In this document: piece by piece, positions 1 to 64,000 of the stretch
How the letters are laid out: each line of letters opens with the position of its first letter
Numbering within the stretch: the first letter of the stretch is position 1
IMG/VR virus record: IMGVR_UViG_3300037420_000510
Span: 325 to 64,324 of that record
Source: a virus
Strand: one strand, 5' to 3'
Length of the DNA stretch: 64,000 bases
Notes under the pieces: model-generated
Database searches by the model: none
Told to the model about the DNA's origin: nothing
Seen by the model: the letters and a program-made list of their open reading frames with translations, nothing else
Made by a program: the position numbers and the translations under genes

Positions 1-222
1 GCTAGCAGCCTGCGCGACACCATCGCAGCCGTTAGCCACAGCCTGTCCGGCGCTTCCGAAAATGCCTTACGTGACGCCGCCAGTACCTACCGGGACTTAT
101 TTGAACAGTGCAATGGACGACGACACGAAATGGCAGGGCAGCTTGAAGAAGCTAATTCAGACAAAAAAACCCTGATCGAAGCATGGCCCAAAAATGCGCC
201 AGGTGACGCGCCTTCGAGATAG
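1..222 (+). CDS. Rz-like i-spanin, C-terminal part (5' truncated)
   Basis: Frame 1 is open from base 1: ASSLRDTIAAVSHSL...DLFEQC...KTLIEAWPKNAPGDAPSR*; helical spanin-like C-terminus containing an embedded lipoprotein ORF. Confidence 0.7.
   Translation, partial: ASSLRDTIAAVSHSLSGASENALRDAASTYRDLFEQCNGRRHEMAGQLEEANSDKKTLIEAWPKNAPGDAPSR
2..175 (+). CDS. Rz1-like o-spanin lipoprotein embedded in the +1 frame (5' truncated)
   Basis: Frame 2 reads LAAC-ATPSQPLATACPALPKMPYVTPPVPT...KKP*: lipobox followed by a Pro-rich segment, fully inside the Rz-like ORF. Confidence 0.75.
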   Translation, partial: LAACATPSQPLATACPALPKMPYVTPPVPTGTYLNSAMDDDTKWQGSLKKLIQTKKP

Positions 223-224
223 CC

Positions 225-395
225 ATGGACGAGCTGCTGCAGAAGATGCGCGCCTTTGCTTTAGAGCCGGGCGCGCTCTTCTACGTCGTCAAGACCCAAA
301 CTCGCGGGAGCGTTGCCATATGGGCCGACGATATCCGCGCCACAGCCAACGATGCGGAACTGCTCGCCCTGGTGCAGACACGCATCAATTCGTGA
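225..395 (+). CDS. Small hypothetical protein (56 aa, MDELLQKMRAF...)
   Basis: ATG 2 nt after the spanin stop; ends just before the RBS of the next gene; not in the ORF track. Confidence 0.55.
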   Translation: MDELLQKMRAFALEPGALFYVVKTQTRGSVAIWADDIRATANDAELLALVQTRINS

Positions 396-402
396 GGTAA
401 GC

Positions 403-1581
403 ATGCCTGAAGCTCGCAAATTCGATCCGCAACTGCGTCAGTTCGCCACGCCACAGCAGGCGCTGTACCTCGATGCCGTGATAGAGCATGGAGGGATTCG
501 GCCGGCATCGCGCGCACTGGGCGTGTGCAAAGGCACGATCTGCGCCGCGCTCGATCGCATCGCCAAGGCGGCGGCGCGCCAAGGGTATGCGCCAGGGCAC
601 TTCTCCGACGGCGTTGCTCCCGGCTACCTGATGGGCAAGGTCACCGTGCAACGTGGTCCTGAGGGAGACGTGGAGCGCACCTGGGAGCGGCAATACCCGG
701 ACCAGCAAGCATGGTTTGAGGCGATCCGGGCGACGGTCGACCAAGCGAGAGCTACGCTCCCACGCGTGAAGGCGACCAAGGGGCCGGGGCATGCCGATTC
801 AAGGCTGTGCAACCTCTTCGTGTTGACGGACGCTCACATCGGCGCGCTCGCGTGGCACCGTGAAGGCGGCGCCGACTGGGATCTGTCGATCGCTGAGCAA
901 ACCATCATCGGTGCCTTCAGCCACATGATTGCGACCGCGCCGAAGGCACGCCGCGCCGTGGTCACGTTCCTTGGCGACGTGGTCCACCAGGATTCTAACA
1001 AATCCATTACGCCAGCCCACGGCCACCTGCTCGATGCTGACAGCCGGCCGCGCAAGATCATCAGCGCAGTGGTCCGGATCATGCGCACGATAATCCGCAT
1101 GGCGCTCGAAACACACGATGAGGTGCATGTCGTGTGCGGGGAGGGCAACCACGACGAATACACCAGCGGGAACGTCCTGCCTGAAGTATTCGGAATCCTC
1201 TACGAGAACGAGCCGCGGGTGACGGTCAACGATGCCGTGCTGCCGTATTACGTGATTCAGCACGGCAAGGTTATGCTCGGGTTCCACCACGGGCACAAGA
1301 AGGCACCGCCGCAGCTGCCGCTGTACTTCGCCACTGCGCATGCTCAGATGTGGGGCGAGACGACCAAGCGATACGCGCATTGCGGTCACCGCCACCATGT
1401 CGAGGAAAAGGAGCATTCGGGGATGAAGGTCATCCAGCACTCAACCCTAGCCGCCCGCGACGCTCATGCATCCCGCGGGGGCTGGTTCTCGGAACGGCAA
1501 GCGATCGCGATCACGTACCACGAGGAATACGGCGAAGTGGCGCGACTAACGGTCACACCGGAGATGCTTAGTGCTCCATAG
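403..1581 (+). CDS. N-terminal HTH plus calcineurin-like metallophosphoesterase
   Basis: HTH-like GGIRPASRALGVCKGTI; phosphoesterase motifs DAH, GDVVH, GNHD, HHGH, GHRH; RBS GAGG before ATG 403. Confidence 0.8.
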   Translation: MPEARKFDPQLRQFATPQQALYLDAVIEHGGIRPASRALGVCKGTICAALDRIAKAAARQGYAPGHFSDGVAPGYLMGKVTVQRGPEGDVERTWERQYPDQQAWFEAIRATVDQARATLPRVKATKGPGHADSRLCNLFVLTDAHIGALAWHREGGADWDLSIAEQTIIGAFSHMIATAPKARRAVVTFLGDVVHQDSNKSITPAHGHLLDADSRPRKIISAVVRIMRTIIRMALETHDEVHVVCGEGNHDEYTSGNVLPEVFGILYENEPRVTVNDAVLPYYVIQHGKVMLGFHHGHKKAPPQLPLYFATAHAQMWGETTKRYAHCGHRHHVEEKEHSGMKVIQHSTLAARDAHASRGGWFSERQAIAITYHEEYGEVARLTVTPEMLSAP

Positions 1582-1592
1582 ATGCCGCAGAA

Positions 1593-1814
1593 TTAGGTTA
1601 GCGGCGGTTGATACCCGATGTTCGTCATTGAATCGCCGTCGAGATCTCGCGCGGGGATCCGAATAGCCCCTCCATCCTTGATCGCCCCGATCTCTTCGAT
1701 TCTCTTCTCGGTTGCTAGCCTGCGTGATGGTCGGAACACATCATCAATGATGTCGTAGACCTTGAAGCGATATACAGTAACCATCTGCTCTTTCGTGCCT
1801 ATTAGGCCCATCAT
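1593..1814 (-). CDS. Hypothetical protein
   Basis: 73-aa ORF, protein-like composition. Confidence 0.55.
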   Translation of the reverse strand: MMGLIGTKEQMVTVYRFKVYDIIDDVFRPSRRLATEKRIEEIGAIKDGGAIRIPARDLDGDSMTNIGYQPPLT

Positions 1815-1935
1815 TTACCCCTGTTTGCAATATTAGAGTTGCAACATACCATGTTGTGCCAGTCTAGGCAAAACTTCGCTCAAGATCGATTACCGTGTAA
1901 TCGCACAGCACAATCAACCGCCGTCGAGAACGGCT

Positions 1936-2283
1936 CTAGTGCACCCGATTCCACGCATTCTCGATATGCAGGAAGATTGACGGCACGACGGAAGCATCGC
2001 CAAACGACGCCGGCCGCTCATCCTGTGGATAGCTGAATACTGGCGATGATCGGATCATGCCAAGAGCCGCTTTCGGATGCGCGCCGGTTGCCTCCAGCTC
2101 GTCTAGTACTTCGGCCTCGATCTGGTGCATGAGTGCCCATGTGAGGACGCCCGATTCCCGGTAACGCATCACTACGCGTGGGACCACGAGCCTTGCCGCC
2201 TGGTCCGCCGCATCCAGATCTTCCAAAATCCCTGCGTCCACCATAGCCCCTCCAGATTCGCTTGCCAGTTGATATTTCGACAT
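1936..2283 (-). CDS. DUF2471-like protein
   Basis: VVMRYRESGVLTWALMHQIEAEVL resembles the Burkholderiales DUF2471 family; divergent from imuA across a LexA box. Confidence 0.6.
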   Translation of the reverse strand: MSKYQLASESGGAMVDAGILEDLDAADQAARLVVPRVVMRYRESGVLTWALMHQIEAEVLDELEATGAHPKAALGMIRSSPVFSYPQDERPASFGDASVVPSIFLHIENAWNRVH

Positions 2284-2301
2284 AGCTACTATGTCACGTT
2301 A

Positions 2302-2321
2302 TACTGTATAAATATACAGTA
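2302..2321. promoter_or_regulatory. LexA (SOS) box
   Basis: TACTGTATAAATATACAGTA, CTG-N10-CAG consensus. Confidence 0.92.
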
Positions 2322-2336
2322 TTTTCTAATATCAAG

Positions 2337-3071
2337 ATGACTACCGCAAGCGAACTAGAGACGCTTCATCCTTCGCTTTGGCGAGCGTCCCAACTTGGGC
2401 GCAGCCCGACTCGGTGCGTCGACACCGGGCATCTGGCCCTGTCGAACCACCTACCGGGAGGAGGCTGGCCAGTAGGTACGCTCGTCGACCTACTTGTCCA
2501 GCAGGCGGGAATAGGGGAGATGCGCCTGCTGGCACCTGCGCTGCGGAAGGTGGCCGAGCGGCGTATCGTGCTCCTGCAGCCACCGCACGCGCCACAAGCC
2601 CTGGGCCTGGCCGCGCTCGGCATCTCGCCGTCGAGCCTGCTTTGGCTCCGCGCCGAGCGCACGGCGGATGCACTATGGGCCGCCGAGCAAGTGCTGAAGA
2701 GCGGAAGCTGTGGCGCTCTGCTCTATTGGCCGCAGGGCAACTCTGGCGCCGGCACGCGCATGCAGCACATTCGCAACGACAGCTTGAGGCGACTTCACCT
2801 GGCCGCGCAACACGGCGAGACGCTATTCTTCATGATGCGGCCACTTGCGGCGGCCCAGGATGCCTCGCCGGCGCCACTGCGCCTAAGCCTGCAACCGGCG
2901 CCGGGCGGGCTGAACATTGGCTTTGTGAAGCGGCATGGGCCGCAGCGTGACGAGCCGCTGTTCCTGCCGATGTCGGTTACGACGTTTATCCCGCAACCGC
3001 ATCGTCATCCGATACCGGGACGCGTTGCTCCTGTCGTAAGCGCCGAGCGCAAAAATATGGCGTATCTGTAG
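2337..3071 (+). CDS. imuA: Translesion-synthesis-associated protein ImuA (RecA/SulA-like)
   Basis: LWRASQLG, GGGWPVGTLVDLLVQQAGIGEMRLLAPAL, LWAAEQVLKSGSCGALL, LRRLHLAA, SPAPLRL motifs; LexA box upstream. Confidence 0.9.
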   Translation: MTTASELETLHPSLWRASQLGRSPTRCVDTGHLALSNHLPGGGWPVGTLVDLLVQQAGIGEMRLLAPALRKVAERRIVLLQPPHAPQALGLAALGISPSSLLWLRAERTADALWAAEQVLKSGSCGALLYWPQGNSGAGTRMQHIRNDSLRRLHLAAQHGETLFFMMRPLAAAQDASPAPLRLSLQPAPGGLNIGFVKRHGPQRDEPLFLPMSVTTFIPQPHRHPIPGRVAPVVSAERKNMAYL

Positions 3072-3090
3072 CGACGTCTATCTGTAGGCA
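3063..3090 (+). repeat. Candidate integrase arm-type sites, left of core
   Basis: TATCTGTAG at 3063 and 3079; TGTAGGCA matches the right-arm TGTAGGTA. Confidence 0.55.
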
Positions 3091-3142
3091 TTTTTGACGG
3101 TATCATAAATTTATCGACAGATACGGCCTTTAAATCCAAGGT

Positions 3143-3166
3143 GTTCGAATCCCACCGCCTCCGCCA
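3143..3166 (+). other. att core: 3' fragment of tRNA-Ser (T-arm half plus acceptor strand and CCA)
   Basis: GTTCGAATCCCACCGCCTCCGCCA with G discriminator; no 5' tRNA half upstream; integrase downstream. Confidence 0.85.
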
Positions 3167-3209
3167 AGAATATAGAAACTGTTCGCGCAGCAACGAACAT
3201 ATCCCCTTG

Positions 3210-3250
3210 AAACCCTTGTAGAATCAAGCTTCTACGAGGGTTTTTTCTTT
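3210..3250 (+). terminator. Rho-independent terminator
   Basis: AAACCCTTGTAGAA-loop-TTCTACGAGGGTTT followed by a T-run. Confidence 0.8.
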
Positions 3251-3298
3251 TTTGAACCCTCATTACTCAACAGTAAAACACTGATCCACACAGTGCAT

Positions 3299-3319
3299 GT
3301 GTAGGTAGCAGTGTAGGTA
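3299..3319 (+). repeat. Candidate integrase arm-type sites, right of core
   Basis: GTGTAGGTA at 3299 and 3311 (12-bp period) just upstream of int. Confidence 0.6.
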
Positions 3320-3341
3320 CGAAACGAGTTTTGGAGGGACG

Positions 3342-4556
3342 ATGCCTACAAACACCCTGACGGATCGCCAGTGCAAGGCCGAGGTGGCGACGGACAAGCC
3401 CAAGAAGCTGTTCGACGGCGGCGGACTGCATCTGTTCATCTCGACCACGGGCTCCAAGACTTGGCGCCTTGCGTACCGAATTGACGGGCGCCCGCAAACG
3501 ATGAGCTTCGGCGCATACCCGACTGTCACTCTTGCGGCGGCGCGTGCGCGGCGCGATGAGGTCAAGGCGATCCTGGCCGAGGGTGGCGATCCGATGGCGC
3601 CGCGGCGCGTGCAGCGTGCCGGCCTTACGCTCGAGCAGGCGTCGGCCGAATTCTGGGCAGGTCGGCGTGACATCTCGGAAAGCTACCGGACGAACGCCAA
3701 GCGAGCGATCGACATGCACCTCGTGCCGCTCCTCGGCAACCGGAACATCGGGAGCATCGAGCGGCAGGATCTGATGGAAGCGCTGCAGGTCATGAACGCT
3801 GCCGGGCTCGCTGTCTACGTCCGCAAGGTCCGCATGTGGATCGGGCAGGTGTTTGAGTGGGCCGTCGAAAACGGCCACGCCAAGATCAACCCAGCCGCGC
3901 TGATCAACCCGCGCAACGCCTTCGCGCGCGCCAAGGTAGAACACTTCGCCTCTGTCGACCTGAGTGAGGTTCCACAGATGATGCAGCGGCTCGCGATCGA
4001 GGAACGGATTCAAAGCGTATTGGCCTTCCGTCTGCTCGCGCTTACGTGGGTGCGTACTGGCGAACTCAGGGCGATGCGATTCAGCGAGGTCGACGGCGCG
4101 CTGTGGCGCATCCCGAAGGAGCGGATGAAGAAGAATCGCGACCACTTGGTGCCACTGTCGCGTCAGGCGGTCGAACTGCTGAAGGTGCTGAAGGAGCGGT
4201 CAAGAAAGGGGGAGTTTGTTTTCCCGGCCGAGCACCGCGACGACCGGCCGATGTCGGAGAACGCGATTCTGGCGCTGCTGGCGCGCATTGGCTACCGCGG
4301 CCGGATGACGGGCCACGGCTGGCGGACCATCGCCAGCACCTGGGCGAACGAAAACGGGTACAACCGCGACGCCATTGAACGGCAACTCGCGCACGCTCCG
4401 GACGACAAAATCCGCGCGGCGTACAACCGCGCGGAATACCTGCCGGAGCGAACTACGATGCTGCAGGATTGGGCCGACTGGCTCGACTCAGTTGAGCAGG
4501 TTGATGCCGGCGGCGAGCAGGGTGGAAACCCGCCAACCCTTCGTGCGGTGGGATAG
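3342..4556 (+). CDS. int: Tyrosine integrase, P4 family
   Basis: Arm-binding N-domain (KLFDGGGLHL...WRLAYR), R-T-G-E, HGWR, QLAH, AYNRAEY. Confidence 0.96.
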   Translation: MPTNTLTDRQCKAEVATDKPKKLFDGGGLHLFISTTGSKTWRLAYRIDGRPQTMSFGAYPTVTLAAARARRDEVKAILAEGGDPMAPRRVQRAGLTLEQASAEFWAGRRDISESYRTNAKRAIDMHLVPLLGNRNIGSIERQDLMEALQVMNAAGLAVYVRKVRMWIGQVFEWAVENGHAKINPAALINPRNAFARAKVEHFASVDLSEVPQMMQRLAIEERIQSVLAFRLLALTWVRTGELRAMRFSEVDGALWRIPKERMKKNRDHLVPLSRQAVELLKVLKERSRKGEFVFPAEHRDDRPMSENAILALLARIGYRGRMTGHGWRTIASTWANENGYNRDAIERQLAHAPDDKIRAAYNRAEYLPERTTMLQDWADWLDSVEQVDAGGEQGGNPPTLRAVG

Positions 4557-4712
4557 TGCGACATCGGGTTTCGGCAGTTTGCCGTCTCTCATCCAGCGGC
4601 GGATGGTCTCGCTCGATACCATCGCTGCCGCTTGGAGTTCTCGGCGCCAGATGACGCGATCTGGTGCGTCCACATTCTCTCCCGCGATCGGAGCTTCGTT
4701 GGTGTTCTTCAT
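4488..4712 (-). CDS. AlpA-like excisionase/recombination directionality factor
   Basis: VSSETIRRWMRDGKLPKP...GWRVST; convergent with and overlapping int. Confidence 0.8.
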   Translation of the reverse strand: MKNTNEAPIAGENVDAPDRVIWRRELQAAAMVSSETIRRWMRDGKLPKPDVALSHRTKGWRVSTLLAAGINLLN

Positions 4713-4720
4713 TCTTCCTC

Positions 4721-4987
4721 CTATTCCATTCCACTATCCAGATACCTGCGCCGCTCGACCGGCGGCACGGCCTCGCCGACACCCGGGCGAACCAGCCCAG
4801 GGGCCGCTGGCACAGTCCCGACGCGCCGTTCGTAGTTCGGCCGGCGCCGGTCGTTGATCGGGCTGCTGAAATATGACGACGCGCCTTTGCGTCGGTCCGG
4901 TCCGCGCTCTTTCATCGCTTCCTGCATGCTTTCTCCTATCTTGAAAACCGCATCTCCCACATCAGGCGGTAGATCGTCACGTACCAC
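4721..4987 (-). CDS. Hypothetical protein with repeated D/E-R-R motifs
   Basis: 88-aa ORF in the leftward operon. Confidence 0.5.
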   Translation of the reverse strand: MVRDDLPPDVGDAVFKIGESMQEAMKERGPDRRKGASSYFSSPINDRRRPNYERRVGTVPAAPGLVRPGVGEAVPPVERRRYLDSGME

Positions 4988-5432
4988 ATGACGGGCTCCG
5001 GGCGTTGTGCGCTTCGATAGCGGCGTCGATCAGCTTTACGATTGCATGCTGGTAGTGATTCGCAGCGTCGACGTGTGCGCTAGAACCAGCCTGTCGAGCT
5101 TGGATGATGTCGAGCTCCCGCTTGGCACGACGTAACGCCTCTGCTGCGCTTTCGAGCCGCTCCGCATCTTTCTCCACCGTTCCTGCTGCGGGAGCCGCGC
5201 TCCTAATTCCATCGAATTCGGGGGAATTAGAGTTGGGTAGGCGGCGGTTCCAGGCGGCGGCTGCGTCCTCGCGGCAGCGAAAGCGTCGGTCACATGCACC
5301 GACCGTAGCTCGACAATGTTTGCAGGCAACGGCATTCCACGTATCAAACCCTTGAGTGCCAGGAACGCCGGCGGAGTGTTTAACGAACGTCGCTTTGCAG
5401 CCGCAGAACGGGCAATCCAGTAGTTCGCTCAT
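4977..5432 (-). CDS. Lar-family restriction alleviation protein
   Basis: MSELLDCPFCG...VACKHC...AAAAWNRR. Confidence 0.8.
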   Translation of the reverse strand: MSELLDCPFCGCKATFVKHSAGVPGTQGFDTWNAVACKHCRATVGACDRRFRCREDAAAAWNRRLPNSNSPEFDGIRSAAPAAGTVEKDAERLESAAEALRRAKRELDIIQARQAGSSAHVDAANHYQHAIVKLIDAAIEAHNARSPSCGT

Positions 5433-5749
5433 GCCTTCTCCTTCTCGATAGCTGCGTCGACGGCGCGATCCAGCGAAAATTCTGCAAGGTAGGCCGCTTT
5501 GCCGCTGTTGTCCACGATGCGGCCCACATGCGCATGGCTACGTTTCGGATTACGCAGCCAACGATATCGGGTCGCATCTGCCCGCAGCCGCTCGACCTCC
5601 GCGATCAGTTCAAGCACAGCAGCGGCAGAGCAAGCGGCGATGAATGCTATCGATCCTTCCCATGTAATCCCGTCTGCGATCTGATGCTCGCTATACCACT
5701 CTTTTTTGGGTGCCGCGAGTGCCAGCTCCTTCAGCTTTTCGATGTCCAT
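5429..5749 (-). CDS. Ead/Ea22-like early protein
   Basis: MDIEKLKELALAA...AVLELIAEVERLRADATRYRWLR. Confidence 0.6.
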   Translation of the reverse strand: MDIEKLKELALAAPKKEWYSEHQIADGITWEGSIAFIAACSAAAVLELIAEVERLRADATRYRWLRNPKRSHAHVGRIVDNSGKAAYLAEFSLDRAVDAAIEKEKA

Positions 5750-5750
5750 T

Positions 5751-5972
5751 TCATGCCTCCTGAACCAGCGCCCAGCCGGTGCTGTGCTTGTGCATGCGTT
5801 TGACGGAAACGAAGGTGCATTTCCCCAATTGGCCGTTCATGAGCGTGAACATCTGCGCCCGTCCACCTTCCACCCTTCCAACGCGGCAAAGTCTGCCTGT
5901 CATTCGCTTATCGAGATCGCGCCACACTTGCCCGCGCTTTACCTCGATTCCTTCTTTCGTGATGCTGTCCAT
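5751..5972 (-). CDS. Hypothetical phage protein
   Basis: MDSITKEGIEVKRGQVWRDLDKR; RBS GGAGG upstream. Confidence 0.6.
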   Translation of the reverse strand: MDSITKEGIEVKRGQVWRDLDKRMTGRLCRVGRVEGGRAQMFTLMNGQLGKCTFVSVKRMHKHSTGWALVQEA

Positions 5973-5973
5973 T

Positions 5974-6711
5974 TCATGCCTCCTTGGTGGCAAGTTGGTC
6001 GAAGTAGCGATATAGGACCGTCTCACGCGGGTCATCGCCGTCCTTTCTCAGAGTCGCAAAGCCCTCGTTCCTGCTCGACACACGAATCACATCATCGCCG
6101 CGCTCGATATGCCAGCCTTCCGGCACTCCCCCAGCGGTGCGACCGTCGATGTAGGCGATGACCGGCACAACGGGCCTGTCGTACTTTGCCGCCACCGGCT
6201 CGACCTCACTGCGCCGGCGTGACCAGATTATGACGTTGCCGTTCTCGGCAAGCGCTGCCCAGGCAAGCGCCCCGGGGGTATCGATGCTCTCAGTCTTCCG
6301 CGCTGCCAGCTCGTGCTCAACCTGGCCGTCACCGCTTTGGACGTTTTTGGACACGTTATGGACGTTCTGGAGGCGCTCAAGCTGGCGGATACGCTCGGCA
6401 TACGGGGCGACGACCTTGCGGGCATATTCAATTGCGAAGTGTTCAAGGACGACTTGCGCTGGAGTATCACTCTCACATCGACGAATGCGGCGTGTGACTT
6501 GCACGACATTCGACGGCATCGCCGGCAGTTCTTCCCCCATAGGGGCGGATGGAGCGGTGCCTGCGTTCGGCACGCGCGTTTGCGACAAGGCCAAGAGGAC
6601 GAGTGCACATGCTCTGTCATCGAGGCCAACCTCTTTTAATTGCTGCGTCAGTTCATCGAGGAATGTAGTCATTCGTGCAGCACGCTCGGCTTCATTGTTC
6701 AGATCAACCAT
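5974..6711 (-). CDS. Hypothetical phage protein
   Basis: 245-aa ORF tightly packed in the operon. Confidence 0.65.
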   Translation of the reverse strand: MVDLNNEAERAARMTTFLDELTQQLKEVGLDDRACALVLLALSQTRVPNAGTAPSAPMGEELPAMPSNVVQVTRRIRRCESDTPAQVVLEHFAIEYARKVVAPYAERIRQLERLQNVHNVSKNVQSGDGQVEHELAARKTESIDTPGALAWAALAENGNVIIWSRRRSEVEPVAAKYDRPVVPVIAYIDGRTAGGVPEGWHIERGDDVIRVSSRNEGFATLRKDGDDPRETVLYRYFDQLATKEA

Positions 6712-6889
6712 TCTTCTCTCCTTGCTTTGTCGCCTCGCTCATCATGAGCGTGACTTCCAACATAGCCGCGCTCACGATGCAATCCACGATGCGCTCTGCT
6801 ACCGTTGAATCGACAAGATGAAAAGCCAGTTGCCGCTTCGCTTCATCGCGCTGCTGCTGGGCGAGTTGTTTGATCTGCTCGATGTTCAA
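6704..6889 (-). CDS. Hypothetical phage protein
   Basis: TTG start overlapping the upstream stop; NIEQIKQLAQQQRD. Confidence 0.55.
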   Translation of the reverse strand: MNIEQIKQLAQQQRDEAKRQLAFHLVDSTVAERIVDCIVSAAMLEVTLMMSEATKQGEKNG

Positions 6890-7275
6890 TTCTTCTCTCC
6901 TTTCGTGTCGTGAGATTCCGCCTTGGCTGGGCCTTGGGCGGCTGCGTTCCAAGCATTTCGCAGAATTGACGTGCATTCAGGGATCGCTCCTATCACTTCA
7001 TCAAGTGGGATGCTGTATGCCGTCAACTTGACCCAGCGACCACTAGGAACTTCGCCCGTTACGTCCAATTCCGAGGAGTACCAAGTTTTGCCATTAACGG
7101 TAAGTGCATATGGTGTCAGCACTAGGCTTGGTGGCTTGTCATTGCATCGGCAATCAATAGCACCTTCCAGCCGCTTCCATGCATACCAACCGACACCAGT
7201 ATCCTTTGCTGCTCTCTCGGTTCGCCAACCAGATGCCGTAAGTTCATCGCGCAGCTTGTTGGTAACGTCGATCAT
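6886..7275 (-). CDS. Hypothetical phage protein
   Basis: 129-aa ORF with 4-nt overlaps. Confidence 0.65.
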   Translation of the reverse strand: MIDVTNKLRDELTASGWRTERAAKDTGVGWYAWKRLEGAIDCRCNDKPPSLVLTPYALTVNGKTWYSSELDVTGEVPSGRWVKLTAYSIPLDEVIGAIPECTSILRNAWNAAAQGPAKAESHDTKGEKN

Positions 7276-8240
7276 TTCCCCTCCTGTGCCGCGCTGGAGG
7301 CGATTGCTGCACGGGCCTTGTCAACGATCTCGGTCATCTTCACCGATTCAGGCCGCGAGTCGTCATCGTCGGCGCAGCGGGCGAATAGCTCCATGGCTTT
7401 CGCTTCCGGACTGTTCTCGTCGTCGGCCGCAGCCATCATGAAACGCCAGCGTGCGCCGTCGGCAATCTCGCCAGCATTCGCTGCATGTGACGCTCCCTGC
7501 TGAGCGACGGCTACGTCAGATTTGGCTGCGAGCCATGCCAAGAACCCATGATCGAAGTCTCGGGCCGTGTAACTGCGCGCATTGCGGTGGAATATCTGGC
7601 CCCACGCGATAAACTTCTGCTTCTCAACTTCCTTGTCCAGTGGCGCTTGTGATGAGCTCTGCTGGGCGAGAGCTGCGCGGAGTTCTGCCACTTCGGCGTT
7701 GCGCGCTTCTTGTTCATCGCACAGTTCATAACCAGACATTACGCGCTCCTGCCACGTCTTGATCTTCGGAGCGGCGTTCTGGCTGACTGCGGGCGATGCA
7801 AGGGAGGCGCGAGCCTGCCATCCGGTCAACATCGCTTCGCGGCTGTCTTCGCGGTACATCGTGCCATCAAACCATTTTGTGAACAGCGCTCGCTCATCTC
7901 CTGCCGCTACGCTCGGCTCTGCGCGGCGGGCGAGGACCGGCTCCCCGAAGTGCGTCGGCCCATTCACGTCTCGCAGCACCTGATCCAGGCGCTGCTCAAG
8001 GCGCTGGGTTGCGAACGCCACACAGGCCCGAATGCTTTCGTAGTGGTCGGCTTGCTTGAAATTTCGCGTAATAGAGTCGATTTCTGCGTCAGTCAGATTG
8101 TGTGCAGTCGCGCGCGACATCACAGCCTGATCTGCTGATGCAATCCTGCACTTCACGTCAGCCAGCCGAACCAGTGTTCCATGCGGGCTGGGGTAGGTCA
8201 TCAGGTCGTCCAGGTCTACGCCTGCAGTCTGGTTATCCAT
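7272..8240 (-). CDS. Mosaic hypothetical early protein
   Basis: Likely start MDNQTAG after an AGGA RBS; overlaps neighbours. Confidence 0.65.
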   Translation of the reverse strand: MDNQTAGVDLDDLMTYPSPHGTLVRLADVKCRIASADQAVMSRATAHNLTDAEIDSITRNFKQADHYESIRACVAFATQRLEQRLDQVLRDVNGPTHFGEPVLARRAEPSVAAGDERALFTKWFDGTMYREDSREAMLTGWQARASLASPAVSQNAAPKIKTWQERVMSGYELCDEQEARNAEVAELRAALAQQSSSQAPLDKEVEKQKFIAWGQIFHRNARSYTARDFDHGFLAWLAAKSDVAVAQQGASHAANAGEIADGARWRFMMAAADDENSPEAKAMELFARCADDDDSRPESVKMTEIVDKARAAIASSAAQEGK

Positions 8241-8508
8241 TGTTCTGTCCTTTCTCTGCGCTGCTTGGTTGCTCATCCACATAGGCCCAAGGAATGCAAT
8301 CCTCTTTTCCCTCGTCCCACAGCAGCAGTTCGCCACCGCAGCAGGGCGCTACGTACTGCGGCATCGTCTTGGAAATCACACGCCCATCTGGGAATTCTTC
8401 ACGCGAGTATTCGAAGTCTTCCTTGCGCGGGTTCTTGACGATGCCGCTACCGCAGCCGCCGCAGCACCAGTTCTGGCCTGCTTCCAGTTTCGGAAGCGCG
8501 CGCATCAC
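8233..8508 (-). CDS. Hypothetical protein (Cys-rich)
   Basis: WCCGGCG...PCCGG; operon packing. Confidence 0.6.
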   Translation of the reverse strand: MMRALPKLEAGQNWCCGGCGSGIVKNPRKEDFEYSREEFPDGRVISKTMPQYVAPCCGGELLLWDEGKEDCIPWAYVDEQPSSAEKGQNNG

Positions 8509-8777
8509 TCGCCCCCTTCTTGGGTGTTAGCGGCTTGAACTGCAGTGGCGGCGCCGGGCCAATAAATTCCCTCTGGATCATCGCGACGCAGGAATTCTTC
8601 AGCCCAAACATTCATCGGCGCGCCTTCGCACTCGTCCCACAAGCTGTGGCGAATCAGGAAGGCATCGCTTACAAAGCGGGCTAACCAGTGCGGGCGCAGG
8701 ATGTAAGCGGCGAAGGCAGCAGAGGCAGCGACTTGCAGGGCGCATGCCCCGGCTAATGCGATGTCTTGGGCTTTCAT
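8505..8777 (-). CDS. Hypothetical protein
   Basis: 90-aa ORF with 4-nt overlaps. Confidence 0.55.
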   Translation of the reverse strand: MKAQDIALAGACALQVAASAAFAAYILRPHWLARFVSDAFLIRHSLWDECEGAPMNVWAEEFLRRDDPEGIYWPGAATAVQAANTQEGGE

Positions 8778-9916
8778 GCTGCATCTCCTTCCTGGGTGTT
8801 AGCTGATCCAGTCTGGAGCGCGGCCGGACGAATGGGCAGGTAGTGCGTGACTTCGACGACGTGCATGAAGTCGTAATCGCCGCCGTAGCAGTGCCATTTG
8901 CCGTCTTCCTGATAGTCGGCCATGCCAAAGCCTTCGCCGCCATCAGCAGCCACGCCGCGAACATAAAAGCTGTTGGAAACCATCAGGTCGCGGGATGTGC
9001 ATTCGTGCTCAGTCTTCGGCAATTGATCTTTGACGCTGATCCACGGATTGCGGATTGCCTCGGCGTTCTGTGCGCCGGCCTCGATGTATTGCTTGATGAT
9101 CCGCATGCAGCGAGCGTCTTCCTGCGCGGTTGCACCGTTCAGCCGGCTTTCGTCCAGAGGCGTACACATGCGGTCGAGCGCGCGACGAACATCGTCCGGC
9201 ACTGCGTTCTGTGCACCGGCAGGAGCGGCCGGAGCGGCCAGACGGCGCAACGAATCTTCGATTTCCACCATGTATTTGGTGTCGATTTCCTCGCGATCGA
9301 TCGCCGATGCGTACGCCCGATGGCATTGAGCGTGGATCAGACTCAAAACGTCAAGGCGCGTGACCGGTTCGGCCTGCGCCTGTCTTGCCAGATGCGCGGC
9401 GACAGCGTTTGCCAGAGCGAAGTCCCAGTCGTCGCCATCCATGCCATCCTGTTGCCTGATGCCGTCGCGGATCTGCTTCATGCGCACCATGCTGATCAGT
9501 TCGTTCTCGCTTTCCAAGCCGGTTGCCTGCTGCTCTGCTTTCGGTTGGCGTGCCAGGTGGGCGGCAATCGCAGCGCGGGCTATGTTGTGAGCAAAGTCGT
9601 GCAGCCACTGCGCTGACGAGACCAGCGCTCCATCCTCCTGACGGGCGTACATGCCCACTTCAGGGAATGCGTCTTCGATCTGATCGAACGTCAGATCTCC
9701 GGTCTGCTGCTCTGCGCCATCCTCGCCCATCATCTTGCCGGCCATCGACAGAATGCCGTTCAGCGTACCGGCGACAGCGTATTTCTGAGGCTGCGTGTCA
9801 GGAATGGCGGCAACAGCGGTGTCGATGATGGCAAGGTAGCCAAGCAGTTCAGCGCCCGCGGCTGCAAACGCGTTCGCAAGGGCGGTGCGGTTCTCGGTGA
9901 ATTCTCGGTTACTCAT
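8774..9916 (-). CDS. Mosaic early protein with C-terminal DUF551-like domain
   Basis: WISVKDQLP...VTHYLPI. Confidence 0.65.
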   Translation of the reverse strand: MSNREFTENRTALANAFAAAGAELLGYLAIIDTAVAAIPDTQPQKYAVAGTLNGILSMAGKMMGEDGAEQQTGDLTFDQIEDAFPEVGMYARQEDGALVSSAQWLHDFAHNIARAAIAAHLARQPKAEQQATGLESENELISMVRMKQIRDGIRQQDGMDGDDWDFALANAVAAHLARQAQAEPVTRLDVLSLIHAQCHRAYASAIDREEIDTKYMVEIEDSLRRLAAPAAPAGAQNAVPDDVRRALDRMCTPLDESRLNGATAQEDARCMRIIKQYIEAGAQNAEAIRNPWISVKDQLPKTEHECTSRDLMVSNSFYVRGVAADGGEGFGMADYQEDGKWHCYGGDYDFMHVVEVTHYLPIRPAALQTGSANTQEGDAA

Positions 9917-10365
9917 GCTGTCTCTTTCTTATTGGTTACGTCGTATGCCGGCTCGCTCCACTTGACATCGCGCGCGGCGCCGAATGCGTACAGGAACTCG
10001 ATGAACTGCGCTGCCTCTTTCACGTAGAAGTCGCGGGACTGGATGCCCAACTGAACGATACGGCGCCCATCCAGGCTCGGAATAACACGGCCGTCGTGAT
10101 GCAGCGGCGTGCCGGCGGCGCGCATCTCGTCGGCAAATTCATCGATCAAGAGCCGCTTCATGTCGTCGTCGTCCCACTTGCGGCCGATGTGCTCAACCTG
10201 CCGCGCGATGTCGCCGATCATTGCGTGATATTTCTCCTCCTGAATGCGCTTCTTGACAGGCTCGGAGAACACAACCATCCAGCCGGCCGGCGCCTCCATG
10301 CAGAAGCGCGCGGCGTTGTTGCGGGCTTGGTCATGAACCAGAAAGAAGGGGCGCTTCGCGGTCAT
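9913..10365 (-). CDS. ninB: NinB/DUF1367-like recombination protein
   Basis: QEEKYHAMIGDIARQV...WDDDDMKRLL...FIEFLYAFGAARDVKWS. Confidence 0.8.
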   Translation of the reverse strand: MTAKRPFFLVHDQARNNAARFCMEAPAGWMVVFSEPVKKRIQEEKYHAMIGDIARQVEHIGRKWDDDDMKRLLIDEFADEMRAAGTPLHHDGRVIPSLDGRRIVQLGIQSRDFYVKEAAQFIEFLYAFGAARDVKWSEPAYDVTNKKETA

Positions 10366-10586
10366 GCCGTCACTTCCCTGCGCAGCGCGGCGAAGTCGGT
10401 GCGGATCAGGCGCTCAATCAACTCGACTGCAGTCAGGTCAAATGCCTCAACCAGAGCATCGAGCATCTGGATATCGGTCGGGCCATCGTCGAACAGATCG
10501 GCCGCGTCGACCAGGTGCGGATACTCGGTAGCGCCGGCGTCGTGTAGGAACTGCGCTACCAGTTCGTTGGCGTGTGCGAGGGTCAT
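10362..10586 (-). CDS. Hypothetical protein
   Basis: 74-aa ORF with 4-nt overlaps. Confidence 0.55.
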   Translation of the reverse strand: MTLAHANELVAQFLHDAGATEYPHLVDAADLFDDGPTDIQMLDALVEAFDLTAVELIERLIRTDFAALRREVTA

Positions 10587-11764
10587 GCTGCCACCTCATT
10601 GGCTTGGACTGCGTTGATGTGACGGACCAGGGCGGCACAGATTGCCGGGAAATCCGACTCGTGATACAGCTTGGCCGACTTGTCGGTGGCCGCCGGCGCG
10701 AAGCCAAGGCGCATCAGGCCATCAGACGTCAGCGCAATGGGCGTCAGGCGCTCGTTGATCTGGCCGAGGCGCAGTGTCGGCGCGGTGACGGGCTCCGCCG
10801 CTGCCACACGTGCGACATCAATGCTGGTTACCGCCGCCGCCAGCGTGGCCTTGGCTTCGCGATGACCTTGCAGTCCTTCTATCAGCATTTGGTGCGCCGG
10901 ATGAGTGCTAGGCGCCGAGTCCTGTACGACCGGATCCGGCGTGGCCGGAGTAACGGCTACCTCCTGGAAGTCCGGGTCAAATTCCGCGTCGACGGCGCCC
11001 TCGACTGGACAGCGCAGCACGCCTTCATACATGCGCACCATTTCGTCGAACTGCGCCAGGCGCTCGACCATGTCGTCGATGAAGGCGTCATCACGGAACA
11101 CGCGCTTTACGAACAGGTCCTTGCCGACGGCAGCCAGGTCCGGCACGTACATGATGAAATCCGTCCACTTCCGGCCGGTGATCCACATGCCGCCCTGCAT
11201 CTGATGGTCGTACTCGGACGTGTCGCCGGTTGCCCACATGGCCAGGATCTTCGTGCTATCGATCGGCGCCTTGATCTCAATGAGCCCGTCGTCGTCGACC
11301 AGGCCATCGGTGCTGTAGCCGAACACACCGTCGTCGGTCAGGCAGATTCCGGCCTCGGTGACGAAGGCGCCCGTACGACCTTCGTAGATGCGGCGTGCAG
11401 CTGTCTCCATCTCGTGACCGCGCTCCAACACCCAAGCCTTTGGCGGCTCTCCGTGCGGCTTGCCGCTGATGCGCTCGATCGCCAAATCGGCCGCGTAGCG
11501 CTTGGCGATATCTGACGGCTGCCCGACCTCTTCACCAGCGAGAGCGCGCCGTACGCTCTCTGCGGTCGGCGCAGCCTTATAGCCGGCCGCGGCCAGCGCG
11601 ACCTTGGAGTCCGCGCCGCCGCGGATCGCCGCGACGTACTGGGCCTGCTGCTCGGTCAGACCGCCGACCATCGATATCGCGTCTGCGAAGCACGACGCGG
11701 TGATTTTGCCGCAACGGGCGGCGTGCCAGGACTCGGTGCCCTGATTGCATTCGACGAAGATCAT
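10583..11764 (-). CDS. YqaJ/lambda-exonuclease-family nuclease
   Basis: QGTESWHAARCGKITAS, ERGHEME, YSTDGLV, IEIKAP, QMQGGMW. Confidence 0.9.
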   Translation of the reverse strand: MIFVECNQGTESWHAARCGKITASCFADAISMVGGLTEQQAQYVAAIRGGADSKVALAAAGYKAAPTAESVRRALAGEEVGQPSDIAKRYAADLAIERISGKPHGEPPKAWVLERGHEMETAARRIYEGRTGAFVTEAGICLTDDGVFGYSTDGLVDDDGLIEIKAPIDSTKILAMWATGDTSEYDHQMQGGMWITGRKWTDFIMYVPDLAAVGKDLFVKRVFRDDAFIDDMVERLAQFDEMVRMYEGVLRCPVEGAVDAEFDPDFQEVAVTPATPDPVVQDSAPSTHPAHQMLIEGLQGHREAKATLAAAVTSIDVARVAAAEPVTAPTLRLGQINERLTPIALTSDGLMRLGFAPAATDKSAKLYHESDFPAICAALVRHINAVQANEVAA

Positions 11765-12552
11765 GCTGCTTCTCCTGCGGTGCGTTGGTAATCTATGTCT
11801 TCGGCGCTCGCAGCCGGCGCTGCGGCGGGCTGCTCGGTCGCCTGCACGTCGATCGTGTTCGCTTCCTCGGCGGCCTGGCGCAACTTCAGTCGATGCGCCG
11901 TGATCGCCTCCTTGAGCTTCTTGTGGTCGGCCGGCTGGTTCGCCAGTTGGCCGTTATGGGCCTTCCAGTAGTTCAGCGCATCGGCGTCGGAGACGGTCTG
12001 TTGCGCCTGCAGGATTAGCGCATCCACATCGACAGTGCATTCAACTACGTCTGCCGCACCCATGTGCCTCATGGCCGCCGGGCCCATGTCCTGCGCCTCC
12101 TCAACGGTCAACATCCCGCCAATCGCGCCCGGGAACACCGCGCGAACGCCCTCGGCAATGCAGCGAGCGCGCAGCATGGCTTGCGGGTAGTTCTTCCAAT
12201 TTTCCTTACCAGTCAGGCCGGCTTTCTTCGCCTGTTCAAAGGTCCATTCCACCCGCAGTGAGCCGCCTTGCTTGTGGGAGAACGTGCCAGCGGCACGGGT
12301 TGGCGTGATCTCCTCCCATGCCACGGAGCCGCCAGCCGCTTGAAAACGGGCCAAGATCGAATGAGTCTTGCGCGCTGGGCGTCCCTGCACGATGTCGAAG
12401 TCCTGAATCGCAGTCATCGGGTGACACCCTTCCGCTTGGGCGAGCATCATCAAGCTCATGGCCTGCGATTCATCTTTGGCGCCAAAGAGCTTGGATCGAA
12501 CGATGTAGCTGGCCATGCTCTCCATCTCTTGAAACGGTACGATGTTGCTCAT
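11761..12552 (-). CDS. Single-strand annealing protein (Red beta/RecT-like)
   Basis: DIVQGRP, WKNYPQAMLRARC, VRAVFP; adjacent to the exonuclease. Confidence 0.75.
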   Translation of the reverse strand: MSNIVPFQEMESMASYIVRSKLFGAKDESQAMSLMMLAQAEGCHPMTAIQDFDIVQGRPARKTHSILARFQAAGGSVAWEEITPTRAAGTFSHKQGGSLRVEWTFEQAKKAGLTGKENWKNYPQAMLRARCIAEGVRAVFPGAIGGMLTVEEAQDMGPAAMRHMGAADVVECTVDVDALILQAQQTVSDADALNYWKAHNGQLANQPADHKKLKEAITAHRLKLRQAAEEANTIDVQATEQPAAAPAASAEDIDYQRTAGEAA

Positions 12553-13061
12553 AATGTGTTCCCCTCGTGTAGTTCGCGCTTCGCTTTAACGTAGCTTTCG
12601 TGTGCGGCCAGCTCGGTATCGAAATAGCCCAAGAACTTCTGCCTTCCATCCGGTCCAGCAATGTGCGCACCCCACTTGCGATGCTCCTTCTTCCACGAGA
12701 CACCAAGGAACTGGCTGGACCGTCCAGTACTGCGGTTACATGCTCGTCTACGGTTTTGCTGATTCACTTGCAGTGTCACGTCGCGAAGATTTTCGATCCT
12801 GTTGTTTGAGCGGTTGCCGTCCATGTGGTCCACCGCATGCATCGGCTCGGCACCTGTCATATAGAAGATGGCAAGTCGATGCGCGTAATACTTCTTCCCA
12901 TCGATGCAAATGACGATGTACCCAAACCTAGATACATGGCCCGCCGCCTGACCAAGCCTAGCTCCGCCGCCTCGCAACGTCCGGTTCCAGGTGAAGATTC
13001 CTGTCTCCGGGTGGTATGTGAGCAATTCCTTCAGGCGTTCAATGGCAAGGGCGTTACTCAT
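12549..13061 (-). CDS. HNH endonuclease with AP2-like C-terminus
   Basis: AHRLA...VDHMDGNRSNNRIENLR; GVSW...LGYF. Confidence 0.9.
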   Translation of the reverse strand: MSNALAIERLKELLTYHPETGIFTWNRTLRGGGARLGQAAGHVSRFGYIVICIDGKKYYAHRLAIFYMTGAEPMHAVDHMDGNRSNNRIENLRDVTLQVNQQNRRRACNRSTGRSSQFLGVSWKKEHRKWGAHIAGPDGRQKFLGYFDTELAAHESYVKAKRELHEGNTL

Positions 13062-13116
13062 CTCGATCTCCAATTCGTGCTGCGTTCGTTAATCGGTAGG
13101 CGTCGGGCGACGTCGA

Positions 13117-13251
13117 TCAAGCCGGCAGCCCCGTAGCGGCAATGACAACGGCGGAGACAATGCCCAGGATCGTCAGACCGGCAAGCTTGATCATGGCGAC
13201 AAACCGTTCAGCCTCGGTGTTGCGAAACACTTGTTGCGTATGGCGGTCCAT
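13117..13251 (-). CDS. Small membrane peptide (44 aa)
   Basis: MDRHTQQVFRNTEAERFVAMIKLAGLTILGIVSAVVIAATGLPA; RBS GAGGAG. Confidence 0.55.
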   Translation of the reverse strand: MDRHTQQVFRNTEAERFVAMIKLAGLTILGIVSAVVIAATGLPA

Positions 13252-13307
13252 GGCTTTCTCCTCGTTGATGTGGTGCTACCAGTTTTGGATTTGTTTGCGG
13301 CGGGCGA

Positions 13308-13490
13308 TCACGACGCATCCTCGATCTTGTCGCCGGTCTTTTCAGACGCGACGATCGCGCCTAGCCAAGTAGCGGCGAAGAGGAACCACCCCCATCCGGG
13401 TTTGCCCTCATACGCAAGATGGCTGGCAGAGAGTGCGCAGGCGATTGCAACAAGCATGCGTCCGACGACGACCAGAGTTATGGGCTTCAT
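13308..13490 (-). CDS. Small membrane protein
   Basis: Two hydrophobic segments, GWGWFLF. Confidence 0.55.
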   Translation of the reverse strand: MKPITLVVVGRMLVAIACALSASHLAYEGKPGWGWFLFAATWLGAIVASEKTGDKIEDAS

Positions 13491-13744
13491 TTGGCACGCT
13501 CCGCCAGCATGGCGTCCGCCTCTCTGTACGCAGCCGCAGCTCGTGCGGTTGCGCCGATGCCCTGATCCATAAGGGCCTGCATCGCCTTCGCCGCGAAGTA
13601 GTCGCGCAGCGTCATGCCGGAGAAGTGATGGCCATGTTTATGGCCGGCCGGGACGTTTGCGCCAGTCACCGGATCAATCGCCGGTCCGTCGACCACGAAT
13701 GTCTGAGGAAATGCATATCCGCCGTCGTTACGTCGTTCCATCAT
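13487..13744 (-). CDS. Conserved hypothetical phage protein
   Basis: GGYAFP...GMTLRDYFAAKAMQAL. Confidence 0.75.
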   Translation of the reverse strand: MMERRNDGGYAFPQTFVVDGPAIDPVTGANVPAGHKHGHHFSGMTLRDYFAAKAMQALMDQGIGATARAAAAYREADAMLAERAK

Positions 13745-14041
13745 CTCTATCCTCGTTCAGCCGACACCGCCGGCGGTTGTTGTTCGGGTGTGGCAAGTCG
13801 GGCTACTTTCACTTCTCCCGATCCTTGGCACACTCGTGCCGGGCATATCGGGGCATGGGTACTAGCCATGCGGCTACGGTCATGCGGTGCCACACAGAAG
13901 CAACCTTCAGCCTTCCGATTGCTGAAGCCCCTCGCGGCGCCGGATGCCCTGCAGTGCATTCCCCCGGCGCGGCGTGCGCATTCTCGAAGTCGCGCCGCTG
14001 CTTCTGTCTGGTGACTGGCTTACGACCAGTCAGGCGTCCTG

Positions 14042-14254
14042 CTACGCGCCAGTGCGCGCCACTTCAGTCGCGCCTGCAGCCTTGCCGTGCTGGTAGATAG
14101 CCCACACGTCGTGCTGTTGAACCATCGGCGCAACGCGTCGCGCCCAGGCTTCAACTCGCATACGCTCTAACGCGGTATCGCAGTAGCCACAATCAAGTTG
14201 GCCCCATGTCTGTTTCGACAGGCTGCCAGTGTTATTGCAATGAGGGCAGTTCAT
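14042..14254 (-). CDS. Hypothetical zinc-finger-like protein
   Basis: CPHC...CGYC. Confidence 0.6.
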   Translation of the reverse strand: MNCPHCNNTGSLSKQTWGQLDCGYCDTALERMRVEAWARRVAPMVQQHDVWAIYQHGKAAGATEVARTGA

Positions 14255-14637
14255 GCGAGCACTCCGTTATTCCACAGCCAGCGCATGGCGCGCTCGGATA
14301 GCGATGCCTCGTCGCGGCGCTTCTCCGCGTCCGCCAGATCGGCCTGCGCCAGCGGAAGGACATAGGCGTAGATCGCGTCGTTCACGACCTTGGCTATGCG
14401 CTCGCCGACCACTTCGGATTTGCCCTGCACGGCTGCGCGCACCAGCGCTTCAGCCTCGTCGATGTCGCAGTTCAGGCTCAGGTCGCCGAACTGCTCGCCG
14501 GTCTTTTCGGCAACGGCGCGTACGATGGCCTTGCGGCCGGCGATGATGTCTTTCTCGGTTGCTTGGGTGCGGGCCGCGATCAGGCGCTGCAGCAGCAGAT
14601 CGCTATCCTCGGCGACTTCGGACATGCGGGCGTTCAT
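14251..14637 (-). CDS. Hypothetical protein
   Basis: 128-aa ORF with 4-nt overlaps. Confidence 0.6.
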   Translation of the reverse strand: MNARMSEVAEDSDLLLQRLIAARTQATEKDIIAGRKAIVRAVAEKTGEQFGDLSLNCDIDEAEALVRAAVQGKSEVVGERIAKVVNDAIYAYVLPLAQADLADAEKRRDEASLSERAMRWLWNNGVLA

Positions 14638-14861
14638 GCGGCCTCCGCAGCTTCAAACTTCGTGCAGGTCGGCTTGCCGTCGGCTCCGTAGCACCACTCG
14701 ACCGGGTACTCAGCATCTGTCACGTCGTAGGCCATCGTGTTGCCGATGATTTCGCAGACGCGCTCACCAATACCGCCATCATCGTGCTTGCACTGGTAGC
14801 AGTGGCGGGACATGAAGCCTTCGCCTTCGGTGCCGTTGCTCGGCCTATACAGGTTGTTCAT
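14634..14861 (-). CDS. Conserved hypothetical phage protein
   Basis: YRPSNGTEGEGF...CYQC...PTCTKF. Confidence 0.7.
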   Translation of the reverse strand: MNNLYRPSNGTEGEGFMSRHCYQCKHDDGGIGERVCEIIGNTMAYDVTDAEYPVEWCYGADGKPTCTKFEAAEAA

Positions 14862-15187
14862 GCTGTCTCCGTTGCAGCAAGAGCTTCGTGATAGACGCAC
14901 TGGAAGCCAGCTTTGACGAGCTCGCCGCCCGGCACGCACTCAGCACAGGCGTGATCTGGCAGGCCGGGGCCGCGCTGAACGATCCACTTGGCCCAGATCG
15001 CATGGCTGTTGCAGGCTCGGACGATAAAGGCGGCGTTGGCGTGCATCTCGTCTTTGCGTTCGGCATACTCGAACCGAGTGCAGAGGACGGTTGCGGTGTT
15101 GAGGTTCGGGCCATCCAGGATGTCAAACATGCCTTCTGGTTGCAGGCTTGCGAACCACGGCGTCGGCGTGTGAATCGTGTTGCTCAT
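14858..15187 (-). CDS. Hypothetical phage protein
   Basis: HTPTPW...ANAAFIVRACNSH. Confidence 0.7.
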   Translation of the reverse strand: MSNTIHTPTPWFASLQPEGMFDILDGPNLNTATVLCTRFEYAERKDEMHANAAFIVRACNSHAIWAKWIVQRGPGLPDHACAECVPGGELVKAGFQCVYHEALAATETA

Positions 15188-15462
15188 CGTGTTCTCCCGT
15201 CGTTATCTGATGGACTGCGTTTGATCAGTTACAAGGGAATCGGCTGCCCGGGTTTCCCCGTTCGCTCCGTGACAGCCGCCGCATACGCCTCACGGAATGG
15301 GCGCATGCAGCACAACCGACTCTCTTGTAACGACCGTCTAGTTCCGGCCTGCCAGGTATGCCGCGCGTCCAAAAACCTCGTGGAGATCGAGGGGAACCGG
15401 ACTTCCAATACGCACATGCCTGCTGGCGTTATGTCCCGACGTCCAGCTGCGGTCTGCTGAAA

Positions 15463-15705
15463 TTAGTGCGACTGCTCAATGTCCCTGTACTGGTACGGCT
15501 TGAGCGGCTTGTCCAATCGGAGCGCGTCGACTTCAGCGCGCGCTTCCTCCAGCAGTTCTGGGTCGGGGCACATGCACTGCGCGATTGCACTCAGATAGCC
15601 GCGCTGGAAAATCCGGTCGTATTCGTCGGCCGGGTGCTTGGCGATGCGCAGGTTGTCGATCAGGATGCGCAGCGCGATGTCGCCGGGGCGTGTGAAGTTC
15701 GACAT
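15463..15705 (-). CDS. Hypothetical protein
   Basis: RBS GAGGAG; 80 aa. Confidence 0.6.
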   Translation of the reverse strand: MSNFTRPGDIALRILIDNLRIAKHPADEYDRIFQRGYLSAIAQCMCPDPELLEEARAEVDALRLDKPLKPYQYRDIEQSH

Positions 15706-15715
15706 GGCGCGCTCC

Positions 15716-15862
15716 TCAACGATCGCAGCGGGTGTTCTTGGCCGGGACGTTCAGCCCCCATCCCAACTGCCTACGGACCTCTGCCGGCGCCGGCGGTACA
15801 GTCTTTTCCTGCTGGCGTTGCTGGAACCACTGGCGGACCTGCTCTTTCGACGGTAAGGACAT
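15716..15862 (-). CDS. Small hypothetical protein (48 aa)
   Basis: MSLPSKEQVRQWFQQRQQEKTVPPAPAEVRRQLGWGL...; GGAG RBS; not in the ORF track. Confidence 0.6.
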   Translation of the reverse strand: MSLPSKEQVRQWFQQRQQEKTVPPAPAEVRRQLGWGLNVPAKNTRCDR

Positions 15863-15874
15863 GATCGACTCCGA

Positions 15875-16006
15875 TTAGTGAGCTTTCAGGGACAACAGAA
15901 TTTGTTCCGCCATGTGCTGGGTCCACCAAGCCAGGTGGCTGCCAGCTACCGTGGTGAGTACGACGGCAAAGAGGCACATTGCGGCGTAGGCGATTGCGAT
16001 TTTCAT
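15875..16006 (-). CDS. Small membrane peptide (43 aa)
   Basis: MKIAIAYAAMCLFAVVLTTVAGSHLAWW...; starts 3 nt after the upstream stop. Confidence 0.55.
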   Translation of the reverse strand: MKIAIAYAAMCLFAVVLTTVAGSHLAWWTQHMAEQILLSLKAH

Positions 16007-16009
16007 GGC

Positions 16010-16192
16010 TTAGGCCGGGAACTTGATCGCCGGGACGTCGAACCCATCGGCCATCAGGTTCGCTTCCACGTGGTTGATGATCGGGTTGCCGCGCCAGGCC
16101 TTCGAGAAGCGGAAGCCGGTCAGGCGCATCACTGGCGCCGCGATCACGGCCATGGCGCGCATGAACTGGTAGTGGGTTTTGCTGACGTCCAT
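16010..16192 (-). CDS. First gene of the leftward early operon, hypothetical
   Basis: MDVSKTHYQF after a GGAG RBS. Confidence 0.55.
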   Translation of the reverse strand: MDVSKTHYQFMRAMAVIAAPVMRLTGFRFSKAWRGNPIINHVEANLMADGFDVPAIKFPA

Positions 16193-16235
16193 GGTTTGCT
16201 CCGTTGTGGTGGGTTTGCGCTGAACCAATGAGTCA

Positions 16236-16264
16236 AGTTTAGAGCGCGCTAAACTCTACGTCAA
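16236..16264 (-). promoter_or_regulatory. pL-like promoter with operator
   Basis: Minus strand TTGACG-N17-TAAACT; palindrome TTTAG-AGCGCG-CTAAA at 16238-16253. Confidence 0.75.
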
Positions 16265-16481
16265 GCAAAATCTAAACGGTTTAGAAGAAAATTTAGCGGA
16301 GATTACAACAGGCGAAAAAAATCCCGCATCGGCGGGTTTGGTCGGCAACAGATTTGCCAGCAGACTTTCCGTGGCTGTTGGAGTCGTGCAACTTTATCAA
16401 CTATATTTCTTTTTCCCTGCTGCTGCAGGGGTAGTATGGACGAGCGAGCGGCACGCTCAGGTGCCGTCATGGGAGACTGAA

Positions 16482-17111
16482 ATGAAGAATCTAGCAATGG
16501 CAGGACTAGCCGTATGCTTCGCTTCCGGATGCGCCACGTCAACCAACTACACTCCACCTGACCAAGTCGCGGTGACCAATGCAATCAGGGTGGACCGGCC
16601 CTTCGATAACGTTTGGGACCAACTCGTCAGGGAATTGAGCAGTGATTTTTTCGTGATAAAGAACATCGACAAAAACTCACGAATTATCAACATATCCTTT
16701 ATGAGTAATAAGCCATCCGACTACGTGGATTGCGGGCGCAGCTTCCATAAATCCAGTGGCATATTTACAGGTGAGCCTACGCAGTACAACACTGCCGATT
16801 CGGTAACTTTCTACACGAATGACCTTCTTGGCCAAGCTTACACTGTCAGGAGGACGACCAGGCTTGAGGGGCGCACTAACATTTATGTCGCACCAGAGGG
16901 GCAGGGCACGAATGTCATTGTCAACACGAAGTATGTATTGGGCATGAATATCGTGACCACAGCATACGACGGGCGTCAAACTGGTCAGGCGTCGACGGCA
17001 ATCGACTTTTCCACGAAGAGCCCGGCGCTACCAACGCCTACCGAAGTCGGTTGTTCGACAAAGGGTGTGATCGAAGGGAAGATCCTGTCATTCGTGAGCA
17101 CGAGGACGTAA
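16482..17111 (+). CDS. Lipoprotein moron (209 aa)
   Basis: MKNLAMAGLAVCFASGC signal/lipobox; GGAG RBS; AT-richer than its flanks. Confidence 0.75.
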   Translation: MKNLAMAGLAVCFASGCATSTNYTPPDQVAVTNAIRVDRPFDNVWDQLVRELSSDFFVIKNIDKNSRIINISFMSNKPSDYVDCGRSFHKSSGIFTGEPTQYNTADSVTFYTNDLLGQAYTVRRTTRLEGRTNIYVAPEGQGTNVIVNTKYVLGMNIVTTAYDGRQTGQASTAIDFSTKSPALPTPTEVGCSTKGVIEGKILSFVSTRT

Positions 17112-17309
17112 GTCACGTAAGATCACTGCGGCACGTCTCTTGCCCGTAGCTGAACGGGCTTTCTCACACTTCCCCTTGAGGTCGCGCGCTACGGCGCGCA
17201 CCTTTGCCGCTCGCGCCATCCTCGCATCTGACTAGCACCGACCAGCGAAGTTCTCTACATTGCCATGGCCACATTTTCGTGTGGTGCTTTGGTTTAGAAT
17301 ACTATACAC

Positions 17310-17329
17310 TACTGTACAAACGTACAGTA
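17310..17329. promoter_or_regulatory. LexA (SOS) box
   Basis: TACTGTACAAACGTACAGTA, CTG-N10-CAG. Confidence 0.85.
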
Positions 17330-17415
17330 CCTTGGTCGGAACAACGCGGCCGCGCCGCCTTTCGATATGACGCCAAAAACATCACATAAGGCTTGCGATG
17401 GACTGGGTGCTCGAC

Positions 17416-17631
17416 CTATGCGAGCAACTGGCGAATCAGTGCCTTCATCTCTGCTATCTCACTGCTTAGTCTGGCGAGTTCATCCGCCCTGAATGAAGCT
17501 TGGAGTCTTTCGACAATCTCGGCATTAAGTGAGATTCCGTGAGAATCCGCTGCAGCCTGAATCTCTTCATTAAGCGCACGAGGCAGGCGAAGGGTCTTTT
17601 TGACTAATTCTTGGTCTTTGGAAATTTCCAT
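17416..17631 (-). CDS. Arc-family ribbon-helix-helix regulator
   Basis: KTLRLPRALNEEIQAAADSHGISLNAEIVERL. Confidence 0.85.
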   Translation of the reverse strand: MEISKDQELVKKTLRLPRALNEEIQAAADSHGISLNAEIVERLQASFRADELARLSSEIAEMKALIRQLLA

Positions 17632-17867
17632 CGCGCGATTTTGCGCGAGCGGAAAAGAAAGTGTTGTTTTTGGTGGCACATATGCCACCAGAATGCGATG
17701 TAAAGAAGCAGAAACGTTTTGCTTTTGAGTATAGTTTCTACATGGAACGCGGACTATTTGGACGCCAAAAGCGAAAGCAAAAGCGGGAATCCCTCTCTTC
17801 TTTCGTCTTTATGGCGTTTGGATTTCTATAGCATTAATTTCATGTTGCCATTCGTACAAGAGACATC

Positions 17868-18101
17868 ATGACCAACAAGATCGAACGATGGAACGCAGCT
17901 TTCGCCACGATGGACGACCGTGCCCAGGACGAGGCGTTGCGAATGGCTGAAGGCCTTGCCAAGGCGCACCCCAAAAAGGCGCGTGCGCGCAAATCGAAGC
18001 TATTAGCTCTCGTTGCCTCGAACTTGGTGGTCAGGCCGGCACAAGGTCTCGGCCAAGCGAAGCAAGTCAGCCCGCCCACGCTCGTCAGTTCCGTGAAATA
18101 A
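17868..18101 (+). CDS. Small protein resembling the repressor C-terminal domain (candidate antirepressor/co-regulator)
   Basis: FATMDDRAQDEALRMAEGL aligns without gaps to the repressor segment FHGTDERGRADLLRLAETL. Confidence 0.6.
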   Translation: MTNKIERWNAAFATMDDRAQDEALRMAEGLAKAHPKKARARKSKLLALVASNLVVRPAQGLGQAKQVSPPTLVSSVK

Positions 18102-18389
18102 CTCGAGCAGACGAATGGCCTGGAGGAGAGTGTCAGGGCCTGGCACAGAGTGGGGAAGGCGAACCATGTTGTGCGGAGCTACAGGCTGGTCATCGGGCAC
18201 AACCACGGTATCCAGGAACATCTCACCCATCCCGTACGTCTGCTCAAGGCGCCGGGCCGCGCGTTCGCCAAAGGGATTGCCCTCCTTGAGGAGCTGGGAG
18301 ATGTAGCTCTTCTCCTTGGGCGGGATGGATCGCGTCGCGAACCACTCGCGTAGCTTCGCGCGTCGGATGTCTTGTATTTGCATCCTCAT
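18003..18389 (-). CDS. CI-like repressor lacking the S24 peptidase domain
   Basis: IRRAKLREW...SYISQLL...FGERAARRLE...FLD N-domain; divergent from a Cro-like gene; only about 128 aa. Confidence 0.8.
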   Translation of the reverse strand: MRMQIQDIRRAKLREWFATRSIPPKEKSYISQLLKEGNPFGERAARRLEQTYGMGEMFLDTVVVPDDQPVAPHNMVRLPHSVPGPDTLLQAIRLLELFHGTDERGRADLLRLAETLCRPDHQVRGNES

Positions 18390-18395
18390 ATTTTG

Positions 18396-18459
18396 ATTAG
18401 CATTCGCTAAACAAGCAAATGCTTGACTTTGCGCGTCTTTGGGTTTAGAGTCAACTAAA
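18396..18459 (+). promoter_or_regulatory. pR-like promoter and two operators
   Basis: TTGACT-N17-TAGAGT (18423-18451); ATTAG-N6-CTAAA (18396) and TTTAG-N6-CTAAA (18444). Confidence 0.75.
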
Positions 18460-18490
18460 CCAGTTAAGTTTTCACTCACCGAGAGACCCC

Positions 18491-18742
18491 ATGAAGCTTC
18501 GTGATTACCTAAATGCAGAGCGCGGCTCGTCGACGCGCCTGGCTGCTCAACTTGAAGTCTCACTGTCTTACCTTTCGCAAATGGCCACAGGGGATGCTGC
18601 TATTTCGCCAGCACGCTGCGTTCTCATCGAGAAGTACACCGATGGCGTCGTAACGCGTCGAGACCTCCGCGATGACTGGATGGACATCTGGCCGGAAATC
18701 AGGTCGACGTCGAAGCAGCAGGCGCGACGCTCGCTGGGCTGA
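18491..18742 (+). CDS. Cro/YdaS-like HTH regulator
   Basis: STRLAAQLEVSLSYLSQMATG...ISPARCVLIEKYTDGVVTRRDLR. Confidence 0.85.
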   Translation: MKLRDYLNAERGSSTRLAAQLEVSLSYLSQMATGDAAISPARCVLIEKYTDGVVTRRDLRDDWMDIWPEIRSTSKQQARRSLG

Positions 18743-18864
18743 TCAGTCTCCAGCCTCTTTAAAGCAGTTTTCTAAATCCTGTAGCACGGTTCATAGGATC
18801 AGCAGCACCAGTAATGCCAAGCAGTAGTAGTCACCCATCCTTGTAGCACCGCTTTATAGGAGTA

Positions 18865-19125
18865 GTGATGAAAGAGCAGAAAGACCTTCCCGTGAAGGCG
18901 TATGTGAGCGCCAGTGAGTTTCTGGAGTTCAGTGAGGCATGCGTCATAGCGGATGTGAAACATAGCAGGATCCTTCGGGCTCTGCTGAACGATTGGACCA
19001 AGCAGGTGAAGTCTACCAGCGCGGCCGATCAGAAGAAAAGTACCAACGTAGGCCTGAAGTGGTCCTTGCCAGCTGCGCATTCACGGGTGAATTACGGCGT
19101 CGCGCCGGTGCGCCTTCGGGTTTGA
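18865..19125 (+). CDS. Hypothetical regulator in the CII position
   Basis: Position after cro; RHH-like pattern. Confidence 0.55.
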   Translation: MMKEQKDLPVKAYVSASEFLEFSEACVIADVKHSRILRALLNDWTKQVKSTSAADQKKSTNVGLKWSLPAAHSRVNYGVAPVRLRV

Positions 19126-19269
19126 CGGCGCTCACTACACATGGACTGGCTAGCGGGCGCGCAAGCGCACAGGCGGCAGCAAACGCGTAACAAAAAAGAC
19201 GGCCTGCCATCGAGTGGGCCCAACAAATCAAAACGTATCAGGGGATCTATGGAGCCGGAGACGCCAACT

Positions 19270-19440
19270 ATGTCGACACCTGAACAACGTGTAATTCACT
19301 GCGCGATCGCGTGGCGAGAGACGGAGAAATCCGCGATGGGAGCTTCGGAAGGCGAGAAGAATTCGGCCAACCGCAAGCACGGGGAAGCAAAGCGAAACCT
19401 GCGCGCAGCCGTTGACCGGCTCACTGGAGGCAAGCCATGA
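19270..19440 (+). CDS. Hypothetical protein
   Basis: MSTPEQRVIHCAIAWRE; GGAG RBS. Confidence 0.55.
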   Translation: MSTPEQRVIHCAIAWRETEKSAMGASEGEKNSANRKHGEAKRNLRAAVDRLTGGKP

Positions 19441-19745
19441 CGAACGAATGCCGTTCCGACAGCAGGAACGAAGTGCTGCAAATGATCAGGACGAGCCAGG
19501 GCATCACGGCAAACCGGATCCGCGAGGCGGTCGGCCTGTCGAACCGCCAGGTCCTGGCAATTCTATCTGGGCTGACCGCCGATGGCGTAATCAGCTGGAG
19601 GATGCTCCGTCCAGAAGCTGGCGTAAGCCGTTCACCTCGTCGCAGCTACTTCATCGCAGATCGGCACAACGCGACGATCCCGGCGGCCTGGGACGTGCTG
19701 GCGTACTTCTTCGGTCGCATCGCAGCAGAACCCGCAATCATTTGA
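19437..19745 (+). CDS. Winged-HTH-like protein
   Basis: GITANRIREAVGLSNRQVLAILSGLTADGVI. Confidence 0.65.
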   Translation: MTNECRSDSRNEVLQMIRTSQGITANRIREAVGLSNRQVLAILSGLTADGVISWRMLRPEAGVSRSPRRSYFIADRHNATIPAAWDVLAYFFGRIAAEPAII

Positions 19746-19877
19746 TCGAGCACCGATGGCGCCACAGCCGCGGCGCCATCCCCTAACGCCCGTAGGAGGC
19801 ACCATGCATCACCGACCTGGCCACTTCGAGCGCTTCACGCAAGCGCAACGCCGTATCGTCCTGGTGCGGGGCATGCC

Positions 19878-20315
19878 ATGAGTGACCTCGGACTGAAGCG
19901 CTTCTCCACGCTGAAGCAGAAGACGCCGCTGAAGCGTACCGGCTTTCTGCGTAAGCATCGCAGCAAAGAGCAAGTCACCAAGAATGTCTACAGCCTCAAA
20001 TCGCGCGGCCCGAAGATGACGCCGATCCGCCGCGCCGCACGCGGCCAGGAATGCCAGTTGCAGATTCTCGGCGTGTGCAACGGCGACCCTACCACGACCG
20101 TCCTGTGCCACTCCAACCGGCTTGCCGACGGCAAGGGCATGGGCCTGAAGGCTCCCGACACCGAGGCATGCATCGGCTGCTCCTCCTGCCATGACGTTCT
20201 CGATGGCCGCGCGCCGCGACCAGCCGGCATGTCGATGGACGACCTGCAGCGCCTCTTCGACTATGCACGCGAGCGCACTCACGCGATCCTGCGCGCGAAA
20301 GGCCTCCTGCCATGA
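19878..20315 (+). CDS. DUF1364/YbcO-like nuclease-domain protein
   Basis: AARGQECQLQILGVCNGDPTTTVLCH...CSSCHDVLDGR. Confidence 0.85.
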   Translation: MSDLGLKRFSTLKQKTPLKRTGFLRKHRSKEQVTKNVYSLKSRGPKMTPIRRAARGQECQLQILGVCNGDPTTTVLCHSNRLADGKGMGLKAPDTEACIGCSSCHDVLDGRAPRPAGMSMDDLQRLFDYARERTHAILRAKGLLP

Positions 20316-20605
20316 CCACGAACGTCCTCAGCCCGAATTGGGCAGGCGAAACCGCCGAGCCCATCGATCCCACGACGGTGCGATTCAAGGCCGTCAAGGC
20401 TCCTGTGTACGCCGACTGCCAAGGGTGCATGTTCATTGGCCAGCGCAATGCCGTATGCCAGCAGGCGTCCGCAATCGCCGTCGCCGCCGGCAGCATCGAT
20501 TGCGACGACCCGTGGCCCGCCGGCGGCTCGATCGTCTACGTCATCGACAAGGGCGATCCGCGCCAGATGGATCTGCTGAAGGCCGCCGAGAGCGAATCAT
20601 GCTGA
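20312..20605 (+). CDS. Hypothetical protein
   Basis: CQGC...DPRQMDL; operon overlap. Confidence 0.6.
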   Translation: MTTNVLSPNWAGETAEPIDPTTVRFKAVKAPVYADCQGCMFIGQRNAVCQQASAIAVAAGSIDCDDPWPAGGSIVYVIDKGDPRQMDLLKAAESESC

Positions 20606-20832
20606 TCTACGAAGTCAAAGGCCCGACCGAGAGCGGTCATTACCTCGTCGGCTACCCCACGCCAGGTGCTCCGCAAGTGTTCACCCTGGCCGGCTGCGCG
20701 ACGAACGAATTAACAGCGCAGCGCGAATGCGACCGCCTGAACGAAGCACAAGTTGCCGACCGCCGCGCCGACATCGTGCGTCAGGCCGACATGATTTCCA
20801 ACGATCTGCGCTCCACGCAGCAGAGGAGCTAG
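20599..20832 (+). CDS. Hypothetical protein
   Basis: MLIYEVKGP... Confidence 0.55.
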   Translation: MLIYEVKGPTESGHYLVGYPTPGAPQVFTLAGCATNELTAQRECDRLNEAQVADRRADIVRQADMISNDLRSTQQRS

Positions 20833-20834
20833 CC

Positions 20835-21665
20835 GTGAATTTTTACCCCTTCCATTTGGGCGATTACGCGGCCCATACGCGCCACCTGAGCCTTATGGAA
20901 GACCTGGCCTATCGCCGCATGCTCGACCTGTACTACACGACCGAGGCGCCCCTTCCGGCCGATCCCGCGAAGGTGGCTCGCCTCATCGGCATGCGCGATC
21001 ACATGCAAGAGGTCTGCGATGTGCTGTCTGAATTCTTTGTGAAATCAGAAGCCGGTCACACCAGCTCACGTTGCGAACGTGAGATCGAGGTCTACAAGGC
21101 CAAAGCGGAGCGCGCGAAGTCCGCCAACAAAGCACGCTGGAGTTCTAAGCACGCGGATGATGGATCAAATAAGGATCTGAAATCAGATACGAAGTCAGAT
21201 GTGAAAACAGAATCAAAGTCTGATCTGAAATCAGATGCGGATCAGGTCCCAACCAATAACCAAGAACCAATAACCAAAGAAGAACCCCCCAAACCCCCCG
21301 TTGGGGGGCTCACCGTGGTCGCCAAACCTGACGGCAAAACCAAGGCCCGACGCATCGCCCTGAAGACTTTCCTTGCTGACTGCAAGGCGAACGACATACG
21401 TCCCATGCGGGACTACGAGCCGCTGTGGAACTACACGCGTAACGCCAAGCTGCCCGACGATTTTGTCGCCCTGGCCTGGGTCGAGTTCTGCCGACGCTTC
21501 GGTGCCGGTGGCGTGAAGGAGGCGAACCTGCAGGCGGACTGGCGTAAGACGTTCAGGAACTACGTCGAGAACAACTACCTGAAGCTATGGGCGGCCGGTC
21601 CTGATGGCGAGTACTTCCTGACCACCCAGGGCAAGCAGGCCCAAACCGTAGCGGAGGCAGCATGA
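20835..21665 (+). CDS. YdaU/DUF1376 replication initiator
   Basis: NFYPFHLGDY...LSLMEDLAYRRMLDLYY...NQEPITK; GTG start after GAGGAG. Confidence 0.85.
   Translation: MNFYPFHLGDYAAHTRHLSLMEDLAYRRMLDLYYTTEAPLPADPAKVARLIGMRDHMQEVCDVLSEFFVKSEAGHTSSRCEREIEVYKAKAERAKSANKARWSSKHADDGSNKDLKSDTKSDVKTESKSDLKSDADQVPTNNQEPITKEEPPKPPVGGLTVVAKPDGKTKARRIALKTFLADCKANDIRPMRDYEPLWNYTRNAKLPDDFVALAWVEFCRRFGAGGVKEANLQADWRKTFRNYVENNYLKLWAAGPDGEYFLTTQGKQAQTVAEAA
21174..21245 (+). repeat. 12-bp tandem units inside the initiator gene (candidate origin iterons)
   Basis: GATCTGAAATCA/GATACGAAGTCA/GATGTGAAAACA/GAATCAAAGTCT/GATCTGAAATCA/GATGCGGATCAG. Confidence 0.6.
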
Positions 21666-23068
21666 ACATCAGTTTTGCAATCCGCGAGTACGAGGAATTC
21701 ATCAAGAGCAAGCTCGTGGCCGACATCCCGACTGGATTCGATTGCGATATCCAGGCTGGCCCTATGTTCGACTTCCAGGCGGCATGCGTGAAGTGGGCAT
21801 TGAAGCGCGGTCGCGCCGCGCTGTTCCTCGATACTGGCCTCGGGAAAACGCTGTGCCAGGCGACATGGGCTCAGAAGGTGTGCGAGCACACGGGCGGCAA
21901 CGTCATCATCGCGGCGCCGCTGTGCGTGGCGCAGCAGACCGTCGAGGAAGCTAGCAAGTTCGGCATCACGGTTCGCTATTGCCGCTCGGACGACGAAGTG
22001 CAAGCAGGGATCACGATCACGAACTACGAGATGCTGCAGCACTTCGATCTCGACGCATTCGCCGGCGTGGTACTGGATGAATCCTCGATCCTGAAAAACC
22101 ACACCAGCAAGATGCGCGCGGAGATCACGGATTCGTTCCGCAATACGCCATACAAGCTGTCATGCACGGCCACGCCGAGCCCGAATGACTACATCGAGCT
22201 GGGCAACCAGTCGGAATTCCTCGGCGTGATGAACGCACAGGAAATGCTGGCGACGTTCTTCACCCACGATGGCGGCGACACGTCGAAATGGCGCCTGAAA
22301 GGCCACGGCAAGACGCGCTTTTGGGAGTGGATGAGCACGTGGGCAATCTGCATCCGGAACCCGTCCGACCTGGGTTTTGATGGTTCGCGCTACATCCTGC
22401 CGCCGCTGAACGTCATCGAACACGTCGTCGAAGGCGGCCAACTGCTGGAGGGCCAACTGTTCGCCGTGGTGGCGCAGAGCCTCTCCGAGCGGCGCGAAGC
22501 GAAGCGCAACAGCATGGCCGATCGCGTCGTCCTGGCGGCGCAAATCGCCAACGAGGCAACTGGCCCGGTCATCGTTTGGTGCCACCTGAACGACGAATCG
22601 AGCGCACTGGCTATGGAGATTCCCGGCGCCGTCGAAGTCACTGGCTCCATGACTATCGAGCAGAAAACGAAGAACGTCATGGCGTTCACGCACGGCGAAG
22701 CGCGCGTATTGGTCAGCAAGCCGTCGATCTGTGGTGCGGGTATGAACTGGCAGCACTGCAGCACGATGGTGTTCGCCGGCATGAACGATTCGTTCGAAGA
22801 CTTCTACCAGGCCGTACGCCGCTCGTACCGGTTCGGTCAAACGCGCACCGTCGACGTTCACATCATTACTGCGGACACCGAGGGCGCCGTCAAGGCCAAC
22901 ATCGAGCGAAAGCAGCGCCAGGCGAATGAAATGGCCGAGCAGATGGTCAGCCATATGCGAATGATCACGCGCCGCCAGATCGAAGGCGCGCGCAGCAACA
23001 CAGAAACCTACAGCCCGACCGTGCCCATGACTGTGCCGGCCTGGATCAAAAACGACGCGGAGATTTAA
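21662..23068 (+). CDS. SNF2/DEAD-like superfamily 2 helicase
   Basis: DTGLGKT, LDESS, TATPSPND, YQAVRRSYRFGQ. Confidence 0.9.
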   Translation: MNISFAIREYEEFIKSKLVADIPTGFDCDIQAGPMFDFQAACVKWALKRGRAALFLDTGLGKTLCQATWAQKVCEHTGGNVIIAAPLCVAQQTVEEASKFGITVRYCRSDDEVQAGITITNYEMLQHFDLDAFAGVVLDESSILKNHTSKMRAEITDSFRNTPYKLSCTATPSPNDYIELGNQSEFLGVMNAQEMLATFFTHDGGDTSKWRLKGHGKTRFWEWMSTWAICIRNPSDLGFDGSRYILPPLNVIEHVVEGGQLLEGQLFAVVAQSLSERREAKRNSMADRVVLAAQIANEATGPVIVWCHLNDESSALAMEIPGAVEVTGSMTIEQKTKNVMAFTHGEARVLVSKPSICGAGMNWQHCSTMVFAGMNDSFEDFYQAVRRSYRFGQTRTVDVHIITADTEGAVKANIERKQRQANEMAEQMVSHMRMITRRQIEGARSNTETYSPTVPMTVPAWIKNDAEI

Positions 23069-23071
23069 GAC

Positions 23072-23956
23072 ATGAACGTCCTGAACGAGGAAGTGACGGA
23101 TCGCTTTGCCCTGTACAACGCGGACTGTGTTGACGTCGTTCGCGCCATGCCCGACAACAGCCTGGATTTTTCCGTGTACTCGCCACCATTCGAAAGCCTG
23201 TACGTGTTCTCCAACAGCGAACGCGACATGGGAAACAGCGCCAGCAGCGAGGATTTCTGGCAGCACTACCGCTACCTGATCGCGGAAATGTACCGAGCCC
23301 TGAAGCCGGGCCGCCTGATCGCGATCCACTGCATGAACCTGCCGACTTCGAAGGCGCGCGACGGTTTTATCGGCATCAAGGACTTCCGCGGTGAGATCAT
23401 CCGCTCGCACCAGAGCGCTGGATTCATCTACCACAGCGAGGTCTGCATCTGGAAGGATCCGGTAGTCGCTATGCAGCGCACGAAGGCGCTCGGGCTTCTG
23501 TACAAGCAACTGAAAAAAGATTCGGCCATGAGCCGTCAAGGCATCGCGGATTACCTCGTCGTCGTACGTAAGCCGGGGGATAACCCTGACCCGGTGACGC
23601 ATACCGAGGCCGATTTCCACGTCGACAAATGGCAGCAGTACGCGAGCCCTGTCTGGATGGACATCAAGCAGTCGCGCACCCTGCAATACATGAGCGCCCG
23701 CGACGAAGACGATGAACGTCATATCTCGCCGCTCCAGCTGGACGTCATCGAGCGCGCCATCGATCTGTGGACCAATCCGAACGACCTCGTATTCACGCCG
23801 TTCCTCGGCATTGGCAGCGAGGCATACGTGGCACTGCAGATGGGGCGTCGTGCGGCTGGATCGGAACTCAAGCGCTCGTACTTCGATCTGGCTGTGCGCA
23901 ATTGCCGCGAGGCTCAGCGCGAGGCGCAAGTTGATCTCTTCGCGGAGGCATCATGA
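23072..23956 (+). CDS. DNA amino-methyltransferase (N4-mC/N6-mA, beta order)
   Basis: SPPF (motif IV) before VFTPFLGIGSE (motif I). Confidence 0.9.
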   Translation: MNVLNEEVTDRFALYNADCVDVVRAMPDNSLDFSVYSPPFESLYVFSNSERDMGNSASSEDFWQHYRYLIAEMYRALKPGRLIAIHCMNLPTSKARDGFIGIKDFRGEIIRSHQSAGFIYHSEVCIWKDPVVAMQRTKALGLLYKQLKKDSAMSRQGIADYLVVVRKPGDNPDPVTHTEADFHVDKWQQYASPVWMDIKQSRTLQYMSARDEDDERHISPLQLDVIERAIDLWTNPNDLVFTPFLGIGSEAYVALQMGRRAAGSELKRSYFDLAVRNCREAQREAQVDLFAEAS

Positions 23957-25305
23957 GTGACATCAAGCCCCCACCGCACAGCATCGAGGCCGAGCAAAGC
24001 GTTATCGGCGCGATCCTGATCGACAACGACGCCATCGATCGTATGGGCGACCTGCGCGCCGAGCACTTCTATCTCGGCGACCACCAGATCATCTTTGCCG
24101 AGCTGATCAAGCAACTGAACGCTGGCCGCTCCTGCGACGTTATCTCGCTGATGGTCGCACTCGACGGCAAGATCAGCGAGCCCGGCAAGTACCTGAACCA
24201 GATGGCGCAGAACACGCCGTCTTCGGCCGGCATTGCGCGCTACGCCGCGATCGTACGCGACAAGGCCGTTAAGCGTGGATTGATGTCGCTCGGGAAGGAT
24301 ATCGCGGAGGAGGCGGCGAATTCGCCAGCGGACGCGGTTCAACTCCTCGACTCCGCAGGTTCCCGCCTGGAGAAGTTGGCCGAGTCCCGCGTCTCGGACG
24401 AGCCGGTGCGCGCCGGCGACGATATGGTCGCTCACATCACAGAGATCGAGAGCCGGTACGAGGGTGGCACGAAGGCCATGCCCACCGGCTTTGACGACAT
24501 CGACAAGAAACTGAATGGCGGCGTGAGGGGCGGGAACCTGATCGTCCTGGCGGGCCGTCCGTCGATGGGTAAGACCGCATTGGCGATGAACATCGCGACC
24601 AACATGGCTGTCGACTACTCGGTTCTGTTTTTGTCGATGGAGATGCGGCGCTCGGAGCTTCACGACCGCAATCTGGCGTCCATTGGTCGGGTCCCGCTGG
24701 ATCGCATCATGGAACCGCGGCGGATGGAAGACCAGGACTGGGCGAACCTGACGCACGCGACTATCCGCATCAATGAACTCAAGTTGTACCTGCACCATCA
24801 GGGCGGCATGAGGCTGCTGGACGTGCGCATGAAGGCCAAAGGCATCAAGCGCAAGCGCGGCCTGGACATCCTCATGATCGACTACCTGCAGCTCATGGAG
24901 GGCGAGGGCGACAACCGCAACACGCAGATCGAAGGCATTACGCGCGGCCTGAAGTCACTGGCGATGGAACTCGAGATCGGGATTTTCCTTCTGTCGCAGT
25001 TGAACAGAAAGGTCGAAGAACGCCCGAACAAACGCCCGCTGATGTCAGACCTTCGCGACTCCGGCGCAATCGAGCAAGACGCCGACGTAATCATGTTCCC
25101 GTACCGGGACGAACGATACAACCCGGATTCACTCGACAAGGGGCTTTGCGAAGTCAACTTCCCGAAGGTGCGCCAAGGCGAACCGGGGACTATCGCTCTG
25201 ACGTACCTGGGCGAATACACGCGATTCGAGAACTGCGCCAGGTGGGTGCAGAGGGCGCCGGAGGACAGGCGCAAGCCGGGCAACGGGCTTTCGAAATTTC
25301 TGTGA
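23953..25305 (+). CDS. dnaB: Replicative DNA helicase
   Basis: PPHSIEAEQSVIG, AGRPSMGKT, IDYLQLM, LSQLNR, DLRDSGAIEQDAD. Confidence 0.95.
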   Translation: MSDIKPPPHSIEAEQSVIGAILIDNDAIDRMGDLRAEHFYLGDHQIIFAELIKQLNAGRSCDVISLMVALDGKISEPGKYLNQMAQNTPSSAGIARYAAIVRDKAVKRGLMSLGKDIAEEAANSPADAVQLLDSAGSRLEKLAESRVSDEPVRAGDDMVAHITEIESRYEGGTKAMPTGFDDIDKKLNGGVRGGNLIVLAGRPSMGKTALAMNIATNMAVDYSVLFLSMEMRRSELHDRNLASIGRVPLDRIMEPRRMEDQDWANLTHATIRINELKLYLHHQGGMRLLDVRMKAKGIKRKRGLDILMIDYLQLMEGEGDNRNTQIEGITRGLKSLAMELEIGIFLLSQLNRKVEERPNKRPLMSDLRDSGAIEQDADVIMFPYRDERYNPDSLDKGLCEVNFPKVRQGEPGTIALTYLGEYTRFENCARWVQRAPEDRRKPGNGLSKFL

Positions 25306-25367
25306 CACGAAGCACTAGACCATCGCGCACGAGCGCTAACCGCATCACCAAAACAAGGGAGTAAAAC

Positions 25368-25826
25368 ATGTGGCCTTTCGACATTTTTGCAAAACGCCGC
25401 GCAGCCAGGGAGGCGAAGGAGCGCGCGGAACACGCCGAGCGTATGGACCGCGTCAAGGCAAGCATCGAGGCAGCGAATAAACGCCAGCGCGCAGCTGCGG
25501 AGGCCATCAGCAAGGCGCAAATCTTCCGCGCCGAAGCAGCGCCGCGCAAGGCATCGCTGAGTGTGGCCCCTAGCCCGAGCGACGCCTACACCGACCCGCT
25601 CAGCCCGATCAACCATCTGTCGCCGCTGAACCCGATCAACCAGGTCAGCATCTGGCCGGCGACGGCTGACGAGCCGCGCCACTCGTCGCATAGCCACTGT
25701 GACACATCGAGCGGCCATTCGTCGCACTCGAGCAGCGATTACCCATCGCACAGCCACAGCAGCCATGACCATTCGTGCTCGAGCAGCTACGACAGCGGCT
25801 CGTCGTCGACCGGCAGCGACTGGTAA
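25368..25826 (+). CDS. Hypothetical protein with Ser/His-rich tail
   Basis: GGGAG RBS; low-complexity C-terminus. Confidence 0.65.
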   Translation: MWPFDIFAKRRAAREAKERAEHAERMDRVKASIEAANKRQRAAAEAISKAQIFRAEAAPRKASLSVAPSPSDAYTDPLSPINHLSPLNPINQVSIWPATADEPRHSSHSHCDTSSGHSSHSSSDYPSHSHSSHDHSCSSSYDSGSSSTGSDW

Positions 25827-25850
25827 TTCGCATCCAACCAGGGAGACTGC

Positions 25851-26708
25851 ATGAAATCATTCAAACAGATGCGACTCGATGGCGAGCTGGTGCGCGCGGA
25901 CGCCGAGAAAATCGAGTACGCCAACATCCACGTCGAACCAGGCTTCAACCCCGGCGACCGGAACGAAGAGGACGAGGCTGACGACGAGGAACTGTACCAG
26001 TTCATCATCAAGCACGGCGTTTTGGCTTTGCCGCAGTTGGAAGTGCGTCCGCGCGAAGGCGGCGGCGTGTGGATCGTGGACGGCCACCGCCGGCACAAGC
26101 AGATCGGGCGCGCCATCGCCTCCGGCCACTTCAAGCCCGACGACAAGGGTCGGATGCTGATTTCCGTGCGCCAGTTCAGCGGCAACGACCTGCAGCGCCT
26201 CTACCGCATCGGCACCAGCAACAAGCACAAGAAGATGAAGGCGTTGCAGTTCGCCGAACTGGTGCAGCGCGCGCATGAAGGCTTCGGCCAGTCCGTGCAG
26301 CAGATCGCTGACGGTATGTTGTGCTCGGTGTCGACCGTGCAGCAAGCGCTGATCCTGGCTGGCGCAAACCACGACGTGCACCAGATGGTGAAGGCGGGCG
26401 AGGTATCCAAGACCGTCGCCGTGAAGGTCGTCAAGGAAAAAGGAGAAGCGGCCGGCTCCGCGCTCAAGGAGGCCCGGCAAGCCGCGCGGCTGCAGGGCAA
26501 GAGCAAGGTCACGGCCAAGCAGGTCGAGGGCAACACGCCGGCCGACCTGGTGCGGGCCATCCAGAAGGAAATCGACAGCGGCGGATCGTTCAGGGCCGAA
26601 GAACTCGCGCCGAGGTACGCGCCGCTGATCGTCTACCTGCGCGGATCGTCCGTCCGGATCCCCGCAAGAAGCATCGATACCACAAGCGATTCGCACGCTA
26701 GCGCATAA
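25851..26708 (+). CDS. ParB/Srx-like N-terminal domain protein
   Basis: EVRPREGGGVWIVDGHRRH plus HTH. Confidence 0.8.
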   Translation: MKSFKQMRLDGELVRADAEKIEYANIHVEPGFNPGDRNEEDEADDEELYQFIIKHGVLALPQLEVRPREGGGVWIVDGHRRHKQIGRAIASGHFKPDDKGRMLISVRQFSGNDLQRLYRIGTSNKHKKMKALQFAELVQRAHEGFGQSVQQIADGMLCSVSTVQQALILAGANHDVHQMVKAGEVSKTVAVKVVKEKGEAAGSALKEARQAARLQGKSKVTAKQVEGNTPADLVRAIQKEIDSGGSFRAEELAPRYAPLIVYLRGSSVRIPARSIDTTSDSHASA

Positions 26709-26726
26709 CAACGACAAGGGGAAAAC

Positions 26727-26966
26727 ATGGCAAATCCTGACTACGCCGAATTCGACAAGGCGCTGGTGCGCAACATCATCGCCGGCCGCAACACGATGAG
26801 CAAGCTCGACGGCGAAGCGAGCGGACTGCGCAAGTTAGCTGAGCCGCTCACGCGATACACCTCGTGCCCGATCTTTCGGGTTATCGACCGCCGCCTGCAG
26901 GCCCTGCGCAAGAAGGGCGTGATCCGCTTCAACGGTAAGACGTGGGAGCGTGTAACCGCCGCCTGA
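26727..26966 (+). CDS. Hypothetical protein
   Basis: RVIDRRLQALRKKGVIRF. Confidence 0.65.
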   Translation: MANPDYAEFDKALVRNIIAGRNTMSKLDGEASGLRKLAEPLTRYTSCPIFRVIDRRLQALRKKGVIRFNGKTWERVTAA

Positions 26967-27010
26967 CCGCCGCCCGACCGCCGGGCAACAACAACGACAA
27001 GGGGATTCTG

Positions 27011-27199
27011 ATGAAGGAACAACGCATTCGTCACGACATAGATGACGACGGTTGCTGCACATACTGCGGCGCCGACCTGGCTGAGGCGCATTGGCTTCGC
27101 TCGCAAACGCATCCTGACGACCGTGAGCCAGCCCAGGAATGGGAGCGCTTCTGCCTCCGCAAGGAAGCCGATGTGCGTCGCGGGAAGGTGATGCCATGA
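27011..27199 (+). CDS. Hypothetical protein
   Basis: CTYCG; RBS. Confidence 0.55.
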   Translation: MKEQRIRHDIDDDGCCTYCGADLAEAHWLRSQTHPDDREPAQEWERFCLRKEADVRRGKVMP

Positions 27200-27738
27200 C
27201 CTCGATGAACCTCTTCCGAGAACTGAAGCAGCGCGCCAGCCTGGCCTTTCGCATCTTGTGCGACTTCGACAGCAACCTCGAAGCCTACGCGGAGCGCGAA
27301 CTGCGCGCCGCCGGCTACTGCGATGACGAGATGAAGGGCCACACGGCGCAGGGCGTTCTGGACATGGTGCGCGTGTATTCGCTGCAGGGCCAGCGCGGCA
27401 CGGATGCATCGACCGCTTTGCAACTGTTCGACACGCTCGCGCGCTTCACGCCGATAGTCCCACTGACTGGCGCCGACAGCGAATGGGACGATGTCACCGA
27501 ACTCTCTGGCCGCCCGCTGTGGCTGAACAAGCGCTGCTCGCACGTGTTCAAGGGGGGTGACGGGCAGGCATACGACAGCGAGGCCATCATCTTTGAAAAG
27601 CCGAACGGCGAGCGCCTCACCAGCCGCCAGTTCATCACGTTCCCGTACACGCCGCGCTCGGTCGTCGTGCGCCTTCCGGTCGACGCGACTGAATCGGACA
27701 AGCGGCGGGCCGCGCAGATCGCATGGAGCGCAGCATGA
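27196..27738 (+). CDS. Conserved hypothetical phage protein
   Basis: PLTGADSEW...NKRCSHVFK...ITFPYTP. Confidence 0.7.
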   Translation: MTSMNLFRELKQRASLAFRILCDFDSNLEAYAERELRAAGYCDDEMKGHTAQGVLDMVRVYSLQGQRGTDASTALQLFDTLARFTPIVPLTGADSEWDDVTELSGRPLWLNKRCSHVFKGGDGQAYDSEAIIFEKPNGERLTSRQFITFPYTPRSVVVRLPVDATESDKRRAAQIAWSAA

Positions 27739-28082
27739 GCAAACAATTCAAGGCTGGCGATGTCGCTGTCCTACGCGTTGACGTGGCAAACACTCCATCG
27801 CAGGAGCGCGGCCTGCTCGCCTACGACAGGACGGACGTGAGGGTCATCGGCGGACTGGCATGGCGAGAGTCGTTGACTGGCCCGCTTTACTGCTACGTGG
27901 TGGCAGCCATAGATGGGGCTGTGTTTTTCGCTGAGCCGCACGAACTGTTTCCCAAGCGTCCACCGCGCCGCGCCATCGACGAGGTCGTCCGATGGGAGTC
28001 AGTCGGATGGATGCCGATGGACGTGAAGCTGGATCGGGCCATCAGGCAATCGTTGCGAGATCAGGTGAGGGAGCGGGCATGA
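27735..28082 (+). CDS. Hypothetical protein
   Basis: 4-nt overlaps. Confidence 0.6.
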   Translation: MSKQFKAGDVAVLRVDVANTPSQERGLLAYDRTDVRVIGGLAWRESLTGPLYCYVVAAIDGAVFFAEPHELFPKRPPRRAIDEVVRWESVGWMPMDVKLDRAIRQSLRDQVRERA

Positions 28083-28504
28083 GCACCAAGAGCCCAGGCA
28101 TCACCAGCCGCAACGTCATCGTCCCAATCGCTCGACTGGCCGGAAAGCAAAGAGTGGGGCAGGAAGACGCCGACGAACTTGCGCTGCCGACCTTGATCTA
28201 CCTCGACGCAGCCAAGCGCGGCGCCTGCCCGCACGCCGGCTACAACTCGTTGGCTACCACCTTGCTTGCCGCGGCCAGCATCGCGGTGCAGACGCAGTCC
28301 AGGCGCTTCTACGACATCGTGCACAGCGCCTACAACCTCCTCGTGAAGGCCGGGCTGCGTGAAACGAAGCTGCTCGACCTGACTACGACGGAGTATCAGG
28401 CGATCCGCTCTGCGCTGGCGTGGTACGTGCGATCGCTGCCGATGATCGAGGTGGGTGTGCTGAGTAAGGCGTATGCCCGCGCACAAGCAATGATGGCTCA
28501 ATGA
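28079..28504 (+). CDS. Hypothetical phage protein
   Basis: 4-nt overlap, helical composition. Confidence 0.65.
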   Translation: MSTKSPGITSRNVIVPIARLAGKQRVGQEDADELALPTLIYLDAAKRGACPHAGYNSLATTLLAAASIAVQTQSRRFYDIVHSAYNLLVKAGLRETKLLDLTTTEYQAIRSALAWYVRSLPMIEVGVLSKAYARAQAMMAQ

Positions 28505-28514
28505 GGGCTGGACG

Positions 28515-28892
28515 ATGACACCAACCGATTCCAGAAGTGCATACCGGATCGAACGGATCCTTGACATGCTGATCGAGCAAGACCTCGACCAATTGCAGAT
28601 CACTCAGCGCCTATGCATGAGCGATCCACGCAACGTCGGGCGATACCTGGACTACCTCAAGTCGGAGCAGGAAATCCATATCTGCGACTGGCGCCCGCCT
28701 AAATCGAATGGACATCGCTGGGCCGTTTATCGCATCGGCAAGGGGCGCAACAAGCGGAAGCCGAAGCCAAAGACTCAAACCGAGGTGATGCGAGACTACT
28801 GGCGCAAAAAGGGTCGGCCGAGTTGCCAGCAGCCTCGATACGTCGCTAGCCCGTTCGAAGTCCTGTTCGGTTTGCAGGAGGCCAGAGCATGA
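28515..28892 (+). CDS. Winged-HTH-like protein
   Basis: NVGRYLDYLK...IHICDW...AVYRIG. Confidence 0.65.
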   Translation: MTPTDSRSAYRIERILDMLIEQDLDQLQITQRLCMSDPRNVGRYLDYLKSEQEIHICDWRPPKSNGHRWAVYRIGKGRNKRKPKPKTQTEVMRDYWRKKGRPSCQQPRYVASPFEVLFGLQEARA

Positions 28893-29116
28893 GCCTGTAC
28901 GGGTGCAACAACAAACCCCGCCCGGTGGCCGGCGCGCCGCTACAAGTGCAAGACGGCTATTTCGGGACATACGACCCGGCGCACGCCGCCACGGTTCGCC
29001 TTGCGCGCTGGATCATCGCTCCGTACGCGATGTCGACCGAGTGCCAGTACACCAAGCAGCACGCCAGCGATCCGCAGTGCTCGGGGTGTGTGCATCGCAT
29101 GAAGGAGGCGGCGTGA
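28889..29116 (+). CDS. Hypothetical Cys-containing protein
   Basis: YGCNNKPRP...CQY...CSGC. Confidence 0.6.
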   Translation: MSLYGCNNKPRPVAGAPLQVQDGYFGTYDPAHAATVRLARWIIAPYAMSTECQYTKQHASDPQCSGCVHRMKEAA

Positions 29117-29844
29117 CGGCCTACTACAACGAGATCGACGAGTACGCGGCCGCATGGCTGCGCAATCTGATCGCCGCTGGTCACATCGCGCCGGGGGAGG
29201 TCGACACAAGGAGTATTGAGGATGTACACCCCGCCGACCTGCAGGACTTCACCCAGTGCCACTTCTTCGCCGGCATCGGTGGATGGCCGCTCGCGCTTCG
29301 GCTCGCTGGATGGCCAGATGGTCGACTTGTTTGGACCGGTTCCTGCCCTTGCCAACCTTTCAGCTCGGCAGGCAAGGGAGTTGGGTTTGCTGACGAGCGG
29401 CACCTCTGGCCGGCATTCCACCACCTCATCAGCGAGCGTAAGCCTACAACGGTCCTTGGGGAGCAAGTTGCAAGCCCGGATGGGCTCGTCTGGCTCGACC
29501 AAGTTCAAGCTGACTTGGAAGCATCGGGCTACGCCATCGGGGCGGCTGATCTGTGCGCTGCGGGCGTCGGGGCGGATCACATCCGACAACGCCTTTACTG
29601 GGTTGCCCACTCCAAGCGGAACAAGCAATCACGGGAAGAACCACGTAGCCGGCCGCTTGGACGAATGGGGCGGGTCGAGCAACCCATTCCGTGGGACCGA
29701 GATTGGCAAAGTGCACTCGCCGGGTTTCGAGCTATGGGTGATGGGATTCCCCGCTGCGTGGAGGCAACTGATGCCGCCCGCAATGCGATCGTCCCGCAAG
29801 TCGCCCAGGTCTTCATCGAATGTGTAATGGAGTGCCAACCATGA
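29113..29844 (+). CDS. C5 cytosine methyltransferase, alpha polypeptide (motifs I-VIII and X)
   Basis: FFAGIGG, GSCPCQPFS, GEQV, HIRQRLYW, NAIVPQVA; GTG start after GGAGG. Confidence 0.85.
   Translation: MTAYYNEIDEYAAAWLRNLIAAGHIAPGEVDTRSIEDVHPADLQDFTQCHFFAGIGGWPLALRLAGWPDGRLVWTGSCPCQPFSSAGKGVGFADERHLWPAFHHLISERKPTTVLGEQVASPDGLVWLDQVQADLEASGYAIGAADLCAAGVGADHIRQRLYWVAHSKRNKQSREEPRSRPLGRMGRVEQPIPWDRDWQSALAGFRAMGDGIPRCVEATDAARNAIVPQVAQVFIECVMECQP
29318..29827 (+). CDS. Nested alternative-frame beta polypeptide carrying motif IX
   Basis: Frame open from 29216 to 29827, wholly inside the MTase gene; MVDLFGPVPALANLS...ELWVMGFPAAW. Confidence 0.7.
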   Translation: MVDLFGPVPALANLSARQARELGLLTSGTSGRHSTTSSASVSLQRSLGSKLQARMGSSGSTKFKLTWKHRATPSGRLICALRASGRITSDNAFTGLPTPSGTSNHGKNHVAGRLDEWGGSSNPFRGTEIGKVHSPGFELWVMGFPAAWRQLMPPAMRSSRKSPRSSSNV

Positions 29845-29885
29845 CCAGCGATCGCGACATCTGCGCCATGTGCGCGAAAAGGTGA
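29841..29885 (+). pseudogene. Orphaned 5' end of the gene interrupted by the HNH cassette
   Basis: MTSDRDICAMCAKR* parallels HICALC at the start of 30413. Confidence 0.5.
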
Positions 29886-29888
29886 ACT

Positions 29889-30416
29889 ATGTCTCAACTC
29901 ATAACTCAGGCGCGGCTCCACGAGCTGCTGAACTATGACCCACTTACTGGCGAGCTTCGATGGAAGAAGGTGCGTAGAAAGAGGCAAATCGGAACTGTAG
30001 CCGGAGCCATCACGGTTAATGGGTATCGCATGATTGCCCTGGATGGACGGCAGTACTTGGGTCATCGCCTTGCCTGGCTCTACGTCTACGGCACATGGCC
30101 GAAAGAAATGATCGACCACATCAATCGGGACAAGACCGACAACAGAATCGAGAACCTGCGCGAGTGCACGGCAAAGCAAAACATTGTGAATCGGGTGTTT
30201 AAGAATCGATCCGGGTTACGCGGAACGTACTGGAATCGAGAGGTGCGCAAGTGGGTGGCAAATATCAGCGTCGATTATAAGACGGTCATCATCGGATACT
30301 ACGAAACGGCGGAAGAGGCTCATGCAGCATACCTTGATGCCGCGCGTCGCTTACACGGCGAATTCATTCCGCCAGAGCTTCTCGCGGGAACCTCACTGTC
30401 GAAGGCCGCACCATGA
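29889..30416 (+). CDS. HNH endonuclease with AP2-like C-terminus
   Basis: GHRLAW...IDHINRDKTDNRIENLR. Confidence 0.9.
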   Translation: MSQLITQARLHELLNYDPLTGELRWKKVRRKRQIGTVAGAITVNGYRMIALDGRQYLGHRLAWLYVYGTWPKEMIDHINRDKTDNRIENLRECTAKQNIVNRVFKNRSGLRGTYWNREVRKWVANISVDYKTVIIGYYETAEEAHAAYLDAARRLHGEFIPPELLAGTSLSKAAP

Positions 30417-30661
30417 CTCGAGAATCTTTGCTAGGCCATATTTGCGCTCTCTGCAACGAGTACTCGGTCAAACAGGCCGCCCCGGAGTCCGCCGCCATCG
30501 GCATGGGCCGCTGCCTCGCGCGCCACGATCACGGCCACCTATCCGTGCACGTGGGGTGGGATTGCGAAACGTGCGTGAGCTTCCGTCTCGATCGGGCAAA
30601 TCTGGCAAAGCGCCGGCAGTACGTCGAGACGCAGCGGCAGAAGCAGGAGGGCGGACAATGA
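30413..30661 (+). CDS. Hypothetical Cys-rich protein
   Basis: CALC...GMGRC...CETC. Confidence 0.6.
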   Translation: MTRESLLGHICALCNEYSVKQAAPESAAIGMGRCLARHDHGHLSVHVGWDCETCVSFRLDRANLAKRRQYVETQRQKQEGGQ

Positions 30662-31143
30662 CGATTCTTGCTCTGGACCCCGGCCCAACGCAGACTGGCT
30701 GGGTTTTCTACGACGGTGCGATCGTCTGTGAATCTGGGGTAGCCACTAATGCCGCGATGCTTGATCTGATCCAGATGTGCACGGCTGATCGACTTTGCAT
30801 CGAAATGATCGCCTCGTACGGCATGGCCGTCGGACGCGAAGTGTTCGAAACCTGCGTCTGGATCGGACGATTCCAGCAGGCGTGGCACTCGCCAGAAGCC
30901 GTCGAACTGGTCTATCGCAAGGACGTGAAGCTGCACCTTTGCGGCACGACGAAAGCCAAGGATTCCAACATCCGCCAAGCTCTGCTCGACCTGTTCCCGC
31001 GCTCAGGAGGCGGCAAGACGCCGCAGATCGGCACGAAATCGCAACCGGGCCCGCTATACGGCGTGTCCAGCCACGCATGGCCGGCGCTCGGCGTCGCAAT
31101 CACAGCAGCCGCCAAGCTGCGCACACTGAAGGAGACAACATGA
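30658..31143 (+). CDS. RuvC-like Holliday junction resolvase
   Basis: ILALDPG...CIEMIASYGMAVG...AKDSNIRQAL. Confidence 0.8.
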   Translation: MTILALDPGPTQTGWVFYDGAIVCESGVATNAAMLDLIQMCTADRLCIEMIASYGMAVGREVFETCVWIGRFQQAWHSPEAVELVYRKDVKLHLCGTTKAKDSNIRQALLDLFPRSGGGKTPQIGTKSQPGPLYGVSSHAWPALGVAITAAAKLRTLKETT

Positions 31144-31727
31144 ACGAAGAGAACGCAACCCGGCTTGCCATGCAGGCGGAGGTCGAGAGAGACATCACGC
31201 CGGGCTTGCCGCGAGTCGACCGCGCAATCGCGTTCGTGCACACGCGCGGCATGGCGACGTCCTCCGAGCTGCACATGGTGATGGAACTGGAGCAGGACGA
31301 ACTGGTATCGCATCATCTCGCCGACGCGCTTGCCGATGGCCGGCTGATCAAGGACGGGAAGCGTTGGGCGCCCGGTGTTGGTCCAGCGGTCACGGAGACG
31401 CAGGCGCCGCAATACGCCATCCCGACATTCGTCCCGCCGCAGCCCGTCGACAACGTGGTCTCGCTCGAACCGCAGCGCACATCACGCGTCAAGCCCGTGG
31501 ACAAACTCGATTTCGCCGCGTTCGCCGACATGGTGAACAGCCAGGTCGAGATCGGCAGCGCGCCCGCTCGCAACCCGGCGCCGGTCATCCGCTGCGGCCT
31601 GTGGTCGGATGGCTCCGTCGAGGTTCAGCGTGACGGTAAGACGTCAGCAGTGCTGTTCGTGGAAGAGGTGGCCTGTCTCGCAGATTTCTGGAAGCGCGTA
31701 TCGAATAACACCAAGGAGGCAATGTGA
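31140..31727 (+). CDS. Hypothetical protein
   Basis: GGAG RBS; operon overlap. Confidence 0.6.
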   Translation: MNEENATRLAMQAEVERDITPGLPRVDRAIAFVHTRGMATSSELHMVMELEQDELVSHHLADALADGRLIKDGKRWAPGVGPAVTETQAPQYAIPTFVPPQPVDNVVSLEPQRTSRVKPVDKLDFAAFADMVNSQVEIGSAPARNPAPVIRCGLWSDGSVEVQRDGKTSAVLFVEEVACLADFWKRVSNNTKEAM

Positions 31728-32578
31728 GTAGATTGACTGACCAAGACCGTCGTTTCGGCCCGATTACCTACGGGCGCTCCGACTGGGCGGCGTTTCGCGC
31801 CGTGTTCCGTAGCGGCGACGACGAAGAGTCGCGCAATTCATTCACTGTGAACGCCTTCGGATGGGTGGCGCGCGTGTGGCTTCCAGCGATCCTTCAGCCG
31901 CACAAGGTCAAGTGCGACGCAAAGTACTGGAGTGCCGAAGATATCGCCAGGATGGGCCGCGACTGGTATTACGAAATCTCGCCGCGCGAATTCGGGTTTT
32001 GCCTCTGCCACGGACATCTGTCGGTCTACTACGGCCGGCAAACCGACAGTAGCCTCACGACCAGGCGGCACGGTTGGTTCCTGCCGTGGAGGCAATGGCG
32101 CTACGTCCGTTACTCGCTGTACGACCGCGACGGCAAGATGTTCTGGGAGCAGCACAAGAAGAAGGGCATTCGCGGCATGAAAGCGTTCTCGGATCTGTAC
32201 GAGGCTGAGAAAGCATGTCCGGCCGCCTCGTTTCTGATTCGCGACTACGACGGCACAGAGGTCACAGCACGTACGGTCATCGACGAACGCGAATGGCGAT
32301 TCGGTGAAGGCTGGTTCCGGTGGCTCAGCTGGTTCCGCGCCCCGAAGATTCGCCGCTCATTGAAGATCGAATTCAGTGCCGAGGTTGGCACCCAGAAGGG
32401 ATCGTGGAAGGGCGGTCTTGTCGGCACGGGTATCGACATGCTGCCGGGCGAATTGCATGAATCGGCTATGCGTCGCTACTGCGCGAAAGAGCATCGAGAC
32501 AAGTACGGCAAGTACCGCATCACGTTCCTCAGTGTCGCAACCCAGTCAACCACCACAGCACCTACGGAGTCCGAATGA
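31724..32578 (+). CDS. Hypothetical phage protein (Trp/Arg-rich)
   Basis: 284-aa ORF with overlaps. Confidence 0.7.
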   Translation: MSRLTDQDRRFGPITYGRSDWAAFRAVFRSGDDEESRNSFTVNAFGWVARVWLPAILQPHKVKCDAKYWSAEDIARMGRDWYYEISPREFGFCLCHGHLSVYYGRQTDSSLTTRRHGWFLPWRQWRYVRYSLYDRDGKMFWEQHKKKGIRGMKAFSDLYEAEKACPAASFLIRDYDGTEVTARTVIDEREWRFGEGWFRWLSWFRAPKIRRSLKIEFSAEVGTQKGSWKGGLVGTGIDMLPGELHESAMRRYCAKEHRDKYGKYRITFLSVATQSTTTAPTESE

Positions 32579-32934
32579 CCGCCGCCGAAAAAATCGTCGT
32601 AGAACAAGCGCCCGACGCCGATTCCCCATTCATCGCCGTGATGAAGACTTGGGCGCGTTGGATGACCCTCAAGGATGATATCCGTCGTTCGGCAGGTCTT
32701 TCGCACCCGCAAGATGTCAAAGAGTTCATGTCGTGCGGCGAAGCGGTCGATGCTCTGGTTCACGATCGAGTAGTACTTACCGAGCATCAGCGCTGGGCTG
32801 TAAAGAGGGTTTTTGGGGTCGCATCAGTTTGGCGCTACCCCGATGTCTCATTGCCAGACACTTTTGCGGCAGCCGAAAAAGAATTGACGCCTCGACTGAT
32901 AAAAAATGTTGCCACGCGACGATATTTCAATTAG
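32575..32934 (+). CDS. Putative late regulator (Q position)
   Basis: Last early gene, followed by a promoter and terminator; family not confirmed. Confidence 0.5.
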   Translation: MTAAEKIVVEQAPDADSPFIAVMKTWARWMTLKDDIRRSAGLSHPQDVKEFMSCGEAVDALVHDRVVLTEHQRWAVKRVFGVASVWRYPDVSLPDTFAAAEKELTPRLIKNVATRRYFN

Positions 32935-32937
32935 GAT
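32909..32937 (+). promoter_or_regulatory. pR'-like late promoter
   Basis: TTGCCA-N17-TAGGAT. Confidence 0.55.
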
Positions 32938-32974
32938 AGTCGTGCTAGCAGTCAATATTGCGCTCTAGCGAACG

Positions 32975-33000
32975 AAACCCGCCACATCAGGCGGGTTTTT
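32975..33000 (+). terminator. tR'-like terminator
   Basis: AAACCCGCC-ACATCA-GGCGGGTTTTT. Confidence 0.75.
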
Positions 33001-33104
33001 CGTTTACGGCCCGCTTGGCAGATCGCCTTGGCTGGCCTCAATCCGACGCACAGTGGCTCGGCCCCGCTGATCACCTTCCTGTTGAGTTGCAAAAACGCTG
33101 CCTG

Positions 33105-33332
33105 ATGCGGAGCGTCGGCGCCCGACTGGTGCGCAACCAGCCACCCATTCCATACATCAGCGAGCCAGATATGCAGAAGGAGCCGGAGCCGAGCGGCACC
33201 GATGCGGTATTCGTCGTTGTTTGCCTGCTGATCGCGCTCATCTGGTTTGTCTCGCTGATGGTCGACGCCACGCAGGAGATGCTGCGCGAGGCGCTGGCGA
33301 GATTTATGTTTCACGGGTGGTTCAGCAACTAA
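33105..33332 (+). CDS. Small single-TM protein
   Basis: AVFVVVCLLIALIWFVSLMV; start could be 33171. Confidence 0.5.
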   Translation: MRSVGARLVRNQPPIPYISEPDMQKEPEPSGTDAVFVVVCLLIALIWFVSLMVDATQEMLREALARFMFHGWFSN

Positions 33333-33354
33333 CCGATAGCTTCGCCGGCTCAAC

Positions 33355-33805
33355 CAGCGGCCACACGCATAGCGATTGATGGCGTTCAGTTCGGGTGCAG
33401 TCCGTTCTGTAAGGCTTCTGCACCAGTCGCTAGCCGTGTGGGTAACGGTGCAGAATTGGCTGCATTCATCCCTCGTGGGCGCCTGCGGACGCGTAGGCCG
33501 GATGGTTCACGAAACGAGCCGCCACACATCGACGTTCATTGCCTCGCCGTGCCCGTATGGGACTTGAGAGGCAGTGCGTCGATGTGTGGCGTAAGCGGGG
33601 CGCTTACCCGCGAAAGTGACGTTAAAGCCGGTATGCTCGGCCGGCCTTGAGTGCAAAGAGGTACGGGGTGCGTCACGCATACCCCGTAGTCGGAAATCAG
33701 CGCCGACCGCCACAACGAGTTCCCGCTCTGCGAAAGCATCGGGCTTGCAGGAATCAGCTAGAGCTGCCGCGCTCTCCCGCCGAGCCGGCGCACTTTCGGC
33801 GCGAC
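33355..33805 (+). ncRNA. Candidate large structured non-coding RNA (family unassigned)
   Basis: At least 9 consecutive stems, including a perfect 14-bp stem 33521-33534/33577-33590; no credible CDS. Confidence 0.5.
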
Positions 33806-33807
33806 CT

Positions 33808-34134
33808 TCAAAAGTCCAGCTGCTCGACAGTAATGCCTAGTGCGGCCGCAATTTTTTCGATGGTCGACCGGCGCAGCGACTCACTGTATTCCTGCTTTGC
33901 ATAGGACGGCTGCGAGATGCCCAAGCGCTGGGCCATCTCGGTTTGCGTCAGCTTGAGGTATTCGCGCCAGGCGCGCACCGGCGTGGCGCCGTCCACCGTC
34001 GCGCTCACCACCTCGTGAGGAATGGTGCCGCGTTCGGCAGTGAGGGTTTTTCGGTACTCGTCATACGGAATGACGACAAAGGCCGGCTTCCCGTCCGGCC
34101 CGTTGATCACTTGAATGTTAGTAGGTGCGTTCAT
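33808..34134 (-). CDS. XRE-HTH antitoxin (HigA-like)
   Basis: PAFVVIPYDEY; RAWREYLKLTQTEMAQRLGISQPSYAKQE. Confidence 0.85.
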   Translation of the reverse strand: MNAPTNIQVINGPDGKPAFVVIPYDEYRKTLTAERGTIPHEVVSATVDGATPVRAWREYLKLTQTEMAQRLGISQPSYAKQEYSESLRRSTIEKIAAALGITVEQLDF

Positions 34135-34372
34135 CTCGCTTGCTCACTTCGTTGATTTCGACGATCTTGATTTGCCCGTCCCAATCGAACAACACCCTGT
34201 AATTTCCGACTCTGAGACGATATCCGCTTGAGTGGTTCGTCAGCGCCTTGACGTTCTGGCAGTTCGGCATATCGGCCAGCTTCGTCACCGCATCGCGGAT
34301 CGGTCCTTGCACCTGCTTGTCCAACTTACGCAGTTGCTTGGCGGCTTTAGGGGTCCAGTTGATCGAGTTCAT
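34118..34372 (-). CDS. RelE/ParE-family toxin (toxin-first, HigB-like)
   Basis: WTPKAAKQLRKL...YRLRVGNYRVLF. Confidence 0.9.
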   Translation of the reverse strand: MNSINWTPKAAKQLRKLDKQVQGPIRDAVTKLADMPNCQNVKALTNHSSGYRLRVGNYRVLFDWDGQIKIVEINEVSKRDERTY

Positions 34373-34379
34373 GAGTACA

Positions 34380-34419
34380 AGTATAGCCTAAATATAGCCT
34401 TTGTCAAGAAAAGGCTATA
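34380..34419 (-). promoter_or_regulatory. TA promoter with operator palindrome
   Basis: Minus strand TTGACA-N16-TATACT; TATAGCCTTT...AAAGGCTATA inverted repeat. Confidence 0.75.
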
Positions 34420-34464
34420 ATGAGTTCCGTTGTCTCCTCCAAAACCTCCCTGGTTCTGGATTCG

Positions 34465-34499
34465 CCGCCTGCCGCAGCAATGCACAGGCGGTTTTTTTT
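34465..34499 (+). terminator. Rho-independent terminator
   Basis: CCGCCTG...CAGGCGG plus T8. Confidence 0.75.
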
Positions 34500-34601
34500 A
34501 TTCGCGAGGTGCGTCATGCACATTACCCTCGAAGCGGAACGCGCATGGCTGATGGTTCTCATCCAACTGGAGCGGGATCGCATTGCGCTTCGAGTAGCGC
34601 C

Positions 34602-34838
34602 ATGAGCGGTCCCATCGACGCATATCGCGCCCAGATCATCCGCGCAGTCGTGAGCCGGAAGCCGATCGCCGTCGAGGATATCGCCGCGCTCGATCGCATC
34701 TGCCAGCGCTTGGTCGAAGCAGAGGAGGCGCACGAGATCCTGCGCTCGCTTGGCTACGGCAAGGCATGGAATAGCCTCTCCGAGCTCGCGCAGCTGGTCC
34801 CGCACTCGACCGCGATGCTGATCCGCCCGCAGAAGTAG
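34602..34838 (+). CDS. Hypothetical protein
   Basis: MSGPIDAYRAQII... Confidence 0.55.
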   Translation: MSGPIDAYRAQIIRAVVSRKPIAVEDIAALDRICQRLVEAEEAHEILRSLGYGKAWNSLSELAQLVPHSTAMLIRPQK

Positions 34839-34843
34839 GCGAC

Positions 34844-35119
34844 ATGGACTTCGACAACCTGTTCGCCCTCTACGAGAGGAACAAGGCGAACGCCGATAGG
34901 CGCGGCATCGGCTACACGCTGACGTTCAAGCAATGGCTCGAGGTTTGGGGCCCGAACATCCTCGACGAGCACCGCGGCACGGGCGACGACCGCCTGCGCC
35001 TGGAGCGCATCGACAAGACCGGCATCTTCGAAGCGGGGAACGTGCAACTGGCGCGCAGAGTGAAGCGCGGCCAGATACGTCGCTTGATGCGGGCGCTTGA
35101 GCGAGAGCTCGCGCAGTAA
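34844..35119 (+). CDS. Hypothetical protein, possible degenerate endonuclease fold
   Basis: RRGIGYTLTFKQWLEVW...RIDKTGIFEAGNV. Confidence 0.6.
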   Translation: MDFDNLFALYERNKANADRRGIGYTLTFKQWLEVWGPNILDEHRGTGDDRLRLERIDKTGIFEAGNVQLARRVKRGQIRRLMRALERELAQ

Positions 35120-35289
35120 CGAACACATGCGGGGACCGCCAGCGCACTCCCAGTGGCGGGAACGAATAACGGGTGCAAGCTCCGATGAGCAAAGGGCGGA
35201 ATGGTTCTCCCCTGCAGCTGGATCGCAGGTCTGACCGTCGCAGGCGGGGCTGATTTACAAGAAACCTTAATGTCCGCGCGGGCTGGCAT

Positions 35290-35493
35290 TCAACCTTTGC
35301 AGGCGCCGCTCGAAATCGCCGCATCGCGCAGCGCGAGTAGCGCCCCGAGATACGCGGGAATCCAGGGCGGAACGGGTGTGCTGCCAGTCGCCCACGCATT
35401 TACCGATTGCGTGCTGATGCCGGTGCGGCGCGCAAGCTCCGCCTGAGTCCAGTGCAGCGCCTTGAGCGCGGAAATCAATTCGGCCGGTTTCAT
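35290..35493 (-). CDS. XRE-family HTH protein
   Basis: WTQAELARRTGISTQSVNAWATG. Confidence 0.75.
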   Translation of the reverse strand: MKPAELISALKALHWTQAELARRTGISTQSVNAWATGSTPVPPWIPAYLGALLALRDAAISSGACKG

Positions 35494-35514
35494 AGGTTGA
35501 TTGCGTTGAGTTGT

Positions 35515-35823
35515 TCAAGCGAACAGGTTGTTGATTTCGGAGCTTTTGCGGGCGCTGTCAGATGCCTTGGCCACAGCGGCAGAGGCGCAGCGCTCGGCAT
35601 ATGCCTTGGCCTTAGCCATCAAGCTGCGCGCATCGTCGATGGAGATTTTCTCCAGGCCGTTGTGCGGCACGAACTTATACAGCTGCTCGTTGCGACGCAG
35701 GATGTACGCATCGGGAGCGTAGTCGCCCGGGGTTGCGATCTTCGCCATGACGACGAGACCCGACAGGAAGCCGACTTTGACAGTTTGGCCGATTTCCCAT
35801 GCTTGCTTGGACTTGGTGATCAT
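35515..35823 (-). CDS. Conserved hypothetical phage protein
   Basis: WEIGQTVKVGFL...PDAYIL...FVPHNGLEKI. Confidence 0.65.
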   Translation of the reverse strand: MITKSKQAWEIGQTVKVGFLSGLVVMAKIATPGDYAPDAYILRRNEQLYKFVPHNGLEKISIDDARSLMAKAKAYAERCASAAVAKASDSARKSSEINNLFA

Positions 35824-35958
35824 GGCGTTCTCCTTGAGTGGGTGAGTGCTGCGTCGATGAGTTCATAATACACCTTGCTTTAATAAATTCAAGCGAAATC
35901 TTCAAGTATGTTGAATGTTTTTTGGTTCTCGCATACGAGGAGTCGCTAACCCGACACC

Positions 35959-36693
35959 ATGGCCCTCACCCCCAAACAGCAGCGCTTCGTCGACGAGTAC
36001 CTCCTCGACTTGAACGCGACCCAGGCAGCTATTCGCGCCGGGTATAGCACGAAGCGCGCTGACGCCATGGGGCATGAGAACCTGAGAAAACCCGAGATTT
36101 CAGCCGCTATTACCGCAGCCATGAAGGCGCGTGAGGAGCGCACCGAGATCACGCAGGACATGGTGCTCCAGCGTTTCTGGCAGATCGCCACCGCTGACGC
36201 GAACGACCTTGTTCAGTACCGTCGCAACTGTTGCCGTCACTGCTGGGGCATCGATCACTTTTACCATTGGACGGAAGCGGAATTCGAGGCTGCCAAGATC
36301 GAGGCGGCGAAGAAGAACAACGCCGAGCCGACCTGCGAAGGTGGTTTCGGCTTCGACAAGCTCAAGGCCGCGAATCCCGAGTGCCCCGAGTGTAAGGGCG
36401 AGGGCAAGGGCTCGATGCACGTGCAGGACACGCGCAACCTGAAGGGCGGCGCCAGGCTGATGTACGCCGGCGTGAAGCTCGGCAAGGATGGACTGGAGGT
36501 CAAGATGCACGACCAGATGGCGGCGCTGGAAAAAGTCGCTCGCCACCTTGGCATGTTCAAGGACCGCACCGAAATCAGCGGCCCGAACGGCGGCCCGATC
36601 CAGACCGAATCCCGAAAACTGCAGGACATGACCGACGATGAACTCCTTGCCATCGCAACAGGCCGCGGCGAAGGAACTTCTGATCCGGCGTAG
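35959..36693 (+). CDS. Terminase small subunit (with Cys-rich insertion)
   Basis: LTPKQQRFVDEYLLDLNATQAAIRAGYS; CRHC and CPEC. Confidence 0.92.
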   Translation: MALTPKQQRFVDEYLLDLNATQAAIRAGYSTKRADAMGHENLRKPEISAAITAAMKAREERTEITQDMVLQRFWQIATADANDLVQYRRNCCRHCWGIDHFYHWTEAEFEAAKIEAAKKNNAEPTCEGGFGFDKLKAANPECPECKGEGKGSMHVQDTRNLKGGARLMYAGVKLGKDGLEVKMHDQMAALEKVARHLGMFKDRTEISGPNGGPIQTESRKLQDMTDDELLAIATGRGEGTSDPA

Positions 36694-38110
36694 GGCGCGC
36701 GAGAGCATCCTGCACTACGTCAATGCGATCGACGTTCCAGGTCGGCCGGTTGGCGATGATCCAGATAGCGAGATTTTCGAGCCGGTCGAAACGACGATCG
36801 CGCACCATCACCGACTGCTGCTGGAAAAGCTCGACGCGGTAAGCAAGTTGCGACACGGACGCATGATGATCTTCATGCCGCCTGGAAGCGCGAAATCGAC
36901 GTATGCGTCGGTCGTGTTCCCGTCGAAGTACTTGGGCGAGCAGGGTGGCCGGAAGCTGATCCTGGCGAGCTATGGCGACGATCTGGCGCGCAAGATGGGG
37001 CGCCGCACTCGGTCGATTCTTCGGCAGGCGCGATACAAGGGCGTTTTCAATACGCAGCTCGCGAACGAATCGCAGGCCGCGCAGGAATTCGCGTTAACCA
37101 ACGGCAGCGAATACATGGCGTGCGGCATCCTGTCCGGCATCACCGGTAACCGCGCCAACGGCATCATCATCGATGACCCGATCAAGGGCCGCGAACAGGC
37201 CAATTCTGAGACGGTCCGCGCGAAAACGTGGGATGCGTACGAGGACGACCTGAAGACCCGTCTCATTCCAGGCGGTTGGATTGTGTTGATCCAGACCCGA
37301 TGGCACGAGGATGACATCGCCGGCCGCATTCTGCCGTCGGACTGGAAGGGCGAAAGCGGGCGCATCCTGTGCAAGGACGGCAACGAGTGGGAGGTGCTGT
37401 GCCTCCAGGCGCGATGCGAGGTCGATAACGACCCGCTTGACCGGAAGCAGGGCGAGTATCTCTGGCCGGAATGGTTCGATCGCAAGCACTGGGCGCAGTT
37501 CGAACAGAACGCGCGCACCTGGGCGGCGCTGTATCAGCAGCGGCCGACACCGCTCGACGGCGATCTGTTCAAGCCGGATCAGATCAGCGTGATAGATGCA
37601 CTGCCGGAAGGGCAAATCCAGTGGGTGCGCGGTTGGGACTTGGCGAGCACGACGGACGGCGACTACACCGCCGGCGTGAAGCTTGGCCGACTGCCCGACA
37701 ACCGTTTCATCATCGCCGATGTCGTTCGATTGCGCGTGGGCCCGGAACTCCGTGACGCGGCGCTGGTGAACACCGCGGCGCTGGATGGCAAAAAGACGAA
37801 GCAGAGTATTCCGCAAGACCCTGGGCAGGCCGGCAAGACGCAAGTTCTGTACCTCACTCGCTCGTTGGTTGGATACACCGTCGTCACGTCGCCAGAGACC
37901 GGCGACAAGGTCACGCGCGCTGAGCCAGTAGCGGCGCAGGTCAACGTAGGTAACGTCTCGATGTTGCGCGGCGACTGGAATCTCGCGTTCATCAACGAGC
38001 TTCGCGCTTTCCCGAATGGGGCGAACGACGACCAAGTGGACGGCCTATCGCGCGCCTTTGCCGAATTGATCGTGCAGCGCGTCGCCACAGTCACCCCGCT
38101 GCGAATGTAA
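36638..38110 (+). CDS. Terminase large subunit
   Basis: MPPGSAKST, IIIDDPIKG, QTRWHEDD, WDLA, DDQVDGLSRA. Confidence 0.95.
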   Translation: MNSLPSQQAAAKELLIRRRARESILHYVNAIDVPGRPVGDDPDSEIFEPVETTIAHHHRLLLEKLDAVSKLRHGRMMIFMPPGSAKSTYASVVFPSKYLGEQGGRKLILASYGDDLARKMGRRTRSILRQARYKGVFNTQLANESQAAQEFALTNGSEYMACGILSGITGNRANGIIIDDPIKGREQANSETVRAKTWDAYEDDLKTRLIPGGWIVLIQTRWHEDDIAGRILPSDWKGESGRILCKDGNEWEVLCLQARCEVDNDPLDRKQGEYLWPEWFDRKHWAQFEQNARTWAALYQQRPTPLDGDLFKPDQISVIDALPEGQIQWVRGWDLASTTDGDYTAGVKLGRLPDNRFIIADVVRLRVGPELRDAALVNTAALDGKKTKQSIPQDPGQAGKTQVLYLTRSLVGYTVVTSPETGDKVTRAEPVAAQVNVGNVSMLRGDWNLAFINELRAFPNGANDDQVDGLSRAFAELIVQRVATVTPLRM

Positions 38111-38119
38111 AAGGAAATC

Positions 38120-39496
38120 ATGAGCGACGTCAGCACAAAGACCAGTTCCGTCACGGCGATGGAGCCGGATTGGGAATTGGCGCGCGCGCTGCTCGGTGGA
38201 ACCAGGGCGATGCGCGAGGCAGGGCAGAAGTATCTGCCGAAGTGGCCGAACGAGGATCAGCGGGCGTACGACTGCCGCCTGGCATCCGCCGTGCTGTTCC
38301 CGGCTTACAAGCGCACGGTCGACACGCTGACCGGCAAGCCGTTTGCCGAGCCGATCACGTTGGGCGATGACGTGCCGGCCAATATCGCCGAGTGGACGAA
38401 GGACATCGACCTGCGTGGCCGGAACATCGATGCATTCGCCGCCGACCTGATGGAATCCGCGCTCGGGTATGGCATCGGCGGCATCCTCGTTGACTACCCG
38501 AAGACGCAGGATCAGGACGGCAGGCTGCTTTACCCCACGCGCGCAGCGGAAATCGCCGCGGGCGTGCGACCGTACTTCATCCAGATCCATCCCTGGCAGG
38601 TGCTTGGATGGCGCGACGAGTACCAGGACGGCATGTGGAAGTTGACCCAGCTCCGCCTGATGGAGTGCGTCGACGAGCCGGATGGCGAATACGGCGTGAA
38701 GTCGGTCAACCAGGTGCGCGTGCTGACGCCCGGCGCCTGGGAAGTCCACCGCCAGAACGAGAATAAGGAATGGGCTCTCTACGACAGCGGAACGACGAGC
38801 CTGGACATCATCCCGTTTGTCCCAGTTTATGGCCAGCGCACGGGCTTCATGACAGGACGGCCGCCGCTGATCGAGGTGGCGAACCTCAACGTCGCGCATT
38901 GGCAGTGCGCCAGCGACCAGCAGACCATTCTGCACATGGCGCGGGTGCCGATCCTGGCCGTCATCGGCGTCGACGACGATTTCGAGATGACTGTCGGCGC
39001 CGCCAGCGCGGTCAAGATCCCGACCGGCGGCGACATGAAGTGGGTCGAGCACACGGGTAAGGCGATCGACGCGGGCGCCAACGAGCTGGAGTCCATCGAA
39101 GAGCGCATGCGCCAGTCGGGCGCCGAGTTGCTGGTTCTGCGTCCGGGGAAGATCACGGCGACGCAGACCGCCACCGAGAATGCGGTCGGCATGTGCGCGT
39201 TGCATCGAGTCGCCAACAACATCGAGGACGCGATCAATCAAGGGCTGCATATAAAGGCACAGTGGGTTGGCGAGACGTCGGGCGGCAGCGTACGGCTGTT
39301 CAAAGATTTCGGTGCCGCTTCGCTCGCTGATGCATCGACGCAGATCCTGCTGGACTCCGCCAAGGAGCGCAAGATTAGCGACAAGACGTTTTTTGCCGAG
39401 ATGCAGCGTCGTGGGATCGTATCGGCAGACATCGATTGGCAGGACGAGAAAAAGCTGATTGATGCCCAAACACCGGCCGTGCCGACGCCGCAATGA
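38120..39496 (+). CDS. Portal protein (DUF4055-like)
   Basis: LLGGTRAMREAGQKYLPKWPNE; follows terL. Confidence 0.88.
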   Translation: MSDVSTKTSSVTAMEPDWELARALLGGTRAMREAGQKYLPKWPNEDQRAYDCRLASAVLFPAYKRTVDTLTGKPFAEPITLGDDVPANIAEWTKDIDLRGRNIDAFAADLMESALGYGIGGILVDYPKTQDQDGRLLYPTRAAEIAAGVRPYFIQIHPWQVLGWRDEYQDGMWKLTQLRLMECVDEPDGEYGVKSVNQVRVLTPGAWEVHRQNENKEWALYDSGTTSLDIIPFVPVYGQRTGFMTGRPPLIEVANLNVAHWQCASDQQTILHMARVPILAVIGVDDDFEMTVGAASAVKIPTGGDMKWVEHTGKAIDAGANELESIEERMRQSGAELLVLRPGKITATQTATENAVGMCALHRVANNIEDAINQGLHIKAQWVGETSGGSVRLFKDFGAASLADASTQILLDSAKERKISDKTFFAEMQRRGIVSADIDWQDEKKLIDAQTPAVPTPQ

Positions 39497-39534
39497 CGAA
39501 CCAGACGAAATAGGCAGTAACACGGAACACCAAG

Positions 39535-39624
39535 GCCACCCTGGCAACCAGGTGGCTTTTTTCATGCCGCTAGCGGACGCGATGCGGTGCACGGCCGGAA
39601 GGCCACCTTGATGGGCGGATGCCC
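39535..39624 (+). promoter_or_regulatory. Terminator-like hairpin plus GGA-loop hairpins in the scaffold leader
   Basis: GCCACCCTGG-CAA-CCAGGTGGC T6, then GC-GGAC-GC, GGCC-GGAA-GGCC, GGGC-GGAT-GCCC. Confidence 0.6.
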
Positions 39625-39637
39625 GGGAAGTCTGATA

Positions 39638-40405
39638 ATGCCATTTAAATTTAATGCCGACGGCACCATCGCAGTGGATGCCGAGAAGAAGCTACCAATT
39701 TTTGTCTACGCTGACGGCCGCGAAGCCGCGTTCGACGCGGACAACACGATCGCGACGATCGGCCGGCTCAACGGGGAAGCTCGATCCCACAGAGAAGCGA
39801 AGGAAGCGGCCGAGGCCAAGTTGAAAGGCTTCGAGGGGATCGAGAATCCCGACGACGCTCGCAAGGCACTGGAGACCGTCAAGAACATCAAGGACGGCGA
39901 GTTGATCACCGCCGGCAAAGTCCAGGAAATCAAGGATGCTGCTGCGGCATCCGCAAAGCAGGCCGTAGCCGAGGCCACCCGCGCCGCTGAAGCGCGCGAA
40001 AAGGCGCAGGGCGAAGAGATCGCCAAGCTGACCGGTCAGCTGAATAGCCACATCATCGGTGGCAGCTTCGCTGGCTCCAAGTTCATCGCTGACAAGTTGG
40101 CCATCCCTGCGGACATCGCGCAAAAGGTATTCGGCGAGCGCTTCAAGGTCGATAACGGCAAGCTGATCGCCCTCGGCGCCGACGGCAACCCGATCTTTTC
40201 CGCGACCCGCCACGGCGAACACGCCGATTTCGAAGAAGCCATCCAGGTGATGGTCGGCGCGTACACGCATAAGGATTCGATCCTGAAGGGCTCCGGCGCT
40301 TCCGGCAGCGGCGCGCACCAAGGCGCCGGCGGAGGTGGCGGCAAAGACCTGTCCGGCCTGTCGCCAGTCGAGCGCATGAACGCCGCGCGCTCACAAGCCA
40401 AGTAA
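39638..40405 (+). CDS. Capsid scaffold-like protein (DUF6651-like)
   Basis: Ala/Glu/Lys-rich; GSGASGSG tail; position before the MCP. Confidence 0.75.
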   Translation: MPFKFNADGTIAVDAEKKLPIFVYADGREAAFDADNTIATIGRLNGEARSHREAKEAAEAKLKGFEGIENPDDARKALETVKNIKDGELITAGKVQEIKDAAAASAKQAVAEATRAAEAREKAQGEEIAKLTGQLNSHIIGGSFAGSKFIADKLAIPADIAQKVFGERFKVDNGKLIALGADGNPIFSATRHGEHADFEEAIQVMVGAYTHKDSILKGSGASGSGAHQGAGGGGGKDLSGLSPVERMNAARSQAK

Positions 40406-40433
40406 GAACACCCCTTGCAGGACAGTAGTTAGC

Positions 40434-40510
40434 GGGCCGCCCCAGGCAACTCGGGCGGCCCTTTTCATTGCCGCGACTCGGATGACGAGCGGTGCACAGG
40501 CCGGATAGCC
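40434..40510 (+). promoter_or_regulatory. Paralogous terminator plus GGA-loop element in the capsid leader
   Basis: GGGCCGCCC...GGGCGGCCC TTTT CATT GCCGC..GGAT..GCGGT GCACA GGCC-GGAT-AGCC. Confidence 0.6.
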
Positions 40511-40561
40511 AATACACAGCAAACCCACCCGTCCGCGAATGCGGCAAAGAAAGGAAATAAC

Positions 40562-41488
40562 ATGGCTCTGACTCTTGTCGAAGCAGCGAAGCTGGTTTCT
40601 GGCGATGTGCTGCGTTCCGCAATCATCGAACTGTATGCCGGCTCGTCCAGCATCCTGATGAACCTGCCGTTCGAGAACATCAGCGGCAACGCCCTGAAAT
40701 ACAACCGCGAAAGCTCGCTGCCTGGCGTCGGCTTCCGTGGCGTGAACGAGTCCTACACGCCATCCACCGGCATCCTGAACCCGATCACCGAATCGCTGGT
40801 GATCGCCGGCGGCGACCTGGACGTGGACAAGTTCATCATCGACACCATGGGCGCCAACCAGCGTTCCGTGCACGAAGCGATGAAGATCCGCGCGCTGTCG
40901 CTGGCCTGGACCCGCAAGTTCATCAAGGGCGACACCGCCTCCGATTCTCGCGAGTTCGATGGCTTGCAAGTGCGCGTGACTGGCGAGCAGCTGATCGCCG
41001 CAGGTTCGACCGCCAACGGCTCCGCGTTGTCGCTGGCGAAGCTGGACGAGGCGATCGACCAGACGCTGAACCCGACGCACCTGATCATGAACAAAGCCAT
41101 GGTGCGCCGCCTGACCACGGCGGCACGCACCTACACCATTGGCGGCTTCGTGACCTACGACAAGGACGCGTTCGGTCGTCCGGTGACCAAGTACAACGAC
41201 CTGCCGATCCTGACGGTCGACCTGGATCACACCAACACCGCCATCCTGCCGTTCACCGAGGCTTGCACTTCCGGTACCGCAACCGGCACCTCGATCTACG
41301 TGGTCAGCATGGGCAACGAAGGCCTGGTCGGTCTGCAAAACGGCAACATCGACGTCCGCGACCTGGGCGAACTGCAAACCGCGCCTGTGTTCCGCACCCG
41401 CGTCGAATGGTACAACGGCATCGCTGCCTTCAATGGCCGTGCGGTGACGCGTCTGTGGTCCATCGCTGACGCCGCCGTCGTCGCCTAA
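40562..41488 (+). CDS. Major capsid protein
   Basis: MALTLVEAAK...LPGVGFRGVNE...GGDLDVDKFI; strongly biased codon usage. Confidence 0.9.
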   Translation: MALTLVEAAKLVSGDVLRSAIIELYAGSSSILMNLPFENISGNALKYNRESSLPGVGFRGVNESYTPSTGILNPITESLVIAGGDLDVDKFIIDTMGANQRSVHEAMKIRALSLAWTRKFIKGDTASDSREFDGLQVRVTGEQLIAAGSTANGSALSLAKLDEAIDQTLNPTHLIMNKAMVRRLTTAARTYTIGGFVTYDKDAFGRPVTKYNDLPILTVDLDHTNTAILPFTEACTSGTATGTSIYVVSMGNEGLVGLQNGNIDVRDLGELQTAPVFRTRVEWYNGIAAFNGRAVTRLWSIADAAVVA

Positions 41489-41511
41489 CCGCCAACTGAA
41501 AGGAAAGCATC

Positions 41512-41928
41512 ATGGCAAATCTGTACTCGCAATTCACCTACGACAACGCGCTGCTGCTGAAAGCGGCGGGTCTGGTTGCGTCCACCACCACCGAGTCCAC
41601 GATCCTCGATCTGGGCGCCGGCCTGGTGGATGGCTATCTCGTGCTGGACGTCTCGGCTGTCGAAGTGGCCTCCAACGACGAAATTTACCTCGTCTGCCTG
41701 GAAGGCTCCAACGTGGCCGCCATGACGTCCGGTTCCGTGACCCTGGCTCAGATCGAACTGGGCAACGCCACCGCGCCGGCCGATGCCGACACCGGTACCG
41801 GCCGCTTCGTGGTCCCGTTCCGCAACGAGCAGAACGGCACGATCTACCGCTACGTGCGCATCTACACGGAAGTGGCCGGCACGATCGCCACCGGCATTAA
41901 CTTCGTGGCCTTCATCGCCAAGGACTGA
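41512..41928 (+). CDS. Capsid decoration/cement-like protein
   Basis: beta-rich 138 aa, YRYVRIY; directly after the MCP. Confidence 0.65.
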   Translation: MANLYSQFTYDNALLLKAAGLVASTTTESTILDLGAGLVDGYLVLDVSAVEVASNDEIYLVCLEGSNVAAMTSGSVTLAQIELGNATAPADADTGTGRFVVPFRNEQNGTIYRYVRIYTEVAGTIATGINFVAFIAKD

Positions 41929-41930
41929 TC

Positions 41931-42575
41931 GTGACCGATCGCTACATCGAGGCGGAAGTCGCAGTCAACGAGAACGTCGTCCAACGGCGTCGCGTTCTGC
42001 TGTCTGATGCCGGCGATACGCCAACCACGACCGCAGCAGGGGTCGGGTTGGTGCCTGCGGCCCTGGCGCAGTCCGGCCAGGTGGTCGCAACCGAATACGG
42101 CAACGGCGTCGTCCATCAGACCGTGCTGACGCTGGCAGCATTGGCGCAAGCGGTGGTCAATGGCACCGAGTATCAGGGCACGAAGATCTATTCGTTCCCC
42201 GAGGGCCGTATTCTCGTTCTGGGTGTCACAGCGTCCCTGGCGCCCACCACGACCAGCGCGATTGCGGGCACGCTGAATTCTGGCGTGACTGGCGCAGTCG
42301 CCGTTGGTACTGCCGCCGCGTCCAACGTATCGCTCACGTCAACGATGGTCGATCTGCTGCCTTCGACCGCGTTTGTCACCTCCACAGTGATCAACGAGCC
42401 AGCCGCGGCGGTTGGCGCAGCATTGGCAGCATCGGCGCACTTTGACGGGCACTCGACCCACAAGGACGTCTATCTGAACTCGGCTTTCGCGACGACGACG
42501 GATGTGGACGCGGATGCGACGATGACGTGGGCCGGCAACATCACGATCACCTGGGTTTATCTGGGCGATTACTAA
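41931..42575 (+). CDS. Putative virion structural protein
   Basis: Ala/Thr/Gly-rich, beta-rich; head module. Confidence 0.6.
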   Translation: MTDRYIEAEVAVNENVVQRRRVLLSDAGDTPTTTAAGVGLVPAALAQSGQVVATEYGNGVVHQTVLTLAALAQAVVNGTEYQGTKIYSFPEGRILVLGVTASLAPTTTSAIAGTLNSGVTGAVAVGTAAASNVSLTSTMVDLLPSTAFVTSTVINEPAAAVGAALAASAHFDGHSTHKDVYLNSAFATTTDVDADATMTWAGNITITWVYLGDY

Positions 42576-42621
42576 CAGGTGGCGGGCGCAGGTTGCCCGC
42601 CATTTTCACAGGACAATCGAA

Positions 42622-42870
42622 ATGATGATGACCGTCTATGACCCGAGCGGTAAGGCCCACACCATCGAAGCGGTCGATGCGCGGGAATATCTGAAGTCGG
42701 GCCACTACACCAGCGAACCGCCGGAAGTCTCGGGCGCCAACGATGCGGCCGGCGCTACCGAATCGCCCGCCAGCGCCACCGATGCGCCAGCCGACACCAT
42801 CGAAGCGGTCGATGCGCCAGCGGCCGACAAGCCTGGTCGTCCCGGTCGCAAGTCGAAGACGGTCGAATAG
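42622..42870 (+). CDS. Hypothetical protein (internal 22-bp direct repeat 42661/42796)
   Basis: TIEAVDA occurs twice. Confidence 0.6.
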   Translation: MMMTVYDPSGKAHTIEAVDAREYLKSGHYTSEPPEVSGANDAAGATESPASATDAPADTIEAVDAPAADKPGRPGRKSKTVE

Positions 42871-42878
42871 GCCACACC

Positions 42879-43286
42879 ATGCTCACCGAATCCCAGAAGG
42901 TCAATGTCCGTCGCTGGGCCGGATATCCGGTCTCCGGTGACGCCAGCGTGGTGGTCTACTCGGACCCAGTGTATTTCCACGCCGGTCCTCGTGATGGCTT
43001 GAACGCGTTGACACTGGATGGTCGCCTGGACCACATGACCGAGAGCGAAGAAACCGTCCTGATCGATACGTTCTTGACACCGATCGCCGCGCTTGAAGCC
43101 GCAATCCTGACCGTCGGCGACAACCTCGACACGAACAAGGCGGCCGTCTGGGAGCGCAACGCCAACGAGCAGAGCGACCGCGAGCGGTTGTTCAAGTCGG
43201 TCTGCCGGCGCATGTGTGCGTTTCTCGGAGTGCCGCCTGGGCCTGGACTGGGCAGCGGCAATGGAATCAGTCTGGTGCGGGCATAA
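42879..43286 (+). CDS. Head-tail adaptor-like protein
   Basis: LTESQKVNVRRWAGYP...DTNKAAVWERN. Confidence 0.7.
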   Translation: MLTESQKVNVRRWAGYPVSGDASVVVYSDPVYFHAGPRDGLNALTLDGRLDHMTESEETVLIDTFLTPIAALEAAILTVGDNLDTNKAAVWERNANEQSDRERLFKSVCRRMCAFLGVPPGPGLGSGNGISLVRA

Positions 43287-43304
43287 CCTTTGGAAGGCCA
43301 ATCT

Positions 43305-43562
43305 ATGAATGCCGATACGCCGGATGACTGGACTCCTGAGCAAAATGAGCTGTTCGCGCGCCTGCATAAGCTGATGTCTGAGAGCCAGTCCATTTTCATG
43401 CATCCAAACGCCCCGCGCCTTGGCGGCGCCGAATGGGCGACTGTTGCATGGAATTCAGCATGGGCAGCGGCCGAAATGATCGGGCGTGATGGCGCGTTGA
43501 AATTCTGCGACTCGGAGACGGGCGAAGAGTTGGCGGCCGAGCGCACGGGAATGCTGCAATGA
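43305..43562 (+). CDS. Hypothetical protein
   Basis: FMHP...WATVAWNSAW. Confidence 0.55.
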   Translation: MNADTPDDWTPEQNELFARLHKLMSESQSIFMHPNAPRLGGAEWATVAWNSAWAAAEMIGRDGALKFCDSETGEELAAERTGMLQ

Positions 43563-44173
43563 TGACCGGTGCCCGCCTGCAGGGCCTCATCTACGCGGGC
43601 TATGCGAAGTTGGCGGCACGCCAGGGCTCGATGTACGACGTCTACCGCTTTGACGAGCCGATCGCCGTCACGGACGATATCTACAAGATCGCTCGCATCC
43701 CGGTCGCGCTGGCCGCCGAGAAGAAGTTTGCGATCCCGAACAAGTACCAGACCCCGACGTGGTACTGCTACGCCGACGGCCGCCTGCTACAGCCGCGCGA
43801 CATCCTGATCGGACCCGCGGGCACGTTCTACATCGGCGACATGCAGCCGAACCTGCCGATTCAGGCGGTTCAGACGAACCACGTGATCGCCATTGGCCGC
43901 GGCTCGTATGACGGCGGCGATCAGTCCATCGAGTTCTACGCCACGGGCATCCCGTGCTTCATGCAGTTCAAGCGCGAGGACATCAAGCAATCGCAGTACG
44001 CGACCACGATGGGACAGGCGATCACGCACTGGACCACGTTCATTCCGCTACCCGAGGGCACGCTGAAGCAGGACGACGTCGTGCAGGACGAGAACGGAAT
44101 CCGATACATCGTCGACGCGCCGGATTTCACCAGCATTGGCTACGTCGCGCACTTGAGGTTGATCACGATATGA
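43559..44173 (+). CDS. Head-closure-like virion protein
   Basis: Position in the neck module; beta-rich. Confidence 0.6.
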   Translation: MMTGARLQGLIYAGYAKLAARQGSMYDVYRFDEPIAVTDDIYKIARIPVALAAEKKFAIPNKYQTPTWYCYADGRLLQPRDILIGPAGTFYIGDMQPNLPIQAVQTNHVIAIGRGSYDGGDQSIEFYATGIPCFMQFKREDIKQSQYATTMGQAITHWTTFIPLPEGTLKQDDVVQDENGIRYIVDAPDFTSIGYVAHLRLITI

Positions 44174-44409
44174 CCAAAGCATGTGACCACGTTATCGGCG
44201 TCTATTCCGGTGGCGGTGAATTTGTCTACGCGTCGGAAGAGTCTGATGCGGGCGCACTTGCGCGGAAAGAATTCGATGAGTGGGCAAAAAACCCTCGTGC
44301 ATGGCCGTCCGTAGTAGCACAAGGTCGAGCAAAGACTGACCGTGAACTACTTGAAGAGAAGTGCGCGATGTTTTCGTTTTGCCCTGACTGCGGAGCGCCT
44401 CTCAAATGA
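44170..44409 (+). CDS. Small hypothetical protein with C-terminal CPxCG
   Basis: MTKACDH...FCPDCGAPLK; ATGA overlaps at both ends. Confidence 0.55.
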   Translation: MTKACDHVIGVYSGGGEFVYASEESDAGALARKEFDEWAKNPRAWPSVVAQGRAKTDRELLEEKCAMFSFCPDCGAPLK

Positions 44410-44828
44410 TGACCATCGATCTGGCGCAGGCGCTTGCGGGGCTGAACCGGCTCGCGATGCTCAACATGTCGCCCTGGATGGCGTCGGTCGGGAAGACGGC
44501 GCAGCAATCCGTGAAGCAGCGCATCCAGCAGTCCAAGCAGGATCCGGACAACGCGCCCTGGTCGCCGTGGATGCCGCGCACCGAGAAGTACCGGACGCAC
44601 AAGGGCAACGCGGGCCAAGGTCTGCTGTGGGACGAAGGGACGCTGCTCAATTCAATCAAATTTCACTCGGCGTCCGATGGTGTGTCGGTGAGCACCGAAG
44701 TGCCGTACGCGAGCTACCTGCAGGACGGTACGGAGCGCATGGCGGCGCGCCCGTTCATGGGCTGGTCCGACGGGGATATCGCGGGCATGGAGTTCTCGGC
44801 CGTCCAATTCATCGAGGCGCTGCTGTGA
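44406..44828 (+). CDS. Virion morphogenesis/tail completion protein (Mu G/P2 S-like)
   Basis: LLWDEGTLLNSI...VPYASYLQDGTERMAARPFMG. Confidence 0.85.
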   Translation: MMTIDLAQALAGLNRLAMLNMSPWMASVGKTAQQSVKQRIQQSKQDPDNAPWSPWMPRTEKYRTHKGNAGQGLLWDEGTLLNSIKFHSASDGVSVSTEVPYASYLQDGTERMAARPFMGWSDGDIAGMEFSAVQFIEALL

Positions 44829-45028
44829 AAACGGTGCGCCTGTTTCAAAACCACGACCAGCACAAGGACGGCAAGGTAATCCGCCACCCGGCCGGATCGG
44901 TCGTCGAACTGCCGGACGACGAGGCCGATTTCGTCGTGCGAGCGACGTTGGGCGTTCGTGCGGTGCGGCGTGAATTGGCGGAACGAACACCGGGAACGCC
45001 GGAAAGGGAACGCAAGAATGATAGCTGA
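44825..45028 (+). CDS. Hypothetical protein
   Basis: GTG start overlapping the upstream stop. Confidence 0.5.
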   Translation: MKTVRLFQNHDQHKDGKVIRHPAGSVVELPDDEADFVVRATLGVRAVRRELAERTPGTPERERKNDS

Positions 45029-45467
45029 CATCGCCGAAGACCTAGTCGAGCGCGTGACATCGGTCGCGGGATTCGAGGGACGGGCCGGCCTGGCTATTGG
45101 TGGTCGCGGAGCAGATCCAGCGATGACCAAGATTCCACTGCCGGCCGCCTGGATCATGTTCGGCAAGGATCAGGTCGACGAGTCGCCTTATGGCTCGTCG
45201 CAGTCCGGCGGGTGCGGCGGCTTGATCCCGAACGGCGAAAACATCCAGTTGGTTTTCAGTGTCGTGATCTACGTGCCGTACCTGAGCCAGGACGATCTGC
45301 TGACGGCGCAGTTCCCGCTGCTTGAATCCGTCATCAAAGCGGTGCGCGGCGACGGACTCGCAGCACCTTCCGGCAACCGCTGGCGATACATCGGCCAGAA
45401 GCTCGCAATGGTCTATCCGGACCGCCTCGCGTACGAACAGCATTACACCATCGACGGCTTCATGTAG
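45018..45467 (+). CDS. Tail terminator-like protein
   Basis: LPAAWIMF; position before the tail tube. Confidence 0.6.
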   Translation: MIADIAEDLVERVTSVAGFEGRAGLAIGGRGADPAMTKIPLPAAWIMFGKDQVDESPYGSSQSGGCGGLIPNGENIQLVFSVVIYVPYLSQDDLLTAQFPLLESVIKAVRGDGLAAPSGNRWRYIGQKLAMVYPDRLAYEQHYTIDGFM

Positions 45468-45521
45468 CAGCATCCCGCCCGCGATGAGCGGGTTTCTCTA
45501 CCTCGTAAATAAGGAAATACC

Positions 45522-46310
45522 ATGCCTCTCATCAGCAATTCCGACCTCCAGGCCATCGGCGACAAGCTCGCGCGCTTCGCCGCCATGTCGGTCGGCGATC
45601 CGGCCTTCGACAGCTCGTTCACCGCCGGCCTTGATGCCGCAAGCAACGCCGTCCTGTCGGGCTCCGGCAGTATCGCGCAGTACCTGCTCGACACCGACGA
45701 CGAGGCGGTGACCGCCGACTTGCTGCCCGCCGCGCGTGACCTCGACGAATCGCATCCCGTCGTGCCCACCGGCTTCCTGTTGGGGATCCCGGGCATCAGT
45801 GCAATGATCAAGGCGCTGGACACTCACGTGAAGCGCTACGCCGGCGCCGTCAACCTCGACGGCTACCTGTCGACGCTGAATGCTTCCGGTCCGACGCTGC
45901 GCTTCCACGCCGCATTCACCGACCACCTCAAGACGCTGTCGGCGAAAAATATTTTCATCGGCGCCGATCTGGATATCGCCCGCGTGAACGTCACGGGCGC
46001 CACGACCGGCACCTATACGCACCTGGCCGCGATCGACAAAACCAAATATTCCGGCGCCAAGTTGGTCGCCAAGAACGTAGGCGCACTGACCGCGACGACT
46101 GCGCTGTCGATCACTGGCAAGAAGTTCGACGGCACGACCGCGACGCTGACCGTATCGATCTCGACGCTGACCGACGGAACCGAGACGAACCTGTCCGACA
46201 CCACGAAAGTCTTCGTCGACGTGACTGGCATCACCGTCACCTCGGGCGGCACCTCGGGCAACGTGATCAAGATCGTCGCCAAAACGGACCGCGATATCTC
46301 GGCCGCCTAA
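45522..46310 (+). CDS. Putative virion protein of unknown function
   Basis: AAGGA RBS; late-gene codon bias. Confidence 0.7.
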   Translation: MPLISNSDLQAIGDKLARFAAMSVGDPAFDSSFTAGLDAASNAVLSGSGSIAQYLLDTDDEAVTADLLPAARDLDESHPVVPTGFLLGIPGISAMIKALDTHVKRYAGAVNLDGYLSTLNASGPTLRFHAAFTDHLKTLSAKNIFIGADLDIARVNVTGATTGTYTHLAAIDKTKYSGAKLVAKNVGALTATTALSITGKKFDGTTATLTVSISTLTDGTETNLSDTTKVFVDVTGITVTSGGTSGNVIKIVAKTDRDISAA

Positions 46311-46337
46311 CCAACTCCCCTCGAAAGGTAAAACACC

Positions 46338-47096
46338 ATGGCATACAACGACAATTCCTATGGCCTGTTCCAGGGGCAGCTGTTCCTGGCGCCGCGCACG
46401 ATGAACGGCGCGCTCACCGGCGGCTACAAGCCCGTGGGCGACGCCGACATGTTTGTGATCGACCCCAAGCAAAAATTCGAGGACATCAACGAGAGCCAGA
46501 CCGGCCTCGGCCTGACTGCGGCGCACATCCCGACCGAAACGTCGATCTCGGTCAAGATGCGTCTGCTGAACATCAAGCTGGACAACTGGGAGCGCGCGAT
46601 CTGGGGCACGCAATCGGGCGCCGTAGACGCCGGCACCGTTTCCGGCGAGCCGCTCGTGCTGTACGCCGATTCGGTGGCGCCGCTGGCCAATCCGGGCGTG
46701 TCGAGCGTGACCATCTCCGGCCTGACGGAAGGCGTGGACTTCACCGTTGACGAGCGCCTGGGCGCCGTGACGATCCTGGCGACGTCGACGGCCAGCTTCC
46801 CGATGACGACGACCGCGTCGTACACGTACGCAGCCTACAGCGGCAAGGTCGAAGCCTTCACCAACAACCAGCCCGTGTTCTCGGTCCTGCTGCTGGGCAT
46901 CAACACGGCCAACTCGAACCAGCCGATCAAGGTCGAGTGCTACCAGTGGGCGCCGGATATGGCGAAAACGCTGAACATGATCGAGCGCAAGCACATGTCT
47001 TTCGAACTTGATGGCATGCTGCTGCAGGACCAGGCCAAGCCGCTGCCGACCGCAGACTCTCCGCTGTCGCAGTTCTTCACCATCACCAAGGCGTAA
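46338..47096 (+). CDS. Major tail tube protein
   Basis: QGQLFLA...FELDGMLLQD; position in the tail module. Confidence 0.8.
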   Translation: MAYNDNSYGLFQGQLFLAPRTMNGALTGGYKPVGDADMFVIDPKQKFEDINESQTGLGLTAAHIPTETSISVKMRLLNIKLDNWERAIWGTQSGAVDAGTVSGEPLVLYADSVAPLANPGVSSVTISGLTEGVDFTVDERLGAVTILATSTASFPMTTTASYTYAAYSGKVEAFTNNQPVFSVLLLGINTANSNQPIKVECYQWAPDMAKTLNMIERKHMSFELDGMLLQDQAKPLPTADSPLSQFFTITKA

Positions 47097-47099
47097 CCC

Positions 47100-47519
47100 A
47101 TGAGCGAAGACCTGAAAGCCCTGTTCCCGGGCGAAGAGGTCGTCGCTGGCGGGGAGACGATCACCGTTTCCCCGTTCGTGTTCGGCCAGCTGCCCAAGGT
47201 AGCCAAGTGCTTTGCCTCGATCAAGGAAGTGATCGAGGGTGGCAACCTGATCGAGATCGCGTCGGCCGGCGGCGAAGACCTGCTGCAGCTGCTGTGCCTG
47301 GCCGCGAAGAAAAAGCGTGAGTGGTTCGACACGCTGCCATCCGACGAAGGCCTGAACCTGATGGCCGCAGTCATCCAGGTGAACCGGGATTTTTTCGTCC
47401 AGCGGATGTCTCCCGTTCTGCAGCGCCTCACGCAAGCCGTGAGTGGGACTGGGGCGCCGTCGTCGCCCGCCTTATCCGCGCCGGCCACCGATGGGGCGAC
47501 ATCCCCGGCTACACCCTGA
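47100..47519 (+). CDS. Tail assembly chaperone (G)
   Basis: VNRDFF with T-TTT-TTC slippery site at 47390. Confidence 0.8.
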   Translation: MSEDLKALFPGEEVVAGGETITVSPFVFGQLPKVAKCFASIKEVIEGGNLIEIASAGGEDLLQLLCLAAKKKREWFDTLPSDEGLNLMAAVIQVNRDFFVQRMSPVLQRLTQAVSGTGAPSSPALSAPATDGATSPATP

Positions 47520-47659
47520 GCCAGATCAAGCTGTTCCTGCGCGAGGGGAGTGTGCTCGATCGGGAAGAGGCAGCGCAGCGTCTCGCCCACGGCTGGATGG
47601 CTGCGAATGCGGAGGGTGACGCGATCAAGGATGCGATCCAGACGCTGACCGGGGGCTAG
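47390..47659 (+). CDS. Tail assembly chaperone -1 frame extension (T)
   Basis: -1 frame open to 47659; LIRAGHRWGDIPGYTLSQIKLFL. Confidence 0.7.
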   Translation, partial: FFRPADVSRSAAPHASREWDWGAVVARLIRAGHRWGDIPGYTLSQIKLFLREGSVLDREEAAQRLAHGWMAANAEGDAIKDAIQTLTGG

Positions 47660-47982
47660 TCAAGCACCCATAGAAGCTGGCCGTCGGCTTTTACGCGAAC
47701 CACTCGGCCGCCGGGCACTGGCGCTTGAGCCAGTACCTTGTAGTCACCGGCCGGGATCCGGCGACAGTGGTTTTCTTGAATATAGTTGTAGTTCGCGTAG
47801 CTGATTTCGGCCGTTCCAGGCTTGCAGCCGCCGGATTGGCAATTTACTGCCGCCTTCAGAAATTTGAGTTTCAGCTTTTGCGCGTCAACAGTATCGCAAC
47901 CGTATAGGTTGTTGATGTGGATGGTTTCTGCATAAGCCTGCGAGCCGACGAGGAACATGATTGGCACGACGATTGACTTCAT
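47656..47982 (-). CDS. Exported small protein (moron)
   Basis: Signal peptide MKSIVVPIMFLVGSQAYA; GGAGG RBS. Confidence 0.7.
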   Translation of the reverse strand: MKSIVVPIMFLVGSQAYAETIHINNLYGCDTVDAQKLKLKFLKAAVNCQSGGCKPGTAEISYANYNYIQENHCRRIPAGDYKVLAQAPVPGGRVVRVKADGQLLWVLD

Positions 47983-47999
47983 CTTGGCCTCCGTTGTTG

Positions 48000-48533
48000 T
48001 TATCTGATCCCTAGTAATTCGTCCAAATTTGCGAGTTGATCATGGTGAAGCAGCAGCACTCTAGTGCTGGCGGCGAGTTCGCGGGCCGCGTACGTGTACG
48101 GCGCCGTGCTGACGACGACAGCCATGTCGGCGCCATAGTGCAGGCGTCCGGCGACAACCTCCTGCACAGCTCGGTTCCCGACCGGATGCGTGTACATCTT
48201 GCATTGGATGGCGACTTTCGTTCCCCGCAGGGCTGCGATCACATCGACGCCCTGATCTCGCCTCGCTGTCTTATGTGCCTGCCAGCCGGCGTCGCGTAGT
48301 AGCAGTGCGCAATAGGCCTCGTACGCCAGCGGGGATAGGTGCGACACATCGGAGATGCGTAATTGTTGCTCGGCCTCCCGGTATTTCCGAACTCCGACGA
48401 TGACGACGACCGGGCAAAAGAAAGCCATGAACACCGCATACCAGAACGGTAGGCGCGACAGATACCACCCGAACGCATAAAGCAGTAGGGCGAGCAAAAA
48501 CAGCTTGAGCAGGTCGGCGAGACGTTCTTGCAT
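48000..48533 (-). CDS. Membrane-anchored Mrr-like restriction endonuclease
   Basis: Two N-terminal TM segments; YE...DQGVDVIA...AIQCK...AVQEV. Confidence 0.8.
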   Translation of the reverse strand: MQERLADLLKLFLLALLLYAFGWYLSRLPFWYAVFMAFFCPVVVIVGVRKYREAEQQLRISDVSHLSPLAYEAYCALLLRDAGWQAHKTARRDQGVDVIAALRGTKVAIQCKMYTHPVGNRAVQEVVAGRLHYGADMAVVVSTAPYTYAARELAASTRVLLLHHDQLANLDELLGIR

Positions 48534-48567
48534 TATTCAAAATGTAACACAATTCGGATGACGCTCT

Positions 48568-51500
48568 ATGGCATCGATGAACATTGAGATGCGCCTGGAC
48601 CTGGTCGATACTGCCAGTGCACCGGTCAAGGCGTTCATTTCGACGCTCGGCACGCTGGAAACCGCAGTGTCAAATGCCGCTGGCAAGATGTCGGCGTTCG
48701 CCGCCGCGATGAAGGAGGTTCAATCCTCCCTGTCGCTGTCCAAGGCACGCATGGACAGCGCTGCGCAGGGCATTTCCAGCATCACCGCAGCCGCATCCAA
48801 CTCCGGCGCCGTATCGTCGTTTGCGGCGGCAATGAATGCGCTCGGCGCATCAATGGGGATCGTGAAAAGCAACGCATCCGGCGTCGCCACGTCCGTTGGC
48901 AACATCGGCACGCGCGCGAACGCTGCTGTCGGCGGCACGACGCAGCTCAACAATACGATCACCCAGCTCAATACCGCGCTGCAGAACCTGATGACGCACG
49001 TCGCGGGCGCTGTCGGTGGCATGAATAACCTGAACACCGCAGCGCGGACGGCCGGCGGCGGCGCGGCCAACGCCATGAACAACATCGGCAACGGCGCGCA
49101 GAACGCTAACCGGCATGTCACTACCCTGGCCGATACGCTCAAAGGGACGATGCAGATGTGGGCCGCGCACAAGATTGCGAACGGCCTGAAAGAGTCGGTC
49201 AGCGAAGCGGCCGAATACGAGCGCACGGATAACCGCCTGCGCAATATGAAGCTCAAGCCAGACGAGAGCGATGCAATCCACAAATCGGTTCGCCAAACCG
49301 GCCGCGATTTCGCCCAGTTCGACCAAAACGAACTGCTGGAGATGGCGATCGACCTGCGCAATGCCACCGGCAGCGCGCACGAGGCGGCGGAGGGCCTGAA
49401 AGGCTTCGCGCAATCCGTCTTTGCCATCAACCTGTCAATGCCGAGCGGTAAAAAACTCGACGAGCAGGGCACGCTGAACTTTGCCAAGTTCCTCGAAGGC
49501 CGCGGCGTGACTATGGACCCGGCCGCCATGGAGGCGCAGCAGAACCTCGTCACGAAGATCGTTGCCGCGACGCAGGGCCGCGTGAACCCGAACAACCTGT
49601 TCGGCAACCTGACGTACGCCAAGGGCGGTCTTGGTCGCACGATGGACGACGAGGCGCTGGTGACGTTCGCGGCGATGATCGAGCAGGACACGATCGGCGG
49701 TGGCACCGGTGGCCGTGTCGGCACGATGCTGACTTCGTTCGTCAACAGCATCACGAAGTCGAACGCGATCACGACAAAGAACCGCGACGAGTGGATGAAG
49801 CTCGGCCTCGTTGACCCGGGCAAGGTCAACGTCAACGAGAACACGAACCGCGTGACAAGCATCCAGGCTGGTGCCATTGCGGGTACGGAGATCGTCGGCA
49901 AGAACTTCAAGCGCTGGGTTGACGAATACCTTCGACCAGCGTTGATCGCAGCTGGTGTCAATATGGACGACCTAAATGCGGTCAAGGCGAAGACTGACGT
50001 CCTGTTCCCGAACCGGAACGCGGCTGAAGCTGCTTTTCAGCTGCTGTCGAAGAAGGAGCTGATCGAGAAGGACTCGGCCAACATCAATCAGGCCGCCGGC
50101 AAGGATGAGCAGGTCGCAAATGGCCAAAAGCTGTCCGCCGCAAACTGGGAGCGCTTCCACAAAGCGATCAATGATCTTGCTATTGCTATCGGTACGTCCC
50201 TTTTGCCGGTACTGAATCCATTGCTGGAGGGCTTCACGAAGATAATTCAGGTGCTGGGCCAGTTCTCGTCCGATCACCCTGTCTTTGGCTTCCTGCTTGG
50301 GCTAGTCGGCGCGGCGGCCGGCGTAAGTCTCGCCCTGGCCGGCCTGAAGACGCTGTTCGGCGTGACGTTCGGCGGCTTGGTGAGCCTGATCGGCAAGGCA
50401 GTCATGGAGGCCGGCTCCTTGTTCATGGGCTTCGCTGGCGTCATTGCTGAAGCAGGGCGGTTCATCGCCGTTGTTGTACGCATGATTCTCGGTGGATTCA
50501 CGCCGCTCGGATGGATCGTCACTGCGATTGTTGCTGCCTGGGAGCTTGGTCTCGGCGACTGGATCTCGAAACTCAATGTCTTCGGCCGCTCTGTCGGTGA
50601 TTGGGCCACAATTCTTTCGGATCGCGTGGTCAATGACTTCAAAAACATGTGGATCCGGACGAAGGAGTTCTTCGGCTTCCTGTCGAAGGATGCGGCGGAT
50701 GCTCAGGTCGAGGCAAACAACCGGGCGCGCATCCATAAGCTAGTTGAACTAAGTAATGCCGGCGCTAAGCCGGCGACCAGGGGCGTGCGCGGCGGCGCCT
50801 CCGGCGATTGGGACCGCGGCGAGGAAGTTTCGCCGGCCGCGAAGGCAACCGAGGAACAGGTCAAGCGTGAGCAGGAAATCGCCGCGCAAATTAAGAAGAA
50901 CAAGGAGGAGGCCGAGAAGTTGGTCGGCGGCGGAAAGGCTGGCGGCCGCTTCGCCAACTACGACATCAACCTCGACGATGCCAAGAACGACCTGCGTCTC
51001 GAAGAGGACGAACTCGCCCGCCACATGAAGGCGGAGGACGAGCTCTATAAGGCCAACAAGATTTCGATCAACGACTACTACGACGACAAGCTGGCCACGA
51101 TGCGCAAGAGCATCAACGCGCAGATTGCCGAACTAGAGCGCGAAAGGGCGGCGTACCAGCGTCAGGGCGACCGCGCCGGCGCGAACCGGGCCGGCACCGA
51201 GATCGAATTACGTAAGCGCGACCTGGCGGATACCGAGAAGTCAGTCGCGGTCCAGCGCGAGAAGGACCTGAACGAGCTCAAGGAAAAAGGCTTGGCTCTC
51301 GATGCGCAAATCCTTGAGGCAGAAGGGAAGCGGCATCAAGCCCAGCGTGCGCGCGACGTCCAGCGAGCCGAAAAGGAGAAGGCCTACTTTGAGGCGAACC
51401 GCGATGCCCCGGGAGCTGCAGGGTACATTGCTAACGCCCAGAAAGTGATCGACATCGCCAAACTGACCGCGGCATGGGAAGAGTACGGCGACGCGGTCAA

Positions 51501-52389
51501 GAAGGTGCACGAGGAAACGCAGACCAAGGAAGCAGCGGTCGATGCCGAAGTCAAGTCAGGCAACTTGACCAAGTACGAGGCCGAGCAGAAGCTTTTCAAA
51601 CTGCGCCGGGATGAAGCGGCGCAACTCGACGAGCTGATCGCCAAGGAAAAGGCGCTGATCGAGGCATCGGACGCGCCGCAAGGCGTGAAAGACCAGCGCC
51701 TCAAGACGCTCGACCTGGCGCAGGCTCGGGCGAACGCGACGATGTCCGAAATGAATCCCGATGACATGCGCGTCAAGCAGACTCTCGATAGCGGCCTGCA
51801 AGGCAGTTTCACGGGACTGTTCAGAAACATCATTTCCGGCTCGAAGTCGGCCAGCAGCGCGTTCAAGCAATTCGGCAACGACATCGCCAACGTGGTTAAT
51901 CAGCTGGTGGCCGAGCAGCTTGGGAAGCAGTTGTTCCAATCGCTGTTCGGGCAGGGCGGCGTGAATATGGGCGGCATGAGCGGCGGAGGTGCGAGCGGTG
52001 GTGGCTCGATTTTCGGTAGCGGAGGGTTCCTGGGCGGCCTGTTTGGCGGTGGAAGTTCCGCCGGCGGAGCCGTCGATGCCAATGCCGATATTACGATGGT
52101 CAACGGAGCCTCTGAAGGTGGCTTCTGGTCCGGCATCGCGAGTTGGTTCGCCAGCCTCGATGTTGGCACCGACAACGTGCCGCAGGACATGCTCGCGCAA
52201 ATCCACCAGGGCGAGATGATCATCCCGAAATACGACGCCGATCGCATTCGTTCCGGCGGCTTCAAGCAGGGCCCGGCGCATGTGACGAACAACTTCACCG
52301 TCGCCGGATCCGTGACCCGTGAAACGCAGTCTCAGATCGCATTGCAGGCGGCTCTCGGCGTCCAGCGCGCAACCAGGAGGAACGGATGA
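48568..52389 (+). CDS. Tape measure protein
   Basis: 1273 aa, Ala-rich helical, hydrophobic middle; follows the chaperones. Confidence 0.92.
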   Translation: MASMNIEMRLDLVDTASAPVKAFISTLGTLETAVSNAAGKMSAFAAAMKEVQSSLSLSKARMDSAAQGISSITAAASNSGAVSSFAAAMNALGASMGIVKSNASGVATSVGNIGTRANAAVGGTTQLNNTITQLNTALQNLMTHVAGAVGGMNNLNTAARTAGGGAANAMNNIGNGAQNANRHVTTLADTLKGTMQMWAAHKIANGLKESVSEAAEYERTDNRLRNMKLKPDESDAIHKSVRQTGRDFAQFDQNELLEMAIDLRNATGSAHEAAEGLKGFAQSVFAINLSMPSGKKLDEQGTLNFAKFLEGRGVTMDPAAMEAQQNLVTKIVAATQGRVNPNNLFGNLTYAKGGLGRTMDDEALVTFAAMIEQDTIGGGTGGRVGTMLTSFVNSITKSNAITTKNRDEWMKLGLVDPGKVNVNENTNRVTSIQAGAIAGTEIVGKNFKRWVDEYLRPALIAAGVNMDDLNAVKAKTDVLFPNRNAAEAAFQLLSKKELIEKDSANINQAAGKDEQVANGQKLSAANWERFHKAINDLAIAIGTSLLPVLNPLLEGFTKIIQVLGQFSSDHPVFGFLLGLVGAAAGVSLALAGLKTLFGVTFGGLVSLIGKAVMEAGSLFMGFAGVIAEAGRFIAVVVRMILGGFTPLGWIVTAIVAAWELGLGDWISKLNVFGRSVGDWATILSDRVVNDFKNMWIRTKEFFGFLSKDAADAQVEANNRARIHKLVELSNAGAKPATRGVRGGASGDWDRGEEVSPAAKATEEQVKREQEIAAQIKKNKEEAEKLVGGGKAGGRFANYDINLDDAKNDLRLEEDELARHMKAEDELYKANKISINDYYDDKLATMRKSINAQIAELERERAAYQRQGDRAGANRAGTEIELRKRDLADTEKSVAVQREKDLNELKEKGLALDAQILEAEGKRHQAQRARDVQRAEKEKAYFEANRDAPGAAGYIANAQKVIDIAKLTAAWEEYGDAVKKVHEETQTKEAAVDAEVKSGNLTKYEAEQKLFKLRRDEAAQLDELIAKEKALIEASDAPQGVKDQRLKTLDLAQARANATMSEMNPDDMRVKQTLDSGLQGSFTGLFRNIISGSKSASSAFKQFGNDIANVVNQLVAEQLGKQLFQSLFGQGGVNMGGMSGGGASGGGSIFGSGGFLGGLFGGGSSAGGAVDANADITMVNGASEGGFWSGIASWFASLDVGTDNVPQDMLAQIHQGEMIIPKYDADRIRSGGFKQGPAHVTNNFTVAGSVTRETQSQIALQAALGVQRATRRNG

Positions 52390-53009
52390 CAGGATTTGCC
52401 GAGGTCAGGATCGACGACAACCTGATCGTCTATCGCACGGTGGGCGGCCCGACGTTCTCCACGGCTGTCACCGTGGTCGATTCCGGCCGCGAATACCGCA
52501 ATGCAAACTGGTCGCTTCCGCTCGGGCAGTGGGAACTCGGCGAGCGGGGCATGATGCCGAACGACCTGCAGGCGATGAAGAATTTCTTCAACGCGCGGCA
52601 GGGTAAGGCGCAGGGATTTCGTTTCAGGGACTGGGCCGACTATCGTGACGAGGGCATGGGCGTGCTGGTTGCGGTCCCAGGTGTCTCTGGCAGCTACCAG
52701 ATGTACAAACAGTATCCGTCCGGCGGCGTCAATGGCTTGCGCAAGATCGTGAAACCCGTCACTGGCAGCATCACGATCTATAACGCGGGCTTCCCGGTAA
52801 CAGCCACGGTCAATTCGACCTCCGGTATCGTGACCGATGTCCTGGGTGATGAGATGACATGGACCGGCGAATTCGATACGCCGGTGCGGTTTGATACGGA
52901 CCAGTTGCGATACGAGTTCATCGGCGCAACTGGTCCCGGCGGCGCGGCGAACGTCAAGGACGTGTATTTCCATCTGTTCAGTCTGCCTATTACGGAGCTT
53001 CGCCTGTGA
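52386..53009 (+). CDS. DUF2460 distal tail protein (GTA-like)
   Basis: GGPTFSTAV...GREYRNANW...GFRFRDWADY...EFDTPVRFDTD. Confidence 0.88.
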   Translation: MTGFAEVRIDDNLIVYRTVGGPTFSTAVTVVDSGREYRNANWSLPLGQWELGERGMMPNDLQAMKNFFNARQGKAQGFRFRDWADYRDEGMGVLVAVPGVSGSYQMYKQYPSGGVNGLRKIVKPVTGSITIYNAGFPVTATVNSTSGIVTDVLGDEMTWTGEFDTPVRFDTDQLRYEFIGATGPGGAANVKDVYFHLFSLPITELRL

Positions 53010-54190
53010 AAAACCTGAGCACCGCGCTGCGCGATCATTACGCCAGCGATGTGACCACGCTCACGACCTGCTGGAAGGCGACGCTGCAGAACGGCACGAT
53101 CGTCGCCGCCACCAAGTTGGACCGCGATCTCATGATCGATGGCGTCACCTATCAGTCGGTGATCGGCTTCTTCGATTCTGACGTCGAGAACAGCTCCGAA
53201 CTCAACCCGGACAATTTGGAAGTCGATGGATTCCTTGCCTCGCCGGCGATCACCGACGCAGACATCCATTCCGGCGCCTGGGACTACGCCGAGATCGAGA
53301 TGTTCGAGGTCAACTACAACGACCTCACGATGGGCAAGAACATCCTGCGCACCGGCACGCTGGGTGAAGTGAAAGGCGGGCGCATCAAGTTCACGGCCGA
53401 ATTGCGCGGGCTGATGCAGGCCTATACCCGCACGATCGTCCGTCTGATGACGAAAGACTGCAACGCGGACCTGGGCGACAGTCGTTGCAAGGTCGACATG
53501 TCAGCACTGACCGCTACCGGCACGGTCGACGGGTCGAACAGCACGAACAGCGTGATCTACGATGCTGCCCGCACCGAGGCCGGCCCGGATGGCGCCAAGG
53601 CGATCACCGGCATATCGCAGGCGGAAAACGCAGTGGTGACGTGTCCGGGGCACGGATTCGCGCAGAACGCCACGGTGCAGTTGTCGGACATTGTCGGCTG
53701 TACGCTCGATGGCGCCACGAAAGACGGTGTGTTCTACGCCGGCAGCGGCGACAGCGTGAACGGCATGCTGTTTCAGATCACGGTCATCGATGCGGACCAT
53801 TTCAGGATTCTGCTGGACACGCGCGCCTACAACGCCGATAGCTCGATCGGCGTGACAGACCCGCTGCAGGTGTATTCGCCCTACGTCAGCGGCGGCCTCG
53901 CGCATCCGGCCAACGCATCCGGCTACTTCGACCACGGCAAGGTGACATTTACCTCCGGTGAGAACGATGGCCTGTCGATGGAGGTGAAGGCCTATGCGCC
54001 AGGCGTCATCACGCTGATGCTGCCTATGCCGTTCGAGATAGCCGTCGGTGATACCTACGCCGCGACAGCTGGCTGCAATCGCGCGTTCGAAACGTGCCAA
54101 CAGCGCTTCAACAACGTCGTGAATTTCCGCGGCTTCCCGAACTTGCCGCAGTCGAAGATTTACCGGCGCGGCAGCGAAGGCGTGGCCTGA
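53006..54190 (+). CDS. DUF2163/BR0599 tail hub protein with inserted FCCH-like domain
   Basis: LTTCWK...CNADLGDSRC...GCNRAFETCQQRFNNVVNFRGFP. Confidence 0.88.
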   Translation: MKNLSTALRDHYASDVTTLTTCWKATLQNGTIVAATKLDRDLMIDGVTYQSVIGFFDSDVENSSELNPDNLEVDGFLASPAITDADIHSGAWDYAEIEMFEVNYNDLTMGKNILRTGTLGEVKGGRIKFTAELRGLMQAYTRTIVRLMTKDCNADLGDSRCKVDMSALTATGTVDGSNSTNSVIYDAARTEAGPDGAKAITGISQAENAVVTCPGHGFAQNATVQLSDIVGCTLDGATKDGVFYAGSGDSVNGMLFQITVIDADHFRILLDTRAYNADSSIGVTDPLQVYSPYVSGGLAHPANASGYFDHGKVTFTSGENDGLSMEVKAYAPGVITLMLPMPFEIAVGDTYAATAGCNRAFETCQQRFNNVVNFRGFPNLPQSKIYRRGSEGVA

Positions 54191-54621
54191 TGGACAAAGC
54201 ACAGATTGTCGCGCTCGCGAGGGCGCAACTCGGCGCGCGTTGGGAGCATCAGGCGCGCGTCGGCGGCGTAGCCATGGACTGCGCGGGCCTGCCGATCCTT
54301 ATCGGCCAACGCCTCGGAATGTCGGTCGATGCACTCGCGAACTACGGGCGCCTGCCGGTGCCGGCCGAGATGCGGCGCGAACTCGACGCGCACCTGATGC
54401 GCGTGCCGAAAGCGTCGATGCAGCCGGGTGACGTGACATGGATCCGCTTCGAGGTCGAGCCGCAGCATTTCGCCATCGTCGGAGATTACGCGCATGGCGG
54501 ACTGTCGTTGATTCATGCGTACAACGGCGCCGGCATTAACAAAGTGGTCGAGCATCGACTCGACGAACAGTGGCTATCGCGCATCGTCGGCGTGTGGCGT
54601 TTTCCGGGAGTAGAAGCATGA
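54190..54621 (+). CDS. NlpC/P60 peptidase, tail-associated
   Basis: WEHQAR...DCAGL...QHFAI...LIHAY. Confidence 0.88.
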   Translation: MDKAQIVALARAQLGARWEHQARVGGVAMDCAGLPILIGQRLGMSVDALANYGRLPVPAEMRRELDAHLMRVPKASMQPGDVTWIRFEVEPQHFAIVGDYAHGGLSLIHAYNGAGINKVVEHRLDEQWLSRIVGVWRFPGVEA

Positions 54622-57029
54622 GTGTTGTCGGCACCATTGCAGCAGCGGCCACTCTTGTCGTTACGGGCGGGAACGTCGCTGCAGCACTAACCGCCTACAG
54701 TATCGGCAGCGGCGTGCAGGGCCTGCTGTTCCCGCAGGAGATTGAAGGACCGCGCCTCACCGACTTGAAGCCGCAGTCGTCGGAGTATGGCCGCCCGATC
54801 CCGATCGTCTACGGTACCGTCGCACTCGGCGGCAACGTCATCTGGGCATCCGACTATGTGCAGGAAGAAGACAACTCAGGCGGCAAGGGTGGTCCAAGTG
54901 TCACGACCTACAGCTACTACGGTAACTTCGCCATCGCCTTCTGCGAGGGCGAGGCCACTGTCGGCCGCATGTGGGCTGGGCCTGAAAAGCGCCTGATCTG
55001 GGACGGCGCGACCCTTGAGGGCGGCGGCTCGGTGCGCTTCTACACGGGCAGTGAAGACCAGTTGCCGGATCCGCTGATCGAATCCTATCTCGGCGTCGGA
55101 AACGTTCCGGCGTATCGCGGCACGTGCTATGTCGTGTTCGAGCATTTCCCGCTTGCGAAGGACGGCAATACGCTGCCCTTCATCACCGCCGAGATTGGCG
55201 CATCAAGTAAAGACACATGCCCGGTTCCGGCTTCCACGGTGAGCGTGGGTGGATATACCTATCACATCTACGATCCGGCGCCGGTCAAGATCGCGGATAC
55301 CGCCAGTGATATCGCGGCGTATGGACGGGTCTTCTCCGACTCGCTGACCGGCTGGATTTACTACACCTATAAGGACGAGACGGCGACATGGTATCTGGAT
55401 CGTGTCAATCCGGATACGGGAGTATCGGGGCCGGCTATCGGGCTTGGTACGGGCACGTGGAAAATGGCCTGGAATAATCAGGGGCGAGCACAAATCATCA
55501 CCTATGGAGATACAGGAATCGTATCCGTCAACCTCATTGACTGGGTGTATTCCATTGACATGCCTCTGCTTGGCATTGTTTGCGTTGACGGCGAGGCGCA
55601 CTGTGCCGTCGTCTCAGTACCCGTAGCGGATGTATGGTGGAATGATGTTGAAGGCATGTTTCAGTACCTATCATGGAGTAACAGCGTAAATGGTTACGTG
55701 GATGGCATCCCAGCAATCGAAGACGTTGATATCGTAATACGTCGCACAGGCAACCCGCAGACAACATTCAAATGGGAGGCCACAGGCGAACGTTTTGGCG
55801 GCGACCTAATGCCGATGTGGGGCGCCGATGCGGCGGCGGCCAGTTTCTCTACCCAAAATTCAAATTATGCGCCGGTGCCCGGCATTTACTGGGATGCGTA
55901 TGATTCCAAGCGAAGAATCATCGTGGACTTTACCGCTGGCGTGTACAACGGTATGGGTGCGTATGTCGACACAGCCGGGTTTGCGATTCCTGATTTAAGT
56001 GAGGGGCAAGCGGTTTACAGCCCGGATCAGGATATGTTCTACGTCGTTGACAACATGAGCATTCGCGCCTACGACCCGGATAAACTCAGCCCTTCTGGCT
56101 GGGAGCCTGAGGACTGTGTTCTCTACAACGGCTCGGTGTCGCAGGCTTATCAGGATGGCGAGCCGATCCCCGTTAACAACTCCATGCGCGTCTTTTTACT
56201 GCCAACCGAGCCGGACTGGCTTGGCGTGATAACTGGCGGCGGTGACATCATGAAGATCTTCATCGGCGCCGCGGGCGAGACCACCGCGAACGGGGCGGTG
56301 CTCGCGGATGTCGTGTCCGACCTGTCCAAGCGAGCCGGTTTGACGACCGGGCAAATCGACGTCGACGCCCTGACGGATATCGTAGACGGCTACTCCATCG
56401 CGCGTCAGACGACAGTCCGGAACGCAATCGATGCCTTGCGGCCTGCCTACTATTTTGATGCGGTCGAGAGCGGTGGCAAGGTCAAATACGTCAAGCGCGG
56501 CGGCGCCCCGGTGGCCACGATTGACGCTGATGACTTGAACGCGCGGAACGAAGGCGAGGCTGCGGGTGATCCACTGATGACCACGCGGCAAATGGAAGTG
56601 GAGTTGCCGCGCGTGGTGAACGTGAACTACCTGCTGGCTGCGACGGACTATTCGCCGGCCACCAAGAGCGCGAAACGTCTTGTCGGCGCAAGCGGTAACG
56701 AATCGACCCTCGAAATGCCGCTGGTGCTCACGGATACAAAGGCGCAGGAGATCGCCGACGTGAACCTGCAGGGCTCGTGGGTGCAGCGCCTGGCGTATTC
56801 GTTCACTCTGCCGCGTAAGTACTCGTACCTTGAGCCGGCCGACCACATCATCATCAATGGGAATGGCATGCGCCTGACGAAAATAACGCGTTCTCCGCAT
56901 GGCGTGCTGAAGTGCGAGGCGGTTGCCGATGGACAGACCTTCTACACGTCGAGCAGTTCCACCATCGAGACGCCGGCCAATCAGCAGTCCGTCTTCATCC
57001 CTGGAACGACCACGCTGGAGCTCATGTGA
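54618..57029 (+). CDS. Tail tip/host-specificity protein, N-terminal part (GTA gp15/J-like)
   Basis: YGRPIPIVYGTVALGGNVIW, VPAYRGTCYVVF, ELPRVVNV. Confidence 0.88.
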   Translation: MSVVGTIAAAATLVVTGGNVAAALTAYSIGSGVQGLLFPQEIEGPRLTDLKPQSSEYGRPIPIVYGTVALGGNVIWASDYVQEEDNSGGKGGPSVTTYSYYGNFAIAFCEGEATVGRMWAGPEKRLIWDGATLEGGGSVRFYTGSEDQLPDPLIESYLGVGNVPAYRGTCYVVFEHFPLAKDGNTLPFITAEIGASSKDTCPVPASTVSVGGYTYHIYDPAPVKIADTASDIAAYGRVFSDSLTGWIYYTYKDETATWYLDRVNPDTGVSGPAIGLGTGTWKMAWNNQGRAQIITYGDTGIVSVNLIDWVYSIDMPLLGIVCVDGEAHCAVVSVPVADVWWNDVEGMFQYLSWSNSVNGYVDGIPAIEDVDIVIRRTGNPQTTFKWEATGERFGGDLMPMWGADAAAASFSTQNSNYAPVPGIYWDAYDSKRRIIVDFTAGVYNGMGAYVDTAGFAIPDLSEGQAVYSPDQDMFYVVDNMSIRAYDPDKLSPSGWEPEDCVLYNGSVSQAYQDGEPIPVNNSMRVFLLPTEPDWLGVITGGGDIMKIFIGAAGETTANGAVLADVVSDLSKRAGLTTGQIDVDALTDIVDGYSIARQTTVRNAIDALRPAYYFDAVESGGKVKYVKRGGAPVATIDADDLNARNEGEAAGDPLMTTRQMEVELPRVVNVNYLLAATDYSPATKSAKRLVGASGNESTLEMPLVLTDTKAQEIADVNLQGSWVQRLAYSFTLPRKYSYLEPADHIIINGNGMRLTKITRSPHGVLKCEAVADGQTFYTSSSSTIETPANQQSVFIPGTTTLELM

Positions 57030-59032
57030 ATATCAACATGTTGAGGGACACCGACGACAATCCTGGATACTACGTCGCCGTTACCTCGCCTGATCCGAAA
57101 TGGCCGGGGTGTGCGCTCTTTCGCTCGGACGACAACGGCGCTACGTACGCGCAGATCGCTACCATGGCAACGGCTGCCACGATGGGTCGGGTACTGGGCA
57201 CGCTCGGCACTTTTACCGGGGGGCACATCCCCGACGAGATCAACACCATCAAGGTTACCTTGACGCGCGGCTCGCTATCGTCCGTGCCGTACGCCTCTTT
57301 CCTGAATGGCGCGCAGACGGCGATCATCGGCGACGAAATAGTGCATTTCCGTGACGCGGTACTCAATGATGACGGCACATACACCGTGTCGGGGTTCCTG
57401 CGCGGGATGCGCGGCAGTGAGTACGCGATGGGCACGCACGTCGGGGGGGAGCGCTTCATCCTCCTGAACACCTCCACGATCATACGCATCCCGGGCGTGA
57501 CGGCGGACCTGCACGTGGCCAAGCTCTACAAGGCGGTCACGCTCGGCGGCACGCTTGCCAGGACGAGCTCGCGCAGCTTTACCAACGACGGCGCGGGCCT
57601 CAAACCCTACGCTCCGGTGCATATCGGCGGCGGATGGGACGCGGATGGAAACCTGATGATCAACTGGGTCCGGCGCACTCGCATTTCCGGCGAATGGCGA
57701 AACAACGTCGACGTGCCACTTGGTGAGGCGTCAGAGGTCTATGAGGTCGAAATCGTTGATGCGACATTCACGACCGTGAAGCGCACCTTCAGTGGCTTGA
57801 CTTCACCGACCGTCACATACAGCGCCGATGACCAGGCGGCTGACGGCTACGAGGAGGGCGATCCCGTCTATGTCCGCGTCTACCAACTGTCGGCGATCGT
57901 TGGGCGTGGCTACCCGGGTAATGCGGCACTCGGCCTTGTAGGCGAATTGGCCGGCACGGGGCCTGTCGTCCCGACGCTGTATGTATCCACTACAGGCAGC
58001 GACTCCAATAGCGGCACCAGCGCTACCAGTCCATTCCGAACAATCCAGAAGGCGGTTACGGTGGCGACTGCCGGAGATATCGTATCCGTCGCCTCTGGAA
58101 CATATGCCGAGACCATCTATGGCACCAACGACGGAACCTCGAGCCAGCCGATCAAGTTTGTCTCTGCTACCCAGTGGGGCGTGAAGATCGTCCCGCCAGC
58201 TGCCAATTCCAGCCGCGACACCGCCTGGGACCACCGTGGCGACTACGTCACCATCGACGGCTTCGAAGTGGATGGCACAACCGATCCGACGACCGGGCAG
58301 TTCTGGCGCGTCGGCATCAACGTCACCGGCACGAACTCTCTGGTCACGCGCTGCCATGTGCACCACATCTACCGCAACCACGACGCCGACAGCGGCGGCG
58401 GCGCCGGTATCCTGTGCGACAGCTATTACGGCCAGAATGGCGCCAGCGCCACTCGCAACCTCGTGCATCACATCGGCCCGGCCAGCGGCGTGGGTGGCAG
58501 CTTCGTTCAGGGCATCTACTTCACCACGGCGCAGGCGAAGATCGAGAACAACATCGTCAGCAACGTGACCGGCTACGGCATCCACGGCTGGCACGACGTG
58601 CGCAACACGAAGGTGACCAACAACACGTCGTTCCACAACGGCACGGGCGGCTTCGTTGTGGGTGGCGGCGACTACGTGAACCAGAGCGCGCCCTGCGACT
58701 ACATGGTGGTCACGAACAACATCTCCTACGGGAACACGGGCGTCGGCTTCGAGGAGTCGGGCGATAACGGCGCGCACAACATCTGGAGCAACAATCTGAG
58801 CAACGGCAATGGCACGGACTGGTCTCTGAATACGTCTTCCCACGTCAACGACGTGGCGGGCTCGCCGGGCTTCGTCAACTACCAAGCCGATGGCTCTGGC
58901 GACTATCACCTGGATACCGGATCGCCCGCAATCGGTGCTGGCTTGGCGACCTATGCGCCGGCGATAGACTACAGCGGCGTTACCCGCACTTCCCCGTTCG
59001 ATCTTGGGGCCTACAAATACACGGGCACATGA
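57026..59032 (+). CDS. Tail tip C-terminal part fused to a DUF1565/parallel beta-helix domain
   Basis: GTG overlapping TGA, GGAG RBS; WVRRTR...PLGEASEVYEVEI; YVSTTGSDSNSGT...PFRTIQKA. Confidence 0.85.
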   Translation: MNINMLRDTDDNPGYYVAVTSPDPKWPGCALFRSDDNGATYAQIATMATAATMGRVLGTLGTFTGGHIPDEINTIKVTLTRGSLSSVPYASFLNGAQTAIIGDEIVHFRDAVLNDDGTYTVSGFLRGMRGSEYAMGTHVGGERFILLNTSTIIRIPGVTADLHVAKLYKAVTLGGTLARTSSRSFTNDGAGLKPYAPVHIGGGWDADGNLMINWVRRTRISGEWRNNVDVPLGEASEVYEVEIVDATFTTVKRTFSGLTSPTVTYSADDQAADGYEEGDPVYVRVYQLSAIVGRGYPGNAALGLVGELAGTGPVVPTLYVSTTGSDSNSGTSATSPFRTIQKAVTVATAGDIVSVASGTYAETIYGTNDGTSSQPIKFVSATQWGVKIVPPAANSSRDTAWDHRGDYVTIDGFEVDGTTDPTTGQFWRVGINVTGTNSLVTRCHVHHIYRNHDADSGGGAGILCDSYYGQNGASATRNLVHHIGPASGVGGSFVQGIYFTTAQAKIENNIVSNVTGYGIHGWHDVRNTKVTNNTSFHNGTGGFVVGGGDYVNQSAPCDYMVVTNNISYGNTGVGFEESGDNGAHNIWSNNLSNGNGTDWSLNTSSHVNDVAGSPGFVNYQADGSGDYHLDTGSPAIGAGLATYAPAIDYSGVTRTSPFDLGAYKYTGT

Positions 59033-59073
59033 GCACCATCTCGTAGTCGGTCTGCATTAACAACTGCCGCACA

Positions 59074-59100
59074 GGCCGCCTTCGGGCGGCTTTCTTTTTG
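59074..59100 (+). terminator. Rho-independent terminator
   Basis: GCCGCC-TTCG-GGCGGC followed by a T-rich run. Confidence 0.7.
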
Positions 59101-59108
59101 GGACATTC

Positions 59109-61952
59109 ATGAGTAACAGCACGACGAATCTTGATCTGATTTCCGCCAGCCAGGCGAACAAGGAAGTCACCGCTAACGCCATGTTTGACGCAGCATCGCC
59201 CGCGATGCTGTTCGGTCGACGCGCCAGCACTACGGCTGCGCTCACCTGGGGCTACTACGGTGGCACCCTGCTGGTGGCGGGTACGCCGACACCGATTGCC
59301 AACGGCATCGTGGCGCTGACGGCGAGTGCCACGAACTACGTCGAGGCGACAACGGCAGGCGTAGTCAGTGCGAACACCAGTGCGTTCACATCTGGCCGGA
59401 TCCCGCTTTACACGGTCGTTACCGGTACGGCCACGGTCACCAGTTACACCGACCATCGTACAAGCGCGACCGGTACGGGTGGAGCAGCGGGCACGGTCAC
59501 GAGCGTAGGTTTATCCGCGCCGGCAATTTTCAGCGTCAGCGGATCGCCAGTCACTACATCTGGAACGCTCTCGTTCAGCCTGGCGACACAAGCGGTCAAC
59601 ACCGTGTTTGCCGGGCCCGCATCCGGAAGCAGTGCGGCCCCGTCGTTCCGCGTCCTGGTCCCGGCTGATCTGCCGGTAATGATCGGCTCGGGCGCGAGTC
59701 ACGCCGCCGGTATTGTTCCCGACCCAGGTAGCACCGCTGGCACGGCGAAGTATTTGCGTGAGGATGGCACGTGGGCGACACCTCCAGGTGCTACATCCGG
59801 CACCGTCACCAGCGTTGGCCTGTCGGCCCCAGACTTCCTGTCGGTCTCCGGCTCGCCCGTTACCAGTTCCGGCACGCTCGCGCTGACCTATTCTGGCACG
59901 GCGCTGCCGGTCGCCAACGGCGGCACCGGCGGCACCAGTGCCAGCGCAGCGCGCACAGCACTCGGACTGGCAATCGGCAGCGACGTGCAAGCGTACGATG
60001 ACGAACTTGCCGCGCTGGCTGGACTCACTTCGGCAGCAGACCAACTGCCGTATTTCACCGGAGCCGGCACGGCATCGCTTACCACAATGACAGCGTTCGC
60101 GCGCTCGATTCTGGACGACGCCGACGCAGCTACCGTGCGTGCGACTATCGGCGCCGGCACCGGCGGCGGCGACGCCAGCGGGCCGGCATCGGCGGTTGAT
60201 GGCCACCTGGCCGTGTTCGACGGCACGACTGGGAAACTGATCAAGGACGGCGGAGCCGTGCCGACGGGCACAGTTACCCATACGGGCGGGGCGCTCACCA
60301 GCAACGCTGTCGTACTGGGCGCCGGGACCGCTGACACCAAAGTGGCTGCCGGCATCACGACGGACGGAACTTCGGCTCTGAATCTCGGTGTGGCAGGTGC
60401 CTCTGTTGGCAAGGTGGTGCTGGCGAACGCCACGAGCGGCACCATTACCGTCCAGCCAGCCACGGGTGCGCTCGGAACCGTCACGCTGACGGCGCCGGCT
60501 ACCACTGGCACGCTGGCGCTGACCTCGGATATCACCGGCACGAACAGCGGCACGAACACTGGTGACGAAACCACAACGACCATTGGCGCCCTGATCAACG
60601 GCGCCGCCGCCAAGACTACGCCGGTCGACGCCGACTACGTAGGCCTGATGGACAGCGCAGCCAGCAACATCCTGAAAAAACTCAGCTGGGCGAATATCAA
60701 GGCGACGCTGAAAACGTATTTCGACACGCTGTATGCGGCCTTTGGCGAGACCGTAAATGCGCAGACCGGGACGACTTACACCTACGTGAATGGCGACGCC
60801 GGCAAGCTCGTCACGCACACGAATGCATCATCGATTGCCGGCACGTTGCCGCAGGCGGGGAGCGGCGGTAACTTCGCGGCCAACTGGTGGATGGACGTCC
60901 AGAATCGTGGTGCGGGGACGCTGACCATCACGCCGACCACTTCGACCATTGACGGCGCATCCAGCCTGACGGTATCTACGGGGCAGGGCGCGCGCATCGT
61001 CAGCGACGGCACGAACTACTTTACCCAGCGCGGCGGGGCTGGAGGTAGTAGCAGCACACCGACGAGCATCGCCGGCACGAATGGCGGGACCGGCGGCGAC
61101 GCCACAGTCACCGGTGGCTCGTCGTCCACCACGGCTGTCGCGGGCGGGGGTGCGATCATAGTTGGCGGTAGCAGTTCATCCACCGGATCGGGCGGCCCAG
61201 CATCCTTGACAGGCGGCACGAGTACCAGCGGTAGCGGCGGCACGGCGACCGTGGCCGGTGGCGCAGGTTCATCTTCGACCAACGGCGGCGCGGCAACTAT
61301 CAAGGGTGGTGCGGCAGGCGGAAGTTCCGGCTCCAACGCGGGTGGTGCGGTTAACGTGACCGGTGGCGCATCTGGTGCTACGTCCGGATCATCCGGCGGT
61401 GCCGTGACTATCGCTTCCGGGAACTCAAACGGAGCGCCCGGTCCAGCCGTTACCGTGACAGCTGGCAATGCTGGCGCGGCCAGCTTCGGTAACGGGCAGA
61501 CCGGCGGGGCAATCACAGAGGCCGCCGGAACCGGTGGAACCGCAACCTCTGGTTGGACCGGCGGCACAGGCGGAGCGGTGACATACACGGCAGGCACAGG
61601 CGGGAACACATCTGGCGCTGGGTCGCCGGGTCCGGGTGGGGACGCAAAGCTGGTCGGCGGTGCAGCCGGGACAGGTGGCACCGGCAATGCCAACGGCGGC
61701 AACGTGGTCTTGACGCCGGGCGCCGGGTCTGGCACTGGGGCACGGGGTAACGTGGTCCTGAACGGCACCGGATCCGCACTCTCGACGTCAGCAACGGGCG
61801 GATTCACCTGTATTCCAACTTGCGCTGGCACGCCGACTGGAACGCCGGCCAGCATCCCGACCGGCACCGTTCCGATGGTCTTCGATAGTACCAATTTCAA
61901 GATTTACGTCTACGTGAGTGGAGCATGGAAAGCTACCGCAGCATTGACCTAG
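59109..61952 (+). CDS. Gly/Thr/Ala-rich tail fibre-like protein
   Basis: [11 protein letters not shown]-terminus; two [11 protein letters not shown] repeats; glycine-rich C-terminal third. Confidence 0.85.
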
Positions 61953-62075
61953 CAGAGGGGCGTTAGAGGCCGCCGGCCTGATCGCCGCAGGTCGGGCTGC
62001 GGAGATTCTGGCGCTCTGATGGCCGATCGGCAAGGCGCGCGCCCAAAGCCGCACCCCGCTTCTCGATGCCGCGGA

Positions 62076-63068
62076 CTAACGATCGGTCACTGCTCGAATC
62101 GCGTCGTTGATCTTGTCGCTGTCGTGGGGGGGCGGATACAGCGCGCAACGATCTGACCTGTATTTCTCGCCACGCACGAATGCACTAATCCACCTGTGAT
62201 ACGCAAAGATAGCGAATGTCGCAACGAACGCGCCGCCGATCATATCGATTAGGTAGTGCCCTCCCTGGGTGGGCAGGGAAATCATCATTAATCCATTAAG
62301 GGAAGCAACCAAGGGAAAGAGTTTTGAATAGCGGTAGGCATACGATAAGAGAACGGCGCCGACCATATGAAATGAAGGAAACGCGATAAGCCCCTTAACC
62401 ATCAACACAGAGAGATATTGTGTAGCACCACTACGTAGCGAGAGGATTTCTGCCACCTCCGGCGATTCCATTTGGTGATATGGGTATGCACCAAGTGCGG
62501 GGAGAAAGCCGGCAACAATACAGCAAATTAGTAGGGACATTATCGTCGTCCACCATAACTCTCTGGCGCGCGCCATTTGTGCGGCGCGTGAGAAGAATAG
62601 GACCGCGATAAATGTTTGCGGGATCAGGCTTACATATGCGAGCGCGAGCGCTTTGTGCAAGACTGGATGCGCTTGCACGAATTTAAACCAAGCGATCCAA
62701 TGGAAGCCCAGCGCACTATCGATTATTGAAAATCTGGCGTCCAATAATGGGAATGCAAGAGTCGTGCAAAGGTATGAAAAAGTTGAGCCGACAACGATCT
62801 TTCCAAGCCATAGTGAGAGGTAATAGCTTATCTGCGCGATGCGGTGAGCTAGACCGGCCATCTCAAGAATCAATCCAAGCGAGAACGGGATAATGATCAA
62901 GAAGAGGGCTGCGCTCACATCGATCAACTCAATGTTGGCGAAATACGCCCAAACGCCATTGAGCCCCGCAATAAAAAGAAGCAGCAACAACGCATGCGCG
63001 TCCACTGTGATTCTGTTGCGATCAAGTAATGGTCGACTTACGACCATTTTTGCTTCGGTCATCGGCAT
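62076..63068 (-). CDS. PAP2/AUR1-like multi-pass membrane phosphotransferase (moron)
   Basis: Several TM helices; FPSFH and GGHYLIDMIGG motifs; low GC. Confidence 0.82.
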   Translation of the reverse strand: MPMTEAKMVVSRPLLDRNRITVDAHALLLLLFIAGLNGVWAYFANIELIDVSAALFLIIIPFSLGLILEMAGLAHRIAQISYYLSLWLGKIVVGSTFSYLCTTLAFPLLDARFSIIDSALGFHWIAWFKFVQAHPVLHKALALAYVSLIPQTFIAVLFFSRAAQMARARELWWTTIMSLLICCIVAGFLPALGAYPYHQMESPEVAEILSLRSGATQYLSVLMVKGLIAFPSFHMVGAVLLSYAYRYSKLFPLVASLNGLMMISLPTQGGHYLIDMIGGAFVATFAIFAYHRWISAFVRGEKYRSDRCALYPPPHDSDKINDAIRAVTDR

Positions 63069-63376
63069 ATATCCTCTTGGAATTGTTTTCACCGATCGGA
63101 TGGCCCGCGCCAAATTTCACGTAGAGGAACCATGTTCTGCGTCATCTTCATGCTGCCTCCAGCGTGAAATCAACATCGGTCGCTGCTGACTCGACAGACG
63201 ATATTCCAGTTTTGTCTTTATTGCAATGCAATCCGGCTATGTCAGCTACTTTCCAATTCAAACGACATGATCGATCCGGGGCACTGCGACAAGTATTGAC
63301 CCGACCAAGCCGGCGCTGACCGGCAAACGCTTCCACTCAACCCGCCCGCACCTGTGGGCTTTTTTACGGGCCCACC

Positions 63377-63640
63377 GTGAACGATCAACTCAACCAAGCA
63401 GAAGCCCTTGCCACCGCCAGGATCTCCATCGCACGTCTTGAGGTGGAGGTGGCGCATCTGCGCGCAGGTCTTGCGGCCGTCGAAGAGAGTAACCAACAAC
63501 TGACCGCCAAGTTGGATCAGGTGCTGCTTACCCTTTCCGAGGCACGCGGCGGATGGAAAACGCTGATGGTCATCGGCGGCGCAGCGTCGGCGGTCGGCGG
63601 TCTTGTGACGTGGCTGGCGCAGCACTTCTTCAAGGGGTAG
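63377..63640 (+). CDS. Holin-like/lysis-associated membrane protein
   Basis: Coiled coil plus C-terminal TM; directly before the endolysin. Confidence 0.65.
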   Translation: MNDQLNQAEALATARISIARLEVEVAHLRAGLAAVEESNQQLTAKLDQVLLTLSEARGGWKTLMVIGGAASAVGGLVTWLAQHFFKG

Positions 63641-63643
63641 GCC

Positions 63644-64000
63644 GTGAGCATATCCACCCAACTCAAAGCGTTTCTCGACACCATCGCAACCAGTGAGCTC
63701 GGGGCGCGACTGCTAACGGTGTCTGACAACGGCTACAACGTCCTCGTGGGCAGCACTCCCGACCATCCGCGCCTGTTCGCAAGCTACCTCGATCACCCGC
63801 GCCAGTTGATCGATTTGCCGCGGCTCGGTATCAAGTCGACGGCCGCAGGCAGGTATCAGCTGCTTGCGCGCTACTTCGACGCCTACAAGAAGCAGCTTGG
63901 CCTGCGCGACTTCTCGCCGGCGAGCCAGGATGCGATCGCCGTGCAGCAGATCCGCGAGCGTGGCGCGCTGGCCGACGTGGAAGCAGGGCGCTTCGACAGC
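63644..64000 (+). CDS. Lambda-R-type lysozyme (GH104), 3' truncated
   Basis: AFLDTIATSE...GYNVLVG...STAAGRYQLL...DFSPASQD. Confidence 0.92.
   Translation, partial: MSISTQLKAFLDTIATSELGARLLTVSDNGYNVLVGSTPDHPRLFASYLDHPRQLIDLPRLGIKSTAAGRYQLLARYFDAYKKQLGLRDFSPASQDAIAVQQIRERGALADVEAGRFDS

Follow-up and report, generated by a model that had tools for sequence, protein, structure and literature searches.

A candidate antirepressor mini-protein encoded convergently with, and overlapping, a phage repressor gene that has no cleavage domain

In a lambdoid temperate phage record of IMG/VR (IMGVR_UViG_3300037420_000510), the repressor gene in the CI position is faced by a convergent and overlapping gene for a protein of 77 amino acids, here called the mini-protein. 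By comparison of related loci this 77-aa ORF is a genuine gene, and the family to which it belongs is, as judged from its homologues, unnamed, new and widespread in soil proteobacterial phages. From sequence comparison, structure models and analogy with known systems, we consider it moderately probable that the mini-protein is a SinI/AimX-like antirepressor, which would block oligomerisation of the repressor and would itself be held off by a divergently encoded Arc/Mnt-like repressor. To our knowledge, many prophage repressors have no self-cleavage domain, and the route by which they are switched off is mostly unknown. If the proposal is true, an unannotated family of proteins of about 50 aa would be the switch for one widespread type of repressor tail, and the SinI/AimX principle, known in Bacillus, would extend to lambdoid phages of proteobacteria. 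The case shows that regulators overlapping a repressor gene on the opposite strand are missed by gene callers, and the pair could also serve as a compact repressor/antirepressor part.

The immunity region and the repressor

The window, that is the whole stretch of 64,000 nucleotides analysed here, has a G+C content of about 60%. Soil and rhizosphere metagenomes hold DNA near-identical to it, and a nucleotide search of GenBank phages with the region gave zero matches. From left to right, the immunity region is composed of a PL-like promoter, a lipoprotein moron, a LexA box, a ribbon-helix-helix (RHH) gene, the 77-aa ORF, the CI gene, OR and a Cro-like gene. The features used in this analysis are listed below by position in the window.

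16236..16264, minus strand: PL-like early-left promoter, TTGACG and TAAACT separated by a 17-nt spacer; a perfect operator lies within it (16237-16254)
17301..17327, minus strand: LexA box (17312-17327), then a -10-like TATAGT and a degenerate CI-operator-like site; a separate leftward promoter
17380..17400, minus strand: terminator-like hairpin 3' of the Arc-like gene, seen in the sequence
17416..17631, minus strand: Arc/Mnt-like RHH gene, 71 aa (PF03869, E 4e-8), divergent from the mini-gene and co-directional with the repressor gene
17671..17690, no strand: perfect palindrome TGGTGGCA-N4-TGCCACCA between the Arc-like gene and the mini-gene; candidate RHH operator
17826..17867, plus strand: conserved block TAGCATTA (17829-17836) and purine-rich ribosome-binding region just 5' of the mini-gene start, from a nine-locus alignment
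17868..18101, plus strand: mini-protein gene, 77 aa, candidate antirepressor; in 14/14 distinct loci, with a coding substitution pattern
17877..17963, plus strand: mini-protein hairpin, residues 4-32 (helices 4-14 and 17-32); AlphaFold2 (AF2) pLDDT 85-91; aligned to the repressor hairpin by HHalign
18003..18023, plus strand: mini-protein L-x-L-V motif, Leu46-Asn52; its bases are those of the repressor's last six codons and stop, with the register kept in 14/14 loci
18003..18101, no strand: convergent overlap of 99 nt, codons in exact antisense register; distal part (18024-18101) constrained by the repressor frame
18003..18389, minus strand: CI-position repressor gene, 128 aa; PaaR2-type HTH N-terminal domain, disordered linker and C-terminal helical hairpin, without S24 peptidase domain
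18039..18137, minus strand: repressor C-terminal hairpin, residues 85-117 (helices 85-100 and 103-117); AF2 pLDDT about 90; the segment that the mini-protein resembles
18395..18460, no strand: OR with two operators TTAG-N6-CTAAAC (18395-18412 and 18441-18460), from motif matches
18423-18428 and 18446-18451: -35 and -10 of PR, within OR
18491..18742, plus strand: Cro-like gene (YdaS/HTH_3), from a domain match

The operator motif has 6 matches, compared with 0.64 expected. The RHH gene and the mini-gene are separated by 236 nt, and no convincing sigma-70 consensus promoter was seen for either of them in the upstream sequence or in the locus alignment. Likewise, no terminator was seen between the convergent mini-gene and repressor gene or between the co-directional cI and RHH gene. 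An ORF of 56 aa between the RHH gene and the mini-gene (17661-17831) was considered as a further gene and rejected; its substitutions are equal by codon position (19/19/19), and its frame is disrupted in L008 and in the L012 group.

According to the preliminary description of this DNA, the CI-position protein of about 128 aa has no S24 peptidase domain, and this agrees with our searches: the 128-aa ORF gave zero Pfam matches, with PF00717 (S24 peptidase) included in the search. PF00717 is present in relatives bearing the same N-terminal domain. The homologues suggest a start at 18383, which gives 126 aa, compared with 128 aa from 18389. Over its first approximately 60 residues the repressor is a homologue of the PaaR2 N-terminal domain (phmmer E 2.5e-19 to PDB 7NKV; 53-60% identity to PDB 7NKV/8C3K by Foldseek, with TM 0.76-0.85 depending on the target). 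AF2 on a 12-sequence alignment placed three helices in the N-terminal part (3-52), followed by a low-confidence linker (60-84) and a confident hairpin (85-117), and this hairpin is kept down to 44% overall identity and is also found on other HTH domains.

PaaR2, the CI-like regulator of the cryptic prophage CP-933P in E. coli O157:H7, and DicA are like the window repressor in having a homologous N-terminal domain and a helical tail without S24. The tail of PaaR2 is longer, however, and only weakly alignable to that of the window; the alignment reaches into the first helix of the repressor tail at low confidence, and the DicA model of NCBIfam matches the PaaR2 tail and not the window repressor. 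The genes downstream of PaaR2 are the co-directional paaA2-parE2, not a convergent mini-gene. PaaR2 has no peptidase motif, forms an octamer in solution and is unresponsive to mitomycin C (PMC8630535). By analogy with this octamer and with AimC, the hairpin of the window repressor is a probable oligomerisation module.

Because relatives carry S24, PaaR2-type or other tails, it can be said that the HTH of the window type is combined with interchangeable C-terminal modules. It is joined to an S24 domain in P0024, P0026, P0027 and Burkholderia phage vB_E177, to another helical tail in P0025, and combinations with a PaaR2-type tail were also seen. When GenBank phages were searched by tblastn, the repressor HTH was found in four phages; a word search limited to the repressor tail returned close relatives only.

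The mini-gene and its relation to the repressor tail

The mini-gene is in frame at 14/14 distinct related loci, where indels keep the frame and lengths range from 52 to 104 aa. The close loci compared (L001-L008, L012, L015, L016, L017 and L018) have repressors with identity from 93% down to 44% and mini-proteins of 73-104 aa, and at every locus with this repressor tail the mini-gene is present, convergent and overlapping. For residues 1-35, which are free of the overlap, pairwise differences were 0.24, 0.25 and 0.54 at codon positions 1, 2 and 3, respectively, and this excess at the third position indicates a translated frame under purifying selection. For the last 24 codons (residues 54-77) the values were 0.46, 0.18 and 0.35, and this flipped pattern means that the repressor frame dominates there.

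These data bear on whether the 77-aa ORF could be a by-product open frame lying antisense to a GC-rich gene. Since the antisense register is exact, stops can occur only opposite TTA, CTA or TCA codons, and in the last 24 codons the repressor frame has indeed left its mark. The first 45 codons, however, overlap nothing, and the coding pattern, the in-frame indels and the depth of the family leave this explanation effectively refuted.

When a profile of residues 1-53 was searched against 1.84 billion representative proteins, at least 112 clusters were obtained at E <= 1e-3, nearly all of 41-110 aa and with the match starting from residue 1. The family signature is an N-terminal hairpin motif ending in [HY]-P, then 8-10 basic/proline-rich residues, and then L-[R]-L-V. 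The mini-protein itself is likewise arranged as an N-terminal hairpin, a basic linker and the conserved L-x-L-V. Ten members were looked up, all of which are from metagenome collections; none of the ten has a functional name and one is called "hypothetical protein". No member was found by tblastn in 50,697 GenBank phage records. The mini-protein gave no match in Pfam (E <= 1), PHROG or NCBIfam, and nothing at E <= 10 in a profile search of PDB. The feature search of ESM Atlas returned unnamed clusters only, with scores in the chance range, and a scan of genome contigs with the single protein returned only two irrelevant weak matches.

The convergent 77-aa ORF had been described as overlapping the repressor gene by 99 nt, and this was confirmed (18003-18101). 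In distant loci the overlap varies from 30 to 111 nt, and in 14/14 loci the stop codon of the repressor is the reverse complement of the codon for the first Leu (Leu46) of L-x-L-V. For the three core codons of this motif, changes across clades are 86 synonymous to 10 non-synonymous in the frame of the mini-protein; when the same codons are read in the repressor frame, they are 25 synonymous to 71 non-synonymous. This synonymous bias indicates that the mini-protein constrains the first 21 nt of the overlap, and the repressor the rest. From the conservation, L-x-L-V clearly has a function, possibly as a strand added to the complex or as a signal for a protease or adaptor. Its strong conservation is not accounted for by simple capping of the repressor.

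An ungapped match of 8/19 residues between the mini-protein and the repressor tail had been reported from inspection of the sequence, and BLASTP recovers it (8/21, pairwise E 0.002). We looked for a DNA inverted repeat as the source of the protein likeness, and none was found. With 12-sequence profiles, HHalign aligned mini-protein residues 7-33 to repressor residues 93-119 (P 5e-4, score 25.4), and 0/300 column shuffles reached this score (10.7 +/- 2.3, maximum 20.0). With broader profiles of 104 mini-proteins and 16 repressor tails, the same register was obtained over 28 columns (probability 92%, P 5.4e-7, score 29.1), the real score being about ten standard deviations higher than the shuffles (7.9 +/- 2.1, maximum 16.6). 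In AF2 models the mini-protein has a confident hairpin (pLDDT 85-91), then a low-confidence helix and a disordered tail, and an x-Asp turn is found at the aligned position in both hairpins. From the profiles and the models, we read the two hairpins as having common ancestry, or at least a specific structural motif in common.

Only the comparison of profile with profile reveals the relationship, over 28 columns, and the mini-protein profile did not retrieve repressor tails from the library of 1.84 billion proteins at E <= 1e-3. When the model of the mini-protein was used for Foldseek of PDB and for a wide search with VIA-align, only generic helical hairpins were obtained (best Z 4.5). Similarity within cognate repressor/mini-protein pairs is not greater than between non-cognate ones (permutation p 0.8), so pair-specific co-variation is absent; at an aligned aromatic position, F/Y agreement is found in some pairs and not in others. 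The preliminary description had asked for co-occurrence and co-variation of the pair across prophages. The former is strict for this tail type in the 14 loci, and the latter was not found.

Co-occurrence could be followed further with distant family members, which were traced to the contigs L022, L023 and L024 and, in IMG/VR, to L038. These four have an identical layout of mini-gene, convergent repressor and divergent cro. The repressor of L024 has a HTH_3/Phage_CI_repr domain, and those of L022 and L023 have N-termini unlike that of the window, with no significant family match; the hairpin motif is retained in the tails of all three. As judged from these sequences, the hairpin tail and the mini-gene accompany at least two, and probably three, different HTH domains. 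By contrast, the mini-gene is missing from four loci that combine the HTH of the window with another tail (L019, L020, phage Evi and phage vB_E177); of these tails, two are S24 forms, one is PaaR2-type and the fourth is helical in another form. Since the mini-gene is present on other HTHs with the same tail and absent with other tails, it follows the tail and not the DNA-binding domain, and on the comparative side we take this to be the strongest argument that the two products may act on each other.

These observations also bear on a function of the mini-protein unrelated to the repressor (for instance in host takeover or exclusion, or in acting on the RHH protein). The hairpin likeness would then have arisen by convergence of a common packing motif resembling a helix-turn-helix, and only the physical overlap would maintain the pairing. 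The overlap itself enforces co-inheritance, the similarity is limited to about 28 columns of amphipathic helix, cognate co-variation is absent, and the structure searches gave generic helical hairpins only (Z <= 4.5). We nevertheless judge this explanation unlikely, because, at P 5e-7, the profile match exceeds the shuffles by ten standard deviations, and because physical linkage covers only the last cI codons, whereas what always occurs with the mini-gene is the complete tail type rather than the HTH, and relatives with other tails are without it.

The divergent RHH gene and the proposed switch

An Arc regulator had been noticed near the pair, and the gene at 17416-17631 (minus strand) was indeed matched to PF03869 (E 4e-8). 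A divergent RHH gene is present in 12/13 evaluable loci; among the distant members it is found divergently 5' of the mini-gene in L022, L023 and L038, and is absent at L024. The palindrome at 17671-17690 is unique in the window and is kept wherever this RHH type occurs, also in the distant loci L017 and L038. A sigma-54 reading of the palindrome was rejected on spacing. No Ant or KilA-type domain was found at the locus by Pfam, and an AimR-like gene is absent from every locus examined, where the neighbours are the RHH gene, lipoprotein morons and cro.

As had been described, there is a LexA box at 17312-17327; it is conserved in eight loci, but the part given to it in a circuit with the mini-gene did not hold. 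It lies 540 nt upstream of the mini ORF, beyond the RHH gene and its terminator-like hairpin, and its conserved flank faces away from the RHH gene, with the -10-like elements TATAGT and TAGTGT on the minus strand and a degenerate operator-like site. In L012 and L016 the box is followed by a lipoprotein gene whose ribosome-binding site is good, in L001 by the same lipoprotein cassette that is inverted in the window, and in L004 and L008 the box adjoins the early-left promoter. The box was thus rejected as an element of the mini-gene promoter on its position, leftward orientation and context in relatives, which means that no SOS input to the mini-gene was found.

In the mechanism that we propose, the repressor hairpin would drive formation of a dimer or higher oligomer needed for cooperative binding at the TTAG-N6-CTAAAC operators of OR and OL. 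The mini-protein would pair with this hairpin in place of a second repressor subunit, and the resulting heterocomplexes would be incompetent for DNA binding, so that PR and PL would be opened. In a lysogen, the RHH protein would act on the conserved palindrome and keep the mini-gene silent, in the way that Mnt silences ant in P22. A second silencing may come from the PRM transcript, since cI and the RHH gene lie in one direction without an intervening terminator: beyond cI, this transcript could cross the mini-gene in antisense and continue into the RHH gene. Once the mini-gene had been fired, its transcription would also run antisense into cI; as the convergent genes have no terminator between them, such an antisense contribution is possible. 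The earlier suggestion of a dominant-negative mimic of the oligomerisation domain fits the missing cleavage domain, the conserved gene, the related hairpin and the strict co-occurrence; its LexA part is given up.

The same co-occurrence and hairpin relatedness would fit a mini-protein that binds the repressor tail as an auxiliary or positive partner, either a stoichiometric subunit tuning cooperativity or stability, or an adaptor to a host protease acting through L-x-L-V. This motif is strongly selected, yet it is not required for capping, and the tandem-duplicated family members P0035, P0101 and P0109 suggest self-pairing hairpins. A convergent arrangement without terminator and a dedicated divergent RHH repressor, however, fit a gene that is off in lysogeny and not a subunit made together with the repressor, and the known analogues are antagonists; we regard such a partner as quite unlikely.

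For the antirepressor proposed here, the hairpin motif is conserved throughout the family without pair-specific signatures, which means that the mini-protein of one phage may inactivate repressors with the same tail in other resident prophages. Tentatively, and with less confidence than in the antirepressor function itself, we suggest that the hairpin tail and the antisense-overlapping mini-gene could be a portable off-switch that can be grafted on any HTH. Such a switch would provide SOS-independent induction for S24-less repressors and cross-induction in trans among prophages of soil proteobacteria, and would be a rare case of interacting paralogous segments encoded in a fixed sense/antisense codon register.

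Comparison with known systems

The arrangement had been thought not to be characterised. This needs correction, since SinI/SinR and AimX/AimC are characterised precedents for mimicry and for the convergent overlapping layout. By sequence, the pair in the window is not a member of SinI/SinR, AimX/AimC, P22 immI or the Vibrio modules. As far as these comparisons reach, what appears new is the mini-protein family, whose kinship to the repressor tail can be detected, along with a module that moves across HTH types, an overlap with a fixed codon register and a setting in proteobacterial phages.

SinI is described in the available text of a preprint as a small helical protein related to the C-terminal oligomerisation domain of SinR, with which it forms a heterocomplex that stops the oligomerisation needed for repression (bioRxiv 10.1101/2025.11.23.689978). 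The window pair is similar in that a relation of the small protein to the repressor tail can be detected (HHalign probability 92%) and the AF2 hairpins are in the same register. It differs in that neither protein matches PF08671 (no Pfam at E <= 1), and in that the genes are convergent and overlapping and there is an additional L-x-L-V motif. SinR/SinI is a chromosomal biofilm switch of Bacillus subtilis, whereas the window pair is found in a phage immunity region, with proteobacterial hosts.

For AimX (29-80 aa), the available text reports that the gene is convergent with aimC and sometimes overlaps it, and that the protein heterodimerises with the small helical C-terminal domain of AimC and blocks oligomerisation and DNA binding; the crystal structure of AimC contains a two-helix C-terminal oligomerisation domain, and the authors compare AimX to SinI/SinR (Kabel et al. 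2025 preprint, bioRxiv 10.1101/2025.11.23.689978). The phages concerned are the arbitrium Bacillus phages phi106, phiW23 and BMBtp14. In the window, too, the small ORF is convergent with and overlaps the repressor gene, and the repressor is composed in the AF2 model of HTH, disordered linker and small helical C-terminal domain. The differences are that the window has no AimR/AimP, that control by the RHH repressor is probable, that the protein family is unrelated, and that the register of the overlap does not vary, the stop codon of the repressor facing an invariant Leu. In addition, AimX proteins are highly divergent, and a likeness to the AimC sequence is not reported in that text (bioRxiv 10.1101/2025.11.23.689978).

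The history of aimX also concerns the possibility that the convergent transcript is the agent, as an antisense RNA or by transcriptional interference on cI, with the peptide being secondary. Antisense control was the earlier model for aimX according to the same text (bioRxiv 10.1101/2025.11.23.689978), and the 99-nt overlap without a terminator between the genes would allow it in the window. However, purifying selection on the peptide is clear, both outside the overlap and across 112 clusters, and for AimX itself stop and recoded alleles are described there as showing that the protein and not the RNA is required (bioRxiv 10.1101/2025.11.23.689978). A transcript-based switch in the window is, in our judgement, highly unlikely.

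Two groups of phage systems resemble the proposed antirepressor in genetic layout or in the type of repressor. In the immI locus of P22 (mnt, arc and ant), an RHH repressor gene is divergent from an antirepressor gene, making a second immunity locus independent of RecA cleavage. The RHH gene of the window (PF03869) is similarly divergent from the mini-gene, with a conserved palindrome between them; Ant of P22, however, is large and unrelated, and the window locus abuts and overlaps cI. Tum of 186, AntC of N15 and GfoA/GfhA of Gifsy are LexA-controlled antirepressors of non-cleavable repressors. The window repressor is likewise without PF00717 and is faced by a separate small protein, but there is no LexA box at the promoter of the mini-gene.

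In plasmid-like phages of Vibrio, modules of a transcription factor and a small ORF (Qtip being one such product) inactivate cI independently of SOS, as described in the abstract of Silpe et al., which does not mention repressor mimicry. As in the window, a regulator gene adjoins a small ORF there. The families are unrelated, and the Vibrio transcription factors activate the small ORF, whereas the RHH protein of the window more likely represses it.

Leftward promoters and LexA boxes

In L004 and L008, loci of two related phages, the early-left promoter itself is abutted by a LexA box, and from this adjacency we propose that early transcription to the left is under dual control by LexA and CI in this group of phages. 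The LexA box beyond the gene of the Arc/Mnt-like ribbon-helix-helix (RHH) protein is conserved, and next to it stand -10-like elements that point leftward, together with a site resembling the CI operator (17301-17327 in the window, 4266-4300 in L004 and 1908-1945 in L008). The early-left promoter of the window has the following features.

16236-16264 (minus strand): PL-like promoter, composed of TTGACG, a 17-nt spacer and TAAACT, with the perfect palindromic operator GTTTAGAGCGCGCTAAAC within it

The operator motif occurs six times in the whole window, against 0.64 expected. Close to this promoter (16271-16288), CTAAAC-GG-TTTAG is found in an inverted arrangement. The lipoprotein cassette is separated from PL by a strong minus-strand intrinsic terminator (16315-16336), which combines a G+C-rich hairpin with seven consecutive T; this terminator is potentially bidirectional, judging from the A-run on its opposite side. 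Another LexA box, of consensus sequence CTGTATAAATATACAG, is located upstream of a 244-aa ORF, directly followed by a putative P4-type integrase gene (2304-3071 and 3342-4556); this ORF was called imuA-like in a separate entry of the preliminary description, from sequence alone.

Lipoprotein genes in the moron slot

Comparison of the window with L001, the locus of another related phage, has revealed a lipoprotein moron cassette in opposite orientations (16375-17170 versus 4170-4990), while the remainder of the two phages is collinear. Owing to this inversion, the LexA-box promoter would fire antisense into the cassette in the window and into the cassette 5' end in L001. In several related phages, the same slot, downstream of the LexA box or the RHH gene, is taken by a second lipoprotein family, which is unrelated to the first and whose members are about 135 aa long and carry a lipobox.

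Window: inverted unit, consisting of promoter region, gene 16484-17111 and terminator
L012, 4184-4591: second-family gene
L016, 4398-4802: second-family gene
L023 (contig of a distant mini-protein family member), 1540-1947: second-family gene

Surroundings and variants of the mini-gene

Between the RHH gene and the mini-gene, a 56-aa frame (17661-17831) stays open in four close relatives. Since substitution is equal at all codon positions and the frame is broken in more distant loci, we rejected it as a gene; on these sequence grounds, the stretch probably serves as a long 5' leader or as regulatory DNA. In some members of the mini-protein family (P0035, P0101, P0102 and P0109), the unit is tandemly duplicated inside one polypeptide.

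Follow-up and report, generated by a model that had tools for sequence, protein, structure and literature searches.

The question raised by this locus is whether one phage gene encodes, in two reading frames, both chains of a C5 cytosine methyltransferase. An earlier note had proposed a solitary phage enzyme made as two polypeptides from nested frames, in the manner of M.EcoHK31I, and the proposal is supported by a +1 frame that remains open in 96 of 96 homologous genes, by the pattern of selection, by start signals, and by a model of the complex. The nested gene pair at this locus is real and conserved, and most likely it encodes an orphan C5 methyltransferase of the phage that works as a heterodimer, the overprinted chain (beta) supplying docking, recognition and motif IX to the catalytic chain (alpha). 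The translation of beta, the activity of the enzyme, the association of the chains and the need for both, the role of beta in recognition, and the target sequence are all inferred.

The catalytic chain and the reading frame nested in it

The window (the whole stretch of DNA that was analysed, 64,000 nt) takes up nearly all of an IMG/VR virus record of 64.9 kb, rated complete by CheckV. The alpha gene (Table 1), which shares its first 4 nt with the end of the preceding ORF, encodes motifs I, IV, VI, VIII and X, but neither motif IX nor a recognition domain is present in its frame; the earlier note had listed the same motifs and the lack of motif IX, and the reading of the sequence and the matches to PF00145 and phrog_363 bear the description out. 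Against Pfam, alpha scores 52.7 bits with PF00145 (cut-off 22, E 5.8e-14), a match that spans motifs IV-VIII, and against PHROGs it matches phrog_363 at 4e-73; with a profile built from 63 homologues the match to M.HhaI is at 6.6e-24, motif IV aligning with the PCQ of M.HhaI and motif VIII with its QKRER region. The AlphaFold model of alpha (pLDDT 81) has M.HhaI and M.HaeIII as its first fold matches, and its top Foldseek matches are M.HhaI, M.HaeIII, DNMT1 and DNMT2 (probability 1.00, E down to 3e-8). The interval between motifs VIII and X is only about 55 residues long, and here the pLDDT drops to less than 50 (residues 170-191 and 209-223), so that alpha, lacking a structured segment there, has no visible way to read a DNA sequence; this low model confidence coincides exactly with the segment in which beta is the selected frame. 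There is no restriction partner near the locus, the methyltransferase being an orphan phage enzyme, and a nucleotide search of the region against phage records returned no match.

Table 1. Positions in the window of the two overlapping genes, their start signals, the methyltransferase motifs and the segment selected in the beta frame
Feature	Position	Strand	Basis
alpha, catalytic subunit of C5 cytosine methyltransferase, 243 aa	29113..29844	+	GTG start 29113, stop 29844; PF00145, phrog_363, fold
alpha ribosome-binding site GAAGGAGG	29101..29108	+	4 nt before GTG 29113; read from sequence
alpha motif I FAGIGG, SAM-binding loop	29266..29283	+	F52 and G54 invariant, G56 at least 90% conserved (63 sequences)
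alpha motif IV PCQPFS, catalytic cysteine C80	29347..29364	+	P79, C80, Q81 and S84 invariant (63 sequences)
alpha motif VI GEQV	29458..29469	+	E117 and V119 invariant (63 sequences); Q in place of N
alpha motif VIII IRQRLYWVA	29581..29607	+	R160 invariant, R158 at least 90% conserved (63 sequences)
alpha motif X variant RNAIVP, not GNAIVP	29779..29796	+	N224 and A225 invariant (63 sequences); R223 in 43/43 close subgroup proteins
beta, +1-frame gene nested in alpha, 201 aa; putative subunit for docking, recognition and motif IX	29222..29827	+	phrog_1008, homologues, conserved ATG, complex model
beta ribosome-binding site AAGGAG	29208..29213	+	8 nt before ATG 29222; within alpha codons R33-S34 (AGG AGT)
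motif IX-like helix of beta FELWVMGFPAAW	29726..29761	+	conserved residues; packing in complex model
segment with beta as the selected frame (alpha codons 169-216, beta residues ~132-180)	29617..29760	+	codon-position variability, identity, pairwise differences; poorly modelled linker in alpha

The replacement of GNAIVP by RNAIVP in motif X had been noticed before and taken as a warning sign. The deviation is there, but it is shared by all of the close subgroup proteins, and R-N is found also in about 50 more distant viral genes; variants in the group with short beta chains include RNAVVP and RNGQVP, and relatives with long beta chains read GNAI. Because RNAIVP is kept in all 43 close subgroup proteins, it is regarded as a variant and not as a defect or lesion, its function being inferred in the absence of activity data.

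The second frame, which had been reported to stay open for more than 600 nt within the main frame, indeed runs for 654 nt from stop to stop at +1 relative to alpha (ORF listing 29216-29827), and the beta gene lies wholly within the alpha gene, spanning 83% of it. The ATG at 29222 is the most plausible start, with the in-frame TTG at 29216 as an alternative, and both the ATG and its ribosome-binding site are encoded within the conserved alpha residues R-S-I-E-D-V. The motif IX-like sequence FELWVMGFPAAW is, as had been pointed out, written on bases that read RAMGDGIPRCV in alpha, but it does not end the ORF as had been supposed, 21 further beta codons following it. Among 121 homologues F169 and E170 of this helix are invariant and W172, M174, G175, P177 and W180 are at least 90% conserved, the resulting FE.W.MG.P..W being located just upstream of alpha motif X on the DNA. 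The supply of motif IX by beta is an inference. Beta is not a small motif-IX peptide: it has about 200 residues, and its most conserved part (residues ~130-180) probably holds a recognition segment besides the helix.

Beta matches phrog_1008 at 9.6e-17, so the product of the beta frame belongs to a phage protein family already catalogued; since the beta of the window is of the short form, the match covers no more of the 329-position profile than positions 10-149. Pfam assigned no family to the short form or to seven long-form relatives and gave no link to the Pfam motif IX. A PDB sequence search with the 121-sequence beta profile found only chance-level matches to LptG (E at least 0.35), and beta modelled alone (pLDDT 60) matched nothing in the PDB by Foldseek at E ≤0.001, a result that is uninformative. 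The closest clusters in the ESM Atlas are unnamed viral hypothetical proteins. In the absence of a Pfam, PDB sequence or fold match, the labels "motif IX" and "recognition domain" rest for beta on motif resemblance, on position and on the complex model.

Openness and selection in the two frames

The length of the +1 frame in the window alone is not used as support for beta, because it lacks significance: among synonymous-codon shuffles, 24% contain a +1 stretch as long as or longer than that observed, and for this gene of 63% G+C the shuffles expect a mean of only 2.0 stops in the +1 frame. Support comes instead from the relatives, in which openness is far beyond chance. From 108 loci with alpha homologues, on viral and bacterial contigs, and three annotated phages, 96 distinct complete genes were obtained. 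In every one of them the +1 frame is unbroken over 61-100% of alpha (mean 91%), compared with 49% of alpha in synonymous shuffles and about 20% in the +2 frame. A broken beta frame in close homologues, which was to count against the proposal, was thus not met with in the family. The +1 frame is open also in relatives of 54-59% G+C and is retained where the number of WPTP-type repeats differs between relatives; in Salmonella phage epsilon15 a beta of 338 aa is contained within an alpha of 389 aa. Alpha and beta were found together in all of these 96 genes and in all 50 of the subgroup described below.

Both frames are under purifying selection, as shown computationally. In the wider family (88 genes, less than 85% identical), synonymous choice in alpha is nearly free at codons 1-81, with an entropy ratio of 0.72-0.84 of pooled usage, but hardly varies at codons 82-97, 105-157 and 195-220, as at F83 (TTC in 88/88), L130 (CTT in 85/85), A150 (GCG in 86/86) and P200 (CCA in 80/80). 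Synonymous sites of alpha are frozen where beta is conserved, which provides an internal control within each gene. For the subgroup to which the window belongs, a search with the 121-sequence beta alignment yielded 70 viral loci and, from these, 50 distinct genes, among which the most variable codon position changes along the gene: it is the third position of alpha at codons 37-168, the first position of alpha (the third of beta) at codons 169-216, where the entropy of the alpha third position is 0.27-0.85, and the third position of alpha again from codon 217 on. At codons 169-216 beta has a pairwise identity of 0.71 and alpha one of 0.48, where shuffles lead one to expect 0.27. Over the same codons, all four differences between the window and one relative (L113) are silent in beta and alter alpha, and 18 of 22 differences from another (L114) are silent in beta, the other four being silent in alpha; a comparison of dN/dS in the two frames, which had been suggested as a check, is thus clear for beta.

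The N-terminal half of beta is weakly constrained in the subgroup, where identity in the +1 frame at alpha codons 81-165 is 0.27 versus 0.19 when shuffled and the +2 control frame gives 0.25 versus 0.195. The +2 frame is only a partly independent control, because frozen third positions of alpha raise identity in both shifted frames; what tells +1 apart from +2 is the stop codons. Judged by sequence comparison, strong constraint on this half of beta is confined to the wider family. The regional identity of the best 120 beta matches to the window was set aside as biased, these matches having been chosen by similarity to beta.

Initiation, assembly and competing explanations

Conserved signals are found where beta would begin. 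An ATG stands at the position homologous to 29222 in 79 of the 96 genes, AGGAG or GGAG lies upstream of the beta start position in 69 of them, the alpha R33 column has the codon AGG in 45 of 88 homologues, and alpha D37 is encoded by GAT in 74 of 86 genes, although GAC is favoured at most other aspartate columns. In the subgroup, the +1 frame upstream of the switch point into the conserved core is open for a median of 145 codons, compared with 49 expected, and 49 of the 50 genes keep it open over 60 codons or more. Metagenome gene callers report beta as a stand-alone ORF with the same starting methionine in most of the representative clusters listed. A scan for slippery sites found none conserved at either frame boundary, where nucleotide conservation follows the codon pattern only; a GGGTTTC heptamer at nt 609 of alpha was rejected as a slippery site, being located inside the beta-selected segment, encoding residues that vary, and skipping motif IX if it were used.

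The association of the chains is predicted with high confidence by a model that supports binding without showing it. The alpha-beta complex has an ipSAE of 0.89 (0.86, 0.89 and 0.89 in three runs), versus 0.01 for the best of three controls; the runs have at least 80% of contacts in common, and the pLDDT of the partner is 66. The ipSAE mark was attained by 58 of 80 solved complexes and by 2 of 110 mismatched pairs, counts that are only approximate because the alignments supplied were those of the present analysis. The score expresses the confidence of the model itself, and both chains are encoded by shared DNA. The predicted complex places the motif IX-like stretch of beta (residues 164-189) in contact with alpha helix 11-24 and the motif X helix 225-241, pairs a hairpin of beta (residues ~95-117) with alpha strand 141-148, and has beta helix 69-88 lying on the C-terminal helix of alpha.

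Three other explanations have to be weighed against a separately initiated subunit that completes the enzyme. That beta is not translated at all, its open frame and conservation being products of nucleic-acid constraints such as RNA structure, codon bias or G+C content, might be entertained for the window alone, where openness is within chance and a G+C-rich gene has few +1 stops; it is scarcely credible for the family, in which beta is more conserved than alpha over 48 codons that have the codon periodicity of the beta frame, a signature of protein coding and not of RNA structure, and in which the frame stays open at lower G+C, as in phage epsilon15, the start codon and ribosome-binding site are conserved, and the frame outlasts changes in the number of WPTP-type repeats. 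The succession of alpha, beta and alpha as the selected frame gives the canonical order of motif VIII, recognition domain, IX and X, and for this reason a single polypeptide made by two programmed frameshifts (0, +1, 0) from alpha 1-168, beta 131-180 and alpha 217-243 must be considered. The selected frame changes at exactly the points that such a chain would require, and one metagenomic protein (P0087) runs from the motif IX region of beta into motif X of alpha in one frame; yet two efficient shifts would be needed within one gene, neither boundary has a conserved slippery site, and nothing in such a scheme demands the long open stretch upstream of the core or the conserved ATG with its ribosome-binding site. 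The stand-alone ORF found by gene callers and the freezing of alpha synonymous sites in the wider family from codon 82, far upstream of motif VIII, also speak against it. Production of a single chain by frameshifting is accordingly judged very improbable, if slightly less so than an untranslated frame.

The remaining alternative, unlikely but the least so of the three, is that beta binds alpha without a catalytic or recognition role, as a regulator, an inhibitor or a protein of unrelated phage function, so that the enzyme is alpha alone or alpha with a host factor. Beta has no detectable homology to any methyltransferase domain, and the rare natural fusions in which it takes part are to amino-methyltransferase domains, not C5 domains (P0241 with PF05869; P0453 with PF01555); these two came from 148 long matches, which were screened for a C5 domain encoded in frame with beta and of which none has PF00145. 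In another protein, P0318, five consecutive glycines mark the junction between an N-terminal part of alpha and a C-terminal part of beta, and the fusion was rejected as a likely assembly frameshift. Against a non-catalytic beta stand the lack of any visible DNA-reading means in alpha, which has no structured segment between motifs VIII and X, the position of the W.MG.P..W helix immediately upstream of alpha motif X on the DNA and at the interface with the motif X and N-terminal helices in the model, and the occurrence of alpha and beta together in every gene of both samples.

For the heterodimer that is preferred here, the following scheme may be proposed. Alpha would constitute a Rossmann-fold catalytic core with a short, poorly modelled linker in place of the usual recognition domain. 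Translation of beta would begin at its own ATG (29222), after a ribosome-binding site within alpha codons 33-34, and end at 29827, the +1 frame being read throughout. Docking on alpha is predicted for the N-terminal half of beta (a helix and a beta-hairpin), and the highly conserved C-terminal 50 residues of beta would supply the probable DNA-recognition segment together with the motif IX-like helix that alpha is missing, this helix packing, in the model, on the N-terminal helix and the motif X helix of alpha. The heterodimer would methylate the DNA of the phage, and that of the host in lysogens. Orphan phage methyltransferases generally protect the phage from host restriction, and by analogy with this general role, shielding from restriction is the most likely purpose of the present enzyme.

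Precedents, distribution and significance

The closest precedent, and the only published one that was found, is M.EcoHK31I, of which the layout of this locus is a variant. M.EcoHK31I of E. coli HK31, which recognizes YGGCCR (Lee, Kam and Shaw 1995, as described in PMC2836561 and PMC3404938), is a two-polypeptide C5 methyltransferase with beta encoded entirely in another frame of alpha and with association needed for activity (PMC2836561, PMC3404938); when the start codons of beta were removed by silent changes, methylation in vivo was abolished (PMC2836561). The phage beta is likewise encoded wholly inside the alpha gene in an alternative frame. In M.EcoHK31I, alpha holds the predicted recognition domain and beta supplies motif IX only (PMC3404938), whereas the VIII-X linker of the phage alpha evolves as a shadow of beta and the conserved core is in beta; the recognition segment of the phage enzyme is probably in beta, and the division of labour therefore differs. 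The phage beta is also much larger, the phage enzyme is an orphan, and its motif X has RNA, not GNA. M.AquI (CYCGRG; Karreman and de Waard 1990), a C5 methyltransferase that naturally consists of two subunits, divided in the variable region and with motifs IX and X on the smaller one (PMC3404938), resembles the phage enzyme as proposed here in sharing recognition and catalysis between chains but differs in that the phage motif X is on alpha and the two phage genes overlap almost completely. M.HhaI and M.HaeIII (PDB 2z6q, 1dct) have the same catalytic fold and motifs as alpha but consist of one chain that includes the recognition domain and motif IX; alpha lacks the recognition domain, and in alpha a motif II-III-like sequence precedes motif I, unlike in these enzymes. 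Full-text searches for work on gene overlaps and on cytosine methyltransferases of phages brought up no account of the phage family, and no expression, proteomic or methylation data were found for the phage or for any family member. The two-subunit methyltransferase of Stx phages (PMC10810198) is unrelated, being an MT-A70/Dam-like enzyme with a separate upstream gene.

The nested layout is kept by thousands of phages, and annotation usually records only one of the two frames. In a library of 1.84 billion representatives, the beta profile matches 11,962 clusters (50% identity) at E ≤1e-3 and 3,939 at ≤1e-30; 1343 beta homologues of near length are all unnamed, and among the beta matches listed there is no name beyond "hypothetical protein" and no Pfam domain. 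PHROGs labels both phrog_363 (alpha) and phrog_1008 (beta) as "DNA methyltransferase" but keeps them as separate families, its record not stating that they are two frames of one locus. GenBank phage records mostly annotate alpha only (one Xanthomonas phage record has both), and in an E. coli prophage in RefSeq the intact alpha of 400 aa is marked as two pseudogene fragments and the intact beta of 334 aa is omitted; in E. coli prophages, a DNA search found homologues in 68 of 5426 complete genomes. The prediction that gene callers would miss beta is accordingly accurate for GenBank phage records and RefSeq, most of which lack it, but not for metagenome gene calls, in which beta is present, though unnamed, throughout the clusters counted above.

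Taken jointly, these observations permit a more speculative reading, which is given here tentatively, the chances being somewhat against it as a whole: that this may be, among the viruses of prokaryotes, the largest family of long overlapping genes on one strand (its size being reckoned from the ~12,000 clusters at 50% identity for beta alone), and that it arose when a single-chain C5 methyltransferase was split by a change of frame around the recognition domain and motif IX and was then rescued through translation starting internally in the +1 frame. A new docking domain would later have developed from the upstream portion of this frame, which overprints catalytic motifs IV-VIII, and recognition would have come to reside on a separate, fully overprinted subunit that recombination cannot separate from its catalytic partner.

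Should both chains prove to be made and required, annotation is in error on a large scale: a listed "DNA cytosine methyltransferase" cannot work alone, and its records lack the partner or label an intact gene as a pseudogene. Split, targetable methyltransferases, which have already been built with M.EcoHK31I (PMC2836561), are a possible use of the phage pair. The overlap would be unusually long and deeply conserved for genes on the same strand (600 nt here, ~1000 nt in relatives), and because the codon phase shows which frame wins where, the family would be a natural system for the study of two proteins sharing one sequence. Specificity would belong to a separable subunit in which the number of WPTP-type repeats varies, and this could explain how the targets of these phage methyltransferases diversify.

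Apparently permuted motif order in alpha

The N-terminal part of alpha, the catalytic chain of the C5 cytosine methyltransferase (residues 1-57, window 29113-29283), looks permuted. A conserved segment of 36 residues lies N-terminal to motif I and includes two stretches similar to motifs II and III, YYNEID..AA.WL and G.VD.RSI.DV. In M.HhaI, motifs II-III come after motif I, and a profile alignment of alpha with M.HhaI has a gap of ~35 residues exactly there. The predicted model places a strand (residues 2-6), a helix (10-21) and another strand (28-31) ahead of the motif I strand (46-51).

Relatives of the nested gene pair

An E. coli prophage carries a homologous pair (Table) in which both frames are intact, encoding an alpha of 400 aa and a nested beta of 334 aa, immediately downstream of a gene for an MT-A70 family methyltransferase. 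In RefSeq, this alpha is split into two "incomplete" pseudogene fragments and beta is unannotated. A DNA search with the epsilon15 gene as query found a relative in 68 of 5426 complete E. coli genomes.

In the long-form relatives, which have a larger beta, the alpha linker contains GLAD-type low-complexity repeats that are the frame-shifted shadow of the repeated GWPTP segments of beta; their number differs from phage to phage. At six other loci with alpha homologues (L009, L010, L019, L096, L101 and L103), the +1 frame is open from alpha codon 1 and the usual internal ATG is absent; in these cases beta may use another start site, such as one that precedes the alpha start or lies beside it.

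Natural chimeras of beta are rare and were seen in four metagenomic proteins. P0087 runs in a single frame from the motif IX region of beta directly into motif X of alpha, and beta follows in frame after an amino-methyltransferase domain in P0241 (PF05869, Dam-like) and P0453 (PF01555). In P0318, five consecutive glycines mark the junction between the N-terminal part of alpha and the C-terminal part of beta; this fusion probably reflects an error in assembly.

Locations of the homologous loci and of other genes of the window
Feature	Location	Strand	Family match
Alpha and nested beta, E. coli ECCTRSRTH03 prophage (NZ_CP041110.1)	L183:559-1761		
Long form with repeats, epsilon15	L002:1305-2474		
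Long form with repeats, PhiXhv-5	L003:1504-2523		
HNH endonuclease, 3' of methyltransferase	window 29889-30416	+	phrog_99, 7e-69
Holliday-junction resolvase, following HNH endonuclease	window 30658-31143	+	phrog_1770, 2.9e-19
Mrr_cat nuclease-domain protein, 177 aa	window 48003-48533	-	PF04471, 3.3e-22

Nucleases and other genes of the window

The methyltransferase is followed directly by an HNH endonuclease and then a Holliday-junction resolvase, and none of the four small ORFs on its 5' side (27723-29116) has a PHROG match. These flanking genes include no evident type II restriction partner. A protein with an Mrr_cat nuclease domain is encoded elsewhere in the window, and should this protein cleave modified DNA, the target would have to be compatible with methylation by alpha and beta.

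What the first reader, a model, noticed from the sequence alone, without database searches (positions are those of the whole stretch)
33355..33805. ~450-nt ornate non-coding RNA candidate at the start of the late transcript
Seen: nested stems 33361/33441, 33370/33432 and 33394/33424; a 14-bp perfect stem plus a 9-bp stem (33521-33590); further stems at 33591, 33627, 33662 (8+3 bp), 33689, 33722 (GAAA tetraloop) and 33778. Three modules begin GCCACA, and GCGGACGCG/GGCCGGA motifs recur in the capsid leaders. No tRNA cloverleaf or credible CDS. Established: lambdoid late leaders carry tRNAs and sRNAs, and large phage ncRNAs (GOLLD, ROOL) exist. Inference: an unassigned structured RNA, possibly a protein sponge or packaging/anti-defence RNA, whose 3' side abuts a TA insertion.
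Basis: partly seen in the sequence, partly recalled or inferred. Interest (0 to 1): 0.65.

Follow-up and report, generated by a model that had tools for sequence, protein, structure and literature searches.

The report
Phage late-leader array of RNA modules
The 450-base gap is not one large RNA but a string of separately folding hairpin modules in the leader of a phage's late genes; one module is a perfect, toxin-less copy of the first hairpin of the small RNA that accompanies a MazF-type bacterial toxin, so the locus may be an RNA counter-defence site.

Summary
Only two hairpins fold better than chance: A (33361-33441, z -2.6) and C (33521-33590, z -8.8).

Relatives show a mosaic, not one ornate RNA. 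Modules are swapped independently among more than 20 related phages. They sit in a slot between a Q-like gene with its promoter and terminator and a terminal sRNA resembling RF02278.

The long hairpins sit in a conserved frame, CCACAC[cargo]GUGUGG. The cargo differs between phages but always pairs. In relatives the slot holds tRNA-like cargo or true tRNAs.

The hairpin at 33719-33744 (P1) recurs in the same form in about 40 phage contexts across bacterial phyla, and its stems covary. It is the 5' hairpin of a ~120-nt RNA that follows a PemK/MazF-like toxin in 75 of 76 loci. This phage has no such toxin, and neither do 38 of 40 P1-bearing viral records.

Best reading: a late-transcribed array of stable RNA modules, with P1 a candidate antitoxin mimic. 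That function is untested. Earlier notes of this scan had already found the toxin-RNA pair on other DNA.

The parts
32575..32934 (+). 119-aa gene, the last gene before the packaging genes in related phages; candidate Q21/AlpA-type antiterminator
   Evidence: Gene order in relatives. Model pLDDT 81. Best VIA-align matches are AlpA 7xyb_G (Z 6.4) and Q21 6jnx_P (Z 6.0), beside sigma region 4. These are weak and only suggestive. No Pfam or PHROG hit.
32909..33003 (+). Promoter-like TTGCCA-17-TAGGAT followed about 35 nt later by an intrinsic terminator hairpin (32973-33003); a lambdoid PR'/tR'-like layout
   Evidence: Promoter-like site from the scan; terminator hairpin read from the sequence; the arrangement is conserved in L004, L011, L018, L022, L024, L025, L131, L129 and L254. 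That it is a late promoter is inference.
33040..33140 (+). Conserved non-coding module upstream of the finding: hairpin CAGUGG..CCGCUG plus a minihelix
   Evidence: 81-90% nucleotide identity (87-90% in six of the seven) in L004, L009, L014, L015, L020, L021, and 84% in L035, in a different order relative to the small ORF; a similar stretch is seen by eye in L131.
33343..33359 (+). Junction minihelix H0 with conserved leader 33325-33366, followed by G-CCA
   Evidence: Leader is 90-93% identical in L007, L011 and L023. One compensatory A-U to G-C change against L018. Fold.
33361..33441 (+). Hairpin cassette A: base CCACACG/CGUGUGG, a 2x2 internal loop, then a 9-bp helix
   Evidence: Homologues in L035, L004, L094, L112, L102, L018, L020 and L021. 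17 consensus pairs, 5 of them with compensatory changes. z = -2.6.
33442..33520 (+). Spacer B with small hairpins and a putative minihelix at 33504-33520 before GCCA
   Evidence: Fold not better than shuffles, z = -0.5. Found elsewhere only in near-identical L035, and 33497-33527 in L034.
33521..33590 (+). Hairpin cassette C: 14-bp perfect stem plus 9-bp stem in the CCACAC/GUGUGG frame
   Evidence: z = -8.8. 94% identical in L014. At the same place L035 has an unrelated cargo that still pairs.
33591..33688 (+). Segment D: hairpin GUAAGCG-GGG-CGCUUAC, a GCCGG hairpin, and the 8+3-bp hairpin at 33662-33688
   Evidence: z = -1.2. Conserved only in L014, with a 1-nt indel that argues against coding.
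33689..33719 (+). Junction minihelix E (GUCGG-loop-CCGAC) plus CGCCACAACGAG
   Evidence: Homologous minihelices in L014, L035, L093, L022 and L025 read GCCGG/CCGGC, so the U-A in the window is a compensatory change. Loop GAUCAGC is conserved.
33719..33744 (+). P1: hairpin CCCG-CUC-UGC-GAAA-GCA-U-CGGG, an orphan copy of the 5' hairpin of the RNA partner of a PemK/MazF-like toxin
   Evidence: Exact matches in 35 IMG/VR stretches and 9 genomes of several phyla. Stem covariation. Model R1 scores 36.5 bits through P1 only. No Rfam family.
33745..33805 (+). Tail F after P1; does not match P2/P3 of the toxin-partner RNA
   Evidence: Near-identical only in L035. Low posterior alignment to R1. 33689-33806 folds with z = +0.4.
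33808..34372 (-). Inserted type II toxin-antitoxin cassette: HTH antitoxin 33808-34134 and RelE/ParE toxin 34118-34372, with its promoter at 34380-34407
   Evidence: Pfam HTH_3 and ParE_toxin; PHROG 7241 and 1213. Promoter scan. L014 joins E directly to the terminal sRNA, without P1 or the cassette.
34431..34499 (+). Terminal double-hairpin sRNA and terminator that closes the slot, 11 nt before the next SD/ATG
   Evidence: Rfam RF02278 at 44.6 bits against a gathering score of 50, E = 3e-8. The same element ends the slot in 20 or more relatives.

Best explanation
Window 33340-33805, together with 33040-33140 and 34431-34499, is this phage's version of a hypervariable non-coding slot in the leader of the late (packaging and structural) operon.

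The slot holds an array of independently folding RNA modules, not one RNA. Its parts are:
- long hairpin cassettes in a conserved frame, minihelix-NCCA-CAC[cargo]GUGUGG-short hairpin; here these are A and C;
- junction minihelices H0 and E;
- P1, a 26-nt hairpin that is the 5' hairpin of the ~120-nt RNA invariably encoded behind a PemK/MazF-like toxin that has no protein antitoxin.

Proposed working (inferred):
- The array is transcribed rightwards from the late promoter by termination-resistant RNA polymerase.
- It is cut into stable hairpin RNAs.
- These act in trans as mimics or decoys of host RNAs and RNA antitoxins.
- P1 would bind the host's MazF-like toxin and so blunt an abortive-infection response, as pseudo-ToxI does for ToxN.

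Shown: non-coding status, modularity, structural conservation, + strand polarity, and the toxin-RNA linkage with the orphan state of P1.
Inferred: late transcription, processing and the decoy function.
For: Modularity:
- Segments are shared piecemeal with L014, L035, L004, L094, L102, L112, L007, L011 and L034.
- The slot length between the Q-like gene and the RF02278-like element varies from about 220 to 1550 nt among relatives.

Structure kept while sequence changes:
- 22 frame hairpins carry unrelated cargos that all pair, with 6-18 bp beyond or at the conserved base.
- Hairpin A has 5 compensatory pairs; minihelix E has one.

Strand:
- The + strand folds better in 16 of 22 hairpins, summed -837 against -782 kcal/mol, with 59 G-U pairs against 33.
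- tRNAs, terminators and TATAAT boxes in relatives lie on the same strand.

P1 is a real RNA helix:
- Outer stem variants with the core unchanged: CCUG/CAGG, CUUG/CAAG, CUGG/CCAG, GAGG/CCUC, UCCG/CGGG.
- Inner stem variants: UGU/ACA, plus G-U variants.

P1 belongs to the toxin-partner RNA:
- ORF clustering found a PF02452 protein ending 27-46 nt upstream of P1 in 7 loci from several phyla, with no conserved protein antitoxin.
- Model R1 matches 75 of 76 assessable loci that were fetched by the toxin alone.
- In that alignment 28 of 32 pairs have double changes, 96.9% of cells are paired, and 0 of 500 shuffles reach the observed values.

Orphan state:
- No PemK in this complete phage record.
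- 38 of 40 P1-bearing viral records lack the toxin, including all 9 that are at least 90% complete.

Context:
- Tad3 and Acb3 anti-defence genes lie 1-6 kb upstream.
- The toxin-RNA pair occurs in 3 of 201 genomes of the candidate host family.
- Precedent for RNA antitoxin mimicry by a phage: PMC3475682.
Against:
- The window has only P1; P2, P3 and the conserved P3 loop of the partner RNA are absent. Nothing shows that P1 alone binds the toxin, or that the partner RNA is an antitoxin at all.
- Segments B, D and F have no significant fold and almost no comparative support.
- Hairpin A folds at least as well on the - strand by z-score, -4.0 against -2.6.
- The copies fetched by the P1 pattern scans were found by exact or near-exact pattern, which inflates apparent sequence invariance. 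Toxin-linked copies show that the apical loop is free: GAAA, UUCG, UUAC and longer stems.
- The toxin is rare in the candidate host family, 3 of 201 genomes.
- The Q-like assignment rests on Z about 6, which is below the level that is informative for helical proteins.
Confidence: 0.4

Rival explanations
1. Cis-acting leader furniture. The hairpins are processing, stability or insulation elements of the late polycistronic transcript: RNase III or RNase P sites, 5' and 3' protective hairpins, pause or anti-termination signals. P1 would be a portable 5' stabiliser or processing module that many phage transcripts and the toxin-partner RNA share. None of the modules would have a trans-acting function.
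For: - P1 sits right after a -10 box at the start of transcripts in L094, L112, L160, L162 and L164.
- It is followed by an intrinsic terminator 47-170 nt downstream in at least 15 of 39 copies, against 2 of 39 in the control.
- It precedes unrelated genes: SSB, tail, primase, capsid, terminase.
- Long near-perfect stems such as C are classic RNase III substrates (established knowledge).
- The slot lies between a promoter-terminator pair and the first late genes.
Against: - A mere protective hairpin needs no conserved bulge sequence, yet CUC..U is kept across phyla.
- Cargo turnover among close relatives and tRNA-like cargos are not expected of fixed processing sites.
- Compact relatives such as L129, L005 and L006 do with little or none of the array.
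Confidence: 0.25
2. Decaying cargo. The slot is a hot spot for moron insertion, and the stretch is a patchwork of relics without present function: degenerated tRNA genes, a remnant of a lost PemK-RNA cassette (P1), terminator fragments and recombination junctions.
For: - The same slot holds three intact tRNAs in a cultured Pseudoduganella prophage, tRNA-like cargos in L011, L023, L093, L009 and L014, and a TA cassette here.
- Earlier scan notes place MazF-like toxin plus RNA cassettes directly behind Q-type promoters.
- B, D and F show no fold signal.
- Module order is permuted between phages.
Against: - P1 is letter-perfect in about 40 toxin-less phage contexts while its flanks are unrelated, which indicates purifying selection.
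- No PemK remnant is found in six frames at E <= 1.
- Frame hairpins keep pairing through compensatory changes, which relics would lose.
Confidence: 0.17
3. One large ornate structured RNA of about 450 nt, comparable to GOLLD or ROOL.
For: - Overall MFE z = -3.3.
- The location next to tRNA-type cargo in a phage resembles where GOLLD and ROOL are found (PMC5737381, listed; otherwise my own knowledge).
Against: - No Rfam hit.
- No homologue spans the stretch; the parts are exchanged independently.
- The signal comes from two local hairpins.
- The MFE long-range pairs are not conserved, because their partners are absent in L014 and L035.
Confidence: 0.06
4. DNA-level element: a packaging (pac/cos) site, origin or recombination site made of inverted repeats close to the terminase genes.
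For: - Hairpin C is an almost perfect inverted repeat with equal z on both strands, -8.8 and -8.4.
- The slot lies about 2.4 kb upstream of terS.
- Mosaic borders fall at the conserved CCACAC/GUGUGG bases.
Against: - There is a G-U excess and better folding on the + strand across 22 hairpins.
- P1 variants include G-U pairs that would be A-C mismatches on the other strand.
- tRNAs, promoters and terminators interleave on one strand.
- Cargo sequence is not conserved, as a protein-binding DNA site would be.
Confidence: 0.05

Closest known systems
Small RNA that follows a PemK/MazF-like 'orphan' toxin. I found no paper on it; it is noted repeatedly by earlier agents of this scan and is modelled here as R1.
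   Same: - P1 (33719-33744) is identical to the commonest form of that RNA's 5' hairpin: outer stem CCCG/CGGG, CUC bulge, 3-bp upper stem, tetraloop and U bulge.
- It is on the same strand as the surrounding RNA genes.
- Earlier notes place this pair in the same genomic niche, behind a Q-type promoter in prophages.
   Different: - The window lacks the AAGUCC linker, P2, P3 with its GGNGAUNNCAANCC loop, and the RNA's own terminator.
- It lacks the toxin gene.
- Here P1 lies inside an array rather than at a transcript start.
Pseudo-ToxI of Pectobacterium phage PhiTE (Blower et al. 2012, PMC3475682)
   Same: A phage carries a toxin-less, partial copy of the RNA partner of a Kid/MazF-fold endoribonuclease toxin. 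The proposed working is the same: RNA mimicry that disarms an abortive-infection toxin.
   Different: - ToxI is a tandem 36-nt repeat processed by ToxN, with proven antitoxin and escape function.
- P1 is a single hairpin of a non-repetitive RNA whose antitoxin role is itself untested.
- There is no sequence similarity.
tRNA and moron islands in lambdoid late leaders, between Q/PR'-tR' and the first late genes, for example the tRNA genes upstream of stx in Stx phages (my own knowledge)
   Same: - Position directly after a Q-position gene, promoter and terminator.
- Variable cargo.
- True tRNAs fill the same slot in relatives (L254, L025, L093).
   Different: - This phage has no tRNA in the slot.
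- The cargo is long hairpins in a conserved CCACAC/GUGUGG frame plus P1.
- The Q-like protein is only weakly similar to Q21/AlpA.
GOLLD and ROOL large phage-associated RNAs (Rfam; PMC5737381)
   Same: Phage-borne, non-coding, rich in hairpins, and found near tRNA-type genes.
   Different: No match to either covariance model. The stretch is not one conserved architecture but shuffled modules.
Betaproteobacteria toxic small RNA, Rfam RF02278 (double-hairpin, CU-rich sRNAs of Burkholderia; PMC5688073)
   Same: Window 34431-34499 aligns end to end: UGUCUCCUCC, a first hairpin, then a terminator hairpin. This element closes the slot in relatives.
   Different: - It scores 44.6 bits against a gathering score of 50.
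- It lies outside the finding's coordinates.
- It is phage-borne and placed 11 nt before a late gene.

Membership tests
Any Rfam 15 family (including GOLLD, ROOL, tRNA, YrlA, ribozymes, C4, ToxI) | Score at or above the family's gathering threshold in cmscan | tested here: not met
   0 matches in the whole window at gathering score. In 32900-34000 only noise with E >= 0.22.
tRNA | Cloverleaf detectable by ARAGORN or Rfam RF00005 | tested here: not met
   No tRNA in the window. Relatives do have tRNAs or tRNA-like cargo in the same slot.
PemK/MazF-partner RNA (model R1, built here) | 5' hairpin P1 with CUC bulge and U bulge | tested here: met
   Identical to the consensus; contributes the 36.5 bits, E = 5e-9.
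PemK/MazF-partner RNA (model R1, built here) | Linker AAGUCC, helix P2, helix P3 with loop GGNGAUNNCAANCC, own terminator | tested here: not met
   Everything after P1 aligns with low posterior probability and without the conserved loop. Toxin-linked copies mostly score 50-120 bits (range 28-121).
PemK/MazF-partner RNA (model R1, built here) | Lies 20-60 nt (rarely about 190 nt) downstream of a PF02452 toxin gene on the same strand | tested here: not met
   No PF02452 match in the 64.9-kb record at E <= 1. The rule holds in 75 of 76 loci fetched by the toxin.
Type III toxin-antitoxin RNA antitoxins (ToxI, CptI, TenpI) | Tandem direct repeats of about 34-45 nt upstream of the toxin gene, separated from it by a terminator | tested here: not met
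   No Rfam ToxI hit. The modules are not repeats of one unit: only the CCACAC/GUGUGG bases recur. No toxin of that kind is adjacent.
Type III toxin-antitoxin RNA antitoxins (ToxI, CptI, TenpI) | The RNA binds and inhibits the toxin protein | not testable with these tools
   Needs co-expression and binding assays.
Rfam RF02278 (for 34431-34499 only) | Gathering score of 50 bits | tested here: inconclusive
   44.6 bits, E = 3e-8 in a 181-nt search, full-length alignment. Relatives score 30-43 bits.
Q21/AlpA-type antiterminator (for the 119-aa gene that defines 'late leader') | Fold similarity to Q21 or AlpA; gene directly upstream of a promoter plus terminator | tested here: inconclusive
   Z 6.4 (7xyb_G) and 6.0 (6jnx_P) among sigma region 4 hits; Foldseek found nothing. 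The layout criterion is met.

The most novel reading that the evidence does not exclude
The slot is a multi-decoy RNA counter-defence locus. Each cassette would be a stable mimic of a host RNA, or of an RNA antitoxin, that host RNA-cutting defences recognise:
- P1 for a MazF-like toxin whose natural antidote is an RNA;
- tRNA-like cargos for anticodon nucleases;
- in relatives, an exact copy of a 23S rRNA hairpin loop.

The cassettes would be swapped among phages inside a common processing frame. In that case P1 is the minimal toxin-binding element of an undescribed class of RNA-antitoxin systems.
Probability: 0.22. Interest if true: 0.85.

Novelty: new variant of a known kind. Interest (0 to 1): 0.6.

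Why it matters
- If P1 neutralises the MazF-like toxin, this is a second, independent case of phage RNA mimicry of an antitoxin after PhiTE pseudo-ToxI. It would be far more widespread: about 40 phage contexts across phyla.
- It would also give a handle on a large toxin family, with at least 512 relatives in one metagenome collection, whose antidote appears to be an RNA and which I did not find described.
- The conserved frame that presents ever-changing hairpin or tRNA-like cargo in the late leader suggests a general cassette system for phage RNA accessories. Such a system is invisible to protein-based annotation of anti-defence islands.
- If the rivals hold, the stretch is ordinary leader furniture or decaying cargo.

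Tried and rejected
- Rfam at gathering score and by E-value on the window and on 31 related loci: only tRNAs, one permuted tmRNA and sub-threshold RF02278.
- blastn of 33000-33810 against GenBank phages: no match. TerL has no close cultured relative, at most 46% identity.
- Full-text search for the P1 sequence in papers: none. Searches on GOLLD/ROOL and on processive antitermination gave nothing that describes P1.
- P1 as a mimic of a host RNA: no similar stretch in the first ~1950 nt of a 23S rRNA. Only one exact copy per bacterial genome, the rest at chance-like mismatch levels.
- P1 as a put/nut/boxA-type antitermination element: considered because of CGCUCU, the GNRA hairpin, the downstream terminators and boxA-like UGUUCUUU in L091, L099 and L108. 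Not pursued, because P1 also lies inside arrays and tRNA clusters and because of the toxin linkage. It is kept under the cis-acting rival.
- Self-cleaving ribozyme: no Rfam ribozyme hit. Not testable further here.
- Foldseek against the PDB for the 119-aa protein: nothing at E <= 0.001.
- PADLOC on the PemK-like toxins: no hit.
- Coding reading of 33355-33805: seven ORFs of 47-85 aa have no Pfam hit and are broken by a 1-nt indel or by segment replacement in L014 and L035.

Full report
**Context.**
- The window is a 64.9-kb IMG/VR virus record that CheckV rates complete.
- Rightward genes before the finding are DnaB, a ParB-like protein, Tad3 (27139-27738), a C5 methyltransferase, an HNH endonuclease and Acb3 (31724-32578). 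They end with a 119-aa gene of unknown family at 32575-32934.
- After the finding come a leftward RelE/ParE-HTH toxin-antitoxin pair (33808-34372), two small ORFs, terS (35959-36693) and terL.
- In many related phages the 119-aa gene is the last gene before the terminase genes, sometimes after NinG or YbcO. Cultured homologues are in Pseudoduganella and Massilia.
- Its model (pLDDT 81) matches the antiterminators AlpA (Z 6.4) and Q21 (Z 6.0) best, among sigma region 4 domains. This is weak and only suggestive.
- Overlapping its end is a promoter-like TTGCCA-17-TAGGAT, followed by an intrinsic terminator at 32973-33003. This pair is conserved in relatives.
- I therefore accept "start of the late transcript" as a reasonable inference, not as a shown fact.

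**Observation.**
- The 471 nt fold with z = -3.3 on the + strand and -2.8 on the - strand.
- The signal is local. Hairpin C (33521-33590) has z = -8.8 and hairpin A (33361-33441) z = -2.6. The segments 33442-33520, 33591-33690 and 33689-33806 are not better than shuffles.
- There is no tRNA and no Rfam family.
- The seven ORFs of 47-85 aa have no Pfam hit. They are disrupted in the two homologues by a 1-nt indel or by replacement of a segment.
- GCGGACGCG and GCCACA occur at chance frequency in the window.

**Mosaic, not one RNA.**
- Only two other contigs share long parts of the stretch. L014/L003 match 33520-33716 at 94%. L035/L085 are near-identical over 33424-33527 and 33690-33810 but carry an unrelated sequence in between.
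- Shorter pieces recur elsewhere: the leader 33325-33366 in L007, L011 and L023; 33497-33527 in L034; 33040-33140 in seven loci and in a different order.
- In relatives the distance from the 119-aa gene to a terminal element beginning UGUCUCCUCC runs from about 220 to 1550 nt.
- That element is a sub-threshold match to Rfam RF02278. In the window it lies at 34431-34499 (44.6 bits, E = 3e-8), that is, beyond the toxin-antitoxin cassette.
- L014 joins minihelix E directly to this element. L093 has E-P1-tRNA(Tyr)-element.
- So P1, its tail and the toxin-antitoxin cassette are insertions into a pre-existing slot.

**The frame.**
- In 22 cases in the slot of this phage group, a long hairpin begins NCCACAC and ends GUGUGG. 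It is followed by UGAAUGCGC or a similar short hairpin, and it is preceded by a 5-6-bp minihelix ending in NCCA.
- The cargos between the conserved bases are unrelated in sequence yet always pair, with perfect runs of 6-18 bp.
- Hairpin A has homologues in eight loci, with 5 of 17 pairs showing compensatory changes.
- Minihelix E reads GUCGG/CCGAC here and GCCGG/CCGGC elsewhere.
- Some cargos are tRNA-like: ARAGORN calls a 97-nt tRNA-Gln in L011 and L023, and L093, L009 and L014 look so by eye.
- True tRNAs occupy the slot in L025, in L093 and in a cultured Pseudoduganella chitinolytica prophage, which has three of them.
- The + strand folds better in 16 of 22 hairpins and has 59 G-U pairs against 33 on the other strand. 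This agrees with the strand of the tRNAs, terminators and promoters.

**P1.**
- The 19-mer CTCTGCGAAAGCATCGGGC occurs in 35 IMG/VR stretches, 29 distinct contexts of very different G+C content.
- The 22-mer occurs in nine bacterial genomes: Planctomycetota, Actinobacteria, Bacteroidota and Alpha-, Beta- and Gammaproteobacteria.
- It also turned up in L131, which was fetched through the 119-aa protein and not through P1.
- The flanks are unrelated. P1 lies after -10 boxes, inside tRNA arrays, or in front of SSB, tail, primase, capsid or terminase genes.
- Degenerate scans show that the stems covary while the core is unchanged.
  - Outer stem variants: CCUG/CAGG, CUUG/CAAG, CUGG/CCAG, GAGG/CCUC. 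Seven of 29 new loci have 4 of 4 pairs, against about 0.8 expected.
  - Inner stem variants: UGU/ACA and two G-U variants.

**What P1 belongs to.**
- Clustering ORFs around all P1 copies gave one widely shared protein. It is 133-156 aa and ends 27-46 nt before P1 in seven loci. It is PF02452 PemK/MazF-like, with no conserved protein antitoxin nearby and no PADLOC hit.
- In these loci P1 is followed by AAGUCC, a helix P2, a helix P3 with a conserved loop, and a terminator. In eight sequences, 19 of 32 pairs have compensatory changes.
- I built model R1 from them. I then fetched 80 metagenome loci through the toxin protein alone, out of at least 512 relatives.
- R1 matches 75 of the 76 loci with enough downstream DNA, on the same strand, usually 20-50 nt after the gene.
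- In that alignment 96.9% of cells are paired, 28 of 32 pairs have double changes, no shuffle reaches the observed values, and slid controls give about 40% pairing. The alignment is fitted to the model, which favours the structure.
- These unbiased copies show that the apical loop of P1 is free (GAAA, UUCG, UUAC, longer stems), while the CUC bulge, the U-A pair and the U bulge are kept.
- Earlier agents of this scan had reached the same toxin-RNA pairing on other genomes, and one noted pieces of the RNA in phage tRNA arrays. I found the link before reading those notes and tested it independently.

**Orphan state.**
- The window matches R1 only through P1 (36.5 bits), and the phage has no PemK-like gene.
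- Of 40 viral records with P1, 38 lack the toxin, including all nine that are at least 90% complete.
- Their copies score 20-56 bits, meaning P1 alone or P1 plus a part of the RNA. Toxin-linked copies mostly score far higher, up to about 120 bits.
- The toxin-RNA pair exists in the candidate host family, but rarely: 3 of 201 genomes.

**Interpretation.**
- What is shown: a non-coding, modular, + strand array whose modules are conserved as structures. One of them is a selectively maintained, toxin-less copy of the first hairpin of a toxin-partner RNA.
- What is inferred: late transcription through the slot, processing at the frames, and a trans-acting decoy role.
- The decoy role has a precedent in pseudo-ToxI of phage PhiTE (PMC3475682).
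- The location beside Tad3 and Acb3 fits an accessory anti-defence region.
- The main rival is that the hairpins, P1 included, are cis-acting processing or stability elements of the late transcript. Relics of past insertions are the next rival. A single ornate RNA or a DNA-level site is unlikely.

**Limits.**
- There is no expression evidence.
- Comparative depth is small for B, D and F.
- The P1 copies obtained by the pattern scans were found by pattern, which overstates invariance.
- That the partner RNA is an antitoxin is itself untested.

Noticed in passing
window 27139-27738 and 31724-32578: Two recently defined anti-defence genes on the early rightward strand: Tad3 (type I Thoeris inhibitor, PF25185, E = 3e-29) and Acb3 (CBASS inhibitor, PF25187, E = 1e-63). 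A C5 DNA methyltransferase lies at 28903-29844.
   Followed up: partly
window 34431-34499: Double-hairpin CU-rich sRNA with terminator, just under the Rfam RF02278 threshold (44.6 against 50 bits). It lies 11 nt before the next ATG, and the same element closes the slot in 20 or more related phages. The gathering-score scan missed it.
   Followed up: partly
L018:4820-4842, L022:4777-4800, L024, L025, L011, L093, L094, L112, L131:905-927: A linker hairpin in relatives carries GUAACUUCGGGAGAAG (or GAUAAG/GACAAG). This is an exact copy of a 16-nt loop region of a 23S rRNA hairpin, checked in a real 23S at L133:3156. Its closing stems covary: GCGC/GCGC, GCUGC/GCAGC, CCG/CGG, UCG/CGA. It looks like an rRNA-hairpin mimic and is not present in the window.
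   Followed up: partly
window 32575-32934: The 119-aa protein of no known family is always the last gene before the terminase block. It has invariant W26, W29, W74 and W86, and a weak fold match to the antiterminators AlpA and Q21. It is a candidate for a new small Q-type late regulator.
   Followed up: partly
window 33171-33332: A 53-aa ORF with a hydrophobic core lies between the first conserved RNA module and the array. It is about 79% identical at the nucleotide level in L009, L015, L020, L021 and L035, and its order relative to 33040-33140 is reversed there.
   Followed up: no
L138 (provirus record G035:C1:1305-1703): In one of the two P1-bearing viral records that do carry the PemK-like toxin, the toxin has one in-frame TGA. 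In that record P1 has an A-G mismatch in its inner stem.
   Followed up: no
L091, L099, L107, L114 (+39 to +41 after P1) and L108 (+48): P1-led RNAs in these phages contain UGUUCUUU(C/G)A, which resembles the boxA sequence of rRNA antitermination. It is followed by a terminator and then SD-ATG. This may be a leader with Nus-dependent read-through.
   Followed up: no
L254:3457-3731 (Pseudoduganella chitinolytica CP119083 prophage): A cultured strain carries the same Q-like gene, promoter and terminator. Three tRNA genes (Ser-UGA, Ser-GCU, Tyr-GUA), each with an encoded CCA, fill the slot. This strain is an experimental entry point for the slot.
   Followed up: partly
L160, L162, L164: Low-G+C phages have a P1 variant (ACUG/CAGG outer stem) directly after TATAAT. 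About 80 nt further on there is a second TATAAT followed by a different hairpin beginning GUACCCGCCACGCGAGG. This suggests a family of promoter-proximal hairpin modules.
   Followed up: no
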